Source: Candidatus Multivorans sp.
GTDB taxonomy: Bacteria; Acidobacteriota; Thermoanaerobaculia; Multivoradales; Multivoraceae
DNA length: 64,000 bases
Reading direction: 5' to 3'
NCBI GenBank assembly: GCA_965247095.1
Contig: OZ251997.1
Coordinates: forward strand, 2,432,001 to 2,496,000
The position numbers and the translations under genes were made by a program. Positions 1 through 64,000 of this stretch are shown piece by piece; within the stretch, counting starts at the first letter, position 1; each line of letters starts with the position of its first letter. The notes under the pieces were generated by a model. The model was given only the letters and a program-made list of their open reading frames with translations, searched no databases and was not told where the DNA came from.

Positions 1-820
1 CCAGGTCGTCCGCCGCCCGGCTCGGATCGAAGGCGCCGAGTTTCGGCTCCACGATCCGGGTCGTCACCAGGGTGCCGATCGCCGTGATCATGAAGGTGCT
101 CACGAACATGAACAGGTAGTTCGCGGTCGCCTGGACCTCGTTCGCGCCCCCCGGCGCGTACGAAGGATCGATCAGACGCGCGGCTTCCGTCGTGATCCCG
201 GCCAGCAGCGGGTCCACGGTGCCGATCAGAATGTTCGCTGAGTACCCCCCCGAAACACCGGCAAACGCGGCCGCCAGTCCGACCAGCGGATTGCGGCCGA
301 CGGCACGGAACACCACCGCCGCCAGCGGTATCAGCACCACGTAGCCCATCTCGGAGGCGGTGTTCGAGACCACCGAGGCGAACACGACGACCGCGGTCAG
401 CAGGTTGCGGGGCGCCCCGAGAACCAGCGCCCGAAGCACGGCGCCCAGCAACCCGGACCGCTCCGCGACGCCGACACCCAGGAGAGCGACCAGAACCGTC
501 CCCAGGGGCGCGAAGCCGGTGAAGTTCGTCACCAGGTTCATCGCGATGCGCCGCATCCCCTCCGGGTTCAGCAGGCTGATGGCGCGGATGAGGCCGTCCT
601 CGGCGCGGCCGGACGCGCCGGCGGGCCGCGGGTCGACGACCTGCACGTCGAACAGCGACGCCATCCCCGACACCAGGAGCACGATCACGGACAGCGCCGC
701 GAACAGGGTCACCGGATGCGGCAGCAGGTTGCCGAGGAACTCGACAACGTTCAGGAAACGGTTGAACGGACCCTGCCGCTTCCCCCGGCGCCGCTTCTGC
801 CGTTCGCTGGCCTCAGCCAC
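1..820 (-). CDS. abgT: AbgT-family transporter (5' part; runs off window start)
   Basis: Manual minus-strand translation from GTG 820: FLNVVEFLGNLLPHPVTLF...NFTGFAPLGTVLVALLGVGVAERSG...SNTASEMGYVVLIPL...AAAFAGVSGGYSAN, all AbgT hallmark motifs; absent from ORF track. Confidence 0.9.
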   Translation of the reverse strand, partial: MAEASERQKRRRGKRQGPFNRFLNVVEFLGNLLPHPVTLFAALSVIVLLVSGMASLFDVQVVDPRPAGASGRAEDGLIRAISLLNPEGMRRIAMNLVTNFTGFAPLGTVLVALLGVGVAERSGLLGAVLRALVLGAPRNLLTAVVVFASVVSNTASEMGYVVLIPLAAVVFRAVGRNPLVGLAAAFAGVSGGYSANILIGTVDPLLAGITTEAARLIDPSYAPGGANEVQATANYLFMFVSTFMITAIGTLVTTRIVEPKLGAFDPSRAADDL

Positions 821-860
821 CGCGGAACAGTAACCCACGGCAAAGGCCGCTGCGGGATCC

Positions 861-2525
861 CTAGCCCCGGCGGATCACCGACGTGTGGTACGGCTCGAGC
901 TCGTCGATCGCCGACTCGGGCTCGCCCGTCTTCCAGGCGAAGAGTCGCACCGTGATCTCGGACGGCGACACGTCGAAGAGCGCGAAGCCGTTCTTCTCGA
1001 ACGTCTCGCCGCGAACATCGTGAACGAGCCCGGTGGCAGCCAGGGGCGGCGTGCCGCGCGCCGCCGAGGGCCAGCCGCCCTGGGTGCCTACCGGACCGGT
1101 GAGCACGGCGTGGACCGGATTCCCGGACAGGTCGAGGTCGCCGCTCCGCACGAGTGCCGAATGGCCGATCGCGTGCAGGTCGCCCGAGAGCACGACGCCC
1201 GGCCGCTTCGACTGCGACGTCAACGACTCGAGCAGCCGCTGATGCTGGCGCCACCAGCCGCCCTGCCAGAAGTACTTCTCGCGCTCCGTGGTCAGCCGGA
1301 AGTTGCTGCCGGCGAAGTCGCCGATCCGTGACACGGTGGCGCCGCCGTCGTCGAGGTCGGCCACGTCCGGGTACCACTCGCGCCACTTTCCCGCCGACCA
1401 GCCGAACGGGTGCGACGGGACGTGCAACAACTGCGCCACGCCCTGGTCGCGGGTGCGCTGGTGCAGCCAGTGCTCGGCCTCCGGCGGCACAAGGCCAGCG
1501 TGGACGCCCTTGAGCGAGAGGTAGCGCGCGCAGTCATAGATCAGGACTTCGGCGAGTTGCCCGTAGCGGAACGTGCCGAAGGCCTCCGAGATGCCGGGCG
1601 CCCGGTCGCCGGCGCCGGCGCCGGACATGACCGTGGGCCGCTCACTGTCGGGCAGGAACTCCGGCAGGTAGGCGTTGCGGGTGAAGCGCGCGAACTCCAA
1701 CTGGTAGCGGTCCGGCGGCAGGGTGATCATCTGCGGGTCGGCGTCGTCGTTCTCGTAGTAGTCGTGGTCGTCACTGACGAAGTAGGACGGCACAGACCGC
1801 AGCATGACGCCGTAGAGATCCGCGATCTGCGGCCCGGCGGCCGCCTTCAGCGACATCTCGTTCGGGGTGCCGAGGGCCGGCTGGCTCAGGTCCAGCCAAC
1901 CGATCCGCTCGTAGAACTCACGGGCCTGACGGCCCCGCTCCTCGCCGCGGTTGTCGAGCAGCGTACGCTGATCCCAGTAGATGTGGTCGCCGATCGCGAT
2001 CAACGCCCGCGGCCGGAACGAGAGCGCCCGGCGCAGCAGCCGGCGGCGGACCGCCAGGGGCAGAAAGTGGGGCCGGTCGCCGCCCGCTTCCGGGTGGCCG
2101 CCGGCGCAGGTGTAGGCCAGAAACCGGACCGACTCGGGGTTCGCCGAGGGCAGCGGAAAGGTGCGCAGGGGCCACGGGTCGCACAGCGCCTCGCCGCCGC
2201 CTAGAAGCTGCAGGCTGTACTCGACATCCGGCTCCAGACCCGTGGTGTCGAAGGAGAAGAAGCGGCGCTCGGAGTCCGTACTGCGGCCCGCAACCAGGCG
2301 GCGGCCGATCCGCAGCACCGGAACGTAGTCGAGCGGCGCCGCGAACGAGCACTTGAGCGCCACGCGATCGTGGCTCGCGGCCGGGATCAGGTGCTGGAGC
2401 GATCCGGCGCGCCAGCCGTCCTGAGCGTCAGCGGGCGAGCGGCCGAGCCCGGTGCCTGCGGCCGCCGCGGCGGCCGTGGCGATGAAGCGTCTGCGGGTCC
2501 AAGCGTTTCCAACAGTAGACGTCAT
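861..2525 (-). CDS. Tat-exported PhoD-like metallophosphoesterase
   Basis: TRRRFI Tat motif; GDHIYWD, DDHDYYEND, LSGDLH metallophosphatase motifs. Confidence 0.75.
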   Translation of the reverse strand: MTSTVGNAWTRRRFIATAAAAAAGTGLGRSPADAQDGWRAGSLQHLIPAASHDRVALKCSFAAPLDYVPVLRIGRRLVAGRSTDSERRFFSFDTTGLEPDVEYSLQLLGGGEALCDPWPLRTFPLPSANPESVRFLAYTCAGGHPEAGGDRPHFLPLAVRRRLLRRALSFRPRALIAIGDHIYWDQRTLLDNRGEERGRQAREFYERIGWLDLSQPALGTPNEMSLKAAAGPQIADLYGVMLRSVPSYFVSDDHDYYENDDADPQMITLPPDRYQLEFARFTRNAYLPEFLPDSERPTVMSGAGAGDRAPGISEAFGTFRYGQLAEVLIYDCARYLSLKGVHAGLVPPEAEHWLHQRTRDQGVAQLLHVPSHPFGWSAGKWREWYPDVADLDDGGATVSRIGDFAGSNFRLTTEREKYFWQGGWWRQHQRLLESLTSQSKRPGVVLSGDLHAIGHSALVRSGDLDLSGNPVHAVLTGPVGTQGGWPSAARGTPPLAATGLVHDVRGETFEKNGFALFDVSPSEITVRLFAWKTGEPESAIDELEPYHTSVIRRG

Positions 2526-3133
2526 GGTCGAGTCCCCTCCAGGAAGGTGCGAAGCCGCTCGCGGTCAAGGTCGGTGAGCGGCAGGAATCGCGGCTGGTTA
2601 CGGCTGCGCGCTGACGAAGTGTCGCACGGCTGACACATCAGAACGCCCGGCTCACGAATGTGCTTCAAGCCGAGAACATGCCCAAGCTCGTGAGCGATCA
2701 CGTTCCGGGTCACGTCTTCGCGTTCGTCACCTGACGGCACGGCGACGAAGTAACGCCGGTCATCCCCATACGGCCAGGCGAAGGGCATGAGATTCTGCGC
2801 CGACAGCAGCACGACGACATCCGCATCGAGGCCGACGAGCGCGGGCGGCGGCGCCGGGCCGGGATCCGACGAGTGCAGGCGGCCGGCGAGTTGCGAGAGT
2901 TGGTGCGCGTAGTTCTCGAAGGGCCGCAGGCCTTCCAGGGGAGACACCAGCAGCGGATCGGCAAACGCGGAAACGAATCCCACATCCGAGGCGGCGCGGT
3001 TCCAGAACGCCGCCGCGTCGCCCACCATGGAGATGCGATCGTCTTTCGGGTCGGCGACCAGAACGGCGATGCGACCGGGTTTGCCGGCAGCCGAGTCCGA
3101 AGCGGCGGCAACTGGCACAATGGCCGGCGCCAT
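2522..3133 (-). CDS. Metzincin (matrixin-like) Zn metallopeptidase; start uncertain
   Basis: HELGHVLGLKH (HExxHxxGxxH) followed by Met-turn GVLM. Confidence 0.7.
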   Translation of the reverse strand: MAPAIVPVAAASDSAAGKPGRIAVLVADPKDDRISMVGDAAAFWNRAASDVGFVSAFADPLLVSPLEGLRPFENYAHQLSQLAGRLHSSDPGPAPPPALVGLDADVVVLLSAQNLMPFAWPYGDDRRYFVAVPSGDEREDVTRNVIAHELGHVLGLKHIREPGVLMCQPCDTSSARSRNQPRFLPLTDLDRERLRTFLEGTRP

Positions 3134-3206
3134 GACGAGGACCGCGGCACATCCCGCCGCCGCAGCGGGGAATGAACCCAGCCGCAACCCGAAGGAGAAG
3201 ATCCTC

Positions 3207-5120
3207 ATGAGCCAGGTTCGATCGGTCATCCGTCTACTCGCCGTTTCCCTCTCCCTCGGCCTGATCGGGTCGTCTCTCACCGCCCAGATCCACCGCACAC
3301 CGGACACGGTGCGCCGGGCCGACCTCGACCGCAAGGCGGAGATCGACCGGATGGTCATGGTACCGATGCGCGACGGCGTACGCCTCGCCACCGAAATCTA
3401 CCGGCCTCGCGACGCCCAGGGGCCGGTGCCCGCGGTCTTCTGGCGCACGCCCTACAACTTCAGCCCCCTGCCGGGCCCGAACCTGGAACGTCCTAGCGCG
3501 CTGCTCAAATTCGGTCTCGACGCGATCGAGCGCGGCTATGCCTTCGTGGTCCAGAACGAGCGCGGCAAGTTCTTCTCCGAGGGCGACTGGGAGATCCTCG
3601 GCCGGCCGCGGGCCGACGGCTACGACGCGCTGACCTGGATCACCGACCAGTCGTGGTCGAACGGCAAGGTCGCGACGCTCGGCTGCTCGTCGACCGCGGA
3701 GTGGCAGATGGGGCTGGCGGCGATGCGGCATCCCGGCCACGCGGCCGCGGTACCCATGGGCCAGGGCGCGGGCATCGGCCGCATGGGGCCGTTCTACGAG
3801 CAGGGGAACTTCTACCGGGGCGGCGCCCTCCAGCTTCCGATGGCGGTCTGGCTCTACGGCGAGCAGAACACCCTCCGGCCGACCTTCCCGCCCGGCACCA
3901 GCCGGGAGGACCTGGCCCGGCTCGCGACCTACTTCGACCTGGCCGCAAAGATGCCGGCCGTCGACTGGCAGCAGGCGCTCCGGCACTTACCCGTCCAGGC
4001 CCTGATGGAGTCCGTCGGTGGGCCGAAGGGGATCTTCGGCGAGTTCGCCGCCCGCATGCCGGATGACCCGGCCTGGTACGAGGGCGGTCTCTACCACGAC
4101 GACGAGCCCTTCGGCGTGCCGGCCCTGTGGGCGAACTCCTGGTACGACCTCTCCGTGTCGCCGAACCTGGCCCTCTACGGCCACGTGCGCCGGAACGCCG
4201 ACCCGGAGGTCCGCGATCATCAGTACATGGTCGTGGCGCCCAGCCTGCACTGCAACATGTACCGCCTCACGGATCCCCTGATCGTCGGCGAGCGGAACTT
4301 CGGCGACACGGACTTTCAGCTAGACGAGATGCTGTGGGCCTTCCTCGACCGCTTCACCAAGCCCGAGGCGAACGGCTTCGAGAACCGGTACGCCAAGGTC
4401 CGCTACTTCCTGATGGGCGAGGACCGCTGGCAGAACGCCGCCGACTGGCCGCCTGCCGGAGTCGAGCCGATGACCCTGTATCTCACAAGCGACGGCGGGG
4501 CGAACAGCGCCGCCGGCAACGGCACGTTGACCGCCGACGCCGGAGCGAGCGGCGCCGGCGCCGACCGTTTCGTCTACGACCCGGGCTCGCCGGTGCCAAC
4601 CCACGGCGGCGCCTTCTGCTGCATGGGCGATTACGAACCCGGCGCCTTCGATCAGCGCGGCGTCGAGGCCCGCTCCGACGTGCTCGTCTACACCACCGAG
4701 CCGTTCGACGAGCCGCTGGCCGTGGTCGGACCGGTCGAGGTGATCCTGCACGTGTCCTCCGACGCGCCCGACACCGACTTCACCGTCAAGCTCGCCCATG
4801 TCCACCCCGATGGCCGCGCCGTCAACCTGGACGACACGATCCTGCGCATGCGGTACCGGGACGGCTTCGACCGGCACGTCGGCATGGAATCGGGCACGGT
4901 CTACGAGGTGACACTCGGCCCACTCGCGACCGCGAACGTGTTCGGCGCCGGCCACCGGCTGCGGATCGAGATCTCGAGCAGCAACTTCCCCCGCTACGAC
5001 CGCAACCTGAACACCGGCGGCGACAACTACGACGAGACCGAGTGGCGGGTGGCGAACAACGCGGTCCACCACTCGGCGGAGCATCCGTCACGGATCGTCC
5101 TGCCGGTGCTGGAACAGTGA
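3207..5120 (+). CDS. CocE/NonD (S15) family serine hydrolase, secreted
   Basis: RBS GAAGGAG, signal peptide, VPMRDGVRLAT, RTPY, WSNGKV..GCSS nucleophile region, C-terminal ISSSNFPRYDRN. Confidence 0.9.
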   Translation: MSQVRSVIRLLAVSLSLGLIGSSLTAQIHRTPDTVRRADLDRKAEIDRMVMVPMRDGVRLATEIYRPRDAQGPVPAVFWRTPYNFSPLPGPNLERPSALLKFGLDAIERGYAFVVQNERGKFFSEGDWEILGRPRADGYDALTWITDQSWSNGKVATLGCSSTAEWQMGLAAMRHPGHAAAVPMGQGAGIGRMGPFYEQGNFYRGGALQLPMAVWLYGEQNTLRPTFPPGTSREDLARLATYFDLAAKMPAVDWQQALRHLPVQALMESVGGPKGIFGEFAARMPDDPAWYEGGLYHDDEPFGVPALWANSWYDLSVSPNLALYGHVRRNADPEVRDHQYMVVAPSLHCNMYRLTDPLIVGERNFGDTDFQLDEMLWAFLDRFTKPEANGFENRYAKVRYFLMGEDRWQNAADWPPAGVEPMTLYLTSDGGANSAAGNGTLTADAGASGAGADRFVYDPGSPVPTHGGAFCCMGDYEPGAFDQRGVEARSDVLVYTTEPFDEPLAVVGPVEVILHVSSDAPDTDFTVKLAHVHPDGRAVNLDDTILRMRYRDGFDRHVGMESGTVYEVTLGPLATANVFGAGHRLRIEISSSNFPRYDRNLNTGGDNYDETEWRVANNAVHHSAEHPSRIVLPVLEQ

Positions 5121-5151
5121 GTCGGCCGGATCCGGATGCCCGAGCCGATGA

Positions 5152-6240
5152 CTACTCCCCGCCGGTAGCGGCGGCGGTCGCGTCGGCCTCCAGCAGCCGG
5201 GCGCCGCGCATCACGTTGCCCAGCGCGTAGTTGCCCTCGTGGCACGCGTACTCGAAGACCTTGTTCGAGGTCCCCTTCCACACGTACTCGCCGCTCCAGG
5301 CCGTCTCCCACACGATCGGGTCCTCGACGGTGAAACCGTAGAGCAGGTCGCCGTTCGGCAGGCGCTGGAAGCGCTCTACGACATGCAGGTCCTTCGTCGC
5401 CGCGCCCAGGGCGGGGTCGTCGCCGAAGTTCGCCGTGTCGACGACCAGGGTGTCGCCTTCCCACCAGCCGATCGAATCGCCCAGCCATCGGCGCTCATCG
5501 GCCGGCGCGTGCTCGCCGCCGATGCGTACGACGCGGGCGTCGTGGACCATTTCGATCAGGATCATCACGTGGTTCTCGGTCTGCACGATCCGCTTGTGGT
5601 TGTTGTAGAGCGCCGGCAGCATCGGCGGCCCGCCCGTGGAGCTGAAGCCCACCAGGCAGCGCTCGGCCAGGGGCCGCTGTTCCATGTTGTCGTAGGGGCC
5701 CGCACCGTCCGCATGCTCCTCGAGCCACCAGGCGGTGCCGGTGTTCTTGTGACCAAACGCCGCAAACTGCGCGGCGCGCCGCTTCATGCCCGCATCCGTC
5801 ATCTCCGGATACTGGCCGTTCGGCGGATCGGTCACAATCGAGGTACGCCACTTGCCGTCGATCCGGATCACGTTGTCGCCCGGGTCCATGTAGAAGGCGT
5901 TGTAGCCGCCGCTGCCGCCGGAGGCGCCCTCGAGACCCGGATCGAAGATCGGCGCACCTCCCACCGGCGGCGCTTCACGGTTGGGATCGCTGGCCTTGAA
6001 GTCCGCCTCGTAGATCTCCGCCTTGCGGCGGGCAATCGCGGCCGCTTCGTCGTCGGTCAGCGTCAGGCGATCACCGAATTCACGCGGCCTCGTGAGGGGA
6101 GTCAGCGTGGCCACGTTGTACGCGCCGGCAAGATCCGGCTTGCCGTCGGCCCGCCGCGGAACCTCGTCCTGCGCCGCGACAACGGCCGGAGCCATCAAGA
6201 GGGCCGCCAGGCCCAGGAGAATGAACCGTTCGAACTTCAC
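5152..6240 (-). CDS. Secreted hypothetical protein, 'PDLxGxW...EYACHEGNY' family
   Basis: GTG start after GGAGG; signal peptide; GKPDL, GDSIGWWEGDTLVVDT, FEYACHEGNY; paralogs at 10469 and 12222. Confidence 0.8.
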   Translation of the reverse strand: MKFERFILLGLAALLMAPAVVAAQDEVPRRADGKPDLAGAYNVATLTPLTRPREFGDRLTLTDDEAAAIARRKAEIYEADFKASDPNREAPPVGGAPIFDPGLEGASGGSGGYNAFYMDPGDNVIRIDGKWRTSIVTDPPNGQYPEMTDAGMKRRAAQFAAFGHKNTGTAWWLEEHADGAGPYDNMEQRPLAERCLVGFSSTGGPPMLPALYNNHKRIVQTENHVMILIEMVHDARVVRIGGEHAPADERRWLGDSIGWWEGDTLVVDTANFGDDPALGAATKDLHVVERFQRLPNGDLLYGFTVEDPIVWETAWSGEYVWKGTSNKVFEYACHEGNYALGNVMRGARLLEADATAAATGGE

Positions 6241-6311
6241 TCCGCCACCTCCTCGATCATCGATCTCTGGGTACAGGGCCAACGCTACCACTGCGTCCCA
6301 GAGCAACGGTC

Positions 6312-6767
6312 TCATTCGAGGTCGGAGTTCAAGTCTCGAACCACGTCCTGGCCGGCGAGACCGACGTGCGGCGCCGCCGCCAGGAGGCGCCGATCACTAC
6401 TGAAGATCTCCTGGAATCCATGCTCCCGCGCGGAGATCAGATGCACTGCATCTCCGGTTCGCAGGAACACGTCCGAAGGAAGGCGCCTGAACAGATCGAC
6501 CACAGCCGTCATGACCGCCAGGGAGAGAGGAATCCAATGCCAGAGTCCTGTCGCCTCGTCGAGGCCCAATTGTCTCTGGACGGCCTCGAGCTGCTCGAGG
6601 GTGAGCTCGCCCTCGCGGAGTTTTCGATGGAGCGCGGCGTGGAGTTCAAGACGTCCATACACCGAACAGGAAATGCGTCCCCGCTCCGCAGCCAACGCCC
6701 GCACTCTCTGCCACCCCTCCTCCTTCACGTAGCACTTGAGCAAGTACGCCGTGTCGAAGTAGGCCAC
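6312..6767 (-). CDS. vapC: VapC PIN-domain toxin
   Basis: YFDTAYLLK, LRTGDAVHL, SSDRRL PIN acidic residues; downstream of antitoxin. Confidence 0.85.
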   Translation of the reverse strand: MAYFDTAYLLKCYVKEEGWQRVRALAAERGRISCSVYGRLELHAALHRKLREGELTLEQLEAVQRQLGLDEATGLWHWIPLSLAVMTAVVDLFRRLPSDVFLRTGDAVHLISAREHGFQEIFSSDRRLLAAAPHVGLAGQDVVRDLNSDLE

Positions 6768-6770
6768 CAG

Positions 6771-7010
6771 CTAGCGGTCCCGGTCGTCGGACACCGCGAC
6801 CGTGGAGTCACCTTCGATCTCGGGGAGTGCTTCGAACTCGGGAAGCAATTGACGCTCGCTAAACAGCGTCTCGACCGCTCCGTCGCGGAAGGGAATGAGC
6901 GAGGCGACTGGCCGGCCGCGCTCGGTCACCACGATGCCCCTGCCCTGCGCTGCCCGCCGCACCCATTCGCCTGTCTTCAGGTGCAACTCACGTATGCCGA
7001 TGTGCTCCAT
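6771..7010 (-). CDS. Phd/YefM antitoxin
   Basis: IGIRELHLKT...IVVTERGRPVASL. Confidence 0.85.
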   Translation of the reverse strand: MEHIGIRELHLKTGEWVRRAAQGRGIVVTERGRPVASLIPFRDGAVETLFSERQLLPEFEALPEIEGDSTVAVSDDRDR

Positions 7011-7128
7011 GTGCACAAATGTGACACATGCCGGCGCCAACCGTCAACCTGCCACTCAGCGGCGCCGGTTTCGTCGCATCAAAACTCGGCCGCGGGGAAC
7101 CATGTGCGGCCACGGGCTGGGGCCGCGC

Positions 7129-7330
7129 TCAGGCGAGTTTGAAGTTCACCGTCACGTGGTAGTGGACGGGAACGGGCTCACCATCGACCATCGTAGGCTC
7201 GTATTTCCACTGCCTCACCGCCAGGTCGCCCGCCCACACCTCGGGACCAGCGGCCTCAGCAGGAAGCTGAGAGCGCACAAGAAAACCGAGGCCGAAGGCC
7301 GCAGTCAGGGCCGCCGCCGCACCCGCGATG
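7129..7330 (-). pseudogene. TonB (energy transducer) remnant: TM segment joined to extreme C-terminus
   Basis: Manual translation IAGAAAALTAAFGLGFLV...AVRQWKYEPTMVDGEPVPVHYHVTVNFKLA*; TonB_C signature; no start codon. Confidence 0.7.
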
Positions 7331-7332
7331 CT

Positions 7333-7794
7333 CTAGGGCTGCCCGGAGGACTCGCGATTGTCGTACGGCGCGCCGGTGCCGGACGAGCCCGCGAACAGCC
7401 GCCGCCCGTCGGGCAGCGTGACATCGCGGCCGTTCGCCCGCGGCGCGCCGTCAATCGCCTGGTAGCCCTCGACGAGCACCTCAGTCCCCGGCGCCACCGA
7501 GTGCTTCTTCCAGCCCCGCCGCACCAGGGCGCCCGGCGGGCCGCACTCGACCATCCATGCCGTCACCGTACCGTCCTCGTCGGTGACGTCGATGTGAATC
7601 CAGGCGTGCGGATTCACCCACTCGACCTTCGTTACCTGGCCGCGCAGGCGCACCGGCTTCGTGGCGTCGAACTCGGCCGAGAAGGCGTGGTGCGCTGACG
7701 CCGGCTGCGGCGGAACGAGCAGGACCAGGGCCAAGGCCGCAGCAAGGCCAAGGACCGGGAGGGCTGCTTGGGAGAGGAGTCGCGTCGTCTTCAT
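7333..7794 (-). CDS. DUF6152-family secreted protein
   Basis: Signal peptide then AHHAFSAEFD...GQVTKVEWVNPHAWIHIDV...W.VE. Confidence 0.85.
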   Translation of the reverse strand: MKTTRLLSQAALPVLGLAAALALVLLVPPQPASAHHAFSAEFDATKPVRLRGQVTKVEWVNPHAWIHIDVTDEDGTVTAWMVECGPPGALVRRGWKKHSVAPGTEVLVEGYQAIDGAPRANGRDVTLPDGRRLFAGSSGTGAPYDNRESSGQP

Positions 7795-7901
7795 GGGCGT
7801 CGTCCTGCGTGGAACTGTGGCTTTGACTGAAGGACAACCCTACCACCTGCACGGCCCGAGTCCGGCCGTGCAGCAACCGCGAGGACTCTCTCTTCCCGCG
7901 G

Positions 7902-8882
7902 CTACGGCGACGCGTCCTCACCCGTCGGCGATGCCTCGACCCGGCGCAGGAAATCCTCCGCATCCCGACACTCGACAGCGGCTTTGACTACGACCGCGAT
8001 ATCGGTGGTCGCCGAGAGCCGCTCCAACCAGGCTTCCACAGCAGGCGTAGCCGCGACGCCTCGAGCTTGGAGCGCCTGCCGCACCAGGGAACGGGCCGTA
8101 TCGAGGCTTCCTTCCGCACGGCTCTCTGCACGCTCGGCAGCCAGGAACCGGTCGTCGTCGGGGCTGGTGCCTGTCGCCCTGCCCATCCTCCGGCCCACGC
8201 GGCGCAGCGCCGCCACGGTCTCCTCCGACTTCGTCTCCTCGTTCAGCGCCCGGTGGATCTCCGCCGCTCGCCAACCCGAAAAAGCCCGGCTGGCGGCCGA
8301 CTCGACGTAGCCGCCGCCCTCCAGCAGGTAGATCGTCAGTCGCGGCCGGCCCGAAGTCCGCGGCGCAAGCCACACTGGCTCCGGCACTTCCACCCACACC
8401 TCGGGAAACCCCAACGACGCGTAGACCCCCAGCTTTCGCCGCCGCACGTCGGTCGTGTGATCCACTTCCAGCACGACATCGGGTAGCGGACCGCGGTCCA
8501 CATCGATCGCCTTGCCCGTCGGCCAGGGCTGGTCCAGAAAGAAGACCGCGTCCGCCTGCATGAGGACCTCGACGCCCCCCTTCTCCCCGCGCTGCACCAG
8601 GTCCGCCGAACCGAGCGCCAGAATCTTCGCGCCGCGCGCTTGGGAGATCATCTCCACCAGACCCGCTACTCCAGCCGACGGAATCTCGTGATAGACCGTC
8701 GCCGGCTCGGCGAGGATCATCGCCGTCTCGGTGCGGGCCTCCCAGTACTCGATGCGGCCATCGTAGTCGTCCAACTCCCCGACCGGCAGGTGGACGGCGC
8801 GGCACCCCGGGAAGTCCCTCGGATCGAGAGGTCGCTGCGGCTCACGCGGCCGCCGTGCGATCTTGGGGAGGGGGTCGGCCAT
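7902..8882 (-). CDS. Uma2/DUF820-like PD-(D/E)xK protein with helical C-terminal tail
   Basis: [36 protein letters not shown]. Confidence 0.75.
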
Positions 8883-9177
8883 GGTGGGAGAAGTGTAACG
8901 TCGGCCGCAGTCTTGGTTCCCCGATGGAACAACCGGCTGCATGGCTGGACGAGACTTCAAGCGCCTCTGGCCGGTTGTCTGTTCCTGACAACCTTCGCCT
9001 GCGAAGACGAAGCAGCGGCCATTTGCATCCGGCCGGCATCGTTGATCCGCGGTCGAAAGACGGCCCGATATGCTCCCTCGTCACGCCTTGCCGAGCGGCC
9101 TGCCTGACCGCTCTCGGGGGCGACACGCCCGCCCACCGCCCTCTCCGCCAAGGAGCCGCTAGAGAATGCGTAAAGAA

Positions 9178-9750
9178 ATGTCGCTTTGGTCCGAGTTCCT
9201 TGAGGCTTGGCCACCGGACCGGGTCCGCGGCATGTCTCTGGACCAGTACACCAATCTCAACCGGGACAACGCCTTCATCTACTGGCTCGAGGAACGAACC
9301 AAGGCCCTCGGAAGTATCTCGGGTGGCTCGGCCTTCAAGTTCGGCATCTACCGTCGCGACCAAAAGGACCCGAAGAAACGCGGCAGAGGAGGTCGCCTAC
9401 GAACTACGTCACGGGATCTTCCGCAGGATCTGCGACGCGGCAGAGAAGAACCCAACCTGCGAACCGTACGTCCTCATCATCGATGAGATCAACCGCGGCA
9501 ACATTCCGAAGATCTTCGGAGAACTGATCACGCTGATCGAACCATCAAAGCGATTCGGCAAGAACGACGAAGTGAGGGTCACTCTTCCCTACTCCGGCCA
9601 CGAGTTCGGCGTGCCGGACAACCTCTACATCATTGGCACGATGAATACGGCCGACCGCTCGATTCAGCAACTCGACACGGCGCTTAGACGGCGATTCACG
9701 TTCGTCGAGATGATGCCCGATCCCGATCACAGTCTCATTCCCGACGACGT
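9178..9750 (+). pseudogene. mcrB: mcrB remnant (N-terminal piece plus AAA+ core piece lacking Walker A)
   Basis: [27 protein letters not shown], frame jump at ~9385 to [41 protein letters not shown]. Confidence 0.85.
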
Positions 9751-10319
9751 TGGTACACCTGTTTCTGTTCGGTCAAGGCCTCGCTACCTACCACGGGGAG
9801 CACGAGAACCAGTCGCTTCTCTTTCCGATGGAGGAGATCTACGAGGACTTCGTGACCCAGAGCTTCCGGCGCCACCAGAACGCCTACGGCGTGAGGGCGC
9901 AGGGACCGTGGACGGCGCTGACGCGTAGCCCCGAAGCGTTCACGATGAAGCCGGACATCACTCTTCAGAAGGGCGGCCATAACCGGTTCGTCCTCGACAC
10001 GAAACGGAAACGGCTCAAGTCGGCAACCGAAGATCGGACGAAGCGCGGCATTGTGCAAGCCGACATGTACCAGCTATACGCCTACGGCAAGCGCTCTGGC
10101 TGCAAGACGGTGGCCCTGGTCTATCCTCGGACGGACGACTTCAGTGAGCCGGTGCGGTTTGTCTTCCACGACGGTCTAACGCTGCTCGGTCTGCCGTTCG
10201 ATGTCTCGCGGCAGGAAGATAGCGTCCGTCGCTGCCTCCAGGCCCTGCACTATCCAGAGGGCCCAGCAGAGGCTTGGGAGGAACGCGAGTCAAGCGCTGT
10301 GGAAGCCGAAGCGTCCTGA
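9750..10319 (+). pseudogene. mcrC: mcrC C-terminal remnant
   Basis: [36 protein letters not shown]; N-terminal half absent. Confidence 0.8.
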
Positions 10320-10393
10320 CAGGACATCGCGCGGTCGAACTTGCCATCTTCGCCGCTTCGCGGCTCGCCGGATGCGGGCGGGACGCCCGGGTT

Positions 10394-10456
10394 CCATCCA
10401 TGCGCCTGATGACAGGCGCTCGGATGGTTCACGGGTGGCGCGGATCGCGCCACCCG
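10394..10456. terminator. Two GC-rich hairpins between convergent genes
   Basis: CCATCC-atGCGCCTG-atga-CAGGCGC-tc-GGATGG and CGGGTGGCGCG-gat-CGCGCCACCCG; no U tract. Confidence 0.45.
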
Positions 10457-10468
10457 GGTTCCCAGCGT

Positions 10469-12232
10469 CTACTGCGCTCCCGAACCCGTCTCCGCCGCCG
10501 CGGCCGCGGCTTCCTCGCGGTCGCGGGCCCGGGCGCCGGAGAGGATGTTCGTCATGCCGTAGTTGCCTTCGTGGCAGGAGTACTCGACGAGCTCGTACTG
10601 CTCGTTGTCGAGTTCGAACTCGAAGCGGCCGGTCCAGGGCTGAGTCCAAATGCTCGGATCCTCGACGGTGAACTGGTACTCGAGGCGGTTCGGGCCCAAG
10701 CGGGTGTAGCGCTCGGTGAGCTTCATGCCCTCGCTAGAGCCGCGGTAGTTCGTGCGGCCGTTGAACTTCGTGACCTCGACGACCAGGGTGTCGCCGTCCC
10801 AGCGGCCCTGGGACTCGCCGAGCCACTGTTTGACCCCTGCTCCCAGCGGCGGGCGTGCCTCGGTGGGGATGACCCGGGTCTCGTGGATCATCTCCTTCTG
10901 GATCGCGACGAAACCAGGGCTCTGGCTGATCTGGAGGCCGTTGTTGTAGATCGAAGGCATCATCATGCCGGGAAGGCCGCGCGTGATGCAGCGCACGTAG
11001 GCGGTCAGGTCCTCCGGTCCCGCAGGCCGGCGGTTCACGTAGTCCCCAAACGCCTCAGAGGCCTGCCTCCTGCGCTCCTGTGCCTCCTCCGTCAACTCGG
11101 GCAGACGACCGTCCGGCGGGTCGATGACCATCGCGACCTGTCGAGACGGCGCCGACTTGACGTAGCCGAGCGTCGTGTCCCGCCACTCGCGCTCGTAGCC
11201 CCAGATGCTGCCCAGGGTGCCGCGTTCGCGGCGGGCCGCCGCTTCTTCGGGAGTCAGTTGCGCCCGGTCGGCAAGCTCCTCGGGACGTTCCAGGGGAATG
11301 CCGTGGGCCTTGTTGCCGCTCCACATCCCCTGCAGGTCGGGCGTGCTCCAGGGCGTCCGCGGGACCACGTAGGGCTCGGCCGAGGCGACGGCTTCATCCT
11401 CGAAGTCGGCCATCGCGTCGATACCCTGCCAGCCCGGTTCGAGGACCGCCACCCGCACGTTGTCGGGGGCGGAGACGAAGCCGCGCTTCGCTTCCGAGCG
11501 GCCACCCGCCGGCCGCTCAGGATCCCGGGTGAAGCGAACGCCCCGGTCGCGGAGTCCGACGGCCGCCGTGTCGAGATCGGCGATCTCGAAGGCGAGATGG
11601 TCGATCGCCCGTCCCGCGCTCGCCGCCGGTTGACCCTCGGCGTGCTGCGAGGCGAGCAGCCAGACGTCGCCGAAACGGACACCGTCGAGCATCCCGCGCA
11701 GGCTCGCCGGCGAGCCGCCGAACGTCTCGCGGTACCAATCGAGTGTCCGGCCCGGATCGGCCGAACTGAGGTGGACATGGTGGAAGCCCAACGTCTCCGT
11801 GTCCTCGACCACCTCGATCCGCGTGCCCCAGGGATCGAAGATGAAGCCGATCTTGAACAGGCCCGGGATGTCCCGCAGGGTCGAGCCGTCGTCGAAGCGC
11901 TGCAGCCGAACACCGGAGCCCCGCACGCCGACCTTCTCCAACTCGGCCATCTTCTCCGTGAGGTCCGGGAAGGAGAAGGAGATGTGGTCGAGGCCCGTGC
12001 CCTGGCTGGCGCCCATGATCGGCCCCTGGGTGAACTCGATCGTCGCGTTGCCGCAGTCGATCGCTTCGCCGCGGCCCTCGATCGGCTCGCAGTCCAGGTG
12101 CCGCTGGTACCACTTGACTGCCTCGCTGGCAGCCGAGGTCGTCAGTTGCACGGAAACCTCGCCCGCCGCCGCCGGAACGGCGGTGAGGGCGAGCAGCAGC
12201 CCGGCGGCAGCAGCCGCGACGCTACGGATCAC
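10469..12232 (-). CDS. Secreted tandem-VOC (glyoxalase-like) protein fused to an 'EYxCHEGNY' family domain
   Basis: Signal peptide; LDHISFS..DPWGTRIEVV; FHHVHL; IDHLAF..PDNVRVAVLE; then PDLQGMW...EYSCHEGNY. Confidence 0.8.
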   Translation of the reverse strand: MIRSVAAAAAGLLLALTAVPAAAGEVSVQLTTSAASEAVKWYQRHLDCEPIEGRGEAIDCGNATIEFTQGPIMGASQGTGLDHISFSFPDLTEKMAELEKVGVRGSGVRLQRFDDGSTLRDIPGLFKIGFIFDPWGTRIEVVEDTETLGFHHVHLSSADPGRTLDWYRETFGGSPASLRGMLDGVRFGDVWLLASQHAEGQPAASAGRAIDHLAFEIADLDTAAVGLRDRGVRFTRDPERPAGGRSEAKRGFVSAPDNVRVAVLEPGWQGIDAMADFEDEAVASAEPYVVPRTPWSTPDLQGMWSGNKAHGIPLERPEELADRAQLTPEEAAARRERGTLGSIWGYEREWRDTTLGYVKSAPSRQVAMVIDPPDGRLPELTEEAQERRRQASEAFGDYVNRRPAGPEDLTAYVRCITRGLPGMMMPSIYNNGLQISQSPGFVAIQKEMIHETRVIPTEARPPLGAGVKQWLGESQGRWDGDTLVVEVTKFNGRTNYRGSSEGMKLTERYTRLGPNRLEYQFTVEDPSIWTQPWTGRFEFELDNEQYELVEYSCHEGNYGMTNILSGARARDREEAAAAAAETGSGAQ

Positions 12233-13043
12233 TGTCTGTCGGTGTTTCTTCGCGTCGGCGTAGGTGGCCATAGAGAAGCTCCTCAGAAAACTCGACACAC
12301 TTGAACTCCAGCACCCGCGCGTGCTCCTCGAGACGGCGGTAAAGCGGCATGCGGATCGTCCACGGACCGGTGAAAACGTTCTCGTCTTCGAGCGTCGCCT
12401 CGTACATCAACGAGTTGGGTCCGGTCGGCGTGTACCGCTCGACCACGCGCAAGGTGTCGCTGGCGAAGTTGCCGGCGCGGTCGAACCAGGCTTGACCGTT
12501 GAAGCCGGCGGCCTCGACGACCAGCGTCTCGCCTTCCCAGCGACCGTGGGAGCGGCCCATCCAACTGTCGATCGGCGCCGGCGCCGGATCGTCCTTGTCC
12601 ATGTGGATCGTCCGGTTCGCCTCGGCGAAACCGTAGACGATCATGATCTGGCCGGTGCCCTGGAGAAGCTGGAACGGGAACGGCATGTAGGTCGCGCGCG
12701 GCACGCCCGGCAGGTAGCACTTGGCTTCGGGGTCCTCGCGCCAGCGGTTCTCGAAGTTCTTCTGCCGCTGCTCCCGCGCCCAGTCCTGGTAGGGGATCTC
12801 GCCCTCGACGACGACGCCCACACCGGGCGGCATGGCGGCCAGAGCGCCGAGTTCCGCCGGCCCGGCGGCCGCCGAGTGGTCCTCCAGGTTCCAGTGCGCG
12901 GTGTTGATCGCCTGCCAGACGCCATTGATGTCCGGGTTGCCGTCGTAGTGGCGCGGGATCGCGTGGCCGGCGTCCTGCGCCATCGCGGGCGTTGTCAGCA
13001 CCGAGGCCACCAACAGGGCCTTGAACAGACCCAGGCGCCGCAT
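12222..13043 (-). CDS. Secreted hypothetical protein, same family as 5152 and 10469
   Basis: GNPDINGVW, DPEAKCYLPGVPR, MGRSHGRWEGETLVV, EFKCVE. Confidence 0.8.
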   Translation of the reverse strand: MRRLGLFKALLVASVLTTPAMAQDAGHAIPRHYDGNPDINGVWQAINTAHWNLEDHSAAAGPAELGALAAMPPGVGVVVEGEIPYQDWAREQRQKNFENRWREDPEAKCYLPGVPRATYMPFPFQLLQGTGQIMIVYGFAEANRTIHMDKDDPAPAPIDSWMGRSHGRWEGETLVVEAAGFNGQAWFDRAGNFASDTLRVVERYTPTGPNSLMYEATLEDENVFTGPWTIRMPLYRRLEEHARVLEFKCVEFSEELLYGHLRRREETPTDSDP

Positions 13044-13149
13044 CCAAGCTCGTCCGTCTTGCACTCGATTCCTCACCACGATGGAGGGAAGTCTCGTCCT
13101 TGGGTAAGGCGAGAGCATAGCCCACCGGTGAGGCGGAGTCGGACCGCCC

Positions 13150-13189
13150 TTGAACGCAGTTGATTGCCCGGTACGATTTAGACTAGTCT
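13150..13189 (+). promoter_or_regulatory. Probable sigma70 promoter with palindromic operator of TA operon
   Basis: TTGAAC-16-TACGAT followed by palindrome AGACTAGTCT (13180-13189). Confidence 0.5.
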
Positions 13190-13216
13190 GACCGACCGGA
13201 CTGAACTGGAGACCCT

Positions 13217-13462
13217 ATGCAGACGATCGGCGCCTACGAAGCGAAGACCCATCTTCCCCGACTACTGGAACGCGTTGCAAGCGGCGAGACCCTGACGATC
13301 ACTCGCCATGGTCGGCCCATCGCCCGACTCGTCCCGGTAGAGACGGACGATCGAGAGCGCGCCGCTCAGGCAGCCCGTCGCATCGAGGAGCGTCGCAACC
13401 GGCTCGGCCGGGCGAGCCTGACCGAGTTGCTCGACTCCATCCATGAAGGTCACCGGGTTTGA
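13217..13462 (+). CDS. Phd/YefM antitoxin
   Basis: IGAYEAKTHLPRLLERV..GETLTITRHGRPIARLVP. Confidence 0.9.
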   Translation: MQTIGAYEAKTHLPRLLERVASGETLTITRHGRPIARLVPVETDDRERAAQAARRIEERRNRLGRASLTELLDSIHEGHRV

Positions 13463-13875
13463 CCGCCATTGTCCTCGACAACTCGGTGGTGCTCTGCTGG
13501 TGTCTGGCCGATGAGGTGGATCCGCTGGCGCAGCGAGCTCTCCAACTGACCGTCGAGCAAGGCGCGGTCGCACCTCGGATCTGGTGGTACGAACTGTGGA
13601 ACGCGTTGCTGGTGAACGAGCGTCGCGGCCGCCTTGAAGAAGCCGACACGCGCACGACGCTCCTCGACCTCGGGCAAATGCGAATCGAACTGGACGCCGA
13701 CCACGACGACCGAAATGTCCTCAATCTGGCGCGACGGCACAATCTGACGGCATACGACGCTGCCTATCTGGAAGTCGCGGGCCGCCGCCGGCTGCCGCTC
13801 GCGACGTTGGACCGACGCCTTCAGACCGCCGCGGCCGCCGAGGGCGCCGCTCTGCTTGGGCAGGGCGCATCCTGA
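13459..13875 (+). CDS. vapC: VapC PIN-domain toxin
   Basis: VLDNSVVL, LTAYDAAYLEVA, LATLDRRL; 4-nt overlap with antitoxin. Confidence 0.9.
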   Translation: MTAIVLDNSVVLCWCLADEVDPLAQRALQLTVEQGAVAPRIWWYELWNALLVNERRGRLEEADTRTTLLDLGQMRIELDADHDDRNVLNLARRHNLTAYDAAYLEVAGRRRLPLATLDRRLQTAAAAEGAALLGQGAS

Positions 13876-13929
13876 CAAGCCCTCGCTACACTCGGCGCCC
13901 CAACCTCCCCAAGGAAGGATGATCCAGCG

Positions 13930-14718
13930 ATGATCGACCTGAACCTGACCGACCGCCGCGCCGTCGTTACCGGCGGCAGCCTCGGCATCGGCGCCGCCAC
14001 CGTCCGCCTGCTCGCCGACCACGGCGCCGCGGTCTCCTTCTGCGCCCGCAGCGAGGACGCCGTCGCGTCGCTCGACGGCTACAAGCCGCCCTCCGGCAGC
14101 GGCAGCGTGGCGGGACACGTCGCCGACATGGCCGACCGTTCATCGATCGACGCCTTCTTCGAAGCCGTCCTGGCCGGCGGCGCCGTCGACATCCTGGTCA
14201 ACAACGTCGGCGCCTCGCCCTCGCGCAACTTCCTCTACATGAGCGACGACGACTGGGAGGACCTGTTCCGTCTCAACCTGATCTCGGCCGTGCGCAGCAC
14301 CAGACTCTGCCTGCCGGGTATGCGCAAGCAGAAGTGGGGCCGCGTGGTGATGATCGCGAGCGGCGCGGCGAAGTACCCCGGCGCCGCGCTGATCGACTAC
14401 GGCGCCTCGAAGGCGGCGATGGTCGCCACCGGCAAGGCCCTGTCCGGCAAGTACGGACGCGACAACGTGCTGTTCAACTCCGTCCTGCCCGGCCTGATCC
14501 ACACCGCGATGTGGGAGCGGGCGGCCAAGGAGATCGCCAACGCCCGCGGCGGCGACTGGGAGGACATCATCAAGAACAACGGCAAGAGCGTCCCCGTCGG
14601 CCGCTACGGCACTTCCGAGGAGGTCGCCAACATGATCGTCTTCCTGTGCTCGGAAGCCGCGTCCTACGTCAACGGCGCCGTGATCGATGTCGACGGCGGC
14701 CAGGGCCCGCACATCTGA
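13930..14718 (+). CDS. SDR-family oxidoreductase
   Basis: TGGSLGIG, NNVG, YGASK. Confidence 0.9.
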   Translation: MIDLNLTDRRAVVTGGSLGIGAATVRLLADHGAAVSFCARSEDAVASLDGYKPPSGSGSVAGHVADMADRSSIDAFFEAVLAGGAVDILVNNVGASPSRNFLYMSDDDWEDLFRLNLISAVRSTRLCLPGMRKQKWGRVVMIASGAAKYPGAALIDYGASKAAMVATGKALSGKYGRDNVLFNSVLPGLIHTAMWERAAKEIANARGGDWEDIIKNNGKSVPVGRYGTSEEVANMIVFLCSEAASYVNGAVIDVDGGQGPHI

Positions 14719-14722
14719 CCCG

Positions 14723-15115
14723 CTAGTTGCGCAGCACGGAGATGTCGGACGCCTCCGCGAGGTGGCCATCGGCCGTGACCAGCGTCAGGCCCATCACCTT
14801 GGCTGTGGCAGCGAGGAAGCGGTCCGCGGGATCCTTGTGCGGGAGATCGACCGCGCGGCTTGCCAGTGCGATCTCGTGGGTAACGGGTGCCTCGCGGGTG
14901 GGCATCTTGTCCATCGCCTCTTCGATCCAGGCCTCTGCCGAGCCGTGCAGGGCGAGACGCCCCTTTTCGAACAGCAGAAGCACCTCCCACACACTGATCG
15001 GAGAGAGCCAGAGCTCGTTTTCCGGCGACTCGATGGCTGCGGCGACCTCCTCGGACACGCGCTCCGGCTCGACTTGACTCCAAACCCAGACGTGCGTGTC
15101 AAGCAGGAGCCTCAA
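14723..15115 (-). CDS. vapC: VapC PIN-domain toxin
   Basis: LLLDTHVWVW, SPISVWE, HKDPADRFLAATA, LVTAD. Confidence 0.9.
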   Translation of the reverse strand: MRLLLDTHVWVWSQVEPERVSEEVAAAIESPENELWLSPISVWEVLLLFEKGRLALHGSAEAWIEEAMDKMPTREAPVTHEIALASRAVDLPHKDPADRFLAATAKVMGLTLVTADGHLAEASDISVLRN

Positions 15116-15354
15116 GACCGCAGAACTTCCCATTCGTCTTCGTCCACCACCGGGGAGACGATGTCACCCACGATACTCGCCGTACCCCGCATCTGGCCGA
15201 GAACCCGGCGTGGCTGAACGGCCGGCGCGGGCGGAACGATCTCGGCGACGGGCTTGCCGAAACGCGTGACTAGCACCGACTCCCCAGTTCGGTTGACCCG
15301 CTGCAGCACGGCCAAGCACGTCGCCTTGAACTTCGAAACAGCGATCTCCTCCAT
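15112..15354 (-). CDS. Phd/YefM antitoxin
   Basis: IAVSKFKATCL..GESVLVTRFGKPVAEIVP. Confidence 0.9.
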   Translation of the reverse strand: MEEIAVSKFKATCLAVLQRVNRTGESVLVTRFGKPVAEIVPPAPAVQPRRVLGQMRGTASIVGDIVSPVVDEDEWEVLRS

Positions 15355-15393
15355 TCATCCTCTCCTTCGCGTCGGGCAGATGCGCACGTTTGT

Positions 15394-15417
15394 ACCATGG
15401 TCGATGACCATGGTCAA
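15394..15417. promoter_or_regulatory. Tandem palindromic operator upstream of phd-vapC
   Basis: ACCATGGT-cga-TGACCATGGTCA. Confidence 0.55.
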
Positions 15418-15502
15418 TCCTCCTGCACCCCTCAACGATCCGCCAGGAACTCGGAAGCGCCCGCGTCCAGTTTCCCGGTAGACCGTTCGGGCGGGCCGCC
15501 CG

Positions 15503-16354
15503 CTACTGCTCCTCCGACCCCTCGATCTCGGCTACGCCTGACGCCGTCTCCTCGAGCAGCGCCTGGGCGCCGCGGCGGATCAGGCTGCCGACGCCGGGGG
15601 CCTGGAAGAAGCTGAACCCCTCGCGGTCGCGCCACGCGAGCGGGCCGCCCAGCTTGAGGTCGGCGCCAAGCACGGCGTCGCGGATGCGGTCGACCATCGC
15701 CTCGTACTCCGGTTCGCCCTGGCGTTTGCCGGAGAAGCTGTAGAGGTCGGTGGAGGCCGCGAACACGACATCGACGCCGGGCACGGCGGCGATCTCCTCC
15801 ACCGCGTCGACTCCGGCCGGCGACTCGATCATCGCCACGACCAGGATGTTGTCGTTCGCCGTGGCGCGGTAGTCGCGGCCCCACAAAGCGCCGTACTGGC
15901 CGCCGCCGAGGCTGCGCCGGCCCTCGGGCGGGTACTTGGCGAAGCGGACCGCTCGCTCCATCTTCTCGGCCGTGCGCACCATGGGCACGACGATGCCGAG
16001 GGCGCCGAGGTCGACCGCCTTCTGGATGGCGCCCTCCGTCGCGTCGGGCACGCGGATGAAGGGGATGGCGGACGCGCCGCGGCAAGCCCAGATCATCCGG
16101 GCCACGTCCTGGTAGGAGAGCGGGCTGTGCTGCATCTCGATCCAGGTGAAGTCGAAGCCGGCGTTGGCCGCGACGCAGTAGCTGTCCGGGTCGGGCGAGG
16201 AGACGGAGACGCCGACGATGCCCTCGCCGCTCATCAGCTTCTGCTTGGCCGTGTTGTACATCCGCGCGCCGTCGTCCTGCGCGGCGGCAATGGCCGCGAG
16301 ACTCAGGCTGACGGCAATCGCAATGGCAAGTCGAGGCGTTCTCATGCGTCTCAT
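15503..16354 (-). CDS. HpcH/HpaI aldolase family protein with signal peptide
   Basis: GFDFTWIEMQHSP, IRVP, KYPPEGRRSLG, AMIESPAGV; N-terminus RLAIAIAVSLSLAAIAAAQ. Confidence 0.85.
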   Translation of the reverse strand: MRRMRTPRLAIAIAVSLSLAAIAAAQDDGARMYNTAKQKLMSGEGIVGVSVSSPDPDSYCVAANAGFDFTWIEMQHSPLSYQDVARMIWACRGASAIPFIRVPDATEGAIQKAVDLGALGIVVPMVRTAEKMERAVRFAKYPPEGRRSLGGGQYGALWGRDYRATANDNILVVAMIESPAGVDAVEEIAAVPGVDVVFAASTDLYSFSGKRQGEPEYEAMVDRIRDAVLGADLKLGGPLAWRDREGFSFFQAPGVGSLIRRGAQALLEETASGVAEIEGSEEQ

Positions 16355-17214
16355 GCGTCCTCCCCTGCTTCCGGAGCGTCCGTTTCGCCTGCCGGCGTCT
16401 GTCCGGCGCGTCCGCCGCGCTGGCCCCGGAGAGCCAGGTCGACGCCCACCAGGCGCCGATTGCCGTCGACCCTGCTGGAGCTGCCGCGGATCTCGCGCAC
16501 CACCAGGTAGTCGGCGAAAGCGGCCTCGACGTTGGCGCTGTAGCCCATCGCGTCCTGGGCCTTGTTCACCGCGAGCTTGCCCAGCCGCAGCACCGCCGGG
16601 TCGTTCTCGGCGATCCGTTCGGCATAGGCCAGGGTCTCCCGCTCGAGTTCGTCCTCCGCGTAGACGCGGTTGACCAGGCCGAGTTCGCGCGCTTCCTCGG
16701 CGTCGATGAAGCGGCTCTCGAACAGCAGTTCCTTCGCCTTGCGGGGATGGACGTCCCAGGGCACGGTGAAGGTCTCGAACAGGCTGGCGAGGAACCGGGC
16801 GCTCGGCGCGGCGAAGATCAGGTCCATCGACGCCGCGATCATCCAGCCGCCGAAGATGCAGTAGCCGTGGACCATGGCGATCGTCGGCTTCGGCAGGTTG
16901 CGCCACTTGACCGTGTTGTCCAGGTTGTACCAACGGAACGCCTCGTACCATTCCATGCCGACCCACTGGGTGAGGCCCCGGGCCTCGATGTCCGCCTCCT
17001 GTTCCGGCGTGCCCAGGTCGTGGCCGGAGGAGAAGTGCTTGCCGGCGCCCTTCAGCACCACGACGCAAACGTCCTCGTCGGCCATCGCCCGGTCGAGCTG
17101 CCGGTCCAGGTCGTCGAGCAGCTTCCAGCTCTGGGCGTTGTGGTAGCGCGCCCGGTCCAGAGTGAGCACCGCTACCGGGCCGCGCCGTTCGTAGCGAACC
17201 TCTTCTGCTGCCAT
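16351..17214 (-). CDS. Enoyl-CoA hydratase/isomerase family
   Basis: GAGKHFSSGHDL, KPTIAMVHGYCIFGG, AEEARELGLVNRV. Confidence 0.9.
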   Translation of the reverse strand: MAAEEVRYERRGPVAVLTLDRARYHNAQSWKLLDDLDRQLDRAMADEDVCVVVLKGAGKHFSSGHDLGTPEQEADIEARGLTQWVGMEWYEAFRWYNLDNTVKWRNLPKPTIAMVHGYCIFGGWMIAASMDLIFAAPSARFLASLFETFTVPWDVHPRKAKELLFESRFIDAEEARELGLVNRVYAEDELERETLAYAERIAENDPAVLRLGKLAVNKAQDAMGYSANVEAAFADYLVVREIRGSSSRVDGNRRLVGVDLALRGQRGGRAGQTPAGETDAPEAGEDA

Positions 17215-17247
17215 ACCTGTCCTCGGCCGTGATTTGGAGGGAATCCG

Positions 17248-17604
17248 ATGAAGCGTAGCGCACCGATCAGCGTGGCACTGCTCGCCGTCTGGACGCTCGC
17301 CTGCGGCGGCGGCCAGCGGAGCGGCGACACCGGCGGCGGCGCGCCGACGCCCAACATCGTCCTGGTGATGACCGACGACCAGGGCTACGGCGATTTCGGA
17401 TTCGCCGGCAACCCGGCGATCGAGACGCCCCACCTCGACGCCCTGGCCGCCCAGAGCGCCCAGGTCGACCGCTTCTACGTCAGCCCGGTCTGCACCGACA
17501 TCGCTACCGGCGACTTCGCGCTCAGCGCGTCCGCGGGCGAAGGCGCCGACCAGCGAGGCGCACACCATGTCGTGCTCAGCCGGCGCTCGGCATCCGCGCC
17601 GTAG
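17248..17604 (+). pseudogene. Sulfatase lipoprotein with large internal deletion
   Basis: Lipobox LAC, PNIVLVMTDDQGYGD..ETPHLD..FYVSPVC then unrelated 36-aa tail; CxPxR motif broken. Confidence 0.8.
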
Positions 17605-17706
17605 CGCCGTCAAACGAGGCGGGAAGGAAAGTAGAATCGCGCCTCTGAGGGTCCCAAGGCCAGACTGGGCGACTGCTTGCACACCGACACGAGACGGCCA
17701 TTTCGC

Positions 17707-20148
17707 ATGCTCCGCACGATCGATTCGACGATCCGGTCGGCCTTGGCAGGATCCGATCCTGCAACCGTTCGCTCATCCGCAGCACCGCCACTCCGGGCCA
17801 CTCTCGCCGCCACTGTCCTCGGCACGCTGCTTCTGATCCAGCCGGCAGCCGCCCAGGACACCGGCTCAATAGCCGGCCAGTTGGACACTCACGGCGAGGG
17901 CGGGGTCACGCTCGCCACCGCGACACTCCCTGAGCTATCCCTCAGCGCCTCGGTGGCAACGCATGGCGCGTTCCGCTTCGATGCCGTACCGCCCGGCACC
18001 TACCTTCTGGTTGTCGAGATTCCCTCCGTCGGCCTGACCAGGCAGTCGGTCACCGTCTCGGCCGGCCAGGAGACGGCCGTGGAACTGGAGATCGATCACA
18101 TCGCCCACTCCGATGAGATCGTCGTCACCGCCACCGGCGATCTCCGCAGCGAGTCCGAGCTGTCGAACGCGGTCTCCGTCCTCAGCGGGGCCGACCTGCA
18201 ACTGCGAATGGGCGCGACACTCGGCGAAACCCTCGAAGGAGAACCAGGCGTGTCGTCGACGTCCTTCGTCCCCGGCGCCGGCCGGCCGATCATCCGCGGC
18301 CTGTCCGGGGCTCGGGTCCGCGTGATGGCCGGCGGCATCGGCACCGGGGATACCTCCGCGGTCAGCGCCGACCACGCGGTGACATCCGAGCCGGCGCAGG
18401 CGCAGCAGATCGAGGTACTGCGCGGCCCGGCCACGCTCCGTTACGGCTCCGGCGCCATCGGCGGCGCCGTGAACATCATCGACGGACGCATTCCAACCAC
18501 GCGCGCGGCCACGTCCCTGAGCGGCACGATCGACCTCGTCGGGGGCTCGGTTGCGGACGAACGGATGGGCGCCCTGGAGTTGGGCGGCGGCAGCGGTGAC
18601 TGGGCCTGGGCCATCGCCGCGGTCAACCGGGAAACGGACCCCTACGAGATCCCGGTGCACTCCCGCCTCGAGGACGACCATGAAGAGGACGACGACGATC
18701 ACCACGACGAAGACGACGAGGACGACGACCACGAAGACAGCGAGGAGCACCTCGAGAACCCGTTCGGTGTCGTCCCGAACACCGACCTGCACACCGAGAG
18801 CGGCCGCCTCGGCGTGACCCGGTTCTTCGGCGACCGCGGCTTTCTCGGCGTGTCGGTCAGCGGCTTCAACACGGAGTACGGCATTCCGCCCGGGGCTCAC
18901 CAACACCAAGGGCACGCTCACGAGGACGATCAGCACGACGACGACGAGGACGAGGGCGAAGACGACCACGGCGACGAGGAGCTGCCCGTTCGCGTCGACA
19001 TGAAGCAGCAGCGGGTCGACCTGCGCAGCGACATCTACCTGCCCGCTGGCGGCTTCGAGAAGCTCGAGGTGCGCATGGGCGGAACGGACTACGAACACAT
19101 CGAGTTCGAGGGTGACGAGGCCGGCACCCTGTTCACGAACGACTACTTCGAGACCCGGGTCGAGATGTTCCAGCGGGTCCGCGGCGGCAGCCGGGGCTCC
19201 GTCGGTCTCCAGTACTCGGACCGCGACATCGCCGCGGTGGGTGCAGAGGCCTACGTGCGGCCAACCGCATCGAACAGTTGGGCGGTGTTCACGTCCCAGG
19301 AGATCGAAAAGGGCGCCATCCGCTGGCAGTTCGGCGCCCGCTTCGAACAGTCCAATCACGATCCGGCCGGAGGCCCGACCTGGTCCGGCGACGGGGTATC
19401 CACTTCAGCGGGCCTGGTCTGGAAGGCGAACGACACGTGGTCCCTCGGCCTGTCCGCCTCCCGCTCCGTCCGCCTGCCGAGCCCCGAGGAACTGTTCGCG
19501 GACGGCGTCCATGTCGCCACACTGACCTATGAGATCGGCAATCCGAACCTGGACGCCGAAGTCGGCAACGGCCTGGACCTCTCCCTGCGCAAGAACGAGG
19601 GCCGCCTCCAGGGCGAACTGACCTTGTTCCAGCAGGACTTCCAGGACTTCATCTACCAGGGGTTCACGGGCGCCCAAATCGACGACATCGCGGTCATCCT
19701 CTACAGCCAAGGCAACGCGACAATGACCGGCGCCGAATTCCGAGCCCGGATCGAGGTCGTGGAATGGGAAGACAATCACCTCCACCTGGAGCTGCTCGGC
19801 GACACGGTCGACGCCGAGCTGGACCAGGGCGGCAACCTGCCGCGGATCCCGCCGATGAGCCTCGGCGCCGGCCTGCACTACCACGGCCACGACTGGCGGG
19901 CCGCGGTGGAGTGGCGCTTCGTCGACGACCAGCACGACGTCGCCGAGCTGGAGGGGCCGACCGACGGCTACACGATGCTCAACGCCCATGTCGGGCGCCG
20001 GTTCATCCTCAAGAACCAGATCCTCGAGCTGCTGCTTCGGGGCCGGAACCTGACCGACGAAGAGGCGCGCGTGCATACGTCCTTCCTCAAGACACTCGCG
20101 CCGCTCCCCGGGCGTGACATCACGCTGTCGGCCCGGTTCTGGTTCTGA
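17707..20148 (+). CDS. TonB-dependent receptor, ZnuD-like, with His/acidic tracts
   Basis: Plug TLGETL..PGVSS..GRPIIRG..IEVLRGPATLRYGSGAIGG; ELFADGVH; LPRIPP; C-terminal F; two HED-rich inserts. Confidence 0.85.
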   Translation: MLRTIDSTIRSALAGSDPATVRSSAAPPLRATLAATVLGTLLLIQPAAAQDTGSIAGQLDTHGEGGVTLATATLPELSLSASVATHGAFRFDAVPPGTYLLVVEIPSVGLTRQSVTVSAGQETAVELEIDHIAHSDEIVVTATGDLRSESELSNAVSVLSGADLQLRMGATLGETLEGEPGVSSTSFVPGAGRPIIRGLSGARVRVMAGGIGTGDTSAVSADHAVTSEPAQAQQIEVLRGPATLRYGSGAIGGAVNIIDGRIPTTRAATSLSGTIDLVGGSVADERMGALELGGGSGDWAWAIAAVNRETDPYEIPVHSRLEDDHEEDDDDHHDEDDEDDDHEDSEEHLENPFGVVPNTDLHTESGRLGVTRFFGDRGFLGVSVSGFNTEYGIPPGAHQHQGHAHEDDQHDDDEDEGEDDHGDEELPVRVDMKQQRVDLRSDIYLPAGGFEKLEVRMGGTDYEHIEFEGDEAGTLFTNDYFETRVEMFQRVRGGSRGSVGLQYSDRDIAAVGAEAYVRPTASNSWAVFTSQEIEKGAIRWQFGARFEQSNHDPAGGPTWSGDGVSTSAGLVWKANDTWSLGLSASRSVRLPSPEELFADGVHVATLTYEIGNPNLDAEVGNGLDLSLRKNEGRLQGELTLFQQDFQDFIYQGFTGAQIDDIAVILYSQGNATMTGAEFRARIEVVEWEDNHLHLELLGDTVDAELDQGGNLPRIPPMSLGAGLHYHGHDWRAAVEWRFVDDQHDVAELEGPTDGYTMLNAHVGRRFILKNQILELLLRGRNLTDEEARVHTSFLKTLAPLPGRDITLSARFWF

Positions 20149-20159
20149 GTCGGGACCGC

Positions 20160-22184
20160 GTGGTGCGGAAGGTGATCGCGAACTCAGATGTTCGGCCTCG
20201 CGCCAGGGGCCGAACCTTGGTCGCGTGGGCCGGTGTGCTGGTGCTGGGGTCGACCTTGGCGGCGCAGGAAGGCGAGTGGCCGTACTTCGGCGGCGACCGC
20301 ACCTTCAAGCGCTACTCGCCGCTCGACCAGATTGACGCCTCGAACGTCGGCGATCTACGCATCGTCTGGCGACGGCCGGGTCTGGAACCGGAGCTCAAGG
20401 AGGAGTTCCCCGGGCTGCGTCCGGGCAACAACCTGCGATCGACGCCCATCATGGTCGAAGGTCGCCTTTTCCTGACCAACCTCGTTGGCCTGCTGCGCGC
20501 CGTCGACCCGGCGAGCGGCAAGACCTTGTGGTCTCAGGCGCCGGTCGAGCCGACGATCGAAGAGGCACGCGGCTTGAGCCCACGAGGCGTCGACCTCTGG
20601 ACCGGCGGCGAGCAGCAACGAGTGTTCCTCGCACGCGGCAACTACCTGTACTCGGTCGACGCCTCAAGTGGCGAGTTCGACGGCGACTTCGGCGACCAGG
20701 GACGCGTCAGCCTCCGCCTCTCGGGACCGCTTGCCGGCGATTTCACCTGGACTGCCGGGCCGCTCGTCGTGGGCGACGTCGTCGTGGTGGCCGGATTCAC
20801 CGGAGGCGCCGGCGACGGCGGCAGCAAGAAGGAGGCGACGCCGGAGGATGTGCGCGGCTACGACGTCCGCACGGGCCGCCGGCTGTGGACGTTCCACGTC
20901 GTACCGCGGCCGGGCGAGTCGGGCAATGAGACCTGGGGCGACGGCTCGTGGGAGTACTCGGGTGACCTCGGGTCGTGGTGCTGCCTATCGGCCGACGAGG
21001 AGCTCGGCTACGTCTACGTCCAGCTCTCGGCCCCAACCGCGGCGTACTACGGTGGCCACCGGCCCGGCGACAACCTGTACTCCAACTCACTCGTGGCACT
21101 GAACGCCAAGACGGGCGAGCGGATCTGGCACTTTCAGATGGTGCACCACGACGTCTGGGAGTGGGACACGGCCGGTCCGGCGACCCTCGGTGAGATCACG
21201 GTCGATGGGAGGCGTATCGACGCCGTCATGCAGCCCTCGAAGACCGGCTTCCTCTACGTCTTCGATCGCCGTACCGGGGAGCCGGTGTGGCCGATCGAGG
21301 AGAGGGCCGTGCCTGGCTCACGGGTCCCCGGGGAGCGACTGTCGCCGACCCAGCCATTCCCGACGAAGCCGCCGCCCTTCGACCGACTGGGATTCGTGGA
21401 GGACGACCTGATCGACTTCACACCGGAGCTCCGGGCACGGGCCCTGGAGCTCGTCAAGCCCTTCCGTCTCGGGCCGATCTTCACGCCGCCCGGCCTGATG
21501 GACGACGAGCAAGGGAAGAGTGGCACTCTGACGAATCCGGGAGCGTGGGGAACAGGGAACTGGCACACCGGCGCCTTCGATCCCGAGACCGGCGTCTACT
21601 ACGCCGTGTCCCACACCTGGCCGGGCGTGTACTCCTTGAAACAGCCGGAAGACAGCGACGCGACGCTCGGCTACGTGATCGCCTACGATGGTCCCGATGT
21701 ACCGACCCTCGACGGACTCCCGATTGTGAAGCCACCCTATGGTCGGATCACTGCAATCGATCTGCATCGCGGCGAGCACGTGTGGATGGCGGCCAACGGC
21801 GATGGGCCTCGAGACCATCCCCTGCTCGATGGCCTCGACGTGCCACCCCTGGGGGTCGCTGGGCGACCGGCACCGCTAGTGACGAAGACGCTGCTGTTCA
21901 TCGGTGAAGGCAGCGATGCCATCCCCGGCATCCAGGGGGAAGAAGGCCGCTACTGGGGCAAGAAGTTCCGCGCTTACGACAAGGCCACGGGCGAGGTGGT
22001 GTGGGAGACGGAGCTGCCATCCGGTACCACCGGTGCGCCGATGACCTACTTACACAATGGTCGCCAGTTCATCGTCGTCGCGATCGGCGGCAAGGAGTCC
22101 CCGGCAGAGTTCGTAGCGTTTGGCCTGTCGCTGGACCGAGCCCGTCCACTCGGGCGATCACCTAACCCAGGAGTCCACCCATGA
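20160..22184 (+). CDS. PQQ-dependent dehydrogenase (quinoprotein glucose DH-like)
   Basis: RYSPLDQI, YYGGHRPGDNLYSNSLVAL, WHFQMVHHDVWEWD, SPTQPFP, PMTYLHNGRQF. Confidence 0.9.
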   Translation: MVRKVIANSDVRPRARGRTLVAWAGVLVLGSTLAAQEGEWPYFGGDRTFKRYSPLDQIDASNVGDLRIVWRRPGLEPELKEEFPGLRPGNNLRSTPIMVEGRLFLTNLVGLLRAVDPASGKTLWSQAPVEPTIEEARGLSPRGVDLWTGGEQQRVFLARGNYLYSVDASSGEFDGDFGDQGRVSLRLSGPLAGDFTWTAGPLVVGDVVVVAGFTGGAGDGGSKKEATPEDVRGYDVRTGRRLWTFHVVPRPGESGNETWGDGSWEYSGDLGSWCCLSADEELGYVYVQLSAPTAAYYGGHRPGDNLYSNSLVALNAKTGERIWHFQMVHHDVWEWDTAGPATLGEITVDGRRIDAVMQPSKTGFLYVFDRRTGEPVWPIEERAVPGSRVPGERLSPTQPFPTKPPPFDRLGFVEDDLIDFTPELRARALELVKPFRLGPIFTPPGLMDDEQGKSGTLTNPGAWGTGNWHTGAFDPETGVYYAVSHTWPGVYSLKQPEDSDATLGYVIAYDGPDVPTLDGLPIVKPPYGRITAIDLHRGEHVWMAANGDGPRDHPLLDGLDVPPLGVAGRPAPLVTKTLLFIGEGSDAIPGIQGEEGRYWGKKFRAYDKATGEVVWETELPSGTTGAPMTYLHNGRQFIVVAIGGKESPAEFVAFGLSLDRARPLGRSPNPGVHP

Positions 22185-22618
22185 AGAGAAGAGTCTTGAT
22201 CATCCTCTGTGCAACAGTCCTTGGGAGTTCCATGATGGCTGCAAGTGATGAAACCGTTCGGCCGGCGAAGATCAGCAAGCCAGATCTCGGCGGCAAGATC
22301 TTCGAGCGCCCGGACGTGGTCGAGAACACCCACGCCGACGGGCACGTGACGCAGACGGCCACGTCGCTGGTCTCGAGCGACAAGAGCTTCTCTTCCGGCA
22401 TGTACAAGTCTGGGAAGACACGGATCGAGATCACCCAGCCGTACGGTGTCGACGAGTTCATGTACTTCCTCGAGGGCGGCGTCACTCTGACGTCATCTGA
22501 CGGAACGGAGCTCGTGATCAACGCCGGGGAGGCAGTGACGGTCCCGAAAGAGTGGACCGGAGTCTTCGAAACGGACGGCTACACGAAGATCTGGGTCATC
22601 TACTCCCCGCGTAAGTAG
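22181..22618 (+). CDS. Secreted cupin (DUF861/EutQ-like)
   Basis: Signal peptide; DEFMYFLEGGVTL..AGEAVTVPKEWTG. Confidence 0.75.
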   Translation: MKRRVLIILCATVLGSSMMAASDETVRPAKISKPDLGGKIFERPDVVENTHADGHVTQTATSLVSSDKSFSSGMYKSGKTRIEITQPYGVDEFMYFLEGGVTLTSSDGTELVINAGEAVTVPKEWTGVFETDGYTKIWVIYSPRK

Positions 22619-22682
22619 ACAAGGCGCGCGTCCCTTTCAGTTCGGCCGCAACGACGGAGCGTATGACAGGATCCCCGGCATC

Positions 22683-23570
22683 ATGACCATACAAGCCGCT
22701 TCCGAAACGCGCCCAGATTGGACGCCCACCGCAGCCCCCATCGAGATCCGACCTCTGACCCCCCATATCGGCGCGGAGATCGAGGGAGTCGACCTGTCCC
22801 AGCCGCTCTCGCAGTCGCAGAAGGACGACATCAGGCGGGTCTGGCTGGAGTGGCAGGTGCTGGTTTTTCGTGACCAGGAGCTCACCCGCGAGCAGCACAA
22901 GGACTTCGGCCGTTCCTTCGGCCCGCTGCACGTCCACCCGCTGCACAAGAGCTCCGAGTACAAGGGCGGGCACGACCCGGAAATCCTTGTCGTCAAGACC
23001 ACGCAGAAGTCCAGGTACACGGCGGGCGACGGTTGGCATACGGACGTGTCGTGCGACGAGGAACCGCCGATGGCGTCGATGCTCTACATCAAGGAGATTC
23101 CCGAGTGCGGCTCGGGAGGCGACACACTATTCGCCGACATGTACCGCGCTTATGAGACGCTATCGGAGCGGATGCAGCAGTTTCTCGAAGGTCTGGTAGC
23201 GGTGCATGACGGTGCGCTGCCCTACATCGGCAAGTACGGCTACGCAGCTCCCGATGGAAAGGCGTACCCGAAGACCGAGCACCCGGTGGTGATCCGCCAT
23301 CCCGAGACCGGCCGCAAGGCCCTGTTCGTCAACAGCGGCTTCACGTCGCACATCCGCGGTCTGCGTCGATGGGAGAGCCGGGGTCTACTCGACATGCTCT
23401 TCAGGCACATCGCTACAACAGTCTCGCTGACCTGTCGCGTGCGCTGGGAGCCCAACACGCTCACCCTCTGGGACAACCGCTGCACGCAGCATCATGCCGT
23501 GTGGGACTACTACCCGCAGTCGCGCTTCGGCGAGCGGGTCTCGATCGTGGGTGATCGGCCGGTCGCTTAA
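22683..23570 (+). CDS. TauD/TfdA Fe(II)/2-oxoglutarate dioxygenase, copy 1
   Basis: LTPHIGAEI, WHTDVS, GGDTLFADM, WDNRCTQH. Confidence 0.92.
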   Translation: MTIQAASETRPDWTPTAAPIEIRPLTPHIGAEIEGVDLSQPLSQSQKDDIRRVWLEWQVLVFRDQELTREQHKDFGRSFGPLHVHPLHKSSEYKGGHDPEILVVKTTQKSRYTAGDGWHTDVSCDEEPPMASMLYIKEIPECGSGGDTLFADMYRAYETLSERMQQFLEGLVAVHDGALPYIGKYGYAAPDGKAYPKTEHPVVIRHPETGRKALFVNSGFTSHIRGLRRWESRGLLDMLFRHIATTVSLTCRVRWEPNTLTLWDNRCTQHHAVWDYYPQSRFGERVSIVGDRPVA

Positions 23571-23826
23571 CAGGGCCGCCGCCTGCCTGCTCGATCTCGG
23601 CGCCTACCCGGACCTCCGCCACGGCTTCGGCGGCGAAGGGCACGGCGTCCAAGCCGTCGCCATGCATCTGGCGGCTCAGCACAGTGCGCTCAGGTGCCTC
23701 GACCTGCTGCTCGACCGAGGCGCCGACCCGTCGATCGTCGACGCCGCTTACGACGCCACACCCCTGGAGTGGGCGGTGGAGTGCGGCGCACCGGATTCGG
23801 CAGAGTTGCTGCGACGGAGGGCTTAG
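23571..23826 (+). pseudogene. Ankyrin-repeat protein C-terminal remnant
   Basis: AMHLAAQ..LDLLLDRGADP..DATPLEWA; abuts tauD stop with no start of its own. Confidence 0.65.
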
Positions 23827-23839
23827 GACTCGTCGCGGC

Positions 23840-24130
23840 TCAACCAAGCTCGCCCGTGGCGTACTTGTGAAGGATGCTGGAAATGAGAGTCTGGTACGGC
23901 ACTCCTTCGCGGGCCGCCAACCGCTTGATTTCCACCAGGTCGTGACTCGGCAGGCGGATGTTGATTCGCTTGTCCTTTCGAAGCGTCTCGCGGGCCGCGG
24001 ACTCCAGCCTGGCGACGTCCCGAGAAGAGCCCGAGGCTCTTCGGAGACGTCCTTGCTCGTAGGCCCTCAGGATCTCGCGCTCCTCAGGGTCGAGTGCTGC
24101 TGAATCGGGCTTCGTCGTGCGTTCGGTCAT
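23840..24130 (-). CDS. CopG/BrnA-like RHH antitoxin
   Basis: LDPEEREIL..KDKRINIRL..AAREGVPYQTLISSILHKY. Confidence 0.85.
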   Translation of the reverse strand: MTERTTKPDSAALDPEEREILRAYEQGRLRRASGSSRDVARLESAARETLRKDKRINIRLPSHDLVEIKRLAAREGVPYQTLISSILHKYATGELG

Positions 24131-24136
24131 GGCTCG

Positions 24137-24412
24137 TCACCTCGCCCTCAGGTACTTCTTCGTCGCCTTCCGGCTCGGGATGATCGTCTTGAGGAAGAAG
24201 TCGCCTGCTTCCGTCTCCACGTAAGGAACCAGGTAGGCGTACTCCCCGATCTCGATCACGGCAATCCGCTGGTGTGGCCGTTTCGGATCCGGATGGTCGT
24301 AGATGTCGACCAGCGCACCCGATTCGATCAGTGTCGCCACCTCCTCGAAACTGACGCCCCGCTCCGCGATCAAGCGTCTGTTCTTCGCAGGATCCCAGAG
24401 ACAACGGCTCAT
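24137..24412 (-). CDS. BrnT-like toxin
   Basis: WDPAKNRRLIAERGVSFEEV..YAYLVPYV..FLKTIIPSRKATKKY. Confidence 0.85.
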   Translation of the reverse strand: MSRCLWDPAKNRRLIAERGVSFEEVATLIESGALVDIYDHPDPKRPHQRIAVIEIGEYAYLVPYVETEAGDFFLKTIIPSRKATKKYLRAR

Positions 24413-24588
24413 ACTTGATCGGAGCTGATTGTCGCCGATTGTATGCCGATCGTCAACAGCGGCCGCAACCAAACAGGAAACGGCCCAGACCGATGTCCGG
24501 GTCAGACTCCTGCAACACGGCTTCGGCCGCTGCCGGTATACTCCGCCGCTCGACAGCGGTCGGCACCGAAGCCGCGGCCCGAATCCGC

Positions 24589-24665
24589 GTCCCCATCGTC
24601 TAGCCAGGTCAGGACTCCAGCCTTTCAAGCTGGCAACACGGGTTCGAATCCCGTTGGGGACACCA
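24589..24665 (+). tRNA. tRNA-Glu (anticodon TTC), CCA encoded
   Basis: Acceptor GTCCCCA/TGGGGAC; anticodon arm CCAGC-CTTTCAA-GCTGG; T arm ACGGG-TTCGAAT-CCCGT; upstream TATACT at 24537. Confidence 0.97.
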
Positions 24666-24970
24666 TCGCGCCTGCCGGCACGATGCTGGCCCCAGCGGGA
24701 TTCGGTCGCCGCGCCTCGCCTACGGCTCGGAGCGCTGGGTCGTATCCCCGTTTGGGGACACTGCGCTGCCGCCGGGCGCGATGCTGGCCCCAGCGGGATT
24801 CGGTCGCCGCGCCTCGCCTGCGGCTCGGAGCGCTGGGTCGTATCCCCGTTGGGGACACTGCGCTGCCGCCGGGCGCGATGCTGGCCCCAGCGGGATTCGG
24901 TCGCCGCGCCTCGCCTACGGCTCGGAGCGCTGGGTCGTATCCCGTTGGGGACGCCATCGCGCCCGCCGGC
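24666..24970 (+). repeat. Three tandem ~97-98-nt palindromic units derived from the tRNA 3' end
   Basis: CGATGCTGGCCCCAGCGGGATTCG starts at 24681, 24779, 24876; each unit ends with GGGTCGTATCCC(C)GTT(T)GGGGAC. Confidence 0.92.
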
Positions 24971-25007
24971 TGAGTCTCTCGGCGTCAGGCCGGTACAGAA
25001 CCCGCAC

Positions 25008-26018
25008 CTACTTCGGAGGCGTTGGGGGATTGGCCGTCCTGTCCATCAGGTCCACCAGTTGCAAACGGTACTCGTCCTCGACGGCAGCGGCAAAGTGAAT
25101 GGCAGAATCGCTCGACTCAATTCTCGCGAGTACGGCCTCGTAGGCGCGACGGCTCGGGAACCTCAGGATGCGATAGTCGTCCCAATCTCGCCCGTCGCCG
25201 ACCAGAACACCGGCGACTTCCGCTTTGAGCATCGGCTCCACGCCGGCCTCGTGAAGACTTCCCTCCAGAGATTTCCAAAACACGTCCATCGCTTCGCGTC
25301 CACTCCGTTGGGGTTCGCTGCTGCCTTCGGGGTACTCGGCGACGGCGCGATACTTCACCAGATGAAAGAGAGTAAAGGACGGGTCGTCGGCGGACGCCGG
25401 ATGGGGAACGTCGGCCGCGGTGACCGGAGGCTTATCCGAATACGTCCAATCTTCTTCGGGTATCGTGACGATGATCTGGGACGCGGCGAGGCTTGGGCCT
25501 TTGTGAACGACGGTCTCTTGGAAACCCGCGCTCGCCCTCATTTGCGCGATCTTCGCCCGACTCGGATACATGACGATTCCGACCCGATCCCACGTCGGAT
25601 CTTTGCCTACGAGCTGCGCTTCGACGCTGCCGGCGTAAACTAGCCCGCCGCCCACTTTCTCAACTTCCGGTAACGGGTTGTACAGCCTGTCGGCTTCTTC
25701 GCCCGTCAGGTTCGTCTCGCGCCCGTCGGGATATTCGGCCTTGTCCCGGTACTTCATGAGGTTGAGCATGTACAACATTCCGTCCTGAGCCGGCGGAACG
25801 ATCATGAAACTTGCCGCGTTCGGGTTCAGGGTCCCGAAGCTGGGATCGGGAGTTTGGGCCTTGCTGATCGCGCCGTCGCTGTCGGCGTCGCTAGCTTCGA
25901 AGACCTGCTGAGACGACTGCGCAAACACGGGCGGAGAGAACACCGCGGTCCCGATCGCCACGATGAACATCCCAAAGATCGAAAGAAAGTTGATAACGCT
26001 GGAGCGGTCGTCAGTCAT
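25008..26018 (-). CDS. Secreted tandem DUF1330-like protein with EF-hand-like loop
   Basis: RBS AGGAGA; MLNLMKYRDKAEYPDGR..WDRVGIVMYPSR and second repeat LVKYRAVAEYPEG..WDDYRILRFPSR; DADSDGAISK. Confidence 0.65.
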   Translation of the reverse strand: MTDDRSSVINFLSIFGMFIVAIGTAVFSPPVFAQSSQQVFEASDADSDGAISKAQTPDPSFGTLNPNAASFMIVPPAQDGMLYMLNLMKYRDKAEYPDGRETNLTGEEADRLYNPLPEVEKVGGGLVYAGSVEAQLVGKDPTWDRVGIVMYPSRAKIAQMRASAGFQETVVHKGPSLAASQIIVTIPEEDWTYSDKPPVTAADVPHPASADDPSFTLFHLVKYRAVAEYPEGSSEPQRSGREAMDVFWKSLEGSLHEAGVEPMLKAEVAGVLVGDGRDWDDYRILRFPSRRAYEAVLARIESSDSAIHFAAAVEDEYRLQLVDLMDRTANPPTPPK

Positions 26019-26119
26019 GATGATTCTCCTCTTGGTGATGGATCGTGAGCTGGCACCCGCCGCCGACCGGTGACCGCGTGGTGGGGGGGTGTAGCGACGA
26101 GATCGCGCAGGGCCGCAGC

Positions 26120-28042
26120 TCACGTCGCGCTGATCCTGCGCCCTGCGGCACTGGCGAATTCGTTGATCCCGATCTCGTGTCGAAGGTCCGCCGAGCGAAG
26201 ATCGAGCTCTTCGCCGAGGGGGATCCCGATTCCGTCGGCGATGCGAACCATGCGCTGAAAGTTCGCGATGACGGCGGCGACGTCGACGACCGCTGCATCT
26301 CCCAACGACTTCTGGACGGCGTCGCGGGCCTGTGTCACCTCCGGTGACCGGGCAACTACCGCATCCGCGTAGGCGATCAACTCTGCGCCATACGCCACCC
26401 CGGTCACTTGATCGCTGGCACCCCTAGTGATCGCCTCGAAGTCCACATCGCTGCCCTGACTGCTCGCCCGGAGCATCTGTGCGTGTGCGGTCGTTCAGTA
26501 GAAGCACTCGTTGAGGGCGGATAACCGGCCGGCGACCAACTCCGTCTGCCTGCGGTCCAGGCTGCCAGACTTTGGGTTGTGACCCGCCAGGTAGAAGGGA
26601 AACAGAAGGTCGAGCAGATTACGCAGGGCATCGGGCACGAGGGACATGGCCCGAATCACGTTCGGCACGAAGCGACGGGAAGCGGGAAGCCGATCGTAGA
26701 CGTCGGCTTCGTTCTCACCCTCGCCATCGTTGGGGATCATGGGAACCCAGGCGCCATCGTCGACGGCCTCCGCGGGTCGGTAGCGGGTAGGTTCACCGGC
26801 CCGCACCTCCGGGAGCGGAAGCAGCGGGAACTCCAGAGCGTCGCAGAAGGCGTCGATCCCCATCACCGTGCCCCAGTTGAGCATGGACCACATGGACTTC
26901 CGCTCCATCATCTTCTTGAAGTGGGCAGCACCGTTCATTTCCGGTACTCGTCCCACCCCTGGGCCCATGTCCGGGAGGACCGGGAAACCGGCTTCGACCC
27001 GGAAGTCGAAGCTCTGCGACCGAGGTAGACCGCACTCCACGTCGTCGCACGCTTGCCAACGGACCCTGCCGCTGATGTCGACATAGCGCTTGCCGTCGGC
27101 CTTCTGCATGGCTCTGCCGTTTTGTGCGATCGGTAGCCGCAGCACCACGTCGCCCTCGTAGACTTCGAGGGTGTCGCCGGACCCGGCGAGGGTCAACCTC
27201 GAAGTAGGCGGTGCAACCAGAGCGCGGCTGATGATGCCGGGAGCGTCGTCGACTTCGATCGTGGCAGCCACCAGGCCGTCCGGTACCGGCTCGCCGTAGA
27301 GATGCTGCCCTTCCGGTACCCGAAAGGTCGCGACGATCTCGTGAAAGACGCCCGAGAGCAGCCGGTCGGCGTCGAGGATCACGTCGACACTCACCTGCTC
27401 CGCCGGGCTTGCCGCGGGCTCCACCTCGAACCTCCGGCCGAGAGCAGCGTTGAGGAGCTGCTCGGGTCCGAATCTCGCACCAAAGTTGCGGTCGAAGAAC
27501 TTGGCGACGATGATGCCGTCGGCATCGATCGCGTAGGCCCCGGGAAAGGGGATCCCGTACCAGGGGTGCTCGTCCGGCGGGATGAGCGTGTTGAGGATCC
27601 CGAACGCTCGAATCACCTCGCTGTTCGGGTCCGACAGCATGGTGAAAGTGACCCCCATGGCATTGGAGTAGTCGGCGAGCGCATCGACCTCGTCATAGGT
27701 CAGGGTGTAGAGCTTGACCCCGGCGGCATCGAAAGCGGCCATTCCTCGCTCCAGCTCGACCAGCTGGGTTCGACAGGGGGGTCACCACACCGCTGATCGG
27801 GAGAAGACCAGGACCGCCGGTTGGCCGCGGCGGTCCGCATGCAGGTCGATCGAGCGACCGTGTTGGTCGATCGCGACCACCTCGGGTAGTCGCGTGCCGA
27901 CCTCGGGACCGTTCGGAAAGTCACCGAGGGGAATGCGACGGGATCTCGTGTTGGGAGCCAACGGCATGAGGAAGCCGTCGGCGTCGGCGAAGTAGCCGGG
28001 GGGGCCGGCCTCACGGCCTCGCGTATCTACTCTGATGTCCAT
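26120..28042 (-). CDS. Predicted 640-aa selenoprotein with two Sec: Prx/AhpC-like (UPPC) + DsbD-N-like + AhpD/CMD-like (CFYU)
   Basis: ORFs 27782-28042, 26495-27742 and 26120-26476 share one frame, separated only by TGA at 27782-84 (AVW-U-PPCRTQLVEL) and 26495-97 (NECFY-U-TTAHAQMLRAS). Confidence 0.8.
26461..26475 (-). promoter_or_regulatory. Bacterial SECIS-like hairpin 2
   Basis: TGCTC-CGGGC-GAGCA; G at loop position 2, 24 nt after UGA. Confidence 0.65.
27751..27767 (-). promoter_or_regulatory. Bacterial SECIS-like hairpin 1
   Basis: CCAGCT-GGTCG-AGCTGG; loop starts with G, 20 nt after UGA. Confidence 0.7.
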
Positions 28043-28145
28043 TCGCGCACTCTACAGCGCGACGAGAAGCAGCATCCCGGCGAGCTGCTCCACCCCTGGC
28101 GCCGCCGCCGCGCCCGGTAGCGCGGACGCTCTAGATGGACGCTAC

Positions 28146-28907
28146 TCAGTTCCACCAGGCCTTGTCGGAGTAGGCACGCACGTCCAACTCGAAGGTCCAG
28201 GTGGACCGATGCTGTCGGACGAGATGGAGGTAGGTCTCCGCCACCTGCTTGGGCAGGATGAGGCCGTCGGCCGCTCCCTTCGTGTTCCGGAGAGCCTCGA
28301 ACCGCTCCGGCCCAAGCATCTTGCCTAGCGTGTCCGGTGCATCGACCGATCCATCCACGAGCACATGAGCCACATGAATTCCCCTTGCGGCGAACTCGGC
28401 GTTCAGCGTCTGGCAGAGCATGCGGCGTCCCCCCATCGCGGCCGCGTGGGAGTGCTGTCCTGCATTGCCGCGCGCCGCGGCTGTGGCCGAGGTGACGATC
28501 AGCGTTCCATGGCCACGCTCAGCCATGCGGGGGCAGACCGCGGAGGCTGTCCGGAAGAGGCCGAACGTGGCCATGCGCCAGCCGAGCTCGAAGGCCTTGT
28601 AGCTGGTATCGGCGAGCGCCCGATCGCCGATCTGGGCGCCGAGGTTGTAGATCATCACTTCGATCGGCCCGATCTCCTCCTCCACCTGGGCAATCTGATC
28701 CTCGATGGCGTTCTCCTTGACGGCGTTCAGGAGAAAGCCGGACGCATCCCCTCCCTCCTCGTGAATGCCGGCGACCAGAGCGTTCAGCCCGTCTTCGTCG
28801 CTCCGGCGACAGAGAACCGCGTGGTACTCCTCGCGAGCAAACCTTCGGCCTGCGGTACCACCGATCCCGGCGCCGGCGCCCATGACAAAGCAAACTGGTT
28901 TCATCAT
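28146..28907 (-). CDS. SDR-family oxidoreductase (atypical active site)
   Basis: GAGAGIG, YNLGAQ, TSATAAARG, HSHAAAMG in place of YxxxK. Confidence 0.85.
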   Translation of the reverse strand: MMKPVCFVMGAGAGIGGTAGRRFAREEYHAVLCRRSDEDGLNALVAGIHEEGGDASGFLLNAVKENAIEDQIAQVEEEIGPIEVMIYNLGAQIGDRALADTSYKAFELGWRMATFGLFRTASAVCPRMAERGHGTLIVTSATAAARGNAGQHSHAAAMGGRRMLCQTLNAEFAARGIHVAHVLVDGSVDAPDTLGKMLGPERFEALRNTKGAADGLILPKQVAETYLHLVRQHRSTWTFELDVRAYSDKAWWN

Positions 28908-28944
28908 CCTTCCTCCATGAGTGGACAGCGGAGCGTATGACAGG

Positions 28945-29844
28945 ATGACCGGCACCACGACCGTACAAGCCGCTTCCGAAACGCGCCCTGACTGGACGCC
29001 CGCCGCAGCCCCCATCGAAATCCGACCTCTGACGCCCCATATCGGCGCGGAGATCGAGGGAGTCGACCTGTCCCAGCCGCTCTCCCAGTCCCAGAAGGAC
29101 GACATCAGGCAAGCCTGGCTGGACTGGCAGGTGCTGGTCTTCCGTGACCAGGAACTCACCCGCGAGCAGCACAAGGACTTCGGCCGGTCCTTCGGCCCGC
29201 TGCAGGTCCACCCCCTGCACAAGAGCTCCGAGTACAAGGGCGGGCACGACCCGGAGATCCTCGTCGTCAAGACCACCCAGAAGTCGAAGTACACGGCGGG
29301 CGACGGCTGGCACACCGACGTGTCGTGCGACGAGAAGCCGCCGATGGCGTCGATGCTCTACATCAAGGAGATTCCCGAGTGCGGCTCGGGAGGCGACACG
29401 CTCTTCGCCGACATGTATCGCGCCTACGAGACCCTCTCGGAGCGGATGCAGCAGTTTCTCGAGGGTCTGATCGCGGTACATGACGGTGCGCTGCCCTACA
29501 TCGGCAAGTACGGCTACGCGGCTCCCGATGGAAAGGCGTACCCGAAGACCGAGCACCCGGTGGTGATCCGCCATCCCGAGACCGGCCGCAAGGCCCTGTT
29601 CGTCAACAGCGGTTTCACCTCGCATATCCGCGGTCTGCGACGATGGGAGAGCCGCGGTCTGCTCGACATGCTCTTCGAGCACATTGCCACCACAGTCTCT
29701 CTGACCTGTCGCGTGCGCTGGGAGCCCAATACGCTTACTCTCTGGGACAACCGCTGCACCCAGCATCATGCCGTGTGGGACTACTACCCGCAGTCGCGCT
29801 TCGGCGAGCGGGTCTCGATTGTGGGTGACCGGCCGGTCGCCTAG
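28945..29844 (+). CDS. TauD/TfdA dioxygenase, copy 2
   Basis: Nearly identical protein to 22683-23570 with scattered substitutions. Confidence 0.92.
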   Translation: MTGTTTVQAASETRPDWTPAAAPIEIRPLTPHIGAEIEGVDLSQPLSQSQKDDIRQAWLDWQVLVFRDQELTREQHKDFGRSFGPLQVHPLHKSSEYKGGHDPEILVVKTTQKSKYTAGDGWHTDVSCDEKPPMASMLYIKEIPECGSGGDTLFADMYRAYETLSERMQQFLEGLIAVHDGALPYIGKYGYAAPDGKAYPKTEHPVVIRHPETGRKALFVNSGFTSHIRGLRRWESRGLLDMLFEHIATTVSLTCRVRWEPNTLTLWDNRCTQHHAVWDYYPQSRFGERVSIVGDRPVA

Positions 29845-29888
29845 CTACCTCGTTAGACACCGAGGAGCGGACGCGCCTCTTCCGTGGG

Positions 29889-31616
29889 TTACTTCCTGGA
29901 AGCGGTGTTTTTCAGCCGCAGGTCCTTGAACTCGACGCGCATCCCCGCATCGTGGATCTGCAGACCGATTGCGCCTTTGTCCGAACGTCCTTCTTTCGCG
30001 TTGTCGGTGAACTCAGAGGCGAGCTTTCCGTTGATAAAGAACTGGTAGTGTAGTCCAGCTTGAGCGAATTCGCTCCGCTCGCGGTGCTGAGCGCGGCCAG
30101 GAGGACGTTGTCTGAACGACCACTCCCGTAGAAGGAACGGAGCAGCGACTTCGCGGCGTCGTGCCCAAGTCCGCCAGACTCGATCGCCGCAGTCAGAGCC
30201 GGCACGCCTCCTTCGCGGCCGAGGAATGCGACAAGTGCCCGGGTGGCCGTGGCGTTGTCCAACCCGGGCTCCCCGAACAGTCTGACCGCAAACTTCGCAG
30301 CCGCTTTCGAGTCGAGGACAACGAGTGCTTCAATCGCTGAGGCGCGCAGTGTCGGTGTATGCGGCGCATCGGCATGGGCCGCGAGCAGTTCTGTTGCGCC
30401 TTCGGCCGCGAGGCTTGCCATGGCGCCGAAAGCGGCGGTCCGCACGAACTCGGGAAGCGACTCGTCCTTGGCCATCGCGAGGAGACTCTCCTGCGTGTCC
30501 CTGGCCCTCCAGACCCCGGCCAAGATGGCGGCATTGGCACGGAGTTGGAGATTCGGGTGCTCCAACATCCCCGCCAGAGCCCACGGATGATCATACGGCT
30601 CGAGACTTCCAGAACGCGTCGCCCTGGCGGCGGCGGCCAGGATCCGTGCATGTGCATCGGCGTCGTACTTTCCGCCGCTCAAATAGCGATCCGGAGTCAA
30701 GACGAACTCTTCGATTTCCTCTCTTCCCCCTTAGCCCAAGGAGGTTCTCGATCGCGCTCAGACGCGTGTCTTCGCCGGGTGAGCTCGCGCTTCGCCTGAT
30801 AGCGCGTCCACCGCTCGGGCGCTTCGAGGGCGGCAACAACCTCCTCCAGCGGCGCATCCAGGAGCCTCGGCGCCTTCACAAGAGGTGTCGAGGAAGAGGC
30901 AATCCACGTTGTCGTGACGGTCACGTAGGCGCGGCCGGCCGTGTCCCAGCGAATCGCAAGCGGGTTGGTGAGGCCGTCAGCCTCCGACGCGAAGAGATTG
31001 ACCTGCATGCCGTGCGGCACGCTGAACGAAGCAAGCTCCGTCTCGATGTCGGCGGCCGGATGGCCAAAGAGCACTTCCGGCTCGGGGCGCTGATGCCCCG
31101 GGTCCTGGCCGCCGTTGGCTACAGCCCAGACGCGCTCTTCCGCCTTTTCGATCAAGCCGACAAGCTGCTGCCACTCCTCGCGAAAGGAGAGATAGCCGTG
31201 GCTCGACCTGGTAAAGCGCCGCGTCGAGTCGTCACGAGCCCTTCGCTTCCTGTCATCGATTCCGGCTTGCCGTACTGCGCAATGACAACCGTCGTGCCGA
31301 CCCGTTCGAGCTGAGCGTCCCAATCGCCGAAGCCGTCCTCGCGCCAGCGTTCCAGCGAAGAGCCTTGCCGGAAGACGGTGTCCGCTTCCCAGGAGAGATC
31401 ACGGAAGGTGGGCCGAACCTCGGCGAACGCGTCCGTCAGAACGGTCTCGAGATAGCCCGCCCGCTGCAGGTACGCCATATCGGTGCCGCCGGCGAGCACA
31501 ACCACTTCCTCTTCCCCTAAGGCCAACGGAGGCGGTGCCTGCGTGCAGCTCGCCAGGAGCATCCCCGACAGGATCAAGGTCAACGAGAACAGGAGGCGGG
31601 AGGGTTTTCTGATCAT
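29889..31616 (-). pseudogene. PVC-type multidomain lipoprotein (SGNH-like / beta-propeller dehydrogenase / HEAT / DUF1080) collapsed by several deletions
   Basis: Ordered pieces in different frames: LASC lipobox..FRDLSWEADTV; FSVPHGMQVNLFASE..NPLAIRWD..GR; PERWTRYQAKREL; HEAT-like helices; FINGKLASEF..GAIGLQIHD..VEFKDLRLK*. Confidence 0.75.
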
Positions 31617-31621
31617 GGCGC

Positions 31622-32371
31622 CTAACCTCGCCCCATGTACGGCATCTGGTTTGCCATCACCGTTATGAAAGGTACGTTTGCGTCGAGCGGGAGTGCGGCC
31701 ATGTAGCGCACCGCATCGACCACGGCGCGCACGTCCATGGTGGGCTCCGCCTTCGTGCTGCCGTCGGGTTGGGGCACACCCTCTGACATACGCGCGGTCA
31801 TTCTCGTGTAGGCGTTGCCGATGTCGATTTGTCCGCATGCGATGTTGAACTTGCGCCCGTCCAGCGACGTCGACCGTGTAAGCCCGGTGACCGCGTGTTT
31901 TGTCGCAGTGTAAGGGGCGGAATTTGGGCGCGGCACGTGTGCGGAGACCGAGCCGTTGTTGATGATGCGTCCGCCCTGGGGATCCTGCTCCTTCATCAGC
32001 TTGACTGCCCGTTGCGTGCAGAGAAAGGCCCCGGTCAGGTTGACCCCGACCACCCGGTTCCATTGTTCGAGGGTCAGCTCTTCCATCGGCACGGGCGGTG
32101 CGCCGGTGCCGGCGTTGTTGAACAGCAGGTCCAGCCGGTCGAACGCGCTCGTCAATCTGTCGAACACTGCCTGGACGCCTTCGACCTTGCTTATGTCCGC
32201 GGGCGCTATCGAGACCTTGTCGGGATCGCGCGCGCCGCTTTGCGTTTCAGCCAGCCGATCCTCGCGGCGGCCCGCAATGAGCACGTGGTAGCCGTCGTCG
32301 ACCAACCCGTGCGTAACGGCGCGGCCGATCCCGCTGCCGCCGCCGGTCACTATTGCGACTTTCTCTGCCAA
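31622..32371 (-). CDS. SDR-family oxidoreductase
   Basis: [33 protein letters not shown]. Confidence 0.92.
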
Positions 32372-32439
32372 ATCAATGCTCCCCGTTTGCGCAGGCCGAT
32401 GATACTAAGCTCTCGCGCCGGAGGGCCTCGAACACATCG

Positions 32440-32554
32440 GCAGGGTCCCGCGATCACCGAGGAGCTGGTGCGGCGAGGTCACAGCGACGAGACGATCCGC
32501 AAGTTCCTCGGCGAGAACTACCTCCGAGTCTTCGAGGAGGTCTGGGGGCGCTAA
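32440..32554 (+). pseudogene. Membrane dipeptidase (M19) C-terminal remnant
   Basis: [31 protein letters not shown]. Confidence 0.7.
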
Positions 32555-32943
32555 GGAGCTCCCGTCGTGTCGGCCCTCTCATGAGCGATCGGCGGTATGG
32601 GCCCGGTGGACGGAGACGTTGGTGCTCCGCTCCGCAGCTCTTCACCCAAAAGCCCGCCCTGGACCACCTCGATCGCGCCCGGCCCGGTCGTGTTGTCGGG
32701 GCGGGTCACACGGTAGATCGTGGCGCCCTCGTAGTGCCCGCCCGCGACCCAGGCCAGAAAGTTGTTCGCCGAGATCGGAGCGCGGTCGGGGTAGACGCGC
32801 ACCTCAATCTCGCCGAGATCGGTGTCCAGGACCACGCCGACGGTGCGTTCCTCAGACTGGCACGCCAGCCCTCCGCAGAAAAGGAGCAGGGCGCCGGCGC
32901 GGAGCGCTGCGCCACGCCAAGCGGCACGCGACGCCCGCCGCAT
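32551..32943 (-). pseudogene. Cyclophilin-type PPIase lipoprotein, copy 1 (C-terminus lost)
   Basis: LAC lipobox; LDTDLGEI..APISANNFL..YEGATIYRV..VVQGG..PPIAHE then premature stop. Confidence 0.8.
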
Positions 32944-33001
32944 GCGATTCTGCGCCTTCGCCTCGAACGTCGTGGGCTGTCTTACCGCTAAGGTTCTTGG
33001 C

Positions 33002-33082
33002 ATGACCGAGATCCAGACCACGAAGATGTCCTCGAAGGGGCAGGTTGTCATATCCGATGCCATCTGGACGAGGTTGAGGTGA
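33002..33082 (+). pseudogene. AbrB/MazE antitoxin N-terminal remnant
   Basis: MTEIQTTKMSSKGQVVI. Confidence 0.65.
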
Positions 33083-33089
33083 TTGGACC

Positions 33090-33872
33090 ATGCGCTTAGA
33101 TCAACAAGTCTGCCTCGTCACGGGCGGCGCCTCCGGAATCGGCAGAGCCACCTGCGAGGCGCTTGCCGCCCGGGGCGCCCATGTCGTCGTCACGGACATC
33201 GACGAAGCCGCGGGGCGGGAAGCCGCGGACGCGGTCAGCGGCGAGTTCGCGCGCCTCGACGTAAGCGACCGAGACGCCTGGACGCGTGTTGTTTCCGAGA
33301 TCGTCAGGGCCCACAGCGGGCTCGATCTGGTCCATCTCAACGCCGGCGTGACGACCTATCCGGCGGCCGGGGGTGACTTTCCTGCCTTCGACATCGCAGC
33401 CATGCCGGCGGACGCCTACCGGCGGGCCATGGGAGCAAACATCGACGGAGTCGTCTTCGGCGTGGGTGCGACCGTACAGGCGCTGGAGAACCGGGGCGGC
33501 GGAGCGATCGTCGTGACGGCCTCGGTTGCTGGGCTCGCAACGTGGGAAGTGGACCCCGTCTACACGATGACCAAGCACGCCGTGGTCGGCCTGGTTCGCG
33601 CTCTCGCACCGTCTCTCGCCCAGCGCGGAATCACGCTCAACGCGATCTGCCCGGCCGCCGTCGCCACCAGGATCTTCGGCCCCGAGGCCGAGGACTTCGT
33701 GAGGGAGGCCGACCTTCGACTCATGCCGCCTTCTCAGGTCGCGGATGCCGTCATCGAGGCAGTGACAGGCGGCGAGACCGGCCAGTGTTGGGTCTGCTAC
33801 AAGGACCGTGATCCGATCCGCTACGTGCCGGCCCCGCTTCCGAGATTGTCCAGCCAATCGCGAACCGCATGA
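33090..33872 (+). CDS. SDR-family oxidoreductase
   Basis: TGGASGIG, LNAG, YTMTK, NAICP. Confidence 0.9.
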   Translation: MRLDQQVCLVTGGASGIGRATCEALAARGAHVVVTDIDEAAGREAADAVSGEFARLDVSDRDAWTRVVSEIVRAHSGLDLVHLNAGVTTYPAAGGDFPAFDIAAMPADAYRRAMGANIDGVVFGVGATVQALENRGGGAIVVTASVAGLATWEVDPVYTMTKHAVVGLVRALAPSLAQRGITLNAICPAAVATRIFGPEAEDFVREADLRLMPPSQVADAVIEAVTGGETGQCWVCYKDRDPIRYVPAPLPRLSSQSRTA

Positions 33873-34393
33873 GCTCCTCCCCCGCCGCGCAGCTACGCGC
33901 CCTTCTCGACGCTCCCGGGCTACAGGTGATGCCCTGCTGCTTCGACGCGCTCTCCGCCCGGCTCATCGAGCAGGCGGGGTTCGAACTGACCTTCATGAGC
34001 GGCTTCGCCGTGTCCGCCAGCCGTCTGGGAATGCCCGACACCGGCCTGATCTCCTTCGGAGAGATGCTCGACCAGGGTCGCAACATCTGTTCGGCCACCC
34101 GGCTGCCCGTAATCGGCGACGGCGACACCGGCTACGGCAATGCGCTGAACGTCAAGCGCACGGTCAGGAGCTACGCGAGCGCCGGGTGTGCCGGCGTGAT
34201 GATCGAGGATCAGATCGCGGCCTACCCGTTGACGCTCCTCTCGGCCGCCACCGCGGCCATGCTCGAGGCGTTGAATGCCATGAGGAACGGAGACCGACCC
34301 GCGAACCGCCTGGACTTCGATCGCCTCCGCGGCATCGTCGGGTTCAAGGACTACGACGCCGAGGCCGAGCGCTACCGCGTGGAGGACGACTGA
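33869..34393 (+). pseudogene. Isocitrate lyase/PEP mutase family, copy 1 (in-frame internal deletion)
   Basis: FDALSAR, DGDTGYG, IEDQ joined directly to IAAYP; lacks the KRCGH loop present in copy 2. Confidence 0.85.
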
Positions 34394-34398
34394 CTGCC

Positions 34399-34509
34399 AT
34401 GACCAGGATCTCAAGAAGCGGAGACTGCGGCAACTCCCCGAAGAACAAGCTCCTCAAGGAGCTGGCGATCGCCATCGCTCGCGGCGATTCCTCCGGGTTC
34501 GAAGAGTAG
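34399..34509 (+). pseudogene. N-terminal remnant of a 'DCGNSPK' (SnoaL/NTF2-like) protein
   Basis: MTRISRSGDCGNSPKNKLLKELAIAIARGD, stop after 36 aa. Confidence 0.5.
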
Positions 34510-34607
34510 TGACGAGCGAAGTCGTTTGGCAACCGGCGTCTTCTGCTCGCGTCGGCGTAGCGGCGGTCGGGCCTTGAGTTCGCCGGCGCTGTAGTACGAC
34601 CTGCCGT

Positions 34608-34636
34608 TTGACAGGGCTGCGGCACTGCCGCATAGT
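34608..34636 (+). promoter_or_regulatory. sigma70 promoter, probably leaderless higB transcript
   Basis: TTGACA-17-CATAGT, GTG start 5 nt downstream. Confidence 0.6.
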
Positions 34637-34641
34637 CGGCC

Positions 34642-34971
34642 GTGCGCGTTTTCTTCACCAGGACCTATGAGCAGGCCATCCGCAAGCTCATGTCTGAAGC
34701 AGATCGACGAGCGATGGAGGCTGCCATTGCTGCCGAACCGAGCGCTGCGCCCGTGATCCGCGGGACCGGAGGAATTCGGAAACAGCGGTGGGCTGGGTCT
34801 GGACGAGGTAAACGAGGCGGCGTCCGTACGATCTACTTTTGGCACGCCGGTCCTGGCGCTGTCTACCTGCTGACCGCCTACGCGAAGGCGGATCGGGCCG
34901 ATCTGAGTCCTGCGGACAGGAGGGCGCTCTCCCGCCTTGTGGGCACAATCAAGAAGGAGGAGGACTCATGA
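34642..34971 (+). CDS. HigB/RelE-family toxin
   Basis: IRGTGGIRKQRW..GKRGGVRTIYF..LLTAYAK. Confidence 0.9.
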   Translation: MRVFFTRTYEQAIRKLMSEADRRAMEAAIAAEPSAAPVIRGTGGIRKQRWAGSGRGKRGGVRTIYFWHAGPGAVYLLTAYAKADRADLSPADRRALSRLVGTIKKEEDS

Positions 34972-35273
34972 CGACTCAGCGAACGGAAACGGGCCGCGAG
35001 GTGGAAGCTGCCCTCGGAGAAGTGCTCGCTCACGTGCGCGGCGAAACGCGACTGCCTTGCCGAATCGTCGACGATCCGACGGCGGAGCGCATCGTTGCGC
35101 TCCGTAAGCGCATGCAGCTCAGTCGCCAGAGCTTCGCGGACCGGTTCGGACTGGATGCCCGCGCCGTGCAGGACTGGGAACAGGGTCGACGAGTCCCGGG
35201 CCGTGCGGCTCGCGTCCTGCTGACTGTCATCGACCGGGAACCGGAGGCGGTCGTGCGTGCCCTCGACGGCTGA
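34968..35273 (+). CDS. HigA-like XRE HTH antitoxin
   Basis: LSRQSFADRFGL..VQDWEQGRRVP..ARVLL. Confidence 0.9.
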   Translation: MTTQRTETGREVEAALGEVLAHVRGETRLPCRIVDDPTAERIVALRKRMQLSRQSFADRFGLDARAVQDWEQGRRVPGRAARVLLTVIDREPEAVVRALDG

Positions 35274-35326
35274 GGGACCGTTACGGTGCGGCGGTCAGGC
35301 GAGGGCGCAGCGTTTCGCCCGCTCTC

Positions 35327-35385
35327 TCAATCTACCTCCCACTTCCCGGCTTCTTCCATCGCCTCCCGGTAAGCCAGCAGGCAGT
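35327..35385 (-). pseudogene. MFS transporter extreme 3' remnant (paralog of 36422-36480)
   Basis: CLLAYREAMEEAGKWEVD* versus CLSAYRKAMEEAGKWEVD*. Confidence 0.75.
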
Positions 35386-35519
35386 CAAGCCCAGCGAACC
35401 CTTCTACGGTTAGCATCCGCGGCGATGCATGACGCCCCTGGACTCGTTGCGCCCCCTGTCGGCATCCTCGACAACCGCTCCCGCGGCGCGGCCGGAGACT
35501 TCCTGAAAGCGCACCTCAA

Positions 35520-35860
35520 GGAACGTCGAAGACGTCGACTTCATCGGCCAGCCCGGTGAAGACAACGGCCTGTTTCTGACCATCCGGAGGTCGAAGACCG
35601 ACCAGACCGCGAAGGGGCAGCGCATCGCGATACCGGCGGGAAAGGGACTGAACGCCGTGTCGCGCCTGCGACGATGGCTGGCGCTCGTCCGGGCTACAGA
35701 GGGGCCGCTGTTCGAGTCCCTATGGCGCGGCGGGCGACTTCGCGGCCGCCGCTTGCACCATTCGGACATCCCGCGCCTAGTCAAGCACTACGTCCAGGCG
35801 ATCGGGCTCGATCCGGCCGAGTACTCGGGGCATTCCCTGCGCGCCGGTTTCGTCACCAAC
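35520..35860 (+). pseudogene. Cre-like tyrosine recombinase internal remnant
   Basis: VEDVDF..LTIRRSKTDQ..G..GPLF..YSGHSLRAGFVT; catalytic Tyr region missing. Confidence 0.85.
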
Positions 35861-35917
35861 GCGCCCGGCAGTTCCCGCTGCCCAGGGGTAGGCCAATGGC
35901 CTATACGATCGGGATGG

Positions 35918-36029
35918 GACCTACGTCGTCGTCTACACGATACGGGGTTCGGCAACCCGCATTATCTCGGCCCGCAAGGCCAACAGGAAGGAGGTCGCGA
36001 ACCATGAGCACAACGCGCGTCAGGATTGA
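35918..36029 (+). pseudogene. BrnT toxin C-terminal remnant
   Basis: YVVVYTIRGSATRIISARKANRKE. Confidence 0.75.
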
Positions 36030-36339
36030 TCCCGACGATCCGGCGACCTTTCCCGAAGGGAGGATCGACGCTGCGAAGGTGGACAGCACCACCGAGGCGG
36101 AGATCGGCTTGCAGCAGCGCGAGGATGACGCCGAGGCGATGCAAGACGTGGCGCGGTACGCGCGCCGGGTCCGCCGGCGGCTGGGGCTCAGTCAGACAGA
36201 GTTTGCGCGGCGCATCGACGTGCCGCACGAGACGATCCGCAACTGGGAACAGGGGAAGCGCTGCCCGACCGGCGCGGCGCGCGCCCTGTTGCGAGTGCTC
36301 GACAAGGCTCCCGAGACCGCGCTGCGGGTGCTGACCTGA
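36004..36339 (+). CDS. XRE HTH antitoxin (orphaned)
   Basis: LGLSQTEFARRI..TIRNWEQGKRCPTGAARALL. Confidence 0.85.
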   Translation: MSTTRVRIDPDDPATFPEGRIDAAKVDSTTEAEIGLQQREDDAEAMQDVARYARRVRRRLGLSQTEFARRIDVPHETIRNWEQGKRCPTGAARALLRVLDKAPETALRVLT

Positions 36340-36421
36340 AAAGGCGGAGTCCCGGAACGGCAGGCCGCGGACCATGCGCGAGTAAAAGACGAAGCGGCCC
36401 AAGCGGACGCTGCGCTCCCCC

Positions 36422-36733
36422 TCAATCCACCTCCCACTTCCCAGCCTCTTCCATGGCCTTCCGGTACGCCGACAGGCAGTACCAGAACAGGATCGCCCCG
36501 GCCGGCTTGAAGATCGCCTGCATGGTGGCGAGCGAGTAGTGGACTTTGCCGTCGTCCTGGAACAGGAAGTCGGTGAACGCGGCCAGGGTGCTGGTGCCAA
36601 GGGCCATGCCGAAGCAGCGAAAGGATGTTGCGGTCGAGGAACGACAGCACGTAGGCGAGGAACAGGAGCACGACCCCGTAGTTGGCGGCGCCCACGGAGG
36701 GGTAGTCGGACTCGGGCTTCGCCACTGCCGCAC
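36422..36733 (-). pseudogene. MFS (spinster-like) transporter; only first TM and last TMs kept
   Basis: YGVVLLFLAYVLSFLDRNILSLL, frame jump to FGMALG..LAAFTDFLFQDDGKVHYSL. Confidence 0.8.
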
Positions 36734-37117
36734 TCACTCCAGACGCGTTACCGAGGCTCGCAACCATTCGTCCAGCGCGTCCCGATCCAGCGTCCCCGCC
36801 TCGAGCCCACCGATCAGGAACATGTACGCCTCACCATCGTCGACCACGAGCCTCCAACCGTTCATGCGCAGGAAGACATCCGTCGCGAAGAAGGCCACGC
36901 GCTTGTTGCCGTCAACGAAGGCGTGGTTGATGAGCAACGACTCGAACAGCGCCGCAGCCATGGCCACCACGTCTTCGTAGTAGCCCGACTGCGGCCGGAA
37001 GAGCGCACTCTCAGCCAGACCAAGGTCGCGCGCGCCGGTTGAACCGCCGAAGCGCACGATGAGGCGTTCGTGGATCGCCAGCAGTTCGTCGAGCGTAAGG
37101 AACTGGACCCTGTCCAT
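36734..37117 (-). CDS. doc: Doc/Fic-family toxin
   Basis: LESAL-like AESALFRP; NHAFVDGNKRVA Doc motif. Confidence 0.92.
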   Translation of the reverse strand: MDRVQFLTLDELLAIHERLIVRFGGSTGARDLGLAESALFRPQSGYYEDVVAMAAALFESLLINHAFVDGNKRVAFFATDVFLRMNGWRLVVDDGEAYMFLIGGLEAGTLDRDALDEWLRASVTRLE

Positions 37118-37138
37118 CGATCGGCGACGGAGAACGCG

Positions 37139-37351
37139 CTACCGCGCGAGGAGCTTTCCCAGCTCGTCGTTCTCGCGCATCGAGTCCTCCAGATGCCGCA
37201 GCACATCCGGCCGTACGCGGCGCCGGGCCAGGTACTCCTCCACCGCCTCGGATAGCAGTCCTGAAACGGTCCGCCTGGTTTCCTTCGCCAGGTCGTGGAG
37301 TTCGCTCCAGGCCGCCTCGTCCACCTTCGAGCTGATCTTGATCGCCGACAT
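37139..37351 (-). CDS. RHH antitoxin upstream of doc
   Basis: IKISSKVD..LAKETRRTVSGLLSEAVEEYL. Confidence 0.75.
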   Translation of the reverse strand: MSAIKISSKVDEAAWSELHDLAKETRRTVSGLLSEAVEEYLARRRVRPDVLRHLEDSMRENDELGKLLAR

Positions 37352-37386
37352 CGGTTCGCCTCCTGTCTCCTCTATCCGCCGGAGCA

Positions 37387-37406
37387 TGACGTGTCATGAC
37401 ACGTCA
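37387..37406. promoter_or_regulatory. Perfect 20-bp palindromic operator
   Basis: TGACGTGTCATGACACGTCA, 35 nt upstream of antitoxin start. Confidence 0.7.
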
Positions 37407-37419
37407 GGTCAAGCTCCCT

Positions 37420-37831
37420 TCACGCCCTTTGCCGCACCACCCGCCCGAAGGTCGCGTAGCCCTGGCCGTGGGGCTGGCGCATCGTGTTGCCGGTATCGAG
37501 TGCCGGATTGTCGGCGATGTTCACGAAGAACTCCGAATCGGCGGTTCCGGGCTCGAGCCGCGCGTAGGCGACGGTACCGCGCTCATTCAGGATGCCCGTC
37601 ACGGTAGAAGGTTGCGCCCTCGTAGTGCCCGCCCTCGACCCAGGCCAGAAAGTTGTTCGCCGAGATCGGAGCGCGGTCGGGGTAGACACGCACCTCGATC
37701 TGGCCGAGATCCGTGTCCAGAACCACGCCGACGGTGCGATCCGCAGGCTGGCACGCCAGCCCTCCGACGAGAGCGAGCAGGGCGCCGGCAAACAGCGCTG
37801 CGTCGCGCCAGAGTGTTCTCGTGATCTCCAT
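37420..37831 (-). pseudogene. Cyclophilin-type PPIase, copy 2 (middle deleted, frameshift)
   Basis: ..YEGATFYR | TGILNERGTVAYARLEPGTADSEFFVN..GQGYATFGRVV. Confidence 0.8.
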
Positions 37832-37864
37832 CCCGCGGCTAAATGGCGCCGGCCTCGCTCCCTC

Positions 37865-38419
37865 CTAACGGTCGACCTCAGACCCAATCTCCCGAAGCAG
37901 ATCCGCGCAGCCGAGCTCGTCCGCAAGCTCCTCGAGCAGCCCCTCATCCGTCGGTGTCGGATCGAGGAGCATTCCAAGCACATCGCCTCGGCTCTTGGCG
38001 CTTCCCCTCTTCACCCAGAGGAGCTTCGACAGGATGGCATCTTCCTTCGACACGATCCTCACAGCGAGACCTTCGAAGAGCTCGACCCTCTGGCTACGGT
38101 CTAGTTCTCCCGGAACGTCCTCACCGACGTGAAAGTCGGCCTTGATCATCAGCTCTCGGTGAAGGGCCTGGAACATGCCACCCGCCTCTACAGCTCGGGC
38201 CACCCGTTCACGATCGAGCAGGAACTCGCGACTCAGCTCTTGCGAGAGCGCTCCGGCATCCGACAGCGTGAGCCGGACGACGAAGTCGACATCCTGGGTC
38301 AAACGCGGTTCGCCGTAGAACGACGAAACCAGTCCGCCAGTGACGTGGTACGGGATGTTCCGGCCCTGAAGCACCGTGACCACCGCCTCCAGGACGAGGC
38401 GCAGCCCGCCGACCTTCAT
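37865..38419 (-). CDS. Pol-beta-type nucleotidyltransferase-like protein
   Basis: IPYHVTGG..YGEPRLTQDVDFVV; EDAILSKL; RGDV. Confidence 0.7.
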   Translation of the reverse strand: MKVGGLRLVLEAVVTVLQGRNIPYHVTGGLVSSFYGEPRLTQDVDFVVRLTLSDAGALSQELSREFLLDRERVARAVEAGGMFQALHRELMIKADFHVGEDVPGELDRSQRVELFEGLAVRIVSKEDAILSKLLWVKRGSAKSRGDVLGMLLDPTPTDEGLLEELADELGCADLLREIGSEVDR

Positions 38420-38643
38420 GAATCGAGAAGCGACAGCAGGCGCAGCGTCTCGCGGTCCGACCGATAGAGCTGTTCGGCAACTCGCCTCGTCACTTCGGGC
38501 GGCGCCAACTGCGGATTGCTGGCCACGATCTTGCGCGCGAGCATCTCCCGCACCTCGGAAAACAGGTCAGCCGACCTCTCGACTCGCCGCAGTCCCGACC
38601 AGCTAGCAATCGCCTCACGATACTGCTCTTCGACGCCGCTCAC
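38416..38643 (-). CDS. Small helical partner of the nucleotidyltransferase
   Basis: 75 aa, 4-nt overlap with downstream NTase gene. Confidence 0.6.
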   Translation of the reverse strand: MSGVEEQYREAIASWSGLRRVERSADLFSEVREMLARKIVASNPQLAPPEVTRRVAEQLYRSDRETLRLLSLLDS

Positions 38644-38684
38644 AGAGGCAGCTTAACACCGGCACATCGCCCGACGGAGGCGGT

Positions 38685-38771
38685 TTACTCCAGAGAGCCA
38701 AGCGCGACGAGCCCGGTGATGTGGTGAATGCCCCGGACCGGTGAAGGGGCGAGCGCCTTGAATTCAGCCAT
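38685..38771 (-). pseudogene. VOC/glyoxalase gene reduced to 28 codons
   Basis: RBS AAGGAGA + MAEFKALAPSPVRGIHHIT|GLVALGSLE*. Confidence 0.5.
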
Positions 38772-38824
38772 GAGTTCTCCTTGCTCTGTTCGGTAGCGAA
38801 GCAGATGTTACGTTCCTGAGCAGC

Positions 38825-39713
38825 ATGAGTTCCTCCCCCGCCGCGCGTCTACGCGCCCTTCTCGACGCCCCCGGGCTCCAGGTGATGCCCTGCTGCTTCG
38901 ATGCGCTCTCCGCCCGGCTCATCGAACAGGCAGGATTCCCGCTGACCTTCATGAGCGGGTTCGCCGTGTCCGCCAGCCGCCTCGGAATGCCGGACACCGG
39001 CCTGATCTCCTTCGGAGAGATGCTCGACCAGGGTCGCAACATCTGTTCGGCCACCCGACTGCCCACAATCGGCGACGGCGACACCGGCTACGGCAACGCC
39101 CTGAACGTCAAGCGCACGGTGAAGAGCTACGCAAGCGCCGGTTTCGCGGGTGTGATGATCGAGGACCAGGAAGCGCCCAAGCGGTGCGGGCACACGAGGG
39201 GCAAGCGCGTCGTCTCCCGAGCCGAGGCGGTGTCGCGGATCCAAGCCGCGGTGGACGCGCGCGAGGAGGGTGGACGCGCGCGAGGAGGGCGCGGACATTC
39301 TGGTCGTGGCACGCACCGACGCCCGCGCCACCGACGGATTCGACGAGGCCCTGGCCCGCTGCCAGGCCTTTGCGGACGTCGGCGCCGACGTCCTCTTCCT
39401 GGAGGCCCCGCAGTCGGAGAGCGAGATGATCGCGTTCTGCGAGGCGATCCCCGGTCCGAAGATGGCGAACCTGGTCGAGGGGGGCGACACGCCGCTCCTG
39501 CCGCCCGAGCGGCTCGAGGAGATCGGCTACAAGATCGCGGCCTACCCGCTGACGCTCCTCTCCGCCGCCACCGCAGCCATGCTCGATGCCTTGCATGCCC
39601 TGAAGAACGGGGACCGCCCCACCCGCCTCGTGGACTTCGATCGTCTTCGCGACATCGTCGGGTTCGAGGGCTACGACGCCGAGGCCGAGCGCTACCGTGT
39701 GGAGGACGACTGA
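38825..39713 (+). pseudogene. Isocitrate lyase/PEP mutase family, copy 2 (full length, frameshifted)
   Basis: IEDQEAPKRCGH, ARTDA, GADVLFLEA, ANLVEGG; exact 19-nt tandem duplication at 39251-39288. Confidence 0.9.
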
Positions 39714-39760
39714 CCGGGCGTGCGCTGGGCCTGCTCGAGGCGTCGGCCCGACAGCTACTC

Positions 39761-40096
39761 TCAACGCCGTTCGATGCCGACGGCTCTCGCCAGAGCATCG
39801 TCCAAGTCGACCATTCTGGCGGGCGGCAGCTCGGTAACGAAGCCAGTGAGCTTCGACTTGAACATCAGAGCAAGGAAGTCGCAGCGGATCGAACAGTCTG
39901 TTGGCAGGCCATCGGCCGGGCCCACAGCGACATCTGTCGAAAGGCCCAGGTGCTCCCCATAGAGCGGAGCACAAGAAACAGTCGAGATGTCCTCGTTCTC
40001 GGCAATGAAAGGGCGCGACACGACGACGTAGAAGCCCGGCTTGCCACCCCTTTCCGGCATCCGTTCCCGGGTTCGGTAGATCGCTCCTCGCTTCAA
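39761..40096 (-). CDS. MazF/PemK-family toxin
   Basis: MKRGAIY..KPGFYVVVSR..DGLPTDCSIRCD..LDDALARAVG. Confidence 0.8.
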   Translation of the reverse strand: MKRGAIYRTRERMPERGGKPGFYVVVSRPFIAENEDISTVSCAPLYGEHLGLSTDVAVGPADGLPTDCSIRCDFLALMFKSKLTGFVTELPPARMVDLDDALARAVGIERR

Positions 40097-40329
40097 GCCT
40101 GTGCCTGTTCGGCGACGAGGGCCGCCAGTTCCTCTCCCAGGGTTTCCTTGTGCCGCCGGATGATCCGCCGCTCTCGGTCTTCCTCGAGCAGGCGCTGTTC
40201 ACGAGCCACGTATCCGGCAAGAGCATCCCTCACCAGAGCGGAACGACTGGAGTAGCGATCAGGGATCGAGGCCAACTCATCGATACGGTCCAGCGTCTCT
40301 TCGTCGATGGTCACGGCTATTGTCTTCAT
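40093..40329 (-). CDS. CopG/RHH antitoxin
   Basis: MKTIAVTIDEETLDRID..SRSALVRDALAGY. Confidence 0.85.
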   Translation of the reverse strand: MKTIAVTIDEETLDRIDELASIPDRYSSRSALVRDALAGYVAREQRLLEEDRERRIIRRHKETLGEELAALVAEQAQA

Positions 40330-40404
40330 ATTGGGAACAGTATTGGCATGAGGCAAGCCGTGTCAATATCGGCAGCCTCGCCGGGCCACCGCCGTGACCG
40401 CTGC

Positions 40405-41049
40405 CGTCTACCGTGGCCACAGGTCGAGGCCACCGTTCGGACGATCGAGAACGGCAGTTGGAGCAGCCTGTGGTTCTCGGACCACTTTCTGCCGCCGGGC
40501 GATCCCAGTTCCGAGCACAAGTCGGCGCTCGAGGTCTGGACGTTGATCACCGCGGCGGCGGTGCTGACCGAGCGATTGCGGCTGGGAACACTCGCCTGCG
40601 GCATCACCTACCGCAATCCGGCACTGCTGGCGAAGATATGCGCCAGCGTCGACCACATCAGCGGCGGACGCATGGAACTGGGGATCGGCGCCGCCTGGTT
40701 CGAGCGTGAGCACCAGGCCTACGGCTGGGACTTCCCCAGTGTTCGCGAGCGCTGCGATCGCCTGGAGGAGACGGCTCAGCTCATCCGTCTGCTGTTCACC
40801 AAGAAGGACGACGAGAAGGTCACGTTCGAGGGGCGCCACTACCGCCTGGACGAAGCGCCCCTCGCGCCGGGTTCGACCAGGCCGCGTTCTACCCGAAAGC
40901 CCCACATCCCGATCCTGATCGGCGGCAACGGCGAGAAGCGGACGCTTCGCACATGCGCCCGTTACTCGAGGCAGGCGCCGAGGAGATCATCCTGTGCGGC
41001 GTCCCCAACCAGCCGGAGGCGTGGCAACAGATCGACCAGGAGATCCTGA
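40405..41049 (+). pseudogene. LLM-class (F420-type) oxidoreductase, 5'-truncated with C-terminal deletion
   Basis: WFSDHF, RLRLGTL..YRNPALLAK..VDHISGGRMELGIGAAW, PILIGGNGEKRTLR; no credible start. Confidence 0.8.
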
Positions 41050-41122
41050 CCGCGTTCGATTGAGACCGCTCGGGCTAGACTCGCCCCAATCCCCCGGACT
41101 CCCACCAGGCAAGGAAGATCCC

Positions 41123-42487
41123 ATGAAGCACCGTCTCTCCATCCTCGTTCCCGGCCTCGTGCTCCTCGCCAGCGCGGTCGTCGCGGCGCCGGCAGCCAAC
41201 AACGCGGCAGATCCCTCTACGGTGACCTGGTCGGACCACGTCGCTCCGATCCTGCACGAGAACTGCGTGAGTTGTCATCGACCCGGACAGACGGCGCCCA
41301 TGTCGCTCTTGACCTACGACGAGACCCGCCCCTGGGCGAAGTCGATCCGCCGGGTCGTCACCGAGCGCTCCATGCCACCGTGGTTCGCGAGCCCGGAGCA
41401 CGGGGAGTTCGTGGAGGACCCGAGCCTCACCGACGCCGAGATCGAGACGTTGAGCCGTTGGGTGGCCGCGGGCGCTCCGTCCGGTGACCTCTCACAGGCG
41501 CCGGCGCCTCCCAGCTTCTCTTCGGACTGGAAGCTCGGTACGCCGGACGCCGTCTACACGGGACCGGAGTTCCAGGTCTCCGACGACATCGAGGATCACT
41601 ACGAGTGGCTCCAGGTGGACAACCCGGTCAACGAAGAACGCTGGATCAAGGCGATCGAGATCCACCCCGGGTTCGTCGAAGCGGTGCATCACCAGTTGAC
41701 CTACCTCGCGCCGCCCGACGCCACACTCGCCGGCGTACAGAGCCGGACGGGAAGTCTGGACCTCACCTTCGTGAGCGGCTGGGGACCCGGTGTTGCGCCG
41801 CTTCAGTTTGCCGAAGGGCACGGGATGCGCATGCCGCCGAACAGCACGCTGCTCTTCCAGATGCACTACCACAAGACTCCGGGCGCGGGCACCGGCGGCA
41901 CCGACCAGACCACCATGGGCCTCTACTTCCACGACGAGAAGCCCGAGAACGTGGTGGAGACGTTGTGGCTGGTGGATCCGGCGCTGAACATTCCGGCGGG
42001 CGACAGCAACTACCAGTCGTGGTCTTCGTACACCACCGAGCACGAGGCGGTGCTCTTCGACTTCACGCCTCACATGCACCTGCGCGGCAAGACGATGAGG
42101 TTCACGGCCGAGTACCCCGACGGCGGGAAGGACATTCTGCTCGACGTACCGAAGTACGACTTCAACTGGCAGCTCACCTACACGCCGACAGAGCCCAAGG
42201 TGATTCCAGCCGGCACGACCATTCGCGTCGACGCTACGTTCGACAACTCGGCCGACAACCTGGCGAACCCCGATCCGACGGCGGACGTGATGTGGGGCGA
42301 GGCGACGACCGACGAGATGATGGTCGGCTTCATCCACTACACGTTCACCGACACGAGCCGGCAGACCGACATGCCCACCTTCATCGTGCCCGATGCGCTG
42401 AAGGTGCAGATGCAGCAACTGCGCGAGTTCCGGCAGAAGCAGAAGGAAGCGAAAGCAGCGGCCACTGAGAGCAGCGGCGGTCGCTGA
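41123..42487 (+). CDS. Secreted cytochrome c (CxxCH) + copper type II ascorbate-dependent monooxygenase-like protein
   Basis: CVSCHRPG, MPPW, VHH, QMHY, PHMHLRGK, YDFNWQ, DEMM. Confidence 0.8.
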   Translation: MKHRLSILVPGLVLLASAVVAAPAANNAADPSTVTWSDHVAPILHENCVSCHRPGQTAPMSLLTYDETRPWAKSIRRVVTERSMPPWFASPEHGEFVEDPSLTDAEIETLSRWVAAGAPSGDLSQAPAPPSFSSDWKLGTPDAVYTGPEFQVSDDIEDHYEWLQVDNPVNEERWIKAIEIHPGFVEAVHHQLTYLAPPDATLAGVQSRTGSLDLTFVSGWGPGVAPLQFAEGHGMRMPPNSTLLFQMHYHKTPGAGTGGTDQTTMGLYFHDEKPENVVETLWLVDPALNIPAGDSNYQSWSSYTTEHEAVLFDFTPHMHLRGKTMRFTAEYPDGGKDILLDVPKYDFNWQLTYTPTEPKVIPAGTTIRVDATFDNSADNLANPDPTADVMWGEATTDEMMVGFIHYTFTDTSRQTDMPTFIVPDALKVQMQQLREFRQKQKEAKAAATESSGGR

Positions 42488-42552
42488 TTCCGTCGGCCGT
42501 CAGGTAGCGAGAGGCGACGCGCTCAGCGACGCCTGCGGCGGGCCCGGCGACG

Positions 42553-42770
42553 TCAGTCGTCCAGTACGCCATAGGTCCCGTCGAGAATCAGGCGAACGGA
42601 TACGAACAGCCCTACCAGGGGACGAGTATCCACACCGAGTTGGGCGCCCACACCCAGACCCATCGCTCCACCCTGCCGAGGGATTCGTGTCCCTTGGCCA
42701 CGTAGAAGCTCACCATGTAGAGCGAGCTCACGTAGACCCATTGCCAGAACAGCGCAATATCGCCGCCTGG
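42553..42770 (-). pseudogene. Membrane protein C-terminal remnant (EXPERA/EBP-like?)
   Basis: LFWQWVYVSSLYMVSFYV..WAPNSVWILVP, frameshift, LVGLFVSVRLILDG. Confidence 0.35.
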
Positions 42771-42943
42771 GCGTCAACGGTCAGGGTGCGGCGCGAAGTG
42801 AATCCCCAGCGGAGGTTCACCAGGCCGCTCAAGACCAGCCGATGCCGCTCGTGGTCGTCGGCGTTGAGCCCTGACGTGGCCGACTTCGGCCTTTCCGCAC
42901 GGACCACCGCTAACATTTACTCATATGCGCTAAGAATTGTCCC

Positions 42944-42972
42944 TTGACTGCCAAGGTGTACCCCCCTAACGT
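42944..42972 (+). promoter_or_regulatory. sigma70-like promoter of TonB receptor
   Basis: TTGACT-17-TAACGT; RBS GAGGG before ATG 43010. Confidence 0.5.
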
Positions 42973-43009
42973 AGCCGCCGCCCACCAACGTCGTTAGAAA
43001 GAGGGAAGT

Positions 43010-45829
43010 ATGAAGTCATCTCCTAGTTCCACCGCGATGAGTCTTCTCGCCTTGGCCATCCTGGTCCTTGTGGCAGCGACGGCGGCCTACGCCCAGAACG
43101 TCGGAACGGTACGCGGAACGGTGCGCTCGCCGGATGGCGACGCGCTGCCAGGAGTGCTGGTACAGGTGACGGGCGACGTTGTGCGTGGTGAGCGCACTTC
43201 GATGACCGGCGCCACCGGCGAGTGGTTGATCCCCGGGCTCCCGCCGGGGACGGTGACCGTGACCGCGACCCTCGAAGGGCTGGACACCGAGACGGTCGAA
43301 GGGGTGCGCGTCTCCATCTCCGGCGTCGCCAGCGTCAACTTGACGATGCGTCCCGAGCAACTCGAAGAGGCGATCACGGTGACCTCGGAGGCGCCGGTCC
43401 TCGATGTGACGAGCTCCTCGGCCAGCGTCAGCTACTCCGAAGATCTCATCGATGCGAAGCCGACGACCCAGCGCAACTTCCAGGAGCTCGCCCTGATGGC
43501 CCCCGGCATGAGCATGCCCGGTCGCCTCGGAAACGTCGGCGCCTACGCGGGGCACCCCACGGCCTACGGTCGAGATCAAGCCTCGGTGGCCTGGAACGTC
43601 GATGGACTCGACGGCAGCTTCCCGGACAACGGCAACATCTTCGGTGGCTGGACCGATCCCGACACCATCGCGGAAGTCCAGGTTCTCGGCGTCGGCGCCC
43701 CGGCGGAGTACGGCAACATGACGGCAGCCGCGGTCAACGTCGTCTCCAAGTCGGGAACCAACACCTTCCACGGGCGCTTTTCCCACACCGGTGAGTTCGA
43801 GAACACCACCTCCACGGGACCCAGGACCGAGAACGCGGCCGGGGAAGAGCAGGGCTTCATGAGAGACACCTTCGAGAACAACAGCCTGTGGGCGGGCGGG
43901 CCATTGAAGAGGGACAAGCTGTTCTTCTTCGCCGCGGCCACGACCAAGGAAGACCTGCTGATCGAGCCGGGCGAGATTGCGGATTTCATCCGCAGCGACA
44001 AAGCCACGCACACCAGCCTGAAGCTCGACTGGTCGATCAATGACTCGAATACGCTGACGGCTCACGGCCGCCACGAGGACCTGGAGATCCACTCGGGCGG
44101 CTCTGGCACCCTCAAGACGAACCCGGGCGCCTTCAGCCGCGAGTTCGAGGAGGTCCCCTATTGGCGCATCGGCTTTCAGTCGGTGGTAGGTAGCAACACC
44201 GTGCTCGAGGCCAACTTCTCCGACACCATCAACAAGGACCGCAACGTCTCGGCGACCGGCAGCCTGGAGCCGCCCCTCATCGACTACACGACGCCTATTC
44301 CGACACATAGCGGCGGCCCCACCTATCCCTACCTCTACCCCGTGTGGTGGCAGCGCGGCCATGTCAAGGTGACCCACTTCGCCGACGATCTGAACGGCAG
44401 CCACGAGTTCAAATTCGGTTTCCAGTACAGCAATACCGGCGAGCAGGCCGGGGCTGTCTATCCCGGTTTCGGCGGCAAGTACTACTACAAGTTCGGGGCG
44501 AACTACTACCAATACTCCCGCGCCGCGCACTACTACGGCGGCGACTCGGAGGCTATCGGGGTCTACGTGGACGACTCGTGGCGCATCACCGACAGGCTGA
44601 CGCTGCATCTCGGCGTACGCGCCGACCAGGACAAGGGCGAGATTCCCTCTGAACCGATCCTCGAGTCCTACCTCTGTAGTGAGCTCAACTGCGGCGTGAC
44701 CACCGGAGAGTTCACGCCCTTCTATGGCGACGTCATCGACTATTCGAGCGTCGACCCGCGTCTCGGGATCGCCTACCAGGTCGGCGAGGGGGACCGGCAA
44801 GGGGTCCTGCGGGCTTCCGTCGGCAGATACCACGAGATGAACGTCGTTTCCATGTGGAACCAGCCGCACCCCAACCGGCCGTCCGCGCACTTCGGCTACA
44901 GCCCCAACCGCTACGGCCCCTTCACCGTCTTCAACACGGTCGACAACGACGACTTCGATCTACCGGTCAAGGGGATGAAGCGGCCGCAGACCGACGAGTT
45001 CGCCCTCGGCTACGAACAGCAGCTCGGTGAGTACGCCCTCGGTGCTCAGCTCGTCGTCACCGACACGACCGACCTGATCGGCTGGCAGATCCAGGGCGAC
45101 GGCCTCTACGAGGATGTTCCCTACGTCAACCCCTTGACGGGCGAGACGATCACGCTCAAGAACCTCGTCACACAGCCGACCCTGCGCAAGGCCAACGACC
45201 CCGGCGCGGCGGCCAACGTCCCACCGGGAACGAAGTTCGAGCAGGATTACACTGGCGTTTTTCTCACCTTCCGCAAGCGCCACACCGGCCGCTGGTCTCT
45301 CGACTCGTCGCTGGGCTGGTCGGAGTCGAAGGGAGTGCAGCCTCGTCCGCTCAACCAGAACGGGAACAATGCCTTCTACACCAGCTCGGAAGGCAGGGAT
45401 CCCAACCATCATCTCTACCAGGGAGGCTTCTCCCAGGGCGACCGGCCGTGGGTGTTTCGGGCTCAGGGAATGGTCGACCTGCCCTGGCAGCTCAAGGCGG
45501 CCGGCGTTCTCAACTATGAGCAAGGCCGCCCGTGGCGGCACTCGGCGCGCGTACGCCTGGACCAGGGCGTGGTGCAAGTGCCCCTCGAGCCGTACACCGG
45601 CGACCGCCGCATGCCGGACAAGACCTTCATCGACCTCGCTCTGTCGCGGCAGTTCCCGCTCGGCGATCGCGTCAAGCTCGGCGTCGACCTGCAGTTGATG
45701 AACATCTTGAACGACGACGGCTTCTACTACTGGTCAAACGCAAGCCTGGGGCGCTATCCCAGGGAACCCGTACCCAACCTCTACTACCTGCCCCGGCGGA
45801 TGTCGCTGCGAATCAGTTTGCGGTTCTAG
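43010..45829 (+). CDS. TonB-dependent receptor (Oar-like, CarboxypepD_reg N-domain)
   Basis: GTVRGTV..ALPGV.V; RNFQELALMAPG; PAEYG..VNVVSKSGTNTFHG; YVDDSWR; PRLGIAY; C-terminal LRF. Confidence 0.92.
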   Translation: MKSSPSSTAMSLLALAILVLVAATAAYAQNVGTVRGTVRSPDGDALPGVLVQVTGDVVRGERTSMTGATGEWLIPGLPPGTVTVTATLEGLDTETVEGVRVSISGVASVNLTMRPEQLEEAITVTSEAPVLDVTSSSASVSYSEDLIDAKPTTQRNFQELALMAPGMSMPGRLGNVGAYAGHPTAYGRDQASVAWNVDGLDGSFPDNGNIFGGWTDPDTIAEVQVLGVGAPAEYGNMTAAAVNVVSKSGTNTFHGRFSHTGEFENTTSTGPRTENAAGEEQGFMRDTFENNSLWAGGPLKRDKLFFFAAATTKEDLLIEPGEIADFIRSDKATHTSLKLDWSINDSNTLTAHGRHEDLEIHSGGSGTLKTNPGAFSREFEEVPYWRIGFQSVVGSNTVLEANFSDTINKDRNVSATGSLEPPLIDYTTPIPTHSGGPTYPYLYPVWWQRGHVKVTHFADDLNGSHEFKFGFQYSNTGEQAGAVYPGFGGKYYYKFGANYYQYSRAAHYYGGDSEAIGVYVDDSWRITDRLTLHLGVRADQDKGEIPSEPILESYLCSELNCGVTTGEFTPFYGDVIDYSSVDPRLGIAYQVGEGDRQGVLRASVGRYHEMNVVSMWNQPHPNRPSAHFGYSPNRYGPFTVFNTVDNDDFDLPVKGMKRPQTDEFALGYEQQLGEYALGAQLVVTDTTDLIGWQIQGDGLYEDVPYVNPLTGETITLKNLVTQPTLRKANDPGAAANVPPGTKFEQDYTGVFLTFRKRHTGRWSLDSSLGWSESKGVQPRPLNQNGNNAFYTSSEGRDPNHHLYQGGFSQGDRPWVFRAQGMVDLPWQLKAAGVLNYEQGRPWRHSARVRLDQGVVQVPLEPYTGDRRMPDKTFIDLALSRQFPLGDRVKLGVDLQLMNILNDDGFYYWSNASLGRYPREPVPNLYYLPRRMSLRISLRF

Positions 45830-45874
45830 TTCGTCGCTTCGGGAACAGGCGTCGGACCACAGCGACTACTGTCC

Positions 45875-46865
45875 TTGGCAGGTCGTGGCGTCCTGCTGGT
45901 CTGGGCTCTCGCCATGCCCCTCCAGGCCCAGCCGGACGGCGCGAGTCCGGACGAGCCGGCGGAACTGATCGCCAGGATCGAAGCGCCGCGCCAGCCGGGG
46001 TCGAGCGACGATGCCGGCAAGAGCCTCGCCGAACTCATGGAGACGCACGGCATCCCGGCACTCAGCCTCGCGGTCGTCGAGGACTACCGGCTGACTTGGG
46101 CCAAGGCCTACGGCGTAGCAGACGAAACAACCGGCGCCCGTGCCGACGTCGAGACTCTCTTCCAGGCCGCGTCGATCAGCAAGCCGCTGTCGGCCATGGC
46201 AGTTCTCCGAGCTGTTCAGGATGGACTCTTCGAGCTCGACGACGACATCAATTCGGTCCTTCGCTCCTGGCCGCTCGATGACGACGCCGAGCTGCTCGAA
46301 GAGATGCCGGTGACTCCACGGATGCTGCTGAGCATGACGGCGGGCACTACGGTCTCGGGGTTCCCCGGCTACAAGCCCGGCGCCGAGCTGCCGAGTCTCC
46401 CTGAGATCCTCGGACGTGAGGGTCAGACGACCCGCGCAAACACCGAGCCGGTGGTCGTTTCCTGGCAACCCGGCACGCGCTACGAGTACTCCGGAGGCGG
46501 TTCGACGATCCTGCAACTCGCTCTGAGCGACGTTCGGGAACGACCCTTTGAGGAGATCCTCCAGGAGACGATCCTCGAGCCACTCGACATGACACGCAGT
46601 TGCTACTGCCAACCGCTGCCGGCTGCACTCGAAGTGAACACGGCGCGCGCGGGCGGGTCGGACGCAGGCCAGGTCGGGGACGAGGGAGGGCCGTCTGCGA
46701 AATGGCAGGTGTACCCGGAGCTCTACGCCGCGGGGCTGTGGACGACCCCGACCGACCTGGCCAGGTTCCTGATCGAGGTCCAGCTCTCCCTGGAAGGCCG
46801 CTCGAACAGGATCCTGAGTACGGAGTTCACCCGAAAGATGGTGACGCCCGGAGGCGTTGGCCACT
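45875..46865 (+). pseudogene. Beta-lactamase-like serine hydrolase, C-terminally truncated
   Basis: FQAASISK (SxxK), YSGGG, AAGLWTTPTDLARF; ends at GHYAL before the HxG motif. Confidence 0.8.
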
Positions 46866-47370
46866 ACGCCCTCGCGCGGGTCGCAGCGCGCTTTGGCGGT
46901 TTCCACGTCAGTCACATGCGCGAGGAAGGCCTCGAACTCCTCGCCGCGGTCGAGGAGACCATCCGCATCGGCGAAGATGGCGGCTTGCCGACCCAACTGA
47001 CGCATCACAAGGTTGTCGGCGCTCCCATGTGGGGCGCCAGCGAACGATCGCTGGCCCTCGTCGACGCGGCGCGGACAAGGGGCGTCGATGTGACGATCGA
47101 CCAGTACCCGTACACGGCCTCGAGTACCTCGCTCTCGATTCTCTTTCCTGCCTCGGCCTTGCGGATCGCGGTCGTCTGGGGATAGGCGGCGCGGCCGACA
47201 TTGCCGTCTTCGCCATAGACGAAGTCGATGACCCCGCCGCATTCGGCGATCCGCACCACTACGCGAAGGGCGCGCGGCATGTGCTCGTGGGCGGTGTCTT
47301 CGTTCTGCTCGAGGGTGAGGTCACGGGCGCCCGGCCGGGACGTGCGCTGCGGCGAGACGGCTCCGGGCGC
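46866..47370 (+). pseudogene. N-acyl-D-amino-acid deacylase remnant (two pieces)
   Basis: SHMREEG..LTHHK..DQYPYTASST; frame jump; LGLADRGRL..ADIAVF..VTGARPGRAL. Confidence 0.8.
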
Positions 47371-47375
47371 AGCAG

Positions 47376-47720
47376 CGATGAGCTGCCCAGGGTCCACATC
47401 CTGGCGACCGGCGGCACAATCGCCAGTGCGCCTGAGAAGACGCTGACCGCATCCAATCTCGTCGAGGCGATGCCCGAGCTGGCTCGCGTAGCGGCGGTGA
47501 CCGGTGAGGACTGGAGTGCCATCGGCAGCTCTCAAGATGACGCCGGAGCTCCAGTTCTCGCTGGCGCAGCGCGTGAACGAACTCTTGGCGGGCGACACCT
47601 CGCTCAGCGGGGTCGTGATCACCCACGGCACCGATTCGCTCGAGGAAACCGAGTTCCTCGTCGATCTCCTGGTGGCGGACCCACGCCCGGTCGTGTTCGC
47701 CGCGGCGCAACGCTCCCCGC
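47376..47720 (+). pseudogene. Asparaginase N-terminal remnant (frameshifted)
   Basis: ILATGGTIAS and VITHGTDSLEET. Confidence 0.85.
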
Positions 47721-47742
47721 AGCGAGCGCGCCGGCCGCCGCT

Positions 47743-48250
47743 TCAGGTAGAAGACGCCGTCGTGGCGCTTCATCGTTTCGTAGCCTGCGACCATCGTCAC
47801 TGGATTGCCGTTGTAGGTGCCACCGTGGTGAACGAGTTCGCCGTCGCGGTGATCGAAGACGGACATCACTTCGGCCTTTCCGGCGACCGCACCGACGGGG
47901 AAGCCACCTCCGATGATCTTGCCGAGGGCTACCAGATCCGGCTCGATACCCAAGAGATGGCAGGCTCCGCGGTAGTCGATGCGAAACGAGAGAACCTCAT
48001 CCGCGATCAACAGAGCGCCGCACTCCCTCGTCTTGGCTCGCAGTGCCGACACGAACTCGGTGCTGGGCGGTATCAGCCCGAGCGCGGCGGGCAGAGGATC
48101 CAGGAGCACGGCTGCCAGATCGTCGCGGTGCTCGTCGATCAGATCGCTGCAGACCTCGATGTTGTTGAGCGGCAACGTCACGACATCCTTTTTAAGGCTT
48201 TTCGCCATGCTCGGTTCGAGCGTTGTTGCAGGCTTTTCCAAGTCACCCCA
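47743..48250 (-). pseudogene. Class III aminotransferase (GSA-aminomutase-like) internal remnant
   Basis: LLIADEVLSFR, PDLVALGKIIGGGFPVGA, HGGTYNGNP. Confidence 0.85.
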
Positions 48251-48269
48251 GTTCTTGGGGCGCGCGCCG

Positions 48270-50960
48270 CTGAGACCGACCCCGCCGATCTTGAGTTCTT
48301 CGAGTCGAAGATCAGGCCGGTCCTGGCCGAGCGCTGTTACGAGTGTCACGGCGGCGATCCGAAGAAGATCCGCGGCGGGCTGGTTCTACTCGATGCCGAG
48401 GGGCTGCGCGCCGGCGGCGACAGCGGCGCCGTGATCGTGCCCGGATCGCCCGAGGACAGCCTGCTCATCGAGGCGCTCCACTACGAGGGGCTCACGCAGA
48501 TGCCGCCCGACGGCAAGCTGCCGCAGCAGGTCATCGCCGACTTCGAGCTGTGGATCCGCCGCGGCGCTCCCGATCCGCGCACCGGCGTCGAGCGGACGGC
48601 GATCGCAGCGAGCCGGCCAGCCGAGTCGTTCGACTACACCGCCGGCCGCGAGCATTGGGCCTACCGCCGGATCGCAGATCCCGCACCGCCCGAGGTCGAG
48701 AACGAGGCGTGGATCAGCCGGCCGATCGACCGCTTCATCCTGGCGCGACTCGAGGAGAAGGGCCTTGCGCCAGTGGCCGCGGCCGACAAACCCACCCTGC
48801 TCCGCCGCGCCACCTTCGATCTCATCGGCTTGGCCCCGTCGGAAGCCGAGATCGAAGATTTCCTCGCCGACCAGGGCCCCGACGCCTTCGGCAGGGTCGT
48901 CGACCGGCTCCTCGCCTCGCCGCACTACGGCGAGCGCTGGGGCCGCCATTGGCTCGACATCGCCCGCTATGCCGACTCGAACGGCCTTGACGAGAACATG
49001 GCCTTCCGCAACGCGTTCCGCTAGCGCGACTACGTCGTCGATTCCTTCAATCGCGACAAGCCCTTCGATCGTTTCGTCCACGAACAGATCGCCGGCGACC
49101 TGATGCCGGCCGAGACGGACGCGCAGCGCTTCGAGCAGATCACCGCCACCGGCTTTCTGATGCTCGGTCCCAAGGTGCTCGCCGAGCAGGATGTCGACAA
49201 GATGCTCATCGACATCGTCGACGAGCAGGTCAACACCGTGGGCCGCGCCTTTCTCGCCCTGCCAGTCGGCTGCGCCCGCTGCCACGACCACAAGTTCGAC
49301 CCCATCCCCACGGCCGACTACTACGCTCTGGCCGGCATCCTGCGCTCCACCGAGACCATGAGCGACGCCGGCGCCATGCGTTGGCTGGAGCGGCCCCTGG
49401 CCCCGGAAGAGGCGATCGCCCGGTACGAGGCGGCGCAGGAACTCGTTGCCGAGGCGCGAGAGAAGGTCGACGAGGTGGTCCGGGAGCACAACGACGTCCT
49501 GCGCCGTCCGCGCCGCGCTGCCGTCGCCCGGTATCTGCTGGCCGCTGAGGAGGCCTACCCGAGCTGGAGCGATGACGCAGCGAACCAGGAGAGGGCCAGG
49601 GAGACCATCGCCCGAGTCGCCCGGAGCCGAGACCTGGAACCGGCGGTACTCGAGCGCTGGGTCAGGGCCTTCTACCGCTACCGGGAGGGCCCGCCGGTCC
49701 AGGGGGACGGCGCGAACCCGAGTGTCGTCTTCGTGATCTGGAACGCCTACGCCGCCGCAACTCCTGATCGCTACGAGCAGGTGACTGAGGAGCTACGGTC
49801 GATGATCGCCTCGGAGAAGGTGCTGACAGCGCCCTTGACCCGGGGCCTGGTGCGCGGGCCGGCGCCGAAGACGTTGGAGGAGGTCGCCTGGCGCTATACC
49901 AGCCTCTTCGCGACGATCGAGATCGCCTGGGAACAGCACCTCATGCGACTCGGGCTCAAGGACGAGGACGAACTCGCGCCCTCGGACTTCGTTCTTCCGA
50001 CCGAGCAGGAGGAGCTGCGGCGGCTGGTCTACCAGGGCTACCTGTGCATTCTCTGCCTCGATCGGGACGAGGAAGAGAAGCTCTACCCGGCAGGGGCATT
50101 GAACCGGCTCGCCGAGTTGCGCGCCGAAGTCGAACGGTTGAAAGAAGCCTCGCCGCCCGAGCCGCCGTACGCCATGGCGGTGGACGAGGGCGCGGTCGTC
50201 GACCTGCCGGTGCACATCCGCGGCAGCCACCTGAACCTCGCGGAGGAACCGGAGCCCTGAGGCTTCCTGAAGGTCACGGACCATCTGGCGCCGCCGCCGC
50301 CGGTGGCCGCCGATGCCAGCGGCCGGCTCGAGCTGGCGCGCTGGATCACCCACCCCGAGCACCCGCTCACCGCACGAGTCATCGTCAACCGCGTCTGGCG
50401 CTGGCACTTCGGCCGCGGCATCGGCGCGACGCCGAGTAATTTCGGCGCCATCGGCAGCGCTCCCACCCATCCCCAGCTCCTCGACTGGCTGGCGCGCCGC
50501 TTCGTCGAAGGCGGTTGGTCGCTGAAGAAGCTGCACCGCGACATCATGCTGTCGAGCACCTATCGACTGTCGACCGACTACGACGCCGGCAACGCCGCCG
50601 TCGACGAGGAGAACCTCCTCCTCTGGCGCATGAACCGCCGACGCCTCGAGATCGAGCCGATCCGCGACGGTGGTGCCGCGGCAGGCCCTCCTGATGATGA
50701 ACAGCCCCCTCGTGGAGGAGGCGGCGCGCGGCTTCGCCGAGCGGCTCCTGGAGATCGAAGACGCGAGCGCCAGCGGGCGCGTTGACACCGCCTTCGTCCG
50801 TGCCTACGGGCGCCCCGCCAGCACCGTCGAGGTCGCCGACAGCCTCGCTTTCCTCGACGAGATGCGAAGCCTTGCGCCGGTAGACGAGGCGGAGATCTAC
50901 GCCTGGACACGGCTATGCCACGTCATTCTTGCGGCGAGCGAATTCATTTACATCAACTAG
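48270..50960 (+). pseudogene. Planctomycete cytochrome c + DUF1549/DUF1553 protein
   Basis: FFESKIRPVLAERCYECH; SPHYGERWGRHWLDIARYAD; CARCHDHKFDPI; [13 protein letters not shown]; no start, TAG 49022, TGA 50258, deletion/frameshift ~50668. Confidence 0.88.
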
Positions 50961-50985
50961 GTTCCAGACCAAGGACTTCCAGACG

Positions 50986-52413
50986 ATGCGGTTCCCCCAC
51001 CACCAGCCGCCGCCTCTCACCCGTCGCCAGATGCTCAAGACCTGCGGCTGCGGCTTCGGCGGCCTGGCGCTCTCCTCCCTGCTGCAACGCGACCTCCTGG
51101 CCGCCACGCCCGGGAACCCGCTGGCGCCCCGCCCGCCGCACTTCGCCCCGAAAGCCAAGCGGATCATCTTTCTGCACATGCACGGCGGGCCGTCCCAGCA
51201 CGACCTCTTCGAGTACAAGCCGCTGCTGGTCCGCGACGACAACAAGCCGCTGCCCTTCGCCAAGCCCCGCGTGCAGTTCAACGAGACCGGCAATCTGTTC
51301 AAGAGCCCCTGGGAGTTCAAGCAGCACGGCCAGTCCGGCGCCTGGGTGAGCGAGCTTCTGCCCAACATCGCTTCGGTGGTCGACGAACTCTGCTTCATCC
51401 GCTCAATGTGGGGCACCAACGCCGCCCACGGCGGCGCGATCCTGGCGATGAACACCGGCAGCGACCGCTTCGTGCGCCCGTCGATGGGCTCGTGGATCGC
51501 CTACGGACTGGGCACCGAGAACGAGAACCTGCCCGGGTTCATCACCGTCTGTCCCTCGTACCAGCACGGCGGCGTGCAGAACTACTCGTCGGCCTTCCTG
51601 CCCGCCGCCTACAACGGCACCGCAATCGGCGCGGCCCGGATGAAGACCGAGGAGGCGACGATCGACTTCCTCGACAACGAGTCGGTCTCGCCGGCGGTGC
51701 AACGGAGCGAGCTCGATCTCCTGCAACGCTGGCAGCGCCGTCAGCTCGAGGAGACCGGCCCCGATCAGGCGCTCGAGGGCCGCATCGAGTCCTTCGAGCT
51801 CGCCTTCCGCATGCAGACCGAGGCGCCCGAACTGATGAGCATCGCCGGCGAGTCCGAGGCGTCCCGGCGGCTCTACGGACTCGACAACCCGGTGACCCGG
51901 AACTTCGGGCGCCGCTGCCTCCTCGCACGGCGCTTCTCGGAGTCGGGCGTGCGTTTCGTGCAGGCGACCCACGGTCCGGACACGAAGTGGGACCACCACT
52001 CGGGCCTCATCACCGGCCTGCCGCAGAGCTGCGCCGAGGTCGACCGGCCGGTGGCGGGCCTGATCAAGGATCTCAAGTCACGAGGACTGCTGGAAGAGAC
52101 CCTGGTGCTCTGGGGCGGCGAGTTCGGTCGGACTCCCGGCGCCGAGGCCGGCGCCCGCAACGGCCGCGACCACAACCCCCACGGCTACACCATGTTCATG
52201 GCCGGCGGCGGCACAAAGCCCGGCCACAGCCACGGCCGCACCGACGACTACGGCTACTACGCCATCGAGGACAAGGTCCACATCCACGACCTCCACGCCA
52301 CGATCCTGCATCTCCTGGGTCTCGATCACGAGCGGCTCACCTACCGCTCCCAGGGGCGCGACTTCCGCCTGACCGACGTCGAGGGCCTGGTCGTCGACAA
52401 GATCATCGCCTGA
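50986..52413 (+). CDS. DUF1501 (sulfatase-like, Tat) protein
   Basis: TRRQML, HGGPSQHDLF, RPSMGSW, GEFGRTP, GRDHNP, HDLHATILHLLG. Confidence 0.92.
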   Translation: MRFPHHQPPPLTRRQMLKTCGCGFGGLALSSLLQRDLLAATPGNPLAPRPPHFAPKAKRIIFLHMHGGPSQHDLFEYKPLLVRDDNKPLPFAKPRVQFNETGNLFKSPWEFKQHGQSGAWVSELLPNIASVVDELCFIRSMWGTNAAHGGAILAMNTGSDRFVRPSMGSWIAYGLGTENENLPGFITVCPSYQHGGVQNYSSAFLPAAYNGTAIGAARMKTEEATIDFLDNESVSPAVQRSELDLLQRWQRRQLEETGPDQALEGRIESFELAFRMQTEAPELMSIAGESEASRRLYGLDNPVTRNFGRRCLLARRFSESGVRFVQATHGPDTKWDHHSGLITGLPQSCAEVDRPVAGLIKDLKSRGLLEETLVLWGGEFGRTPGAEAGARNGRDHNPHGYTMFMAGGGTKPGHSHGRTDDYGYYAIEDKVHIHDLHATILHLLGLDHERLTYRSQGRDFRLTDVEGLVVDKIIA

Positions 52414-52429
52414 GCCCGCGGGCGAGACG

Positions 52430-53435
52430 CTTGGATCTCGTCGAGGCGACCAAGCTCATTCAGCTCAGCATGATTCATGTCCCGGACGAAGAGGGATTCG
52501 ATCCCGGGTCGATCTGGTACGGCTTCCTGCTGGGCTTCCCCATCCTCGGCCTGTGGTACTGGTGTACCGATCAGACCATCGTTCAACGGGTGCTTGGAGC
52601 AGGGACCCTGCGGGACGCGCAGCACGGCGCGCTCTTCGCCTCCCTGCTCAAGATCCTGCCCCCGTTCTTCATGGTCCTGCCGGGTGTACTGGCCTACGTG
52701 CTCTTCCGGGACATCATCGCCGAGCCGAAGGACGCCCTGCCGACGCTGATCACCGAGCTGCTGCCCACAGGGCTCATCGGCATCATGGCCGCGGCGTTGC
52801 TCGCGGCGCTCATGAGCACCATCGCGGCCGCTGTGAACAGCACGGGCACCCTGGTCGCCGTCGACATCGCCAAGCACTTCCGCCCCAGCCTGTCGGAAGC
52901 GTCGCAAGTGCGCATCGGGCGAATCAGCTCCGTGGTCGTAGTGGCCGTCGCGATCGCCTAGTCCACCCAGGGAGACGACCTCGGCTCCATCTTCGAAGCC
53001 ATCAACAAGATGCCGGCGCAGTTCATCGCGCCCCCCATCGCGACCGTCCTCGTCTGGGGCGTGTTCTGGCGGCGCGGCACCGCCCAGGCCGGCACCTTCA
53101 CGCTTCTCTTCGGCTTCCTGGCCGGCTTCATCGTCTTCCTGTTCGACATGGGCTTCGCCTTCCTCGGCGGCGTCCAGTACATCTCCGATCCCGTGAACGG
53201 CCTGGGCATTCCGTTCCTTCTGCAGGCGTGGTGGTACTTCTGCATCCTGAGCGTCGTCTACGTCGCCATCAGCCTGATGACGCCGCCGCCGAAGGCCGAA
53301 CAGATCGACGGCCTGACCTGGGATTCACCGTTCGCGTTCCTTACCCGGTCGGAGATCAGGGGGGTTCGGGATCCGAGGTTGATTGCGGCCGGGCTCGTGG
53401 GTGTGCTCGTGGTGCTGTACGGGTTGGTTCGGTAG
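52430..53435 (+). pseudogene. Sodium:solute symporter, 3' half with nonsense codon
   Basis: WYWCTDQTIVQRVL, LLAALMST..NS; TAG at 52959; 5' half missing. Confidence 0.85.
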
Positions 53436-53467
53436 AACCAACGCGGAAAGGGGCCAGAAACTGTGGC

Positions 53468-53833
53468 TCAGTCGTGTTGCCGCGGCGTTTCGAGAACCTG
53501 CTTCAGCGCCGGCTTGAGTGCAGGAACTTCGGCCTTCACGATGCCCCAAACTATGCCGTCGTCAACCCCGGGGTAGCCATGGATCAGCCGGTTCCTCGTT
53601 GCCACGATCGTTCGCCAGGGAATCTCCGGGTGCCTGGTCCTGACCGCCTCCGGCACATTGCCGGCCGCTTCACCGAGCAGAATCAAGTTCAGCCGAACGG
53701 CGTCGTAGGTACGGCGGTCCGACACGAAGGAGTCTCTATCGAGACCCTGGGTATCTTCCTGAACACGCTCGCAGAAGCCGACCATGTCCCGAACGTAGCA
53801 ACGCCACTCCCGCTTCCGTCCCGTCTCAGACAG
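53468..53833 (-). CDS. HepT/DUF86 HEPN toxin (start approximate)
   Basis: DAVRLNL..LGEAA..PEIPWR..RNRLIHGY. Confidence 0.88.
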   Translation of the reverse strand: MSETGRKREWRCYVRDMVGFCERVQEDTQGLDRDSFVSDRRTYDAVRLNLILLGEAAGNVPEAVRTRHPEIPWRTIVATRNRLIHGYPGVDDGIVWGIVKAEVPALKPALKQVLETPRQHD

Positions 53834-54116
53834 CGATGGCCTCGCTTTCGGCATATGGCCGGAACTCCGGCCGGAGAGCGCTCTCGATCACCAGATCGAT
53901 CTCCCGTCCCAGAAGGTCTTCCAGGTAGAACTGGAGTCCGAAATAGGTGTCCGGCTTCGACGGCCCTTTGAAGCGCACCAGAAGGTCCAGATCACTCTCG
54001 AGGCCTGCCTCGTCGCGAGCGACGGAACCGAACAGCCTCAGATGAGCTACCTCGAACCGGTCAAGGAACACGGGCTTGTGGGCCCGAAGAACCTGGACCA
54101 CCTCGTCTCGCCCCAT
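53826..54116 (-). CDS. MNT minimal nucleotidyltransferase antitoxin
   Basis: LFGSVARDEA..SDLDLLV..LEDLLGREIDLV. Confidence 0.9.
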   Translation of the reverse strand: MGRDEVVQVLRAHKPVFLDRFEVAHLRLFGSVARDEAGLESDLDLLVRFKGPSKPDTYFGLQFYLEDLLGREIDLVIESALRPEFRPYAESEAIAV

Positions 54117-54367
54117 CGGAGCATCGCCCCTGCCGATGCGCGCCACGATCGCCCTGACTTCTTGCTCACGCTCGAGCCTCAATGTCGCGGTACCTGAACC
54201 ACCGCAGCCGGGGCGACTGTCGCCAGGCTCAGCGCCGGGTTGATTATCTCGGCGAGCTGCTTCCATACGCCATTCCTACCCCTCTCTGGAGCAGTCTAAC
54301 CCCACGCTGCACACGCCCACATCCTGCTCACGACCCGGGGGCTCGGTCATCACCCGGATGGACTCGA

Positions 54368-54952
54368 CTACCGCCAGAACCAGACCGGAAACGCCAACGT
54401 ACCAATCCGTCGAGCGACGCTGCGAACGGACGCCGGGAACCATGCCAGCTCGCGCCCCGCGCCGTCCCGGGAGTGGGCCGAACGCGCGCGGACGCCTCGC
54501 AAGCCCAAGTCCTTGGCGCGCCTTCCAACGAGATGGCAGCGGTCACGCGCCACCACGGCGCCGTCTCGGTCGAGCGGATAGGTCACAGGCATCCCGGCGG
54601 CTCGGACCCCGGCCCGCGTGTGCATGTCGCAGACGACTTGGCGACGGGGCAACGTGCATTCCACGAGGACCGGTCCGTTGTCTTCCCGAAGTTCTTCCGG
54701 TTCATACGGCCAGCCGGCGATGAAGGCCCGGAGATTCAGGCGCGCCGTCACCATGTCCTCGTTCAGATAGAGGGTCGGGAAACTGTCCGGCGGGTTCCAG
54801 CGGTCGCCCCGTCGTTGCGCGAAGCCCGGGTCGAGTGGATCGGCCCAGGCCGGCTTGGCGATACGCCACCAGGAGTGATCGTCGGGGATTCTCTCGACGA
54901 CCAAGTCCGCCGTCAGCTTTGCGCGCGCTCGAAGTCGAACATGTCGCGGCAT
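54368..54952 (-). CDS. RES-domain toxin (start uncertain)
   Basis: WWRI..GDRWNPP..PTLYLNE..GVRARSA..ELAWF. Confidence 0.75.
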   Translation of the reverse strand: MPRHVRLRARAKLTADLVVERIPDDHSWWRIAKPAWADPLDPGFAQRRGDRWNPPDSFPTLYLNEDMVTARLNLRAFIAGWPYEPEELREDNGPVLVECTLPRRQVVCDMHTRAGVRAAGMPVTYPLDRDGAVVARDRCHLVGRRAKDLGLRGVRARSAHSRDGAGRELAWFPASVRSVARRIGTLAFPVWFWR

Positions 54953-55278
54953 GCGGACAGCAGCCGGTTTGTGTCGCCCTGGCCCAGCAGATCCAGCAGG
55001 GAGACGCCGTCAAGCTTCGGTATCGGCCGACGCACTACGGCCGGTATCCGGTCGCGCTTGAGATAGCGCTCCAGCAGATCGGTGGCGGCCCTCATATCCG
55101 CCACGGCTACCGCGTGATCCGCCGGCACGTCCCGTCGCAGCCACTTGCCGAACGCCTGACGGCTCACACGGAACGACGCGGCGGCCTTCGTCTGGCTGAG
55201 GCACCAAACCTCGATCGCACGCGTCAATTCCGAAGCGCGCTGGCTAGCAGCACGGCTGCCCACTTCCTCGGGTCGCAT
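54913..55278 (-). CDS. Xre/MbcA-like antitoxin
   Basis: HTH LSQTKAAASFRVSRQAFGKW; RRPIPKLDGVSLLDLL. Confidence 0.75.
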   Translation of the reverse strand: MRPEEVGSRAASQRASELTRAIEVWCLSQTKAAASFRVSRQAFGKWLRRDVPADHAVAVADMRAATDLLERYLKRDRIPAVVRRPIPKLDGVSLLDLLGQGDTNRLLSACRDMFDFERAQS

Positions 55279-55344
55279 TACGCAGGCGGCTGTTCGCTCC
55301 GTGACGACTCAGGGAGCCGAGCCTTGGCGGGCGTCCGCTCCCAC

Positions 55345-55630
55345 TGAGTGCCGGCCAACTCCTCCGGGGAGCCGAAGACCTCGATGAGGGCGTCGGCCTG
55401 TTCCGGAGTGAAACCGGCACCGATCAGGATCGGCCGGGCGATGTGGGGTGGGTACTTCATCGTCGAGTCTCCTGAGCTTGAGCGGCCGAATCGACGCGCT
55501 GGACGGCCACCTGACGGGCCGGATCGACGGCCTCAGCAGTCAACTGACGATGATCAAGTGGTTCCTCGGAGCCGTGATCGCCATGATGGCCCCGGCCACG
55601 GTCGCGCTCGTCCGCCTGGCGTTTATGTAG
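55345..55630. pseudogene. CCDC90/DUF1640-like coiled-coil gene with halves on opposite strands
   Basis: Minus: LIGAGFTPEQADALIEVF; plus: RIDALDGHLTGRIDGLSSQLTMIKWFLGAVIAM. Confidence 0.5.
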
Positions 55631-55677
55631 ACCGCTGCGCTGCCTACCGACTTGGCGCCGTCGCAGCGGGCCCGACT

Positions 55678-56205
55678 TCAGCCCGCCTTCTTCACCTCGA
55701 ACGGCACGGCGAGCTTCTCCCAGCGCAGCACGACCCACGACTCCACGACTTCAAAATCCATTGCCTCCACGTGGTCGACGGCTTTCGGGGTGGCGGTCAC
55801 CCGCAGCGCGTCCTGACCGGCGTCATACCTGGTGCCCCACTGGTCTGCGACCTTGTTGAAGATGACGGTCCACTCGTTCTCGCCTGGCAGGGTGAAGAGG
55901 CCATAAGTGCCGGCGGCCAGCTTCTCGCCACCGATCTCGACGTCGGCGCTGAAGGTGATGGTGGTGGCCTCGTCGGCGCCGGTACGCCAGACCCTGCCGT
56001 ACGGAACCAGGTCGCCCCAGATCGTCCGCCCCTTCACGTTGGGACGTCCGTACTCCAGCGTCACCGTGACGCCGTCGATCGTCCCCTCCACCTTGCCGTT
56101 CTTGCTCGCCCTGCTCGCGTCGTCTTCGCGCTGCGCCACCGCGGGAAGCGCCGTGACCAGGAGGGCCGTGAAGATCAGCGGAATCGTTGCTCGGTACTTG
56201 TGCAT
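55678..56205 (-). CDS. DUF2911 family secreted protein
   Basis: YGRPNVKGRTIWGDLVPYGRVWRTGADEAT, AGTYGLFTLP, WTVIFNK. Confidence 0.92.
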   Translation of the reverse strand: MHKYRATIPLIFTALLVTALPAVAQREDDASRASKNGKVEGTIDGVTVTLEYGRPNVKGRTIWGDLVPYGRVWRTGADEATTITFSADVEIGGEKLAAGTYGLFTLPGENEWTVIFNKVADQWGTRYDAGQDALRVTATPKAVDHVEAMDFEVVESWVVLRWEKLAVPFEVKKAG

Positions 56206-56331
56206 TTCGTCCTCCAGCTAAGAGAGTGTTAGATCGGCTTTCGCGCGCCGATGCCACCGTAGGATAGACCGACTCCTCGCGGAGAACTATCCCGACGGCG
56301 GAACAACTCTAGAGCGTCCTGGAGCCATCGC

Positions 56332-57735
56332 ATGGTGAAACCCCTCGGCCGATTCCTCGCCGTGCTGCTGATTGCGGCCTGCGCCTGCCAACCGGAGGCC
56401 GGCGACGATCCGCCCAACGTCGTGCTGCTCATGGCCGATGACATGGGTTGGGCACAGACCGGCTACTACGGCCATCCACTACTGAACACGCCCCATCTCG
56501 ACGCCATGGCCCGCGCCGGCCTGCGCATGGACCGGTTCTACGCCGGCGCGCCGAGTTGCTCCCCTACGCGCGCATCGGTCATGACGGGCCGCACCAATGA
56601 TCGCACCGGGGTCTTCCGGGTCGGCGACTCGATCAACAAGCAGGAGAAGATGCTCGCTGCGGCGTTCCGGCAAGCCGGCTACGCAACGGCCCACTTCGGC
56701 AAGTGGCATCTGAACCGCGTCAATCCAATCGGCGACAATCCGCTTCCCAAGGACGATCCCCATAATCCCGGCGAACTCGGCTTCGACTACTGGTTGAGCC
56801 ACACCAACCAGTTCAACCTGGACCCCACACTAAGCGAGAACGGGGCGCCGAAGCAGTTCAAGGGCGACTCGTCGGAAGTCCTTGTCGCCGAAGCGCTGCG
56901 CTACATCTCGGAGCAGGCGGAAAGCGGCAGACCCGTGTTCGCGGTGATCTGGTACGCCTCCCCGCACCGACCTCTTGCCGCCTTCCCGGAAGACGCCGAG
57001 CCCTTCGCGGCGCTGGACGACGGTTCCAGGGCACACCACGGCGAGATCGTCGCTCTGGACCGCTCCATCGGTGCTCTCCGCAAGGGCTTGCGCGAACTCG
57101 GCATCGCCGACAACACCCTGCTGTGGTTCACCAGCGACAACGGGGGTTTGCCCAATATCGACTACGGCCCCGAGCATCCCGGCATCCGTCCCGACACCAC
57201 CGGCCACCTGCGCGGCTTCAAGAAGGACTTCTACGAGGGCGGCTTGCGTGTACCGACGATCATCGAATGGCCACGCGGCATCGCCCCGAGGACCTCCAAC
57301 TTTCCGGCCAGCACCATGGACATCTTCCCCACGCTGATCGAGATCGCGAAGCTCGACCCGATGTCGATCAACGCCATGGGCGACGGCATCTCCATCGCCC
57401 ACGCATTCGACTCCGAGCCCGCCCGCAGGGATCGGCCCATCGGCTTCCGAGCCAGCGGCGGCCTCGCCTGGCTCGACAACGACTACAAGCTGATGAGGAA
57501 CTACACCTCCGACACACCCGATGCCTACGAGCTCTACAACCTGATCGGCGATCCACAGGAACAGCAGAACCTGATCGAACAGCAAACCCAGATTGCCACC
57601 CGTATGCGCTCGGAACTAGATGCCTGGAACCGGTCCGTCGACGCGAGCATCACCGGCGCCGACTACCCGGAGGGCAGGGTTCTGCCTTCCGGTCGCGAGC
57701 CGAAGGAGACGACGGCGCCGGCGACCGACGGGTGA
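56332..57735 (+). CDS. Sulfatase (lipoprotein)
   Basis: PNVVLLMADDMG, CSPTRAS, FGKWHL, FTSDNG, YEGGLRVP. Confidence 0.93.
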   Translation: MVKPLGRFLAVLLIAACACQPEAGDDPPNVVLLMADDMGWAQTGYYGHPLLNTPHLDAMARAGLRMDRFYAGAPSCSPTRASVMTGRTNDRTGVFRVGDSINKQEKMLAAAFRQAGYATAHFGKWHLNRVNPIGDNPLPKDDPHNPGELGFDYWLSHTNQFNLDPTLSENGAPKQFKGDSSEVLVAEALRYISEQAESGRPVFAVIWYASPHRPLAAFPEDAEPFAALDDGSRAHHGEIVALDRSIGALRKGLRELGIADNTLLWFTSDNGGLPNIDYGPEHPGIRPDTTGHLRGFKKDFYEGGLRVPTIIEWPRGIAPRTSNFPASTMDIFPTLIEIAKLDPMSINAMGDGISIAHAFDSEPARRDRPIGFRASGGLAWLDNDYKLMRNYTSDTPDAYELYNLIGDPQEQQNLIEQQTQIATRMRSELDAWNRSVDASITGADYPEGRVLPSGREPKETTAPATDG

Positions 57736-57768
57736 GACGCAGGCCACGGGCCGGCGCTGCAAACCAGG

Positions 57769-57912
57769 TTACTGCGCCAGCAGCTTCCCCAAGTCATCGT
57801 TCTCGCGCATGGAGTCTTCCAGATGCCGAAGCGCGTCCGGCCGCACACGGCGCCGCGCCAGGTATTCCTCGATCGCCTCGGAGAGCACTCCCGAGACGCT
57901 CCGTTTGGTCTC
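57769..57912 (-). pseudogene. RHH antitoxin remnant, paralog of 37139-37351
   Basis: ETKRSVSGVLSEAIEEYLARRRVRPDALRHLEDSMRENDDLGKLLAQ*. Confidence 0.8.
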
Positions 57913-58104
57913 CCTTGGGGGACTATATCCCTGTTACCCACCCGGAAACGGTGCAGCATAACGGTTTCGGACCGTAGCTCGCGAAGCCGGCGGTGGCAAC
58001 CCGAACGAGGGGTGCGGTCAAACGACCCGACGACGCGGAAGCGGGAACGCCCCAGTGGCTGCCGTTCAAGACCATCGGCCAGCCACCGACCGCCCACACG
58101 CTTG

Positions 58105-58764
58105 TCACTGAATCTCAACTCGAAGTGCGTTGATCTGTTCCATCAACAAGTTGACCATGTGTGCCGAGATGCGCAACTCGTCTTCGGGGATCTCGCCCCA
58201 GAGCAGCGGCAGCACTTCCATTTTCTTCCTGTCCTCCTTTCGTACTCTCCATCCCGCGTGAAGGATGGCGTTCCGCACGTGACGAAGATCGCCCAGAAGT
58301 TGGCACTGAACCGCATCGGGTCTGACGTCGAACATGCGTGCAATCTTTGGGCGACAACCGTGCTCCCAGAGAGAGAAGACGAAGACCATGAACGCATTGG
58401 CATCACGGTAGCCGAAGACTCCACCTTTCAACACGCCATCTAGGACCTCCCTGTGTGTCATTGCCGCGAGAGTACAGCTACCAGGCACATTTTCGCTGGC
58501 TGGGGGTCCAGTCCCCACCGACAGGAGCATGTCTGCACGCTCCGGATCCCAGAGGAACTGCCACTCCTTGGACGTTGGGACCCAGCCTCGTAACTCTACA
58601 TTGAGTGCGAAGACCATGTACTGTTCATGGCACCTCGAACGGAACGCCTCAAGTTCCGCACGAGCCGTTGCTACAGCTTCCGCGTCAGCGCCCGCGGGAG
58701 GGCACAGGTCTACCTCGGCAGGCCCGCCGGTCCAGTACAACCCCTGTTCCATAGCTGGCTCCAT
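58105..58764 (-). CDS. Hypothetical protein with HEPN-like RxxxxH motif
   Basis: VFVFSLWE..LGDLRHVRNAILH; lower GC than flanks. Confidence 0.5.
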   Translation of the reverse strand: MEPAMEQGLYWTGGPAEVDLCPPAGADAEAVATARAELEAFRSRCHEQYMVFALNVELRGWVPTSKEWQFLWDPERADMLLSVGTGPPASENVPGSCTLAAMTHREVLDGVLKGGVFGYRDANAFMVFVFSLWEHGCRPKIARMFDVRPDAVQCQLLGDLRHVRNAILHAGWRVRKEDRKKMEVLPLLWGEIPEDELRISAHMVNLLMEQINALRVEIQ

Positions 58765-58795
58765 CACTCCAGAGAGGGGAACTGCTTGCTTCCTG

Positions 58796-59212
58796 TCAGA
58801 GCGCTCGGCAGGTGCCGAGGAACTGCGACGGGCTCGGTCCTCCGACGGCCGTGTGCCGTGAGTACACCGCCACGAATGGCTGGAGAATCCCGTCATCGTC
58901 CTTCCGCCAAGCGTAGACCGTGAGCAGGTTCACTGCGCCCGGCGGCGTCCGTTCGATAAACGATGCACTGTCACGGCCCAATACCGCGACCAGGTTAGCC
59001 GTTCCGACATTGCCGAGCATCCTGGCGGTTCCAGCTTCGTAGTCCACGTCACCGAGGGTGATGCTGCTGCTGAACTCGTCCCCGAAATCGCATTGGAAGC
59101 TACGAGTCGTCCGCAGCAGTTCCACTGCGTCCGAGTCTGGAAACAGGCTAGTATACTCGGCTCCTGTGCAACTGAGAACAACGAGGACAGCGCACGCCAC
59201 GTAGTTCTTCAC
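58796..59212 (-). CDS. Hypothetical lipoprotein
   Basis: VLSC lipobox; beta-rich; Cys pair FQC..GTC. Confidence 0.55.
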   Translation of the reverse strand: MKNYVACAVLVVLSCTGAEYTSLFPDSDAVELLRTTRSFQCDFGDEFSSSITLGDVDYEAGTARMLGNVGTANLVAVLGRDSASFIERTPPGAVNLLTVYAWRKDDDGILQPFVAVYSRHTAVGGPSPSQFLGTCRAL

Positions 59213-59429
59213 CGGCAGTCGGCCTCATTGACGCCCACAGCCCACACGGTGTTCCAGAACGAGAGCGGTTCTCTACTCACTGGCGCGTCTTCCATGGCCC
59301 ACGACATTCTTTCGACATGAACTGCTCCAAGGTAATCCACTCCCGATTCTGGAGTGTAGCTATCACGTCGAAATCTCGCTCGCTCCCCGCAGCCCACCGA
59401 ATCAAGCGCCTTCAATGAGCAGGCGGGGG

Positions 59430-59523
59430 TCGTCGCCCTCTCCTCCAGCGCCGGATTCAGGTAGGCAGCCGCGTCCTCCGGCGACTTGAGATAGTCGCTG
59501 GCCCTATGAGCCTTCACGGGCAT
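59430..59523 (-). pseudogene. Addiction-module antidote (HI1420-like) N-terminal remnant
   Basis: ASDYLKSPEDAAAYLNPALEE. Confidence 0.65.
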
Positions 59524-59755
59524 TCCGCTTCTCCTGTTTGTACGCACGCCAGCAGGCGTGTGTGGACGGCTGCGGCGGCTCCTCGCCGTTCCCTCGCATA
59601 TCCTCGACGCAGCCGGTAACCAGCTCCCGGACGCCAGCCAGCGCTTCGTCGGGCGTCGGCGCCAGCCAACTGAGCGACGGGAACTCGACGCAAAGGCCCA
59701 AGTGCTCCTCGTCTTCGGCTGACCAGGTGACACGGTAAGTGTAGTGGTCCCTCAT
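59504..59755 (-). CDS. HicB-family antitoxin (C-terminal DNA-binding part missing; no hicA)
   Basis: HYTYRVTWSAEDEEHLGLCVEFPSLSWLA.TPDEAL. Confidence 0.8.
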   Translation of the reverse strand: MRDHYTYRVTWSAEDEEHLGLCVEFPSLSWLAPTPDEALAGVRELVTGCVEDMRGNGEEPPQPSTHACWRAYKQEKRNAREGS

Positions 59756-59801
59756 TCGCTCCCCTCGCGCTTGTCGATCGCCAACGCGGATGTACCGCCC
59801 G

Positions 59802-60584
59802 CTACGCCAGTCCGCCGAGATCCACGATCAACGGAGCGCTGGATGGCCAGTTTCGGCCCGGAAGCTCCTGGACCGGGGCTCGGTACTCCAGATCGACCCG
59901 CGCTGAGGCCACCGACTCCGCGACGCCCTCGCTGCCGAGGATCAGTTGCAGCCTGGCCGTGGGCGGAAGCCGGGGATTGAAGTCGTAGTTGAAGCCCGGG
60001 TCCGAAAGCGGGTTGGCGCGCCGATAGAGGTCCACGAACCCGGCACCGAAGATTGCCTCCAGTCGCTTCTTCTCCTCCGAAGTCCGGTTCAGGATGCCGG
60101 GCTTCGCGGGGACGTCAGGCAGAACGTTGAAGTCGCCGCACAGCACTGAGTAGCCCGAGCTGGTCCGTCGCTCGCCGATGTGCCGGATCAGGCGATCCAG
60201 CCAGGCGACCTTGTGCGCCAAAGCGCCAGGGATTCCACGCTTCTTCGGATTGCCGAAGGGTGCGTACACGGAGGAGACCACCAGATCGGCAACTCGGGCG
60301 GTCAGCAACCCGTCGTCCGGTCGATCGCCGCCCGGCAGTCCCCTGTCCAGAATCTCGGGCGTCGGCAGATCGCTCCGGCTGAGCAGGGCGACGCCATACA
60401 GGGATTGCCGGCGAAGAGCCTCGGAGCGGTAGCCGACACGAGCCAACTCTTCTGTCGGGAACTTAGCCTCCGGAGCGCGGATCTTCTGAAGCGCCACGAC
60501 ATCGGGCCGGCGGCGTTCAAGCCAGTGGCATAGGACATCCAGGCGACCGCGAACGCCACCGATGCACCAGGTCGCGACCCTCAT
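59802..60584 (-). CDS. Exodeoxyribonuclease III (Xth)-like protein with degenerate active site
   Basis: MRVATW..WLERRRPDVVALQK..YGVALLSR..SVYAPFG..CGDFNV..GFVDLYR. Confidence 0.8.
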   Translation of the reverse strand: MRVATWCIGGVRGRLDVLCHWLERRRPDVVALQKIRAPEAKFPTEELARVGYRSEALRRQSLYGVALLSRSDLPTPEILDRGLPGGDRPDDGLLTARVADLVVSSVYAPFGNPKKRGIPGALAHKVAWLDRLIRHIGERRTSSGYSVLCGDFNVLPDVPAKPGILNRTSEEKKRLEAIFGAGFVDLYRRANPLSDPGFNYDFNPRLPPTARLQLILGSEGVAESVASARVDLEYRAPVQELPGRNWPSSAPLIVDLGGLA

Positions 60585-60792
60585 CGACCGCCCCCCGGGA
60601 CCGGCAGCCGCGTCGGCCAGTAGATCTTGATCATGGTCCCTTTGGGTCCTCGAAGTAGAAGCTGGGGACACTACCCGACCATCTCAGCTTCGCCGGCAAC
60701 CCGGAGAGTGGCCGACCGGGACCGGACTGCGTGGTAGCTTGCCTCGCGCTCCCAACCGTCCCGCCTTTCCAACTCCAAAGGGGTACTCGACC

Positions 60793-61254
60793 ATGAACCG
60801 TCTCCCTGTGGCCGGCCGTCGCTTGGCCTGCCTCGCGCTCCTCGCACTCGCCGTACCACCTTCGGCGTCGAGCCAGGAGATGACGATCGGCAATGGAGAG
60901 AAGAACGCGATCATCGTCGACGGCATGACCCGCGAGGCCCGGACATTCACGTTCCGGGAGGTGACGCTCGCAGAGCCGGGATGGCTGGTGCTGCACCCCT
61001 TCGAGGGCGGTGAGGTGCAGGGCGAGATCTATGTCGGCGCGAAGTACCTCCCCGCCGGTACTCACGAGAGCGTCACAATCGACGTCCAGACGGCCCCCGA
61101 GCCGGCGCCCGGCACGCAGTTCATCGTGATGCTGCACGGTGACGTCGACCGCGACGAGACCTTCGACTTCTTCTTTGTCGACGAGAGGAACGTCGCCGAC
61201 AAGGCCGTGTTCGAGGGCTCGACGATGATCGGCCACGTGATCGCGGCGCCATGA
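60793..61254 (+). CDS. Secreted hypothetical beta-sandwich protein
   Basis: Signal peptide; PGWLVLH..LPAGTHESV..VMLHGDVDRDETFDF. Confidence 0.7.
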   Translation: MNRLPVAGRRLACLALLALAVPPSASSQEMTIGNGEKNAIIVDGMTREARTFTFREVTLAEPGWLVLHPFEGGEVQGEIYVGAKYLPAGTHESVTIDVQTAPEPAPGTQFIVMLHGDVDRDETFDFFFVDERNVADKAVFEGSTMIGHVIAAP

Positions 61255-61286
61255 AAGTGGGGCCGCACACTCAGTCGGGCGCTGCG

Positions 61287-61451
61287 ATGGAAGCCACGGC
61301 CCCCGTCCGCGAACTGACCCGCAAAGATCTTGACCGCCAGCGCCTGCGCGACCGGCTCCTCACGGGCGCGGCGTCGCCACGAACCGGCAAGGCCGTCGCC
61401 GCCTACTTCGACCAGCTCCGCGGCCGGGTCCGCGAAGCCGGCCCGCGCTGA
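61287..61451 (+). pseudogene. ParD-like antitoxin C-terminal remnant
   Basis: VRELTRKDLDRQRLRDRLLTGAASP..AYFDQLRGRV. Confidence 0.7.
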
Positions 61452-61486
61452 GCGGCGTCCCTACTCCTCTACGTCGAAAGGCGGAT

Positions 61487-61834
61487 TCAGCCCGGAACGA
61501 GATCGTCCAGGCCGATACCGAGGGCATCGGCAAGCCGCCGCAGGGTGTGAACGGAGCCGGTTCGGCGACCTGCTTCGATGTCAACGATCTGGACGCGGCT
61601 CGTGTCGGCGGCGCGGCCCAAGGCGGACTGCGAGAAGCCGCGGTGTTCGCGCCAGACCCGCAGAGGCGGCTCGCCGTCGATCAGCCGCTCGGCGACCGCC
61701 TCAGGAAGGAACTCCTCAGTTCCAGCGTCGATTCTCGCCTGCACGGCGAGTGCGGCCTGAACGTCGGCCAGATCCTCCTCGACGGTGCACAGGCGCTGAT
61801 ACTCGGCCTTCGGGATCGTCACGGTGTCAGTCAT
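61487..61834 (-). CDS. XRE HTH antitoxin
   Basis: PLRVWREHRGFSQSALG..IEAGRRTGSVHTLRRLADAL. Confidence 0.88.
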   Translation of the reverse strand: MTDTVTIPKAEYQRLCTVEEDLADVQAALAVQARIDAGTEEFLPEAVAERLIDGEPPLRVWREHRGFSQSALGRAADTSRVQIVDIEAGRRTGSVHTLRRLADALGIGLDDLVPG

Positions 61835-61837
61835 GGG

Positions 61838-62092
61838 TCACTCCTTGTAAGCACTACCGCGGCTGGCGACGTGAAGAACCTCAAGCCGGTCACCGTCACG
61901 GATGATGGCCCGCCAGTCACCGACTCGGAGTCGGAGTAGTCCACCGTAGCCCCGCAGTCGGGACACGTTGTTCGCTTGGGAAGCGGGGTCTTCGACGAAA
62001 GCCCGGATCTTGCGGCGTAGGCGGATGGCGTTGTTGCGGGGCATACGGGTGAGGATCCTCACGGCGCTACGGCTGTAGACGATCTCCTTCAC
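61838..62092 (-). CDS. RelE/ParE toxin
   Basis: IVYSRSAVRIL..NVSRLRG..LRLRVGDWR..SRGSAYK. Confidence 0.88.
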   Translation of the reverse strand: MKEIVYSRSAVRILTRMPRNNAIRLRRKIRAFVEDPASQANNVSRLRGYGGLLRLRVGDWRAIIRDGDRLEVLHVASRGSAYKE

Positions 62093-62265
62093 TGGGGGAA
62101 TGTAGCGTTGGGCGACAGTGTCGTCAAGCGCGACACGTATTAGGGACCTGGTCGGACGCCGTCACTGCGCCCGGCGGAGCGGGTCGCCGGGAAACGATGC
62201 GCGGGGCAGGACGGGACCCGTCCTCGCAGGGGCACCTCGTCGACTACAATTCGCGCCAACCAGGG

Positions 62266-63135
62266 ATGACCAGTCAACCGCCAGCGCCGCTCCAGTCGGG
62301 GGACCGCGTTCGCCATCCGAAGCTCGGCCTGGGCCAAGTGATCGAAGTGGGGGGCGGCAACGCGAGGATCTTCTTCGTGGACGCAGGTATCAAGAAGATC
62401 GCGGTCACGAGGTTCCCCCTGACTCCCCTCGCCCCCAGACCGGCCCATTGGCGTCTCGACGGGCTTGACCTGACGGGGTCTTCGCTGGACGCGCCGGACC
62501 GGCCGTACCGCAATGTTCAGCAGTGCATCGAGTACTTCATGAGCGAGTATCCCGATGGGTTTTACGGCGAGAAGTACCTCGCCGGAGAGCGAAACTACAA
62601 GGTGGACACGCATCGGCAAGCGGTCGTGCTGCTCGACCGTGACCGCCTCAATGGCCTTCTCAAGGAAGGCAACTACTCGGAGGTGTGCGAACGCGCCAAG
62701 AGGAGCCTCGCGAACGTGGTCAACTGGCGCGAGTCCGACCTCCTGTGGAAACAGGTTCTCGGCGATGACGCCCGAGAAAAGGCGTTCGCCACAAGATTGC
62801 GAACGCTCCTCTACGGATCGCGGAGTGAAGATGCTGATTTCGAACAGTTCGTTTCGTGGTTGGACAACTTGGGCGCAGCAAAATGGCCTCTCTCGACGTA
62901 CTTTCCGTGGATTCTGTTCCCCGACCGAGAGGTCCTGGTTCAGCCCAACAGTGTCAAGGCCGCCGCCGACGCTTGGCGGCAAGACGTGGGATACAGCCCG
63001 CAAGTGACCTGGGACGGCTATCGACGGATCCGCGACTTCTGCGAGCGCGTCCGCGACGAACTGGCAGAAGTCAAGCCGAGAGACTTCATCGACGTTCAGT
63101 TCTTCATGTGGGTAGTGAGTTGGCAGAAGGGTTGA
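62266..63135 (+). CDS. DUF3553/PcrA-Tudor-like N-domain fused to unknown helical domain
   Basis: GDRVRHPKLGLGQV..IFFVDAGIKKI; ERNYK; KWPLSTYF; PRDFIDVQFFMW. Confidence 0.65.
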   Translation: MTSQPPAPLQSGDRVRHPKLGLGQVIEVGGGNARIFFVDAGIKKIAVTRFPLTPLAPRPAHWRLDGLDLTGSSLDAPDRPYRNVQQCIEYFMSEYPDGFYGEKYLAGERNYKVDTHRQAVVLLDRDRLNGLLKEGNYSEVCERAKRSLANVVNWRESDLLWKQVLGDDAREKAFATRLRTLLYGSRSEDADFEQFVSWLDNLGAAKWPLSTYFPWILFPDREVLVQPNSVKAAADAWRQDVGYSPQVTWDGYRRIRDFCERVRDELAEVKPRDFIDVQFFMWVVSWQKG

Positions 63136-63166
63136 ATGCCGATCCGGCGATGCCCGCCGCGCGCAC

Positions 63167-63616
63167 CTATTGGCGACCCGCGGTGAACTCCTCGCCCTGG
63201 CCTTTCAGCCACCCCTCAACCCCCACCGCGACCTCCTCCAAGCGCCCTTTAGGGCGCAACGCGCACTCCCAGATGACCCCAACGCGCCAGCCGGCCTCAA
63301 GCAGCGCCGTCCGGTGATTCCGGTCGCGGCGAACATTCGCCGCGAACTTCCGCTCCCAGTACGTCCTGTTGGTCGCCGGCGTCGTTGCGCGCGGACAGCC
63401 GTCGTGGCGATGCCAGAAGCAGCCGTTCACGAAGCAGACCGCTCCGTAACGGGGAAAGACGAGGTCCGGCCGGCCCGGAAGCGCGGAATCGTGGAGCTTG
63501 TACCGCAAGCCGCGGGCGTGGAGCGCGCGCCGGAGAATCAACTCCGGCCCAGTGTTCCGGCTCTGGACTCTCGCCATGATGCGCGAACGAGTCGCGCTGT
63601 CGAAGGTGTCCGGCAC
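63167..63616 (-). CDS. vsr: Very short patch repair endonuclease
   Basis: DTFDSATRSRIM..NTGPE, LPGRPDLV, GCFWHRH, GWRVGVIWEC. Confidence 0.95.
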   Translation of the reverse strand: MPDTFDSATRSRIMARVQSRNTGPELILRRALHARGLRYKLHDSALPGRPDLVFPRYGAVCFVNGCFWHRHDGCPRATTPATNRTYWERKFAANVRRDRNHRTALLEAGWRVGVIWECALRPKGRLEEVAVGVEGWLKGQGEEFTAGRQ

Positions 63617-63784
63617 TCTCTCCTCGGCCTCAGGCCGAGCCGCAGATATTCGGTGGGAAGCACTGAGGCTACCGCATCGCCACCGGCCGATCCGAGAGCC
63701 ATATCTGCTCCTGTATAGTCGCGGGCGCCACTCACCCGGTCGGATCTCCTGAGGATCCGACCCGCCGCCAGGAGCACCTAAGGC

Positions 63785-64000
63785 TTGTTCGAGACCTCGC
63801 GAGAAAGGTCTGAGAGGACTGCCAGCACCCCTGCGCTCGCGGTTTCGGACTCGGCCTCCCGGCCCGGTGAACAGGACCGGCTGAGCGACGCGCCGACGGC
63901 TGGCCGCTTTGCGGAGTTCTTTGCCGGAATCGGTCTGGTCCGCGAGGCGATAGAGCCGCTTGGCTGGCAGTGCGTCTTCGCCAACGACATCGCGCCGCGC
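63785..64000 (+). CDS. C5 DNA cytosine methyltransferase (5' part; start uncertain, runs off window end)
   Basis: Motif I FAEFFAGIGLV..GWQCVFANDI; divergent from vsr. Confidence 0.85.
   Translation, partial: MFETSRERSERTASTPALAVSDSASRPGEQDRLSDAPTAGRFAEFFAGIGLVREAIEPLGWQCVFANDIAPR

Follow-up and report, generated by a model that had tools for sequence, protein, structure and literature searches.

A probable recent deletion joining two neighbouring selenoprotein genes of known families in Candidatus Multivorans

The Locus and Its Reading Frame

Positions 26120..28042 of the window, the whole 64,000-nucleotide stretch of Candidatus Multivorans sp. DNA that was analysed, carry on the minus strand a single reading frame that encodes 640 residues followed by a TGA stop when internal TGA codons are read as selenocysteine (Sec, U). 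The only in-frame stops are the TGA codons 87 and 516, at which standard gene calling splits the frame into three ORFs (27782..28042, 86 aa; 26495..27742, 415 aa; 26120..26476, 118 aa), hiding two selenoproteins. The initial annotation had recognized these ORFs as one minus-strand frame divided by the two TGAs alone, and this is borne out by translation. The identical fused frame is present in two further genomes, L068 and L069, and contigs of the public runs X1, X10, X11 and X13, which stem from four studies, bridge the junction between its two parts without gaps, with the qualification that L069 and L068 may derive from X1 and X11, in which case these two runs are not independent of them. 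The fused form is real DNA. No RNA runs are among the public runs listed as carrying the locus. An actinobacterial source for the DNA, suggested by its G+C content, was rejected on account of a TonB-dependent receptor.

Gene 1: A Prx-Like Domain Joined to a DsbD_N-Like Domain

The 5′ part of the frame, here called gene 1, encodes a Prx-like (AhpC/TSA, thioredoxin-fold) domain at residues 48-180 (27503..27901, minus strand; Pfam PF00578, score 85.6 bits, cut-off 26) and a DsbD_N-like domain at residues 234-346 (27005..27343, minus strand; Pfam PF11412, score 33 bits, cut-off 25), which contains the Cys pair C332-x4-C337 (27032-27049). W86 and C90 are invariant in alignment A2, as are Q330, C332, C337 and P340 (C332 and C337 in 12 sequences). 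With the CMD/AhpD-related part at residues 392-631, all three domain assignments first proposed from the letters (Prx-like, DsbD-N-like and AhpD-like) hold. The accompanying label of 'peroxidase' is not established: in place of the TxxC/TxxU of the peroxiredoxin active site there is WUPPC here, and the best NCBIfam peroxidase models score 37.3 bits against a cut-off of 140. Reports of Prx-like UxxC selenoproteins go back to 2005 (Zhang, Gladyshev and co-workers), and the paper of that year describes these proteins as having UxxC, as in thioredoxins, where Sec-peroxiredoxins have TxxU; the supplements to a 2008 paper show further Prx-like fusions.

Within the phylum, genes for the Prx-like(UxxC)-DsbD_N selenoprotein are common, being found at E up to 1e-30 in 50 of 301 genomes (49 of 300 when G063, which is flagged unpublished, is set aside), and in the genome studied here (G000) its gene is single copy. 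The Prx-DsbD_N part reaches no curated NCBIfam model, the best being SelL_rel_redox, which gives 41.2 bits where 120 are required, so the family could deserve a curated model of its own; no Prx-DsbD_N selenoprotein was found in the limited literature collection searched. The proteins of this clade have no signal peptide, and hydrophobic N-termini occur in several more distant Cys-type homologs. The gene 1 product would be a cytoplasmic, thioredoxin-fold Prx-like protein with the redox centre Sec87-x-x-Cys90, to which, as in all relatives, a DsbD_N-type domain with a second redox pair, Cys332-x4-Cys337, is joined. This part of the fused chain is probably still functional, and a thiol-disulfide (selenenylsulfide) relay may run between its two centres.

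Gene 2: An AhpD-Related Remnant

The remainder of the frame is a remnant of an AhpD-related selenoprotein gene, residues 392-631 (26150..26869, minus strand), which corresponds in alignment to the intact G010 and G012 genes to the intact protein from residue 123 onward. It matches the NCBIfam family NF041238 ('AhpD_rel_CFYUT') at 267.4 bits against a cut-off of 175, over profile positions 111-357 of 357 only, and so falls short of a full-length member. Gene 2 would originally have encoded a two-domain AhpD-related protein of this family, with a C-terminal AhpD core carrying Cys513-x-x-Sec516. That core, including the CxxU motif, is complete in the remnant (TIGR01926-like region, 432-608). In an AlphaFold model of the intact G010 protein (pLDDT 90.8, pTM 0.92), the helices of the first domain run across residues 15-133; the first 122 residues, which the remnant has lost, contain five and a half of its six helices, including a CxxC pair. 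Foldseek matched one AhpD core of about 190 residues (2prr, 6k40), and its whole-length match to the double-AhpD protein Sestrin2 is weak. Since the core is complete and stand-alone AhpD cores of about 190 residues exist, the remnant might still fold and act. A full-length AhpD_rel paralog is retained, unlinked, elsewhere in G000 (G000:C1:5995-6687).

Selenocysteine Codons, Hairpins and Decoding Machinery

The first UGA (codon 87; 27782..27784, minus strand) lies in the W-U-P-P-C motif (RSAVW-U-PPC) and the second (codon 516; 26495..26497, minus strand) in the C-F-Y-U-T motif (NECFY-U-TTAH). Both had been placed at Cys positions of redox motifs from the letters alone, and the homologs do show Cys at these columns: at U87 in 9 of 11 (alignment A2; W and S in the other two) and at U516 in 9 of 10 full-length database homologs (alignment A3; G in the other). 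TGA itself is kept at the position of codon 87 in 20/20 loci of the genus and in 29/30 loci of the phylum (28/29 without G063), and at that of codon 516 in 24/24 genus loci and 76/80 loci from many phyla. Database homologs tend to break at the Sec position; P0035 stops at CFY, and many matches start at query residues 92-111.

Each UGA is followed by a SECIS-like hairpin with its loop 20 or 24 nt downstream, as the initial annotation had proposed, and in each of them G occupies at least one of the first two positions of the loop. Hairpin 1 (27751..27767, minus strand) has a 6-bp stem, CCAGCU/AGCUGG, and the loop GGUCG, 20 nt after the UGA. Its six base pairs are formed in all 27 distinct Sec-type sequences of the phylum, among which the closing pair covaries (C:G in 6, G:C in 21), and it is absent from the one Cys-type locus. 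Hairpin 2 (26461..26475, minus strand) has a 5-bp core stem, UGCUC/GAGCA, and the loop CGGGC, 24 nt after the UGA; across many phyla, 59-64 of 64 distinct sequences preserve its core pairs, with compensatory changes of C:G to U:A and of U:A to C:G, and it too is absent from the single Cys-type locus. Folding energies show no excess over shuffled sequence in this G+C-rich DNA (z = -0.10 for hairpin 1 and -0.49 for hairpin 2), and it is the comparative conservation and the compensatory changes, not the energies, that mark the hairpins as more than chance. No Rfam family matched either hairpin at E up to 1 beyond a chance miRNA model at E 0.59. The genome encodes the complete Sec machinery, with selA (439.5 bits), selB (339.3), selD (260) and tRNA-Sec (74.1) all above their cut-offs, and ARAGORN reports a tRNA-SeC with anticodon tca.

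Because of the Cys in homologs, the conservation of TGA and hairpins, and the Sec machinery in the genome, both TGAs are, on comparative grounds, genuine Sec codons. Under the opposing view the TGAs would be ordinary stops, the three ORFs either unrelated small frames or a gene already dead, and the fusion an artefact of assembly. The unremarkable folding energies would suit it, but it is highly improbable in the face of TGA conserved at Cys columns and followed by hairpins with compensatory changes in dozens of genomes and many phyla, the complete Sec machinery, the match above cut-off to a curated selenoprotein family, and the contigs from four studies that span the junction.

The Deletion Junction and Unfused Relatives

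Orthologs at 91-93% identity in four relatives (G010, G021, G012 and G232) are two separate genes, in which gene 1 ends at a TAG stop and gene 2 starts 16-25 nt further on (MTRAIF…). Between anchors shared with these relatives, the fused locus has a filler of 31 nt (26870..26900, minus strand; …K-SMWSMLNWG-T…) that is unlike either parental gene and replaces 392 and 401 nt, so that 361-370 nt have been lost. With them went the final codons of gene 1 together with its stop, the spacer, and gene 2 from its start through codon 122. The suspicion that the frame has a junction near 26890, between ERK and SMWSML, was therefore well founded, as was the caveat that the missing N-terminus of the AhpD part reflects the in-frame joining of two selenoprotein genes by a deletion. 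Elsewhere in the genome nothing matches the filler, even with as many as 3 mismatches allowed. Its derivation from a stretch inside the deleted region was also considered, and the likeness by eye (12/16) is too weak to call. In three other genomes (G002, G222 and G201) the Prx-DsbD_N gene stands alone and gene 2 is absent, so that gene 2 is, to judge from gene content, dispensable next to gene 1.

The junction also bears on where translation of the remnant could begin. A GGAG created there is followed by a 9-nt spacer and then the ATG at codon 384, from which the remnant might be translated separately, giving two proteins from the locus and freeing the AhpD part from its dependence on Sec insertion at codon 87. 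This arrangement is improbable: the product would still be without residues 1-122, from the conserved first domain, and there is no stop in the upstream frame, so that ribosomes translating gene 1 would pass through the start. In the deletion account favoured here, the lineage lost the intervening stretch with the unmatched nucleotides left at the joint and the frame kept by chance. Ribosomes that insert Sec at codon 87 would now continue into the AhpD remnant and, if Sec is inserted a second time, complete all 640 residues; otherwise the chain would stop at codon 515.

Distribution of the Fused Form

L068 and L069 share the identical junction at 98-99% identity, and divergence within the clade is under 1%. 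The fusion is young and, within the set of orthologs that reach 88% identity, is confined to this one very shallow clade of G000, L068 and L069, a distribution that speaks against the proposal in the initial annotation of a polyprotein in which a Sec peroxidase would be coupled with a Sec reductase. Among 80 AhpD_rel loci the fused form occurs only in two near-identical ones, and a Prx-DsbD_N gene lies within 2.5 kb upstream in five; among the 30 Prx-DsbD_N loci of the phylum, the window itself is the only fused one. In a search of 1.84 billion protein representatives, none of the best 150 of 4308 matches spans the junction, and neither of the two matches from a word-based search of 5.8 billion proteins is fused. 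The description of the locus as 'hidden' or new also proves too strong, given that a curated (seleno)protein family, NF041238, already exists and that Prx-like UxxC selenoproteins have long been described.

Selection on the Remnant and the Nature of the Fusion

Since the fusion, the AhpD remnant has acquired five non-synonymous and no synonymous changes, as against 10 non-synonymous and eight synonymous in the Prx-DsbD_N part. This pattern hints at relaxed constraint or decay and is not significant (Fisher one-sided p = 0.089; P = 0.23 under neutrality), and the contig that supports one of the five has a depth of 3. Over the whole G000 branch, which mostly predates the deletion, the AhpD part is not relaxed (pN/pS 0.15; 18 synonymous and eight non-synonymous changes). 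No stop or frameshift interrupts the 257 codons of the remnant, and all three genomes and four runs preserve UGA516 together with its hairpin. An intact remnant is also what would be expected of a functional fusion.

These observations enter into the weighing of a further explanation, in which the fusion is a selected new enzyme whose CxxU AhpD core is tethered to the UxxC/Cx4C relay, giving three redox centres and two Sec in one chain, with the first domain of the AhpD-related protein unneeded. The frame, both UGAs and both hairpins survive in the three genomes and four runs, the C-terminal AhpD core was retained whole, and a functional link would fit the operonic proximity of the two genes in four relatives and the Prx-like and AhpD-like neighbours reported from ocean metagenomes. 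Such an enzyme is nonetheless unlikely, as the fusion is found in one very shallow clade only, a Prx-DsbD_N gene lies upstream in so few AhpD_rel loci, three orthologous Prx-DsbD_N genes are solitary, all five post-fusion changes in the remnant are non-synonymous, the deletion cut a helix and removed a conserved domain with its CxxC pair, and neither of the two large protein searches recovered the fused form among the matches inspected.

The locus is thus probably best explained by a recent deletion through which two neighbouring selenoprotein genes, both from known families, became one frame, with the AhpD remnant most likely a passenger heading to decay, its role covered by the unlinked full-length paralog. 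On this reading the fusion is a gene-decay curiosity, and neither a new kind of enzyme nor an evolved polyprotein. Read through its TGAs without comparison to relatives, it would be oversold as a designed polyprotein. It also offers a natural experiment, in that one mRNA now needs two SelB/SECIS-dependent insertions for full reading, and related strains allow one to track what becomes of the truncated AhpD half. Were the fusion a selected enzyme after all, the lineage would have been caught at the birth of a multi-Sec architecture, with two SECIS elements decoded in a single pass and a tethered AhpD core replacing a separate partner.

Comparison With Known Systems

In relays of the DsbD/ScsB type, an N-terminal immunoglobulin-like domain with a Cys pair hands electrons to thioredoxin-fold partners. 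The protein described here likewise holds a DsbD_N domain with a conserved Cys pair and a thioredoxin-fold redox centre in one chain, but it has neither a membrane domain nor, in this clade, a signal peptide. In the mycobacterial AhpC/AhpD system, the reductant of a peroxiredoxin is a CxxC AhpD whose gene is adjacent; the unfused relatives similarly have a Prx-fold gene followed by an AhpD-fold gene with a CxxU centre, although the subfamilies are different on both sides and such adjacency is rare (5/80 loci).

Like other members of NF041238, the remnant has the C-F-Y-U-T motif with TGA and a hairpin after the UGA, as in 76 other Sec-type loci, and it differs from them in the deletion of its first 122 residues and in being joined to another protein. 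Gene 1 resembles the Prx-like thiol:disulfide oxidoreductase selenoproteins (PF00578, UxxC) in its AhpC/TSA fold, in the alignment of Sec to Cys and in the SECIS hairpin directly downstream, whereas the subfamily found here always has a C-terminal DsbD_N domain carrying a Cx4C pair. Curated double and triple fusion selenoproteins are known, an example being NF041537, a selenoprotein with arsenite methyltransferase and AhpD domains (UxxG and CxxU, 3 Sec), listed in a 2026 review. Like the present frame, these contain at least two Sec codons in separate redox motifs, one of which belongs to an AhpD-type domain; they are, however, represented by family models of their own, while the fusion here is limited to three near-identical genomes and one of its partners is truncated.

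Reading frame and domain composition

When TGA is read as selenocysteine (Sec, U), the minus strand of the window at 26120-28042 translates as a single frame of 640 residues with TGA as its terminal stop, and the only internal stops are the TGA of codon 87 (…RSAVW-U-PPC…) and that of codon 516 (…NECFY-U-TTAH…), just as the initial annotation had described it. The ORF list splits this gene into pieces of 86, 415 and 118 aa, as a gene caller would. Pfam places an AhpC/TSA domain at residues 48-180, a DsbD_N domain at 234-346 and a CMD (AhpD-type) match at 492-527, and the NCBIfam model NF041238 ('AhpD_rel_CFYUT, alkylhydroperoxidase-related (seleno)protein') covers residues 392-631 with 267.4 bits (cut-off 175), a match restricted to profile positions 111-357 of 357. 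Three redox motifs are present in the frame: U87-x-x-C90, C332-x4-C337 and C513-x-x-U516. The Prx-like and DsbD_N part is referred to here as gene 1, and the AhpD-related (AhpD_rel) part as gene 2, of which the fused gene retains an N-terminally shortened remnant from codon 392.

Selenocysteine decoding

Gene content and homolog comparison show the two TGA to be Sec codons with their decoding signals. A check of the window's own genome (G000, a single contig of 4.62 Mb) for Sec machinery found selA (439.5 bits), selB (339.3 bits), selD (260 bits) and tRNA-Sec (74.1 bits; tRNA-SeC with anticodon tca according to ARAGORN) all present. The claim that each TGA occupies a Cys position of a redox motif also holds: among full-length homologs in the databases the U87 column is Cys in 9 of 11, with W and S in the remaining two and C90 invariant, and the U516 column is Cys in 9 of 10, the other having G and having also lost the first Cys of the motif. 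One homolog (P0035) terminates exactly at CFY, and many matches in an exhaustive search start at query residues 92-111, a pattern that gene callers yield on Sec-type genes. TGA is retained within the genus at 20/20 Prx-type and 24/24 AhpD-type loci, across the phylum at 29/30 Prx-DsbD_N loci (the window itself and the unpublished genome G063 among them), and across many phyla at 76 of 80 AhpD_rel loci surveyed in one genome per species, the remainder being one locus with Cys and three that the patterns used left unassigned. No conclusion hangs on G063, as the counts that it touches (50/301 genomes of the phylum with the Prx-DsbD_N gene, 29/30 and 27/27) become 49/300, 28/29 and 26/26 when it is left out.

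SECIS-like hairpins had been noted 20 and 24 nt downstream of the TGA codons, and loops were found to begin at those distances on the minus strand. Hairpin 1, behind UGA87, reads CCAGCU-GGUCG-AGCUGG, with its loop beginning 20 nt past UGA; hairpin 2, behind UGA516, has a 5-bp stem (UGCUC/GAGCA) and the loop CGGGC, beginning 24 nt past UGA. In folding energy neither beats shuffled sequences (z = -0.10 and -0.49), so this measure proves nothing, and no Rfam model matches either hairpin. It is comparison across loci, not energy, that supports both. Hairpin 1 has all six of its pairs in 27/27 distinct Sec-type sequences, the closing pair being C:G in 6 and G:C in 21, and synonymous sites in the stem are invariant even across paralogs with 39% protein identity; the stem is missing from the sole Cys-type Prx-DsbD_N locus. 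In hairpin 2 the five core pairs hold in 59-64 of 64 distinct sequences, all of which have G at the second loop base, and compensatory changes run from C:G to U:A in four loci and from U:A to C:G in two, while the sole Cys-type AhpD_rel locus uses different codons with which the stem cannot form.

Origin of the fusion

The read-through protein was searched against 40 relatives. In its closest orthologs (G010, G021 and G012; 92-93% identity), residues 1-383 and 391-640 match two places approximately 390 nt apart; DNA alignment shows gene 1 ending in …KKM(M/I)(E/D)RRK with a TAG stop, followed by a short spacer and a gene 2 of 365-372 codons that begins MTRAIF…. The distance between two shared anchors is 31 nt in the window versus 392 in G012 and 401 in G010 and G021. 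The fused frame rejoins the intact gene 2 protein at residue 123 of the latter, in agreement with the 110 missing NF041238 profile positions. The deleted part is conserved throughout the family and includes, in this subgroup, a CxxC pair; the 31-nt filler at the joint has no match elsewhere in G000. Both genes are likewise separate in G232, of the same genus, and three further relatives (G002, G222 and G201) have an orthologous gene 1 and lack gene 2. In G002 (L026, G002:C5), gene 1 carries a frameshift around codon 347 and AhpD_rel is cleanly missing, which would make this genome a second, independent decay route of the cassette unless the frameshift reflects an error of the draft assembly.

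A Prx-DsbD_N gene lies within 2.5 kb upstream in just 5 of the 80 AhpD_rel loci, three separate (L062, L063 and L064, taken from their positions to be those of G021, G010 and G012) and two fused. The fused two, L068 and L069, are MAG loci of Candidatus Multivorans sp. with a junction identical to that of the window, the same three TGAs (codons 87, 516 and 641), at most 15 different codons in the fused gene and flanks of 95-99% identity. Assembly error as the source of the fusion is ruled out because contigs of four public runs from four studies (X1, X10, X11 and X13) cross the junction without gaps (at least 26755-27214); private variants of L068 and L069 recur in X11 and X1, which are possibly the same data and so not independent. 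Two matches, both unfused, came out of a word-based search across 5.8 billion proteins. Among the best 150 of 4308 matches from 1.84 billion representatives, the best stretch always fell within 18-388 or 391-639, and those matching in several stretches were 77-379 aa long, except P0013, by alignment a tandem Prx-DsbD_N. The fusion is a young deletion product restricted to one lineage. The separate genes and anchor distances in relatives confirm what the initial annotation had raised as a caveat, a recent in-frame deletion joining two selenoprotein genes, and its headline reading, a polyprotein designed around two Sec, is not upheld.

Structure and fate of the AhpD remnant

The intact G010 gene 2 protein is modeled confidently by AlphaFold (pLDDT 90.8, pTM 0.92) as six helices across residues 15-133, a linker and a C-terminal helical core. 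Foldseek matches a single AhpD core of ~190 residues (2prr_C, E 3.3e-4; 6k40_A, E 3.8e-4), and the likeness over the whole length to the double AhpD-fold protein Sestrin2 is weak (E 0.05). On this model, the deletion takes away the first five helices of the first domain together with half of its sixth, and the catalytic core with CxxU stays complete.

Over the whole G000 branch (versus G012 and G010), which is mostly older than the deletion, changes number 18 synonymous and 8 non-synonymous in the AhpD part (pN/pS 0.15) and 14 and 12 in the Prx-DsbD_N part (pN/pS 0.29). Differences among fusion-bearing sequences are necessarily younger than the deletion. All five of those in the remnant are non-synonymous (I396M, P453S, R498T, V569A and G625R, of which R498T rests on a contig of depth 3), and the Prx-DsbD_N part has 10 non-synonymous and 8 synonymous, the ATG/GTG start excluded. 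Five of five would arise with P = 0.23 if the remnant were neutral and with P = 0.003-0.02 at between-species ratios, and the two parts do not differ significantly (one-sided Fisher test, p = 0.089); this may be taken as a hint, no more, of relaxed constraint on the remnant. The AhpD half is probably on its way to loss, and the fusion is unlikely to represent a functional new enzyme. G000 carries an unlinked, full-length paralog of gene 2 (G000:C1:5995-6687; 43% identical), also with TGA, and no second Prx-DsbD_N gene.

DsbD_N domains exchange electrons with thioredoxin-fold partners. Judging from the families, the thioredoxin-fold UxxC center and the DsbD_N Cys pair could exchange electrons within the chain. 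The adjacency of gene 1 and gene 2 in four relatives, together with the Prx-like/AhpD-like neighbor pair reported from ocean reads, suggests a functional link between them, but the case for it is weakened by the rarity of this adjacency and by the three genomes in which gene 1 stands alone.

Genomic surroundings and other selenium genes

Behind a tRNA-Glu gene (ttc; 24589-24665, plus strand) come three tandem repeats of 97 nt each (24649-24940). Every repeat opens with a duplicate of the tRNA 3' end, and the array resembles stacked attachment-site remnants. The ~1.3 kb separating these repeats from the fused gene (~24795-26110) is absent in G012, which points to an insertion hot spot. Two directly oriented TauD-family dioxygenase genes (22683-23570 and 28921-29844), 6274 nt apart and 93% identical across their first 300 nt, flank the segment with the fused gene, an SDR gene and a BrnT-like toxin ORF. 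The 77-nt spacer upstream of the fused gene (28069-28145) is replaced by 17 other letters in the contigs of X1, X10, X11 and X13, and L068 and L069 match the window only at positions up to 28079 and beyond 28140, which gives the window's strain a likely promoter region of its own. Downstream, the adjoining gene (25008-26018, minus strand) has a likely ATG ~100 nt past the fused-gene stop, preceded by GGAG; its protein, composed of two halves that resemble each other, has a hydrophobic segment at the N-terminus and no match in Pfam or NCBIfam.

SelD of G000 (L010:94-2532, on C1) is an 812-aa ORF (Pyr_redox_2 and AIRS) with a pyridine nucleotide-disulfide oxidoreductase domain fused on at the N-terminus, the Ndh-SelD form that a 2008 ocean metagenome paper describes as common in marine bacteria. 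Besides the AhpD_rel paralog, G000 has another redox gene with in-frame TGA, which is Prx-like (C1:776238-776741; 29% identity to the query), and nearly every match among the 40 relatives has one TGA, which makes the genus appear rich in thiol-redox selenoproteins.

Comparison with known selenoprotein families

Both halves are selenoprotein kinds in print since 2005, one of them with a curated model. The 2005 Sargasso Sea paper gives the same type of evidence for these families and names a CxxU protein, 'hypothetical protein 1', which a 2026 review equates with NF041238. The gene 1 product may or may not act on a peroxide: NCBIfam peroxidase models score far under their cut-offs on the fused frame, and whereas Sec-peroxiredoxins carry a TxxU motif according to the 2005 paper, the gene 1 product has a thioredoxin-like UxxC instead.
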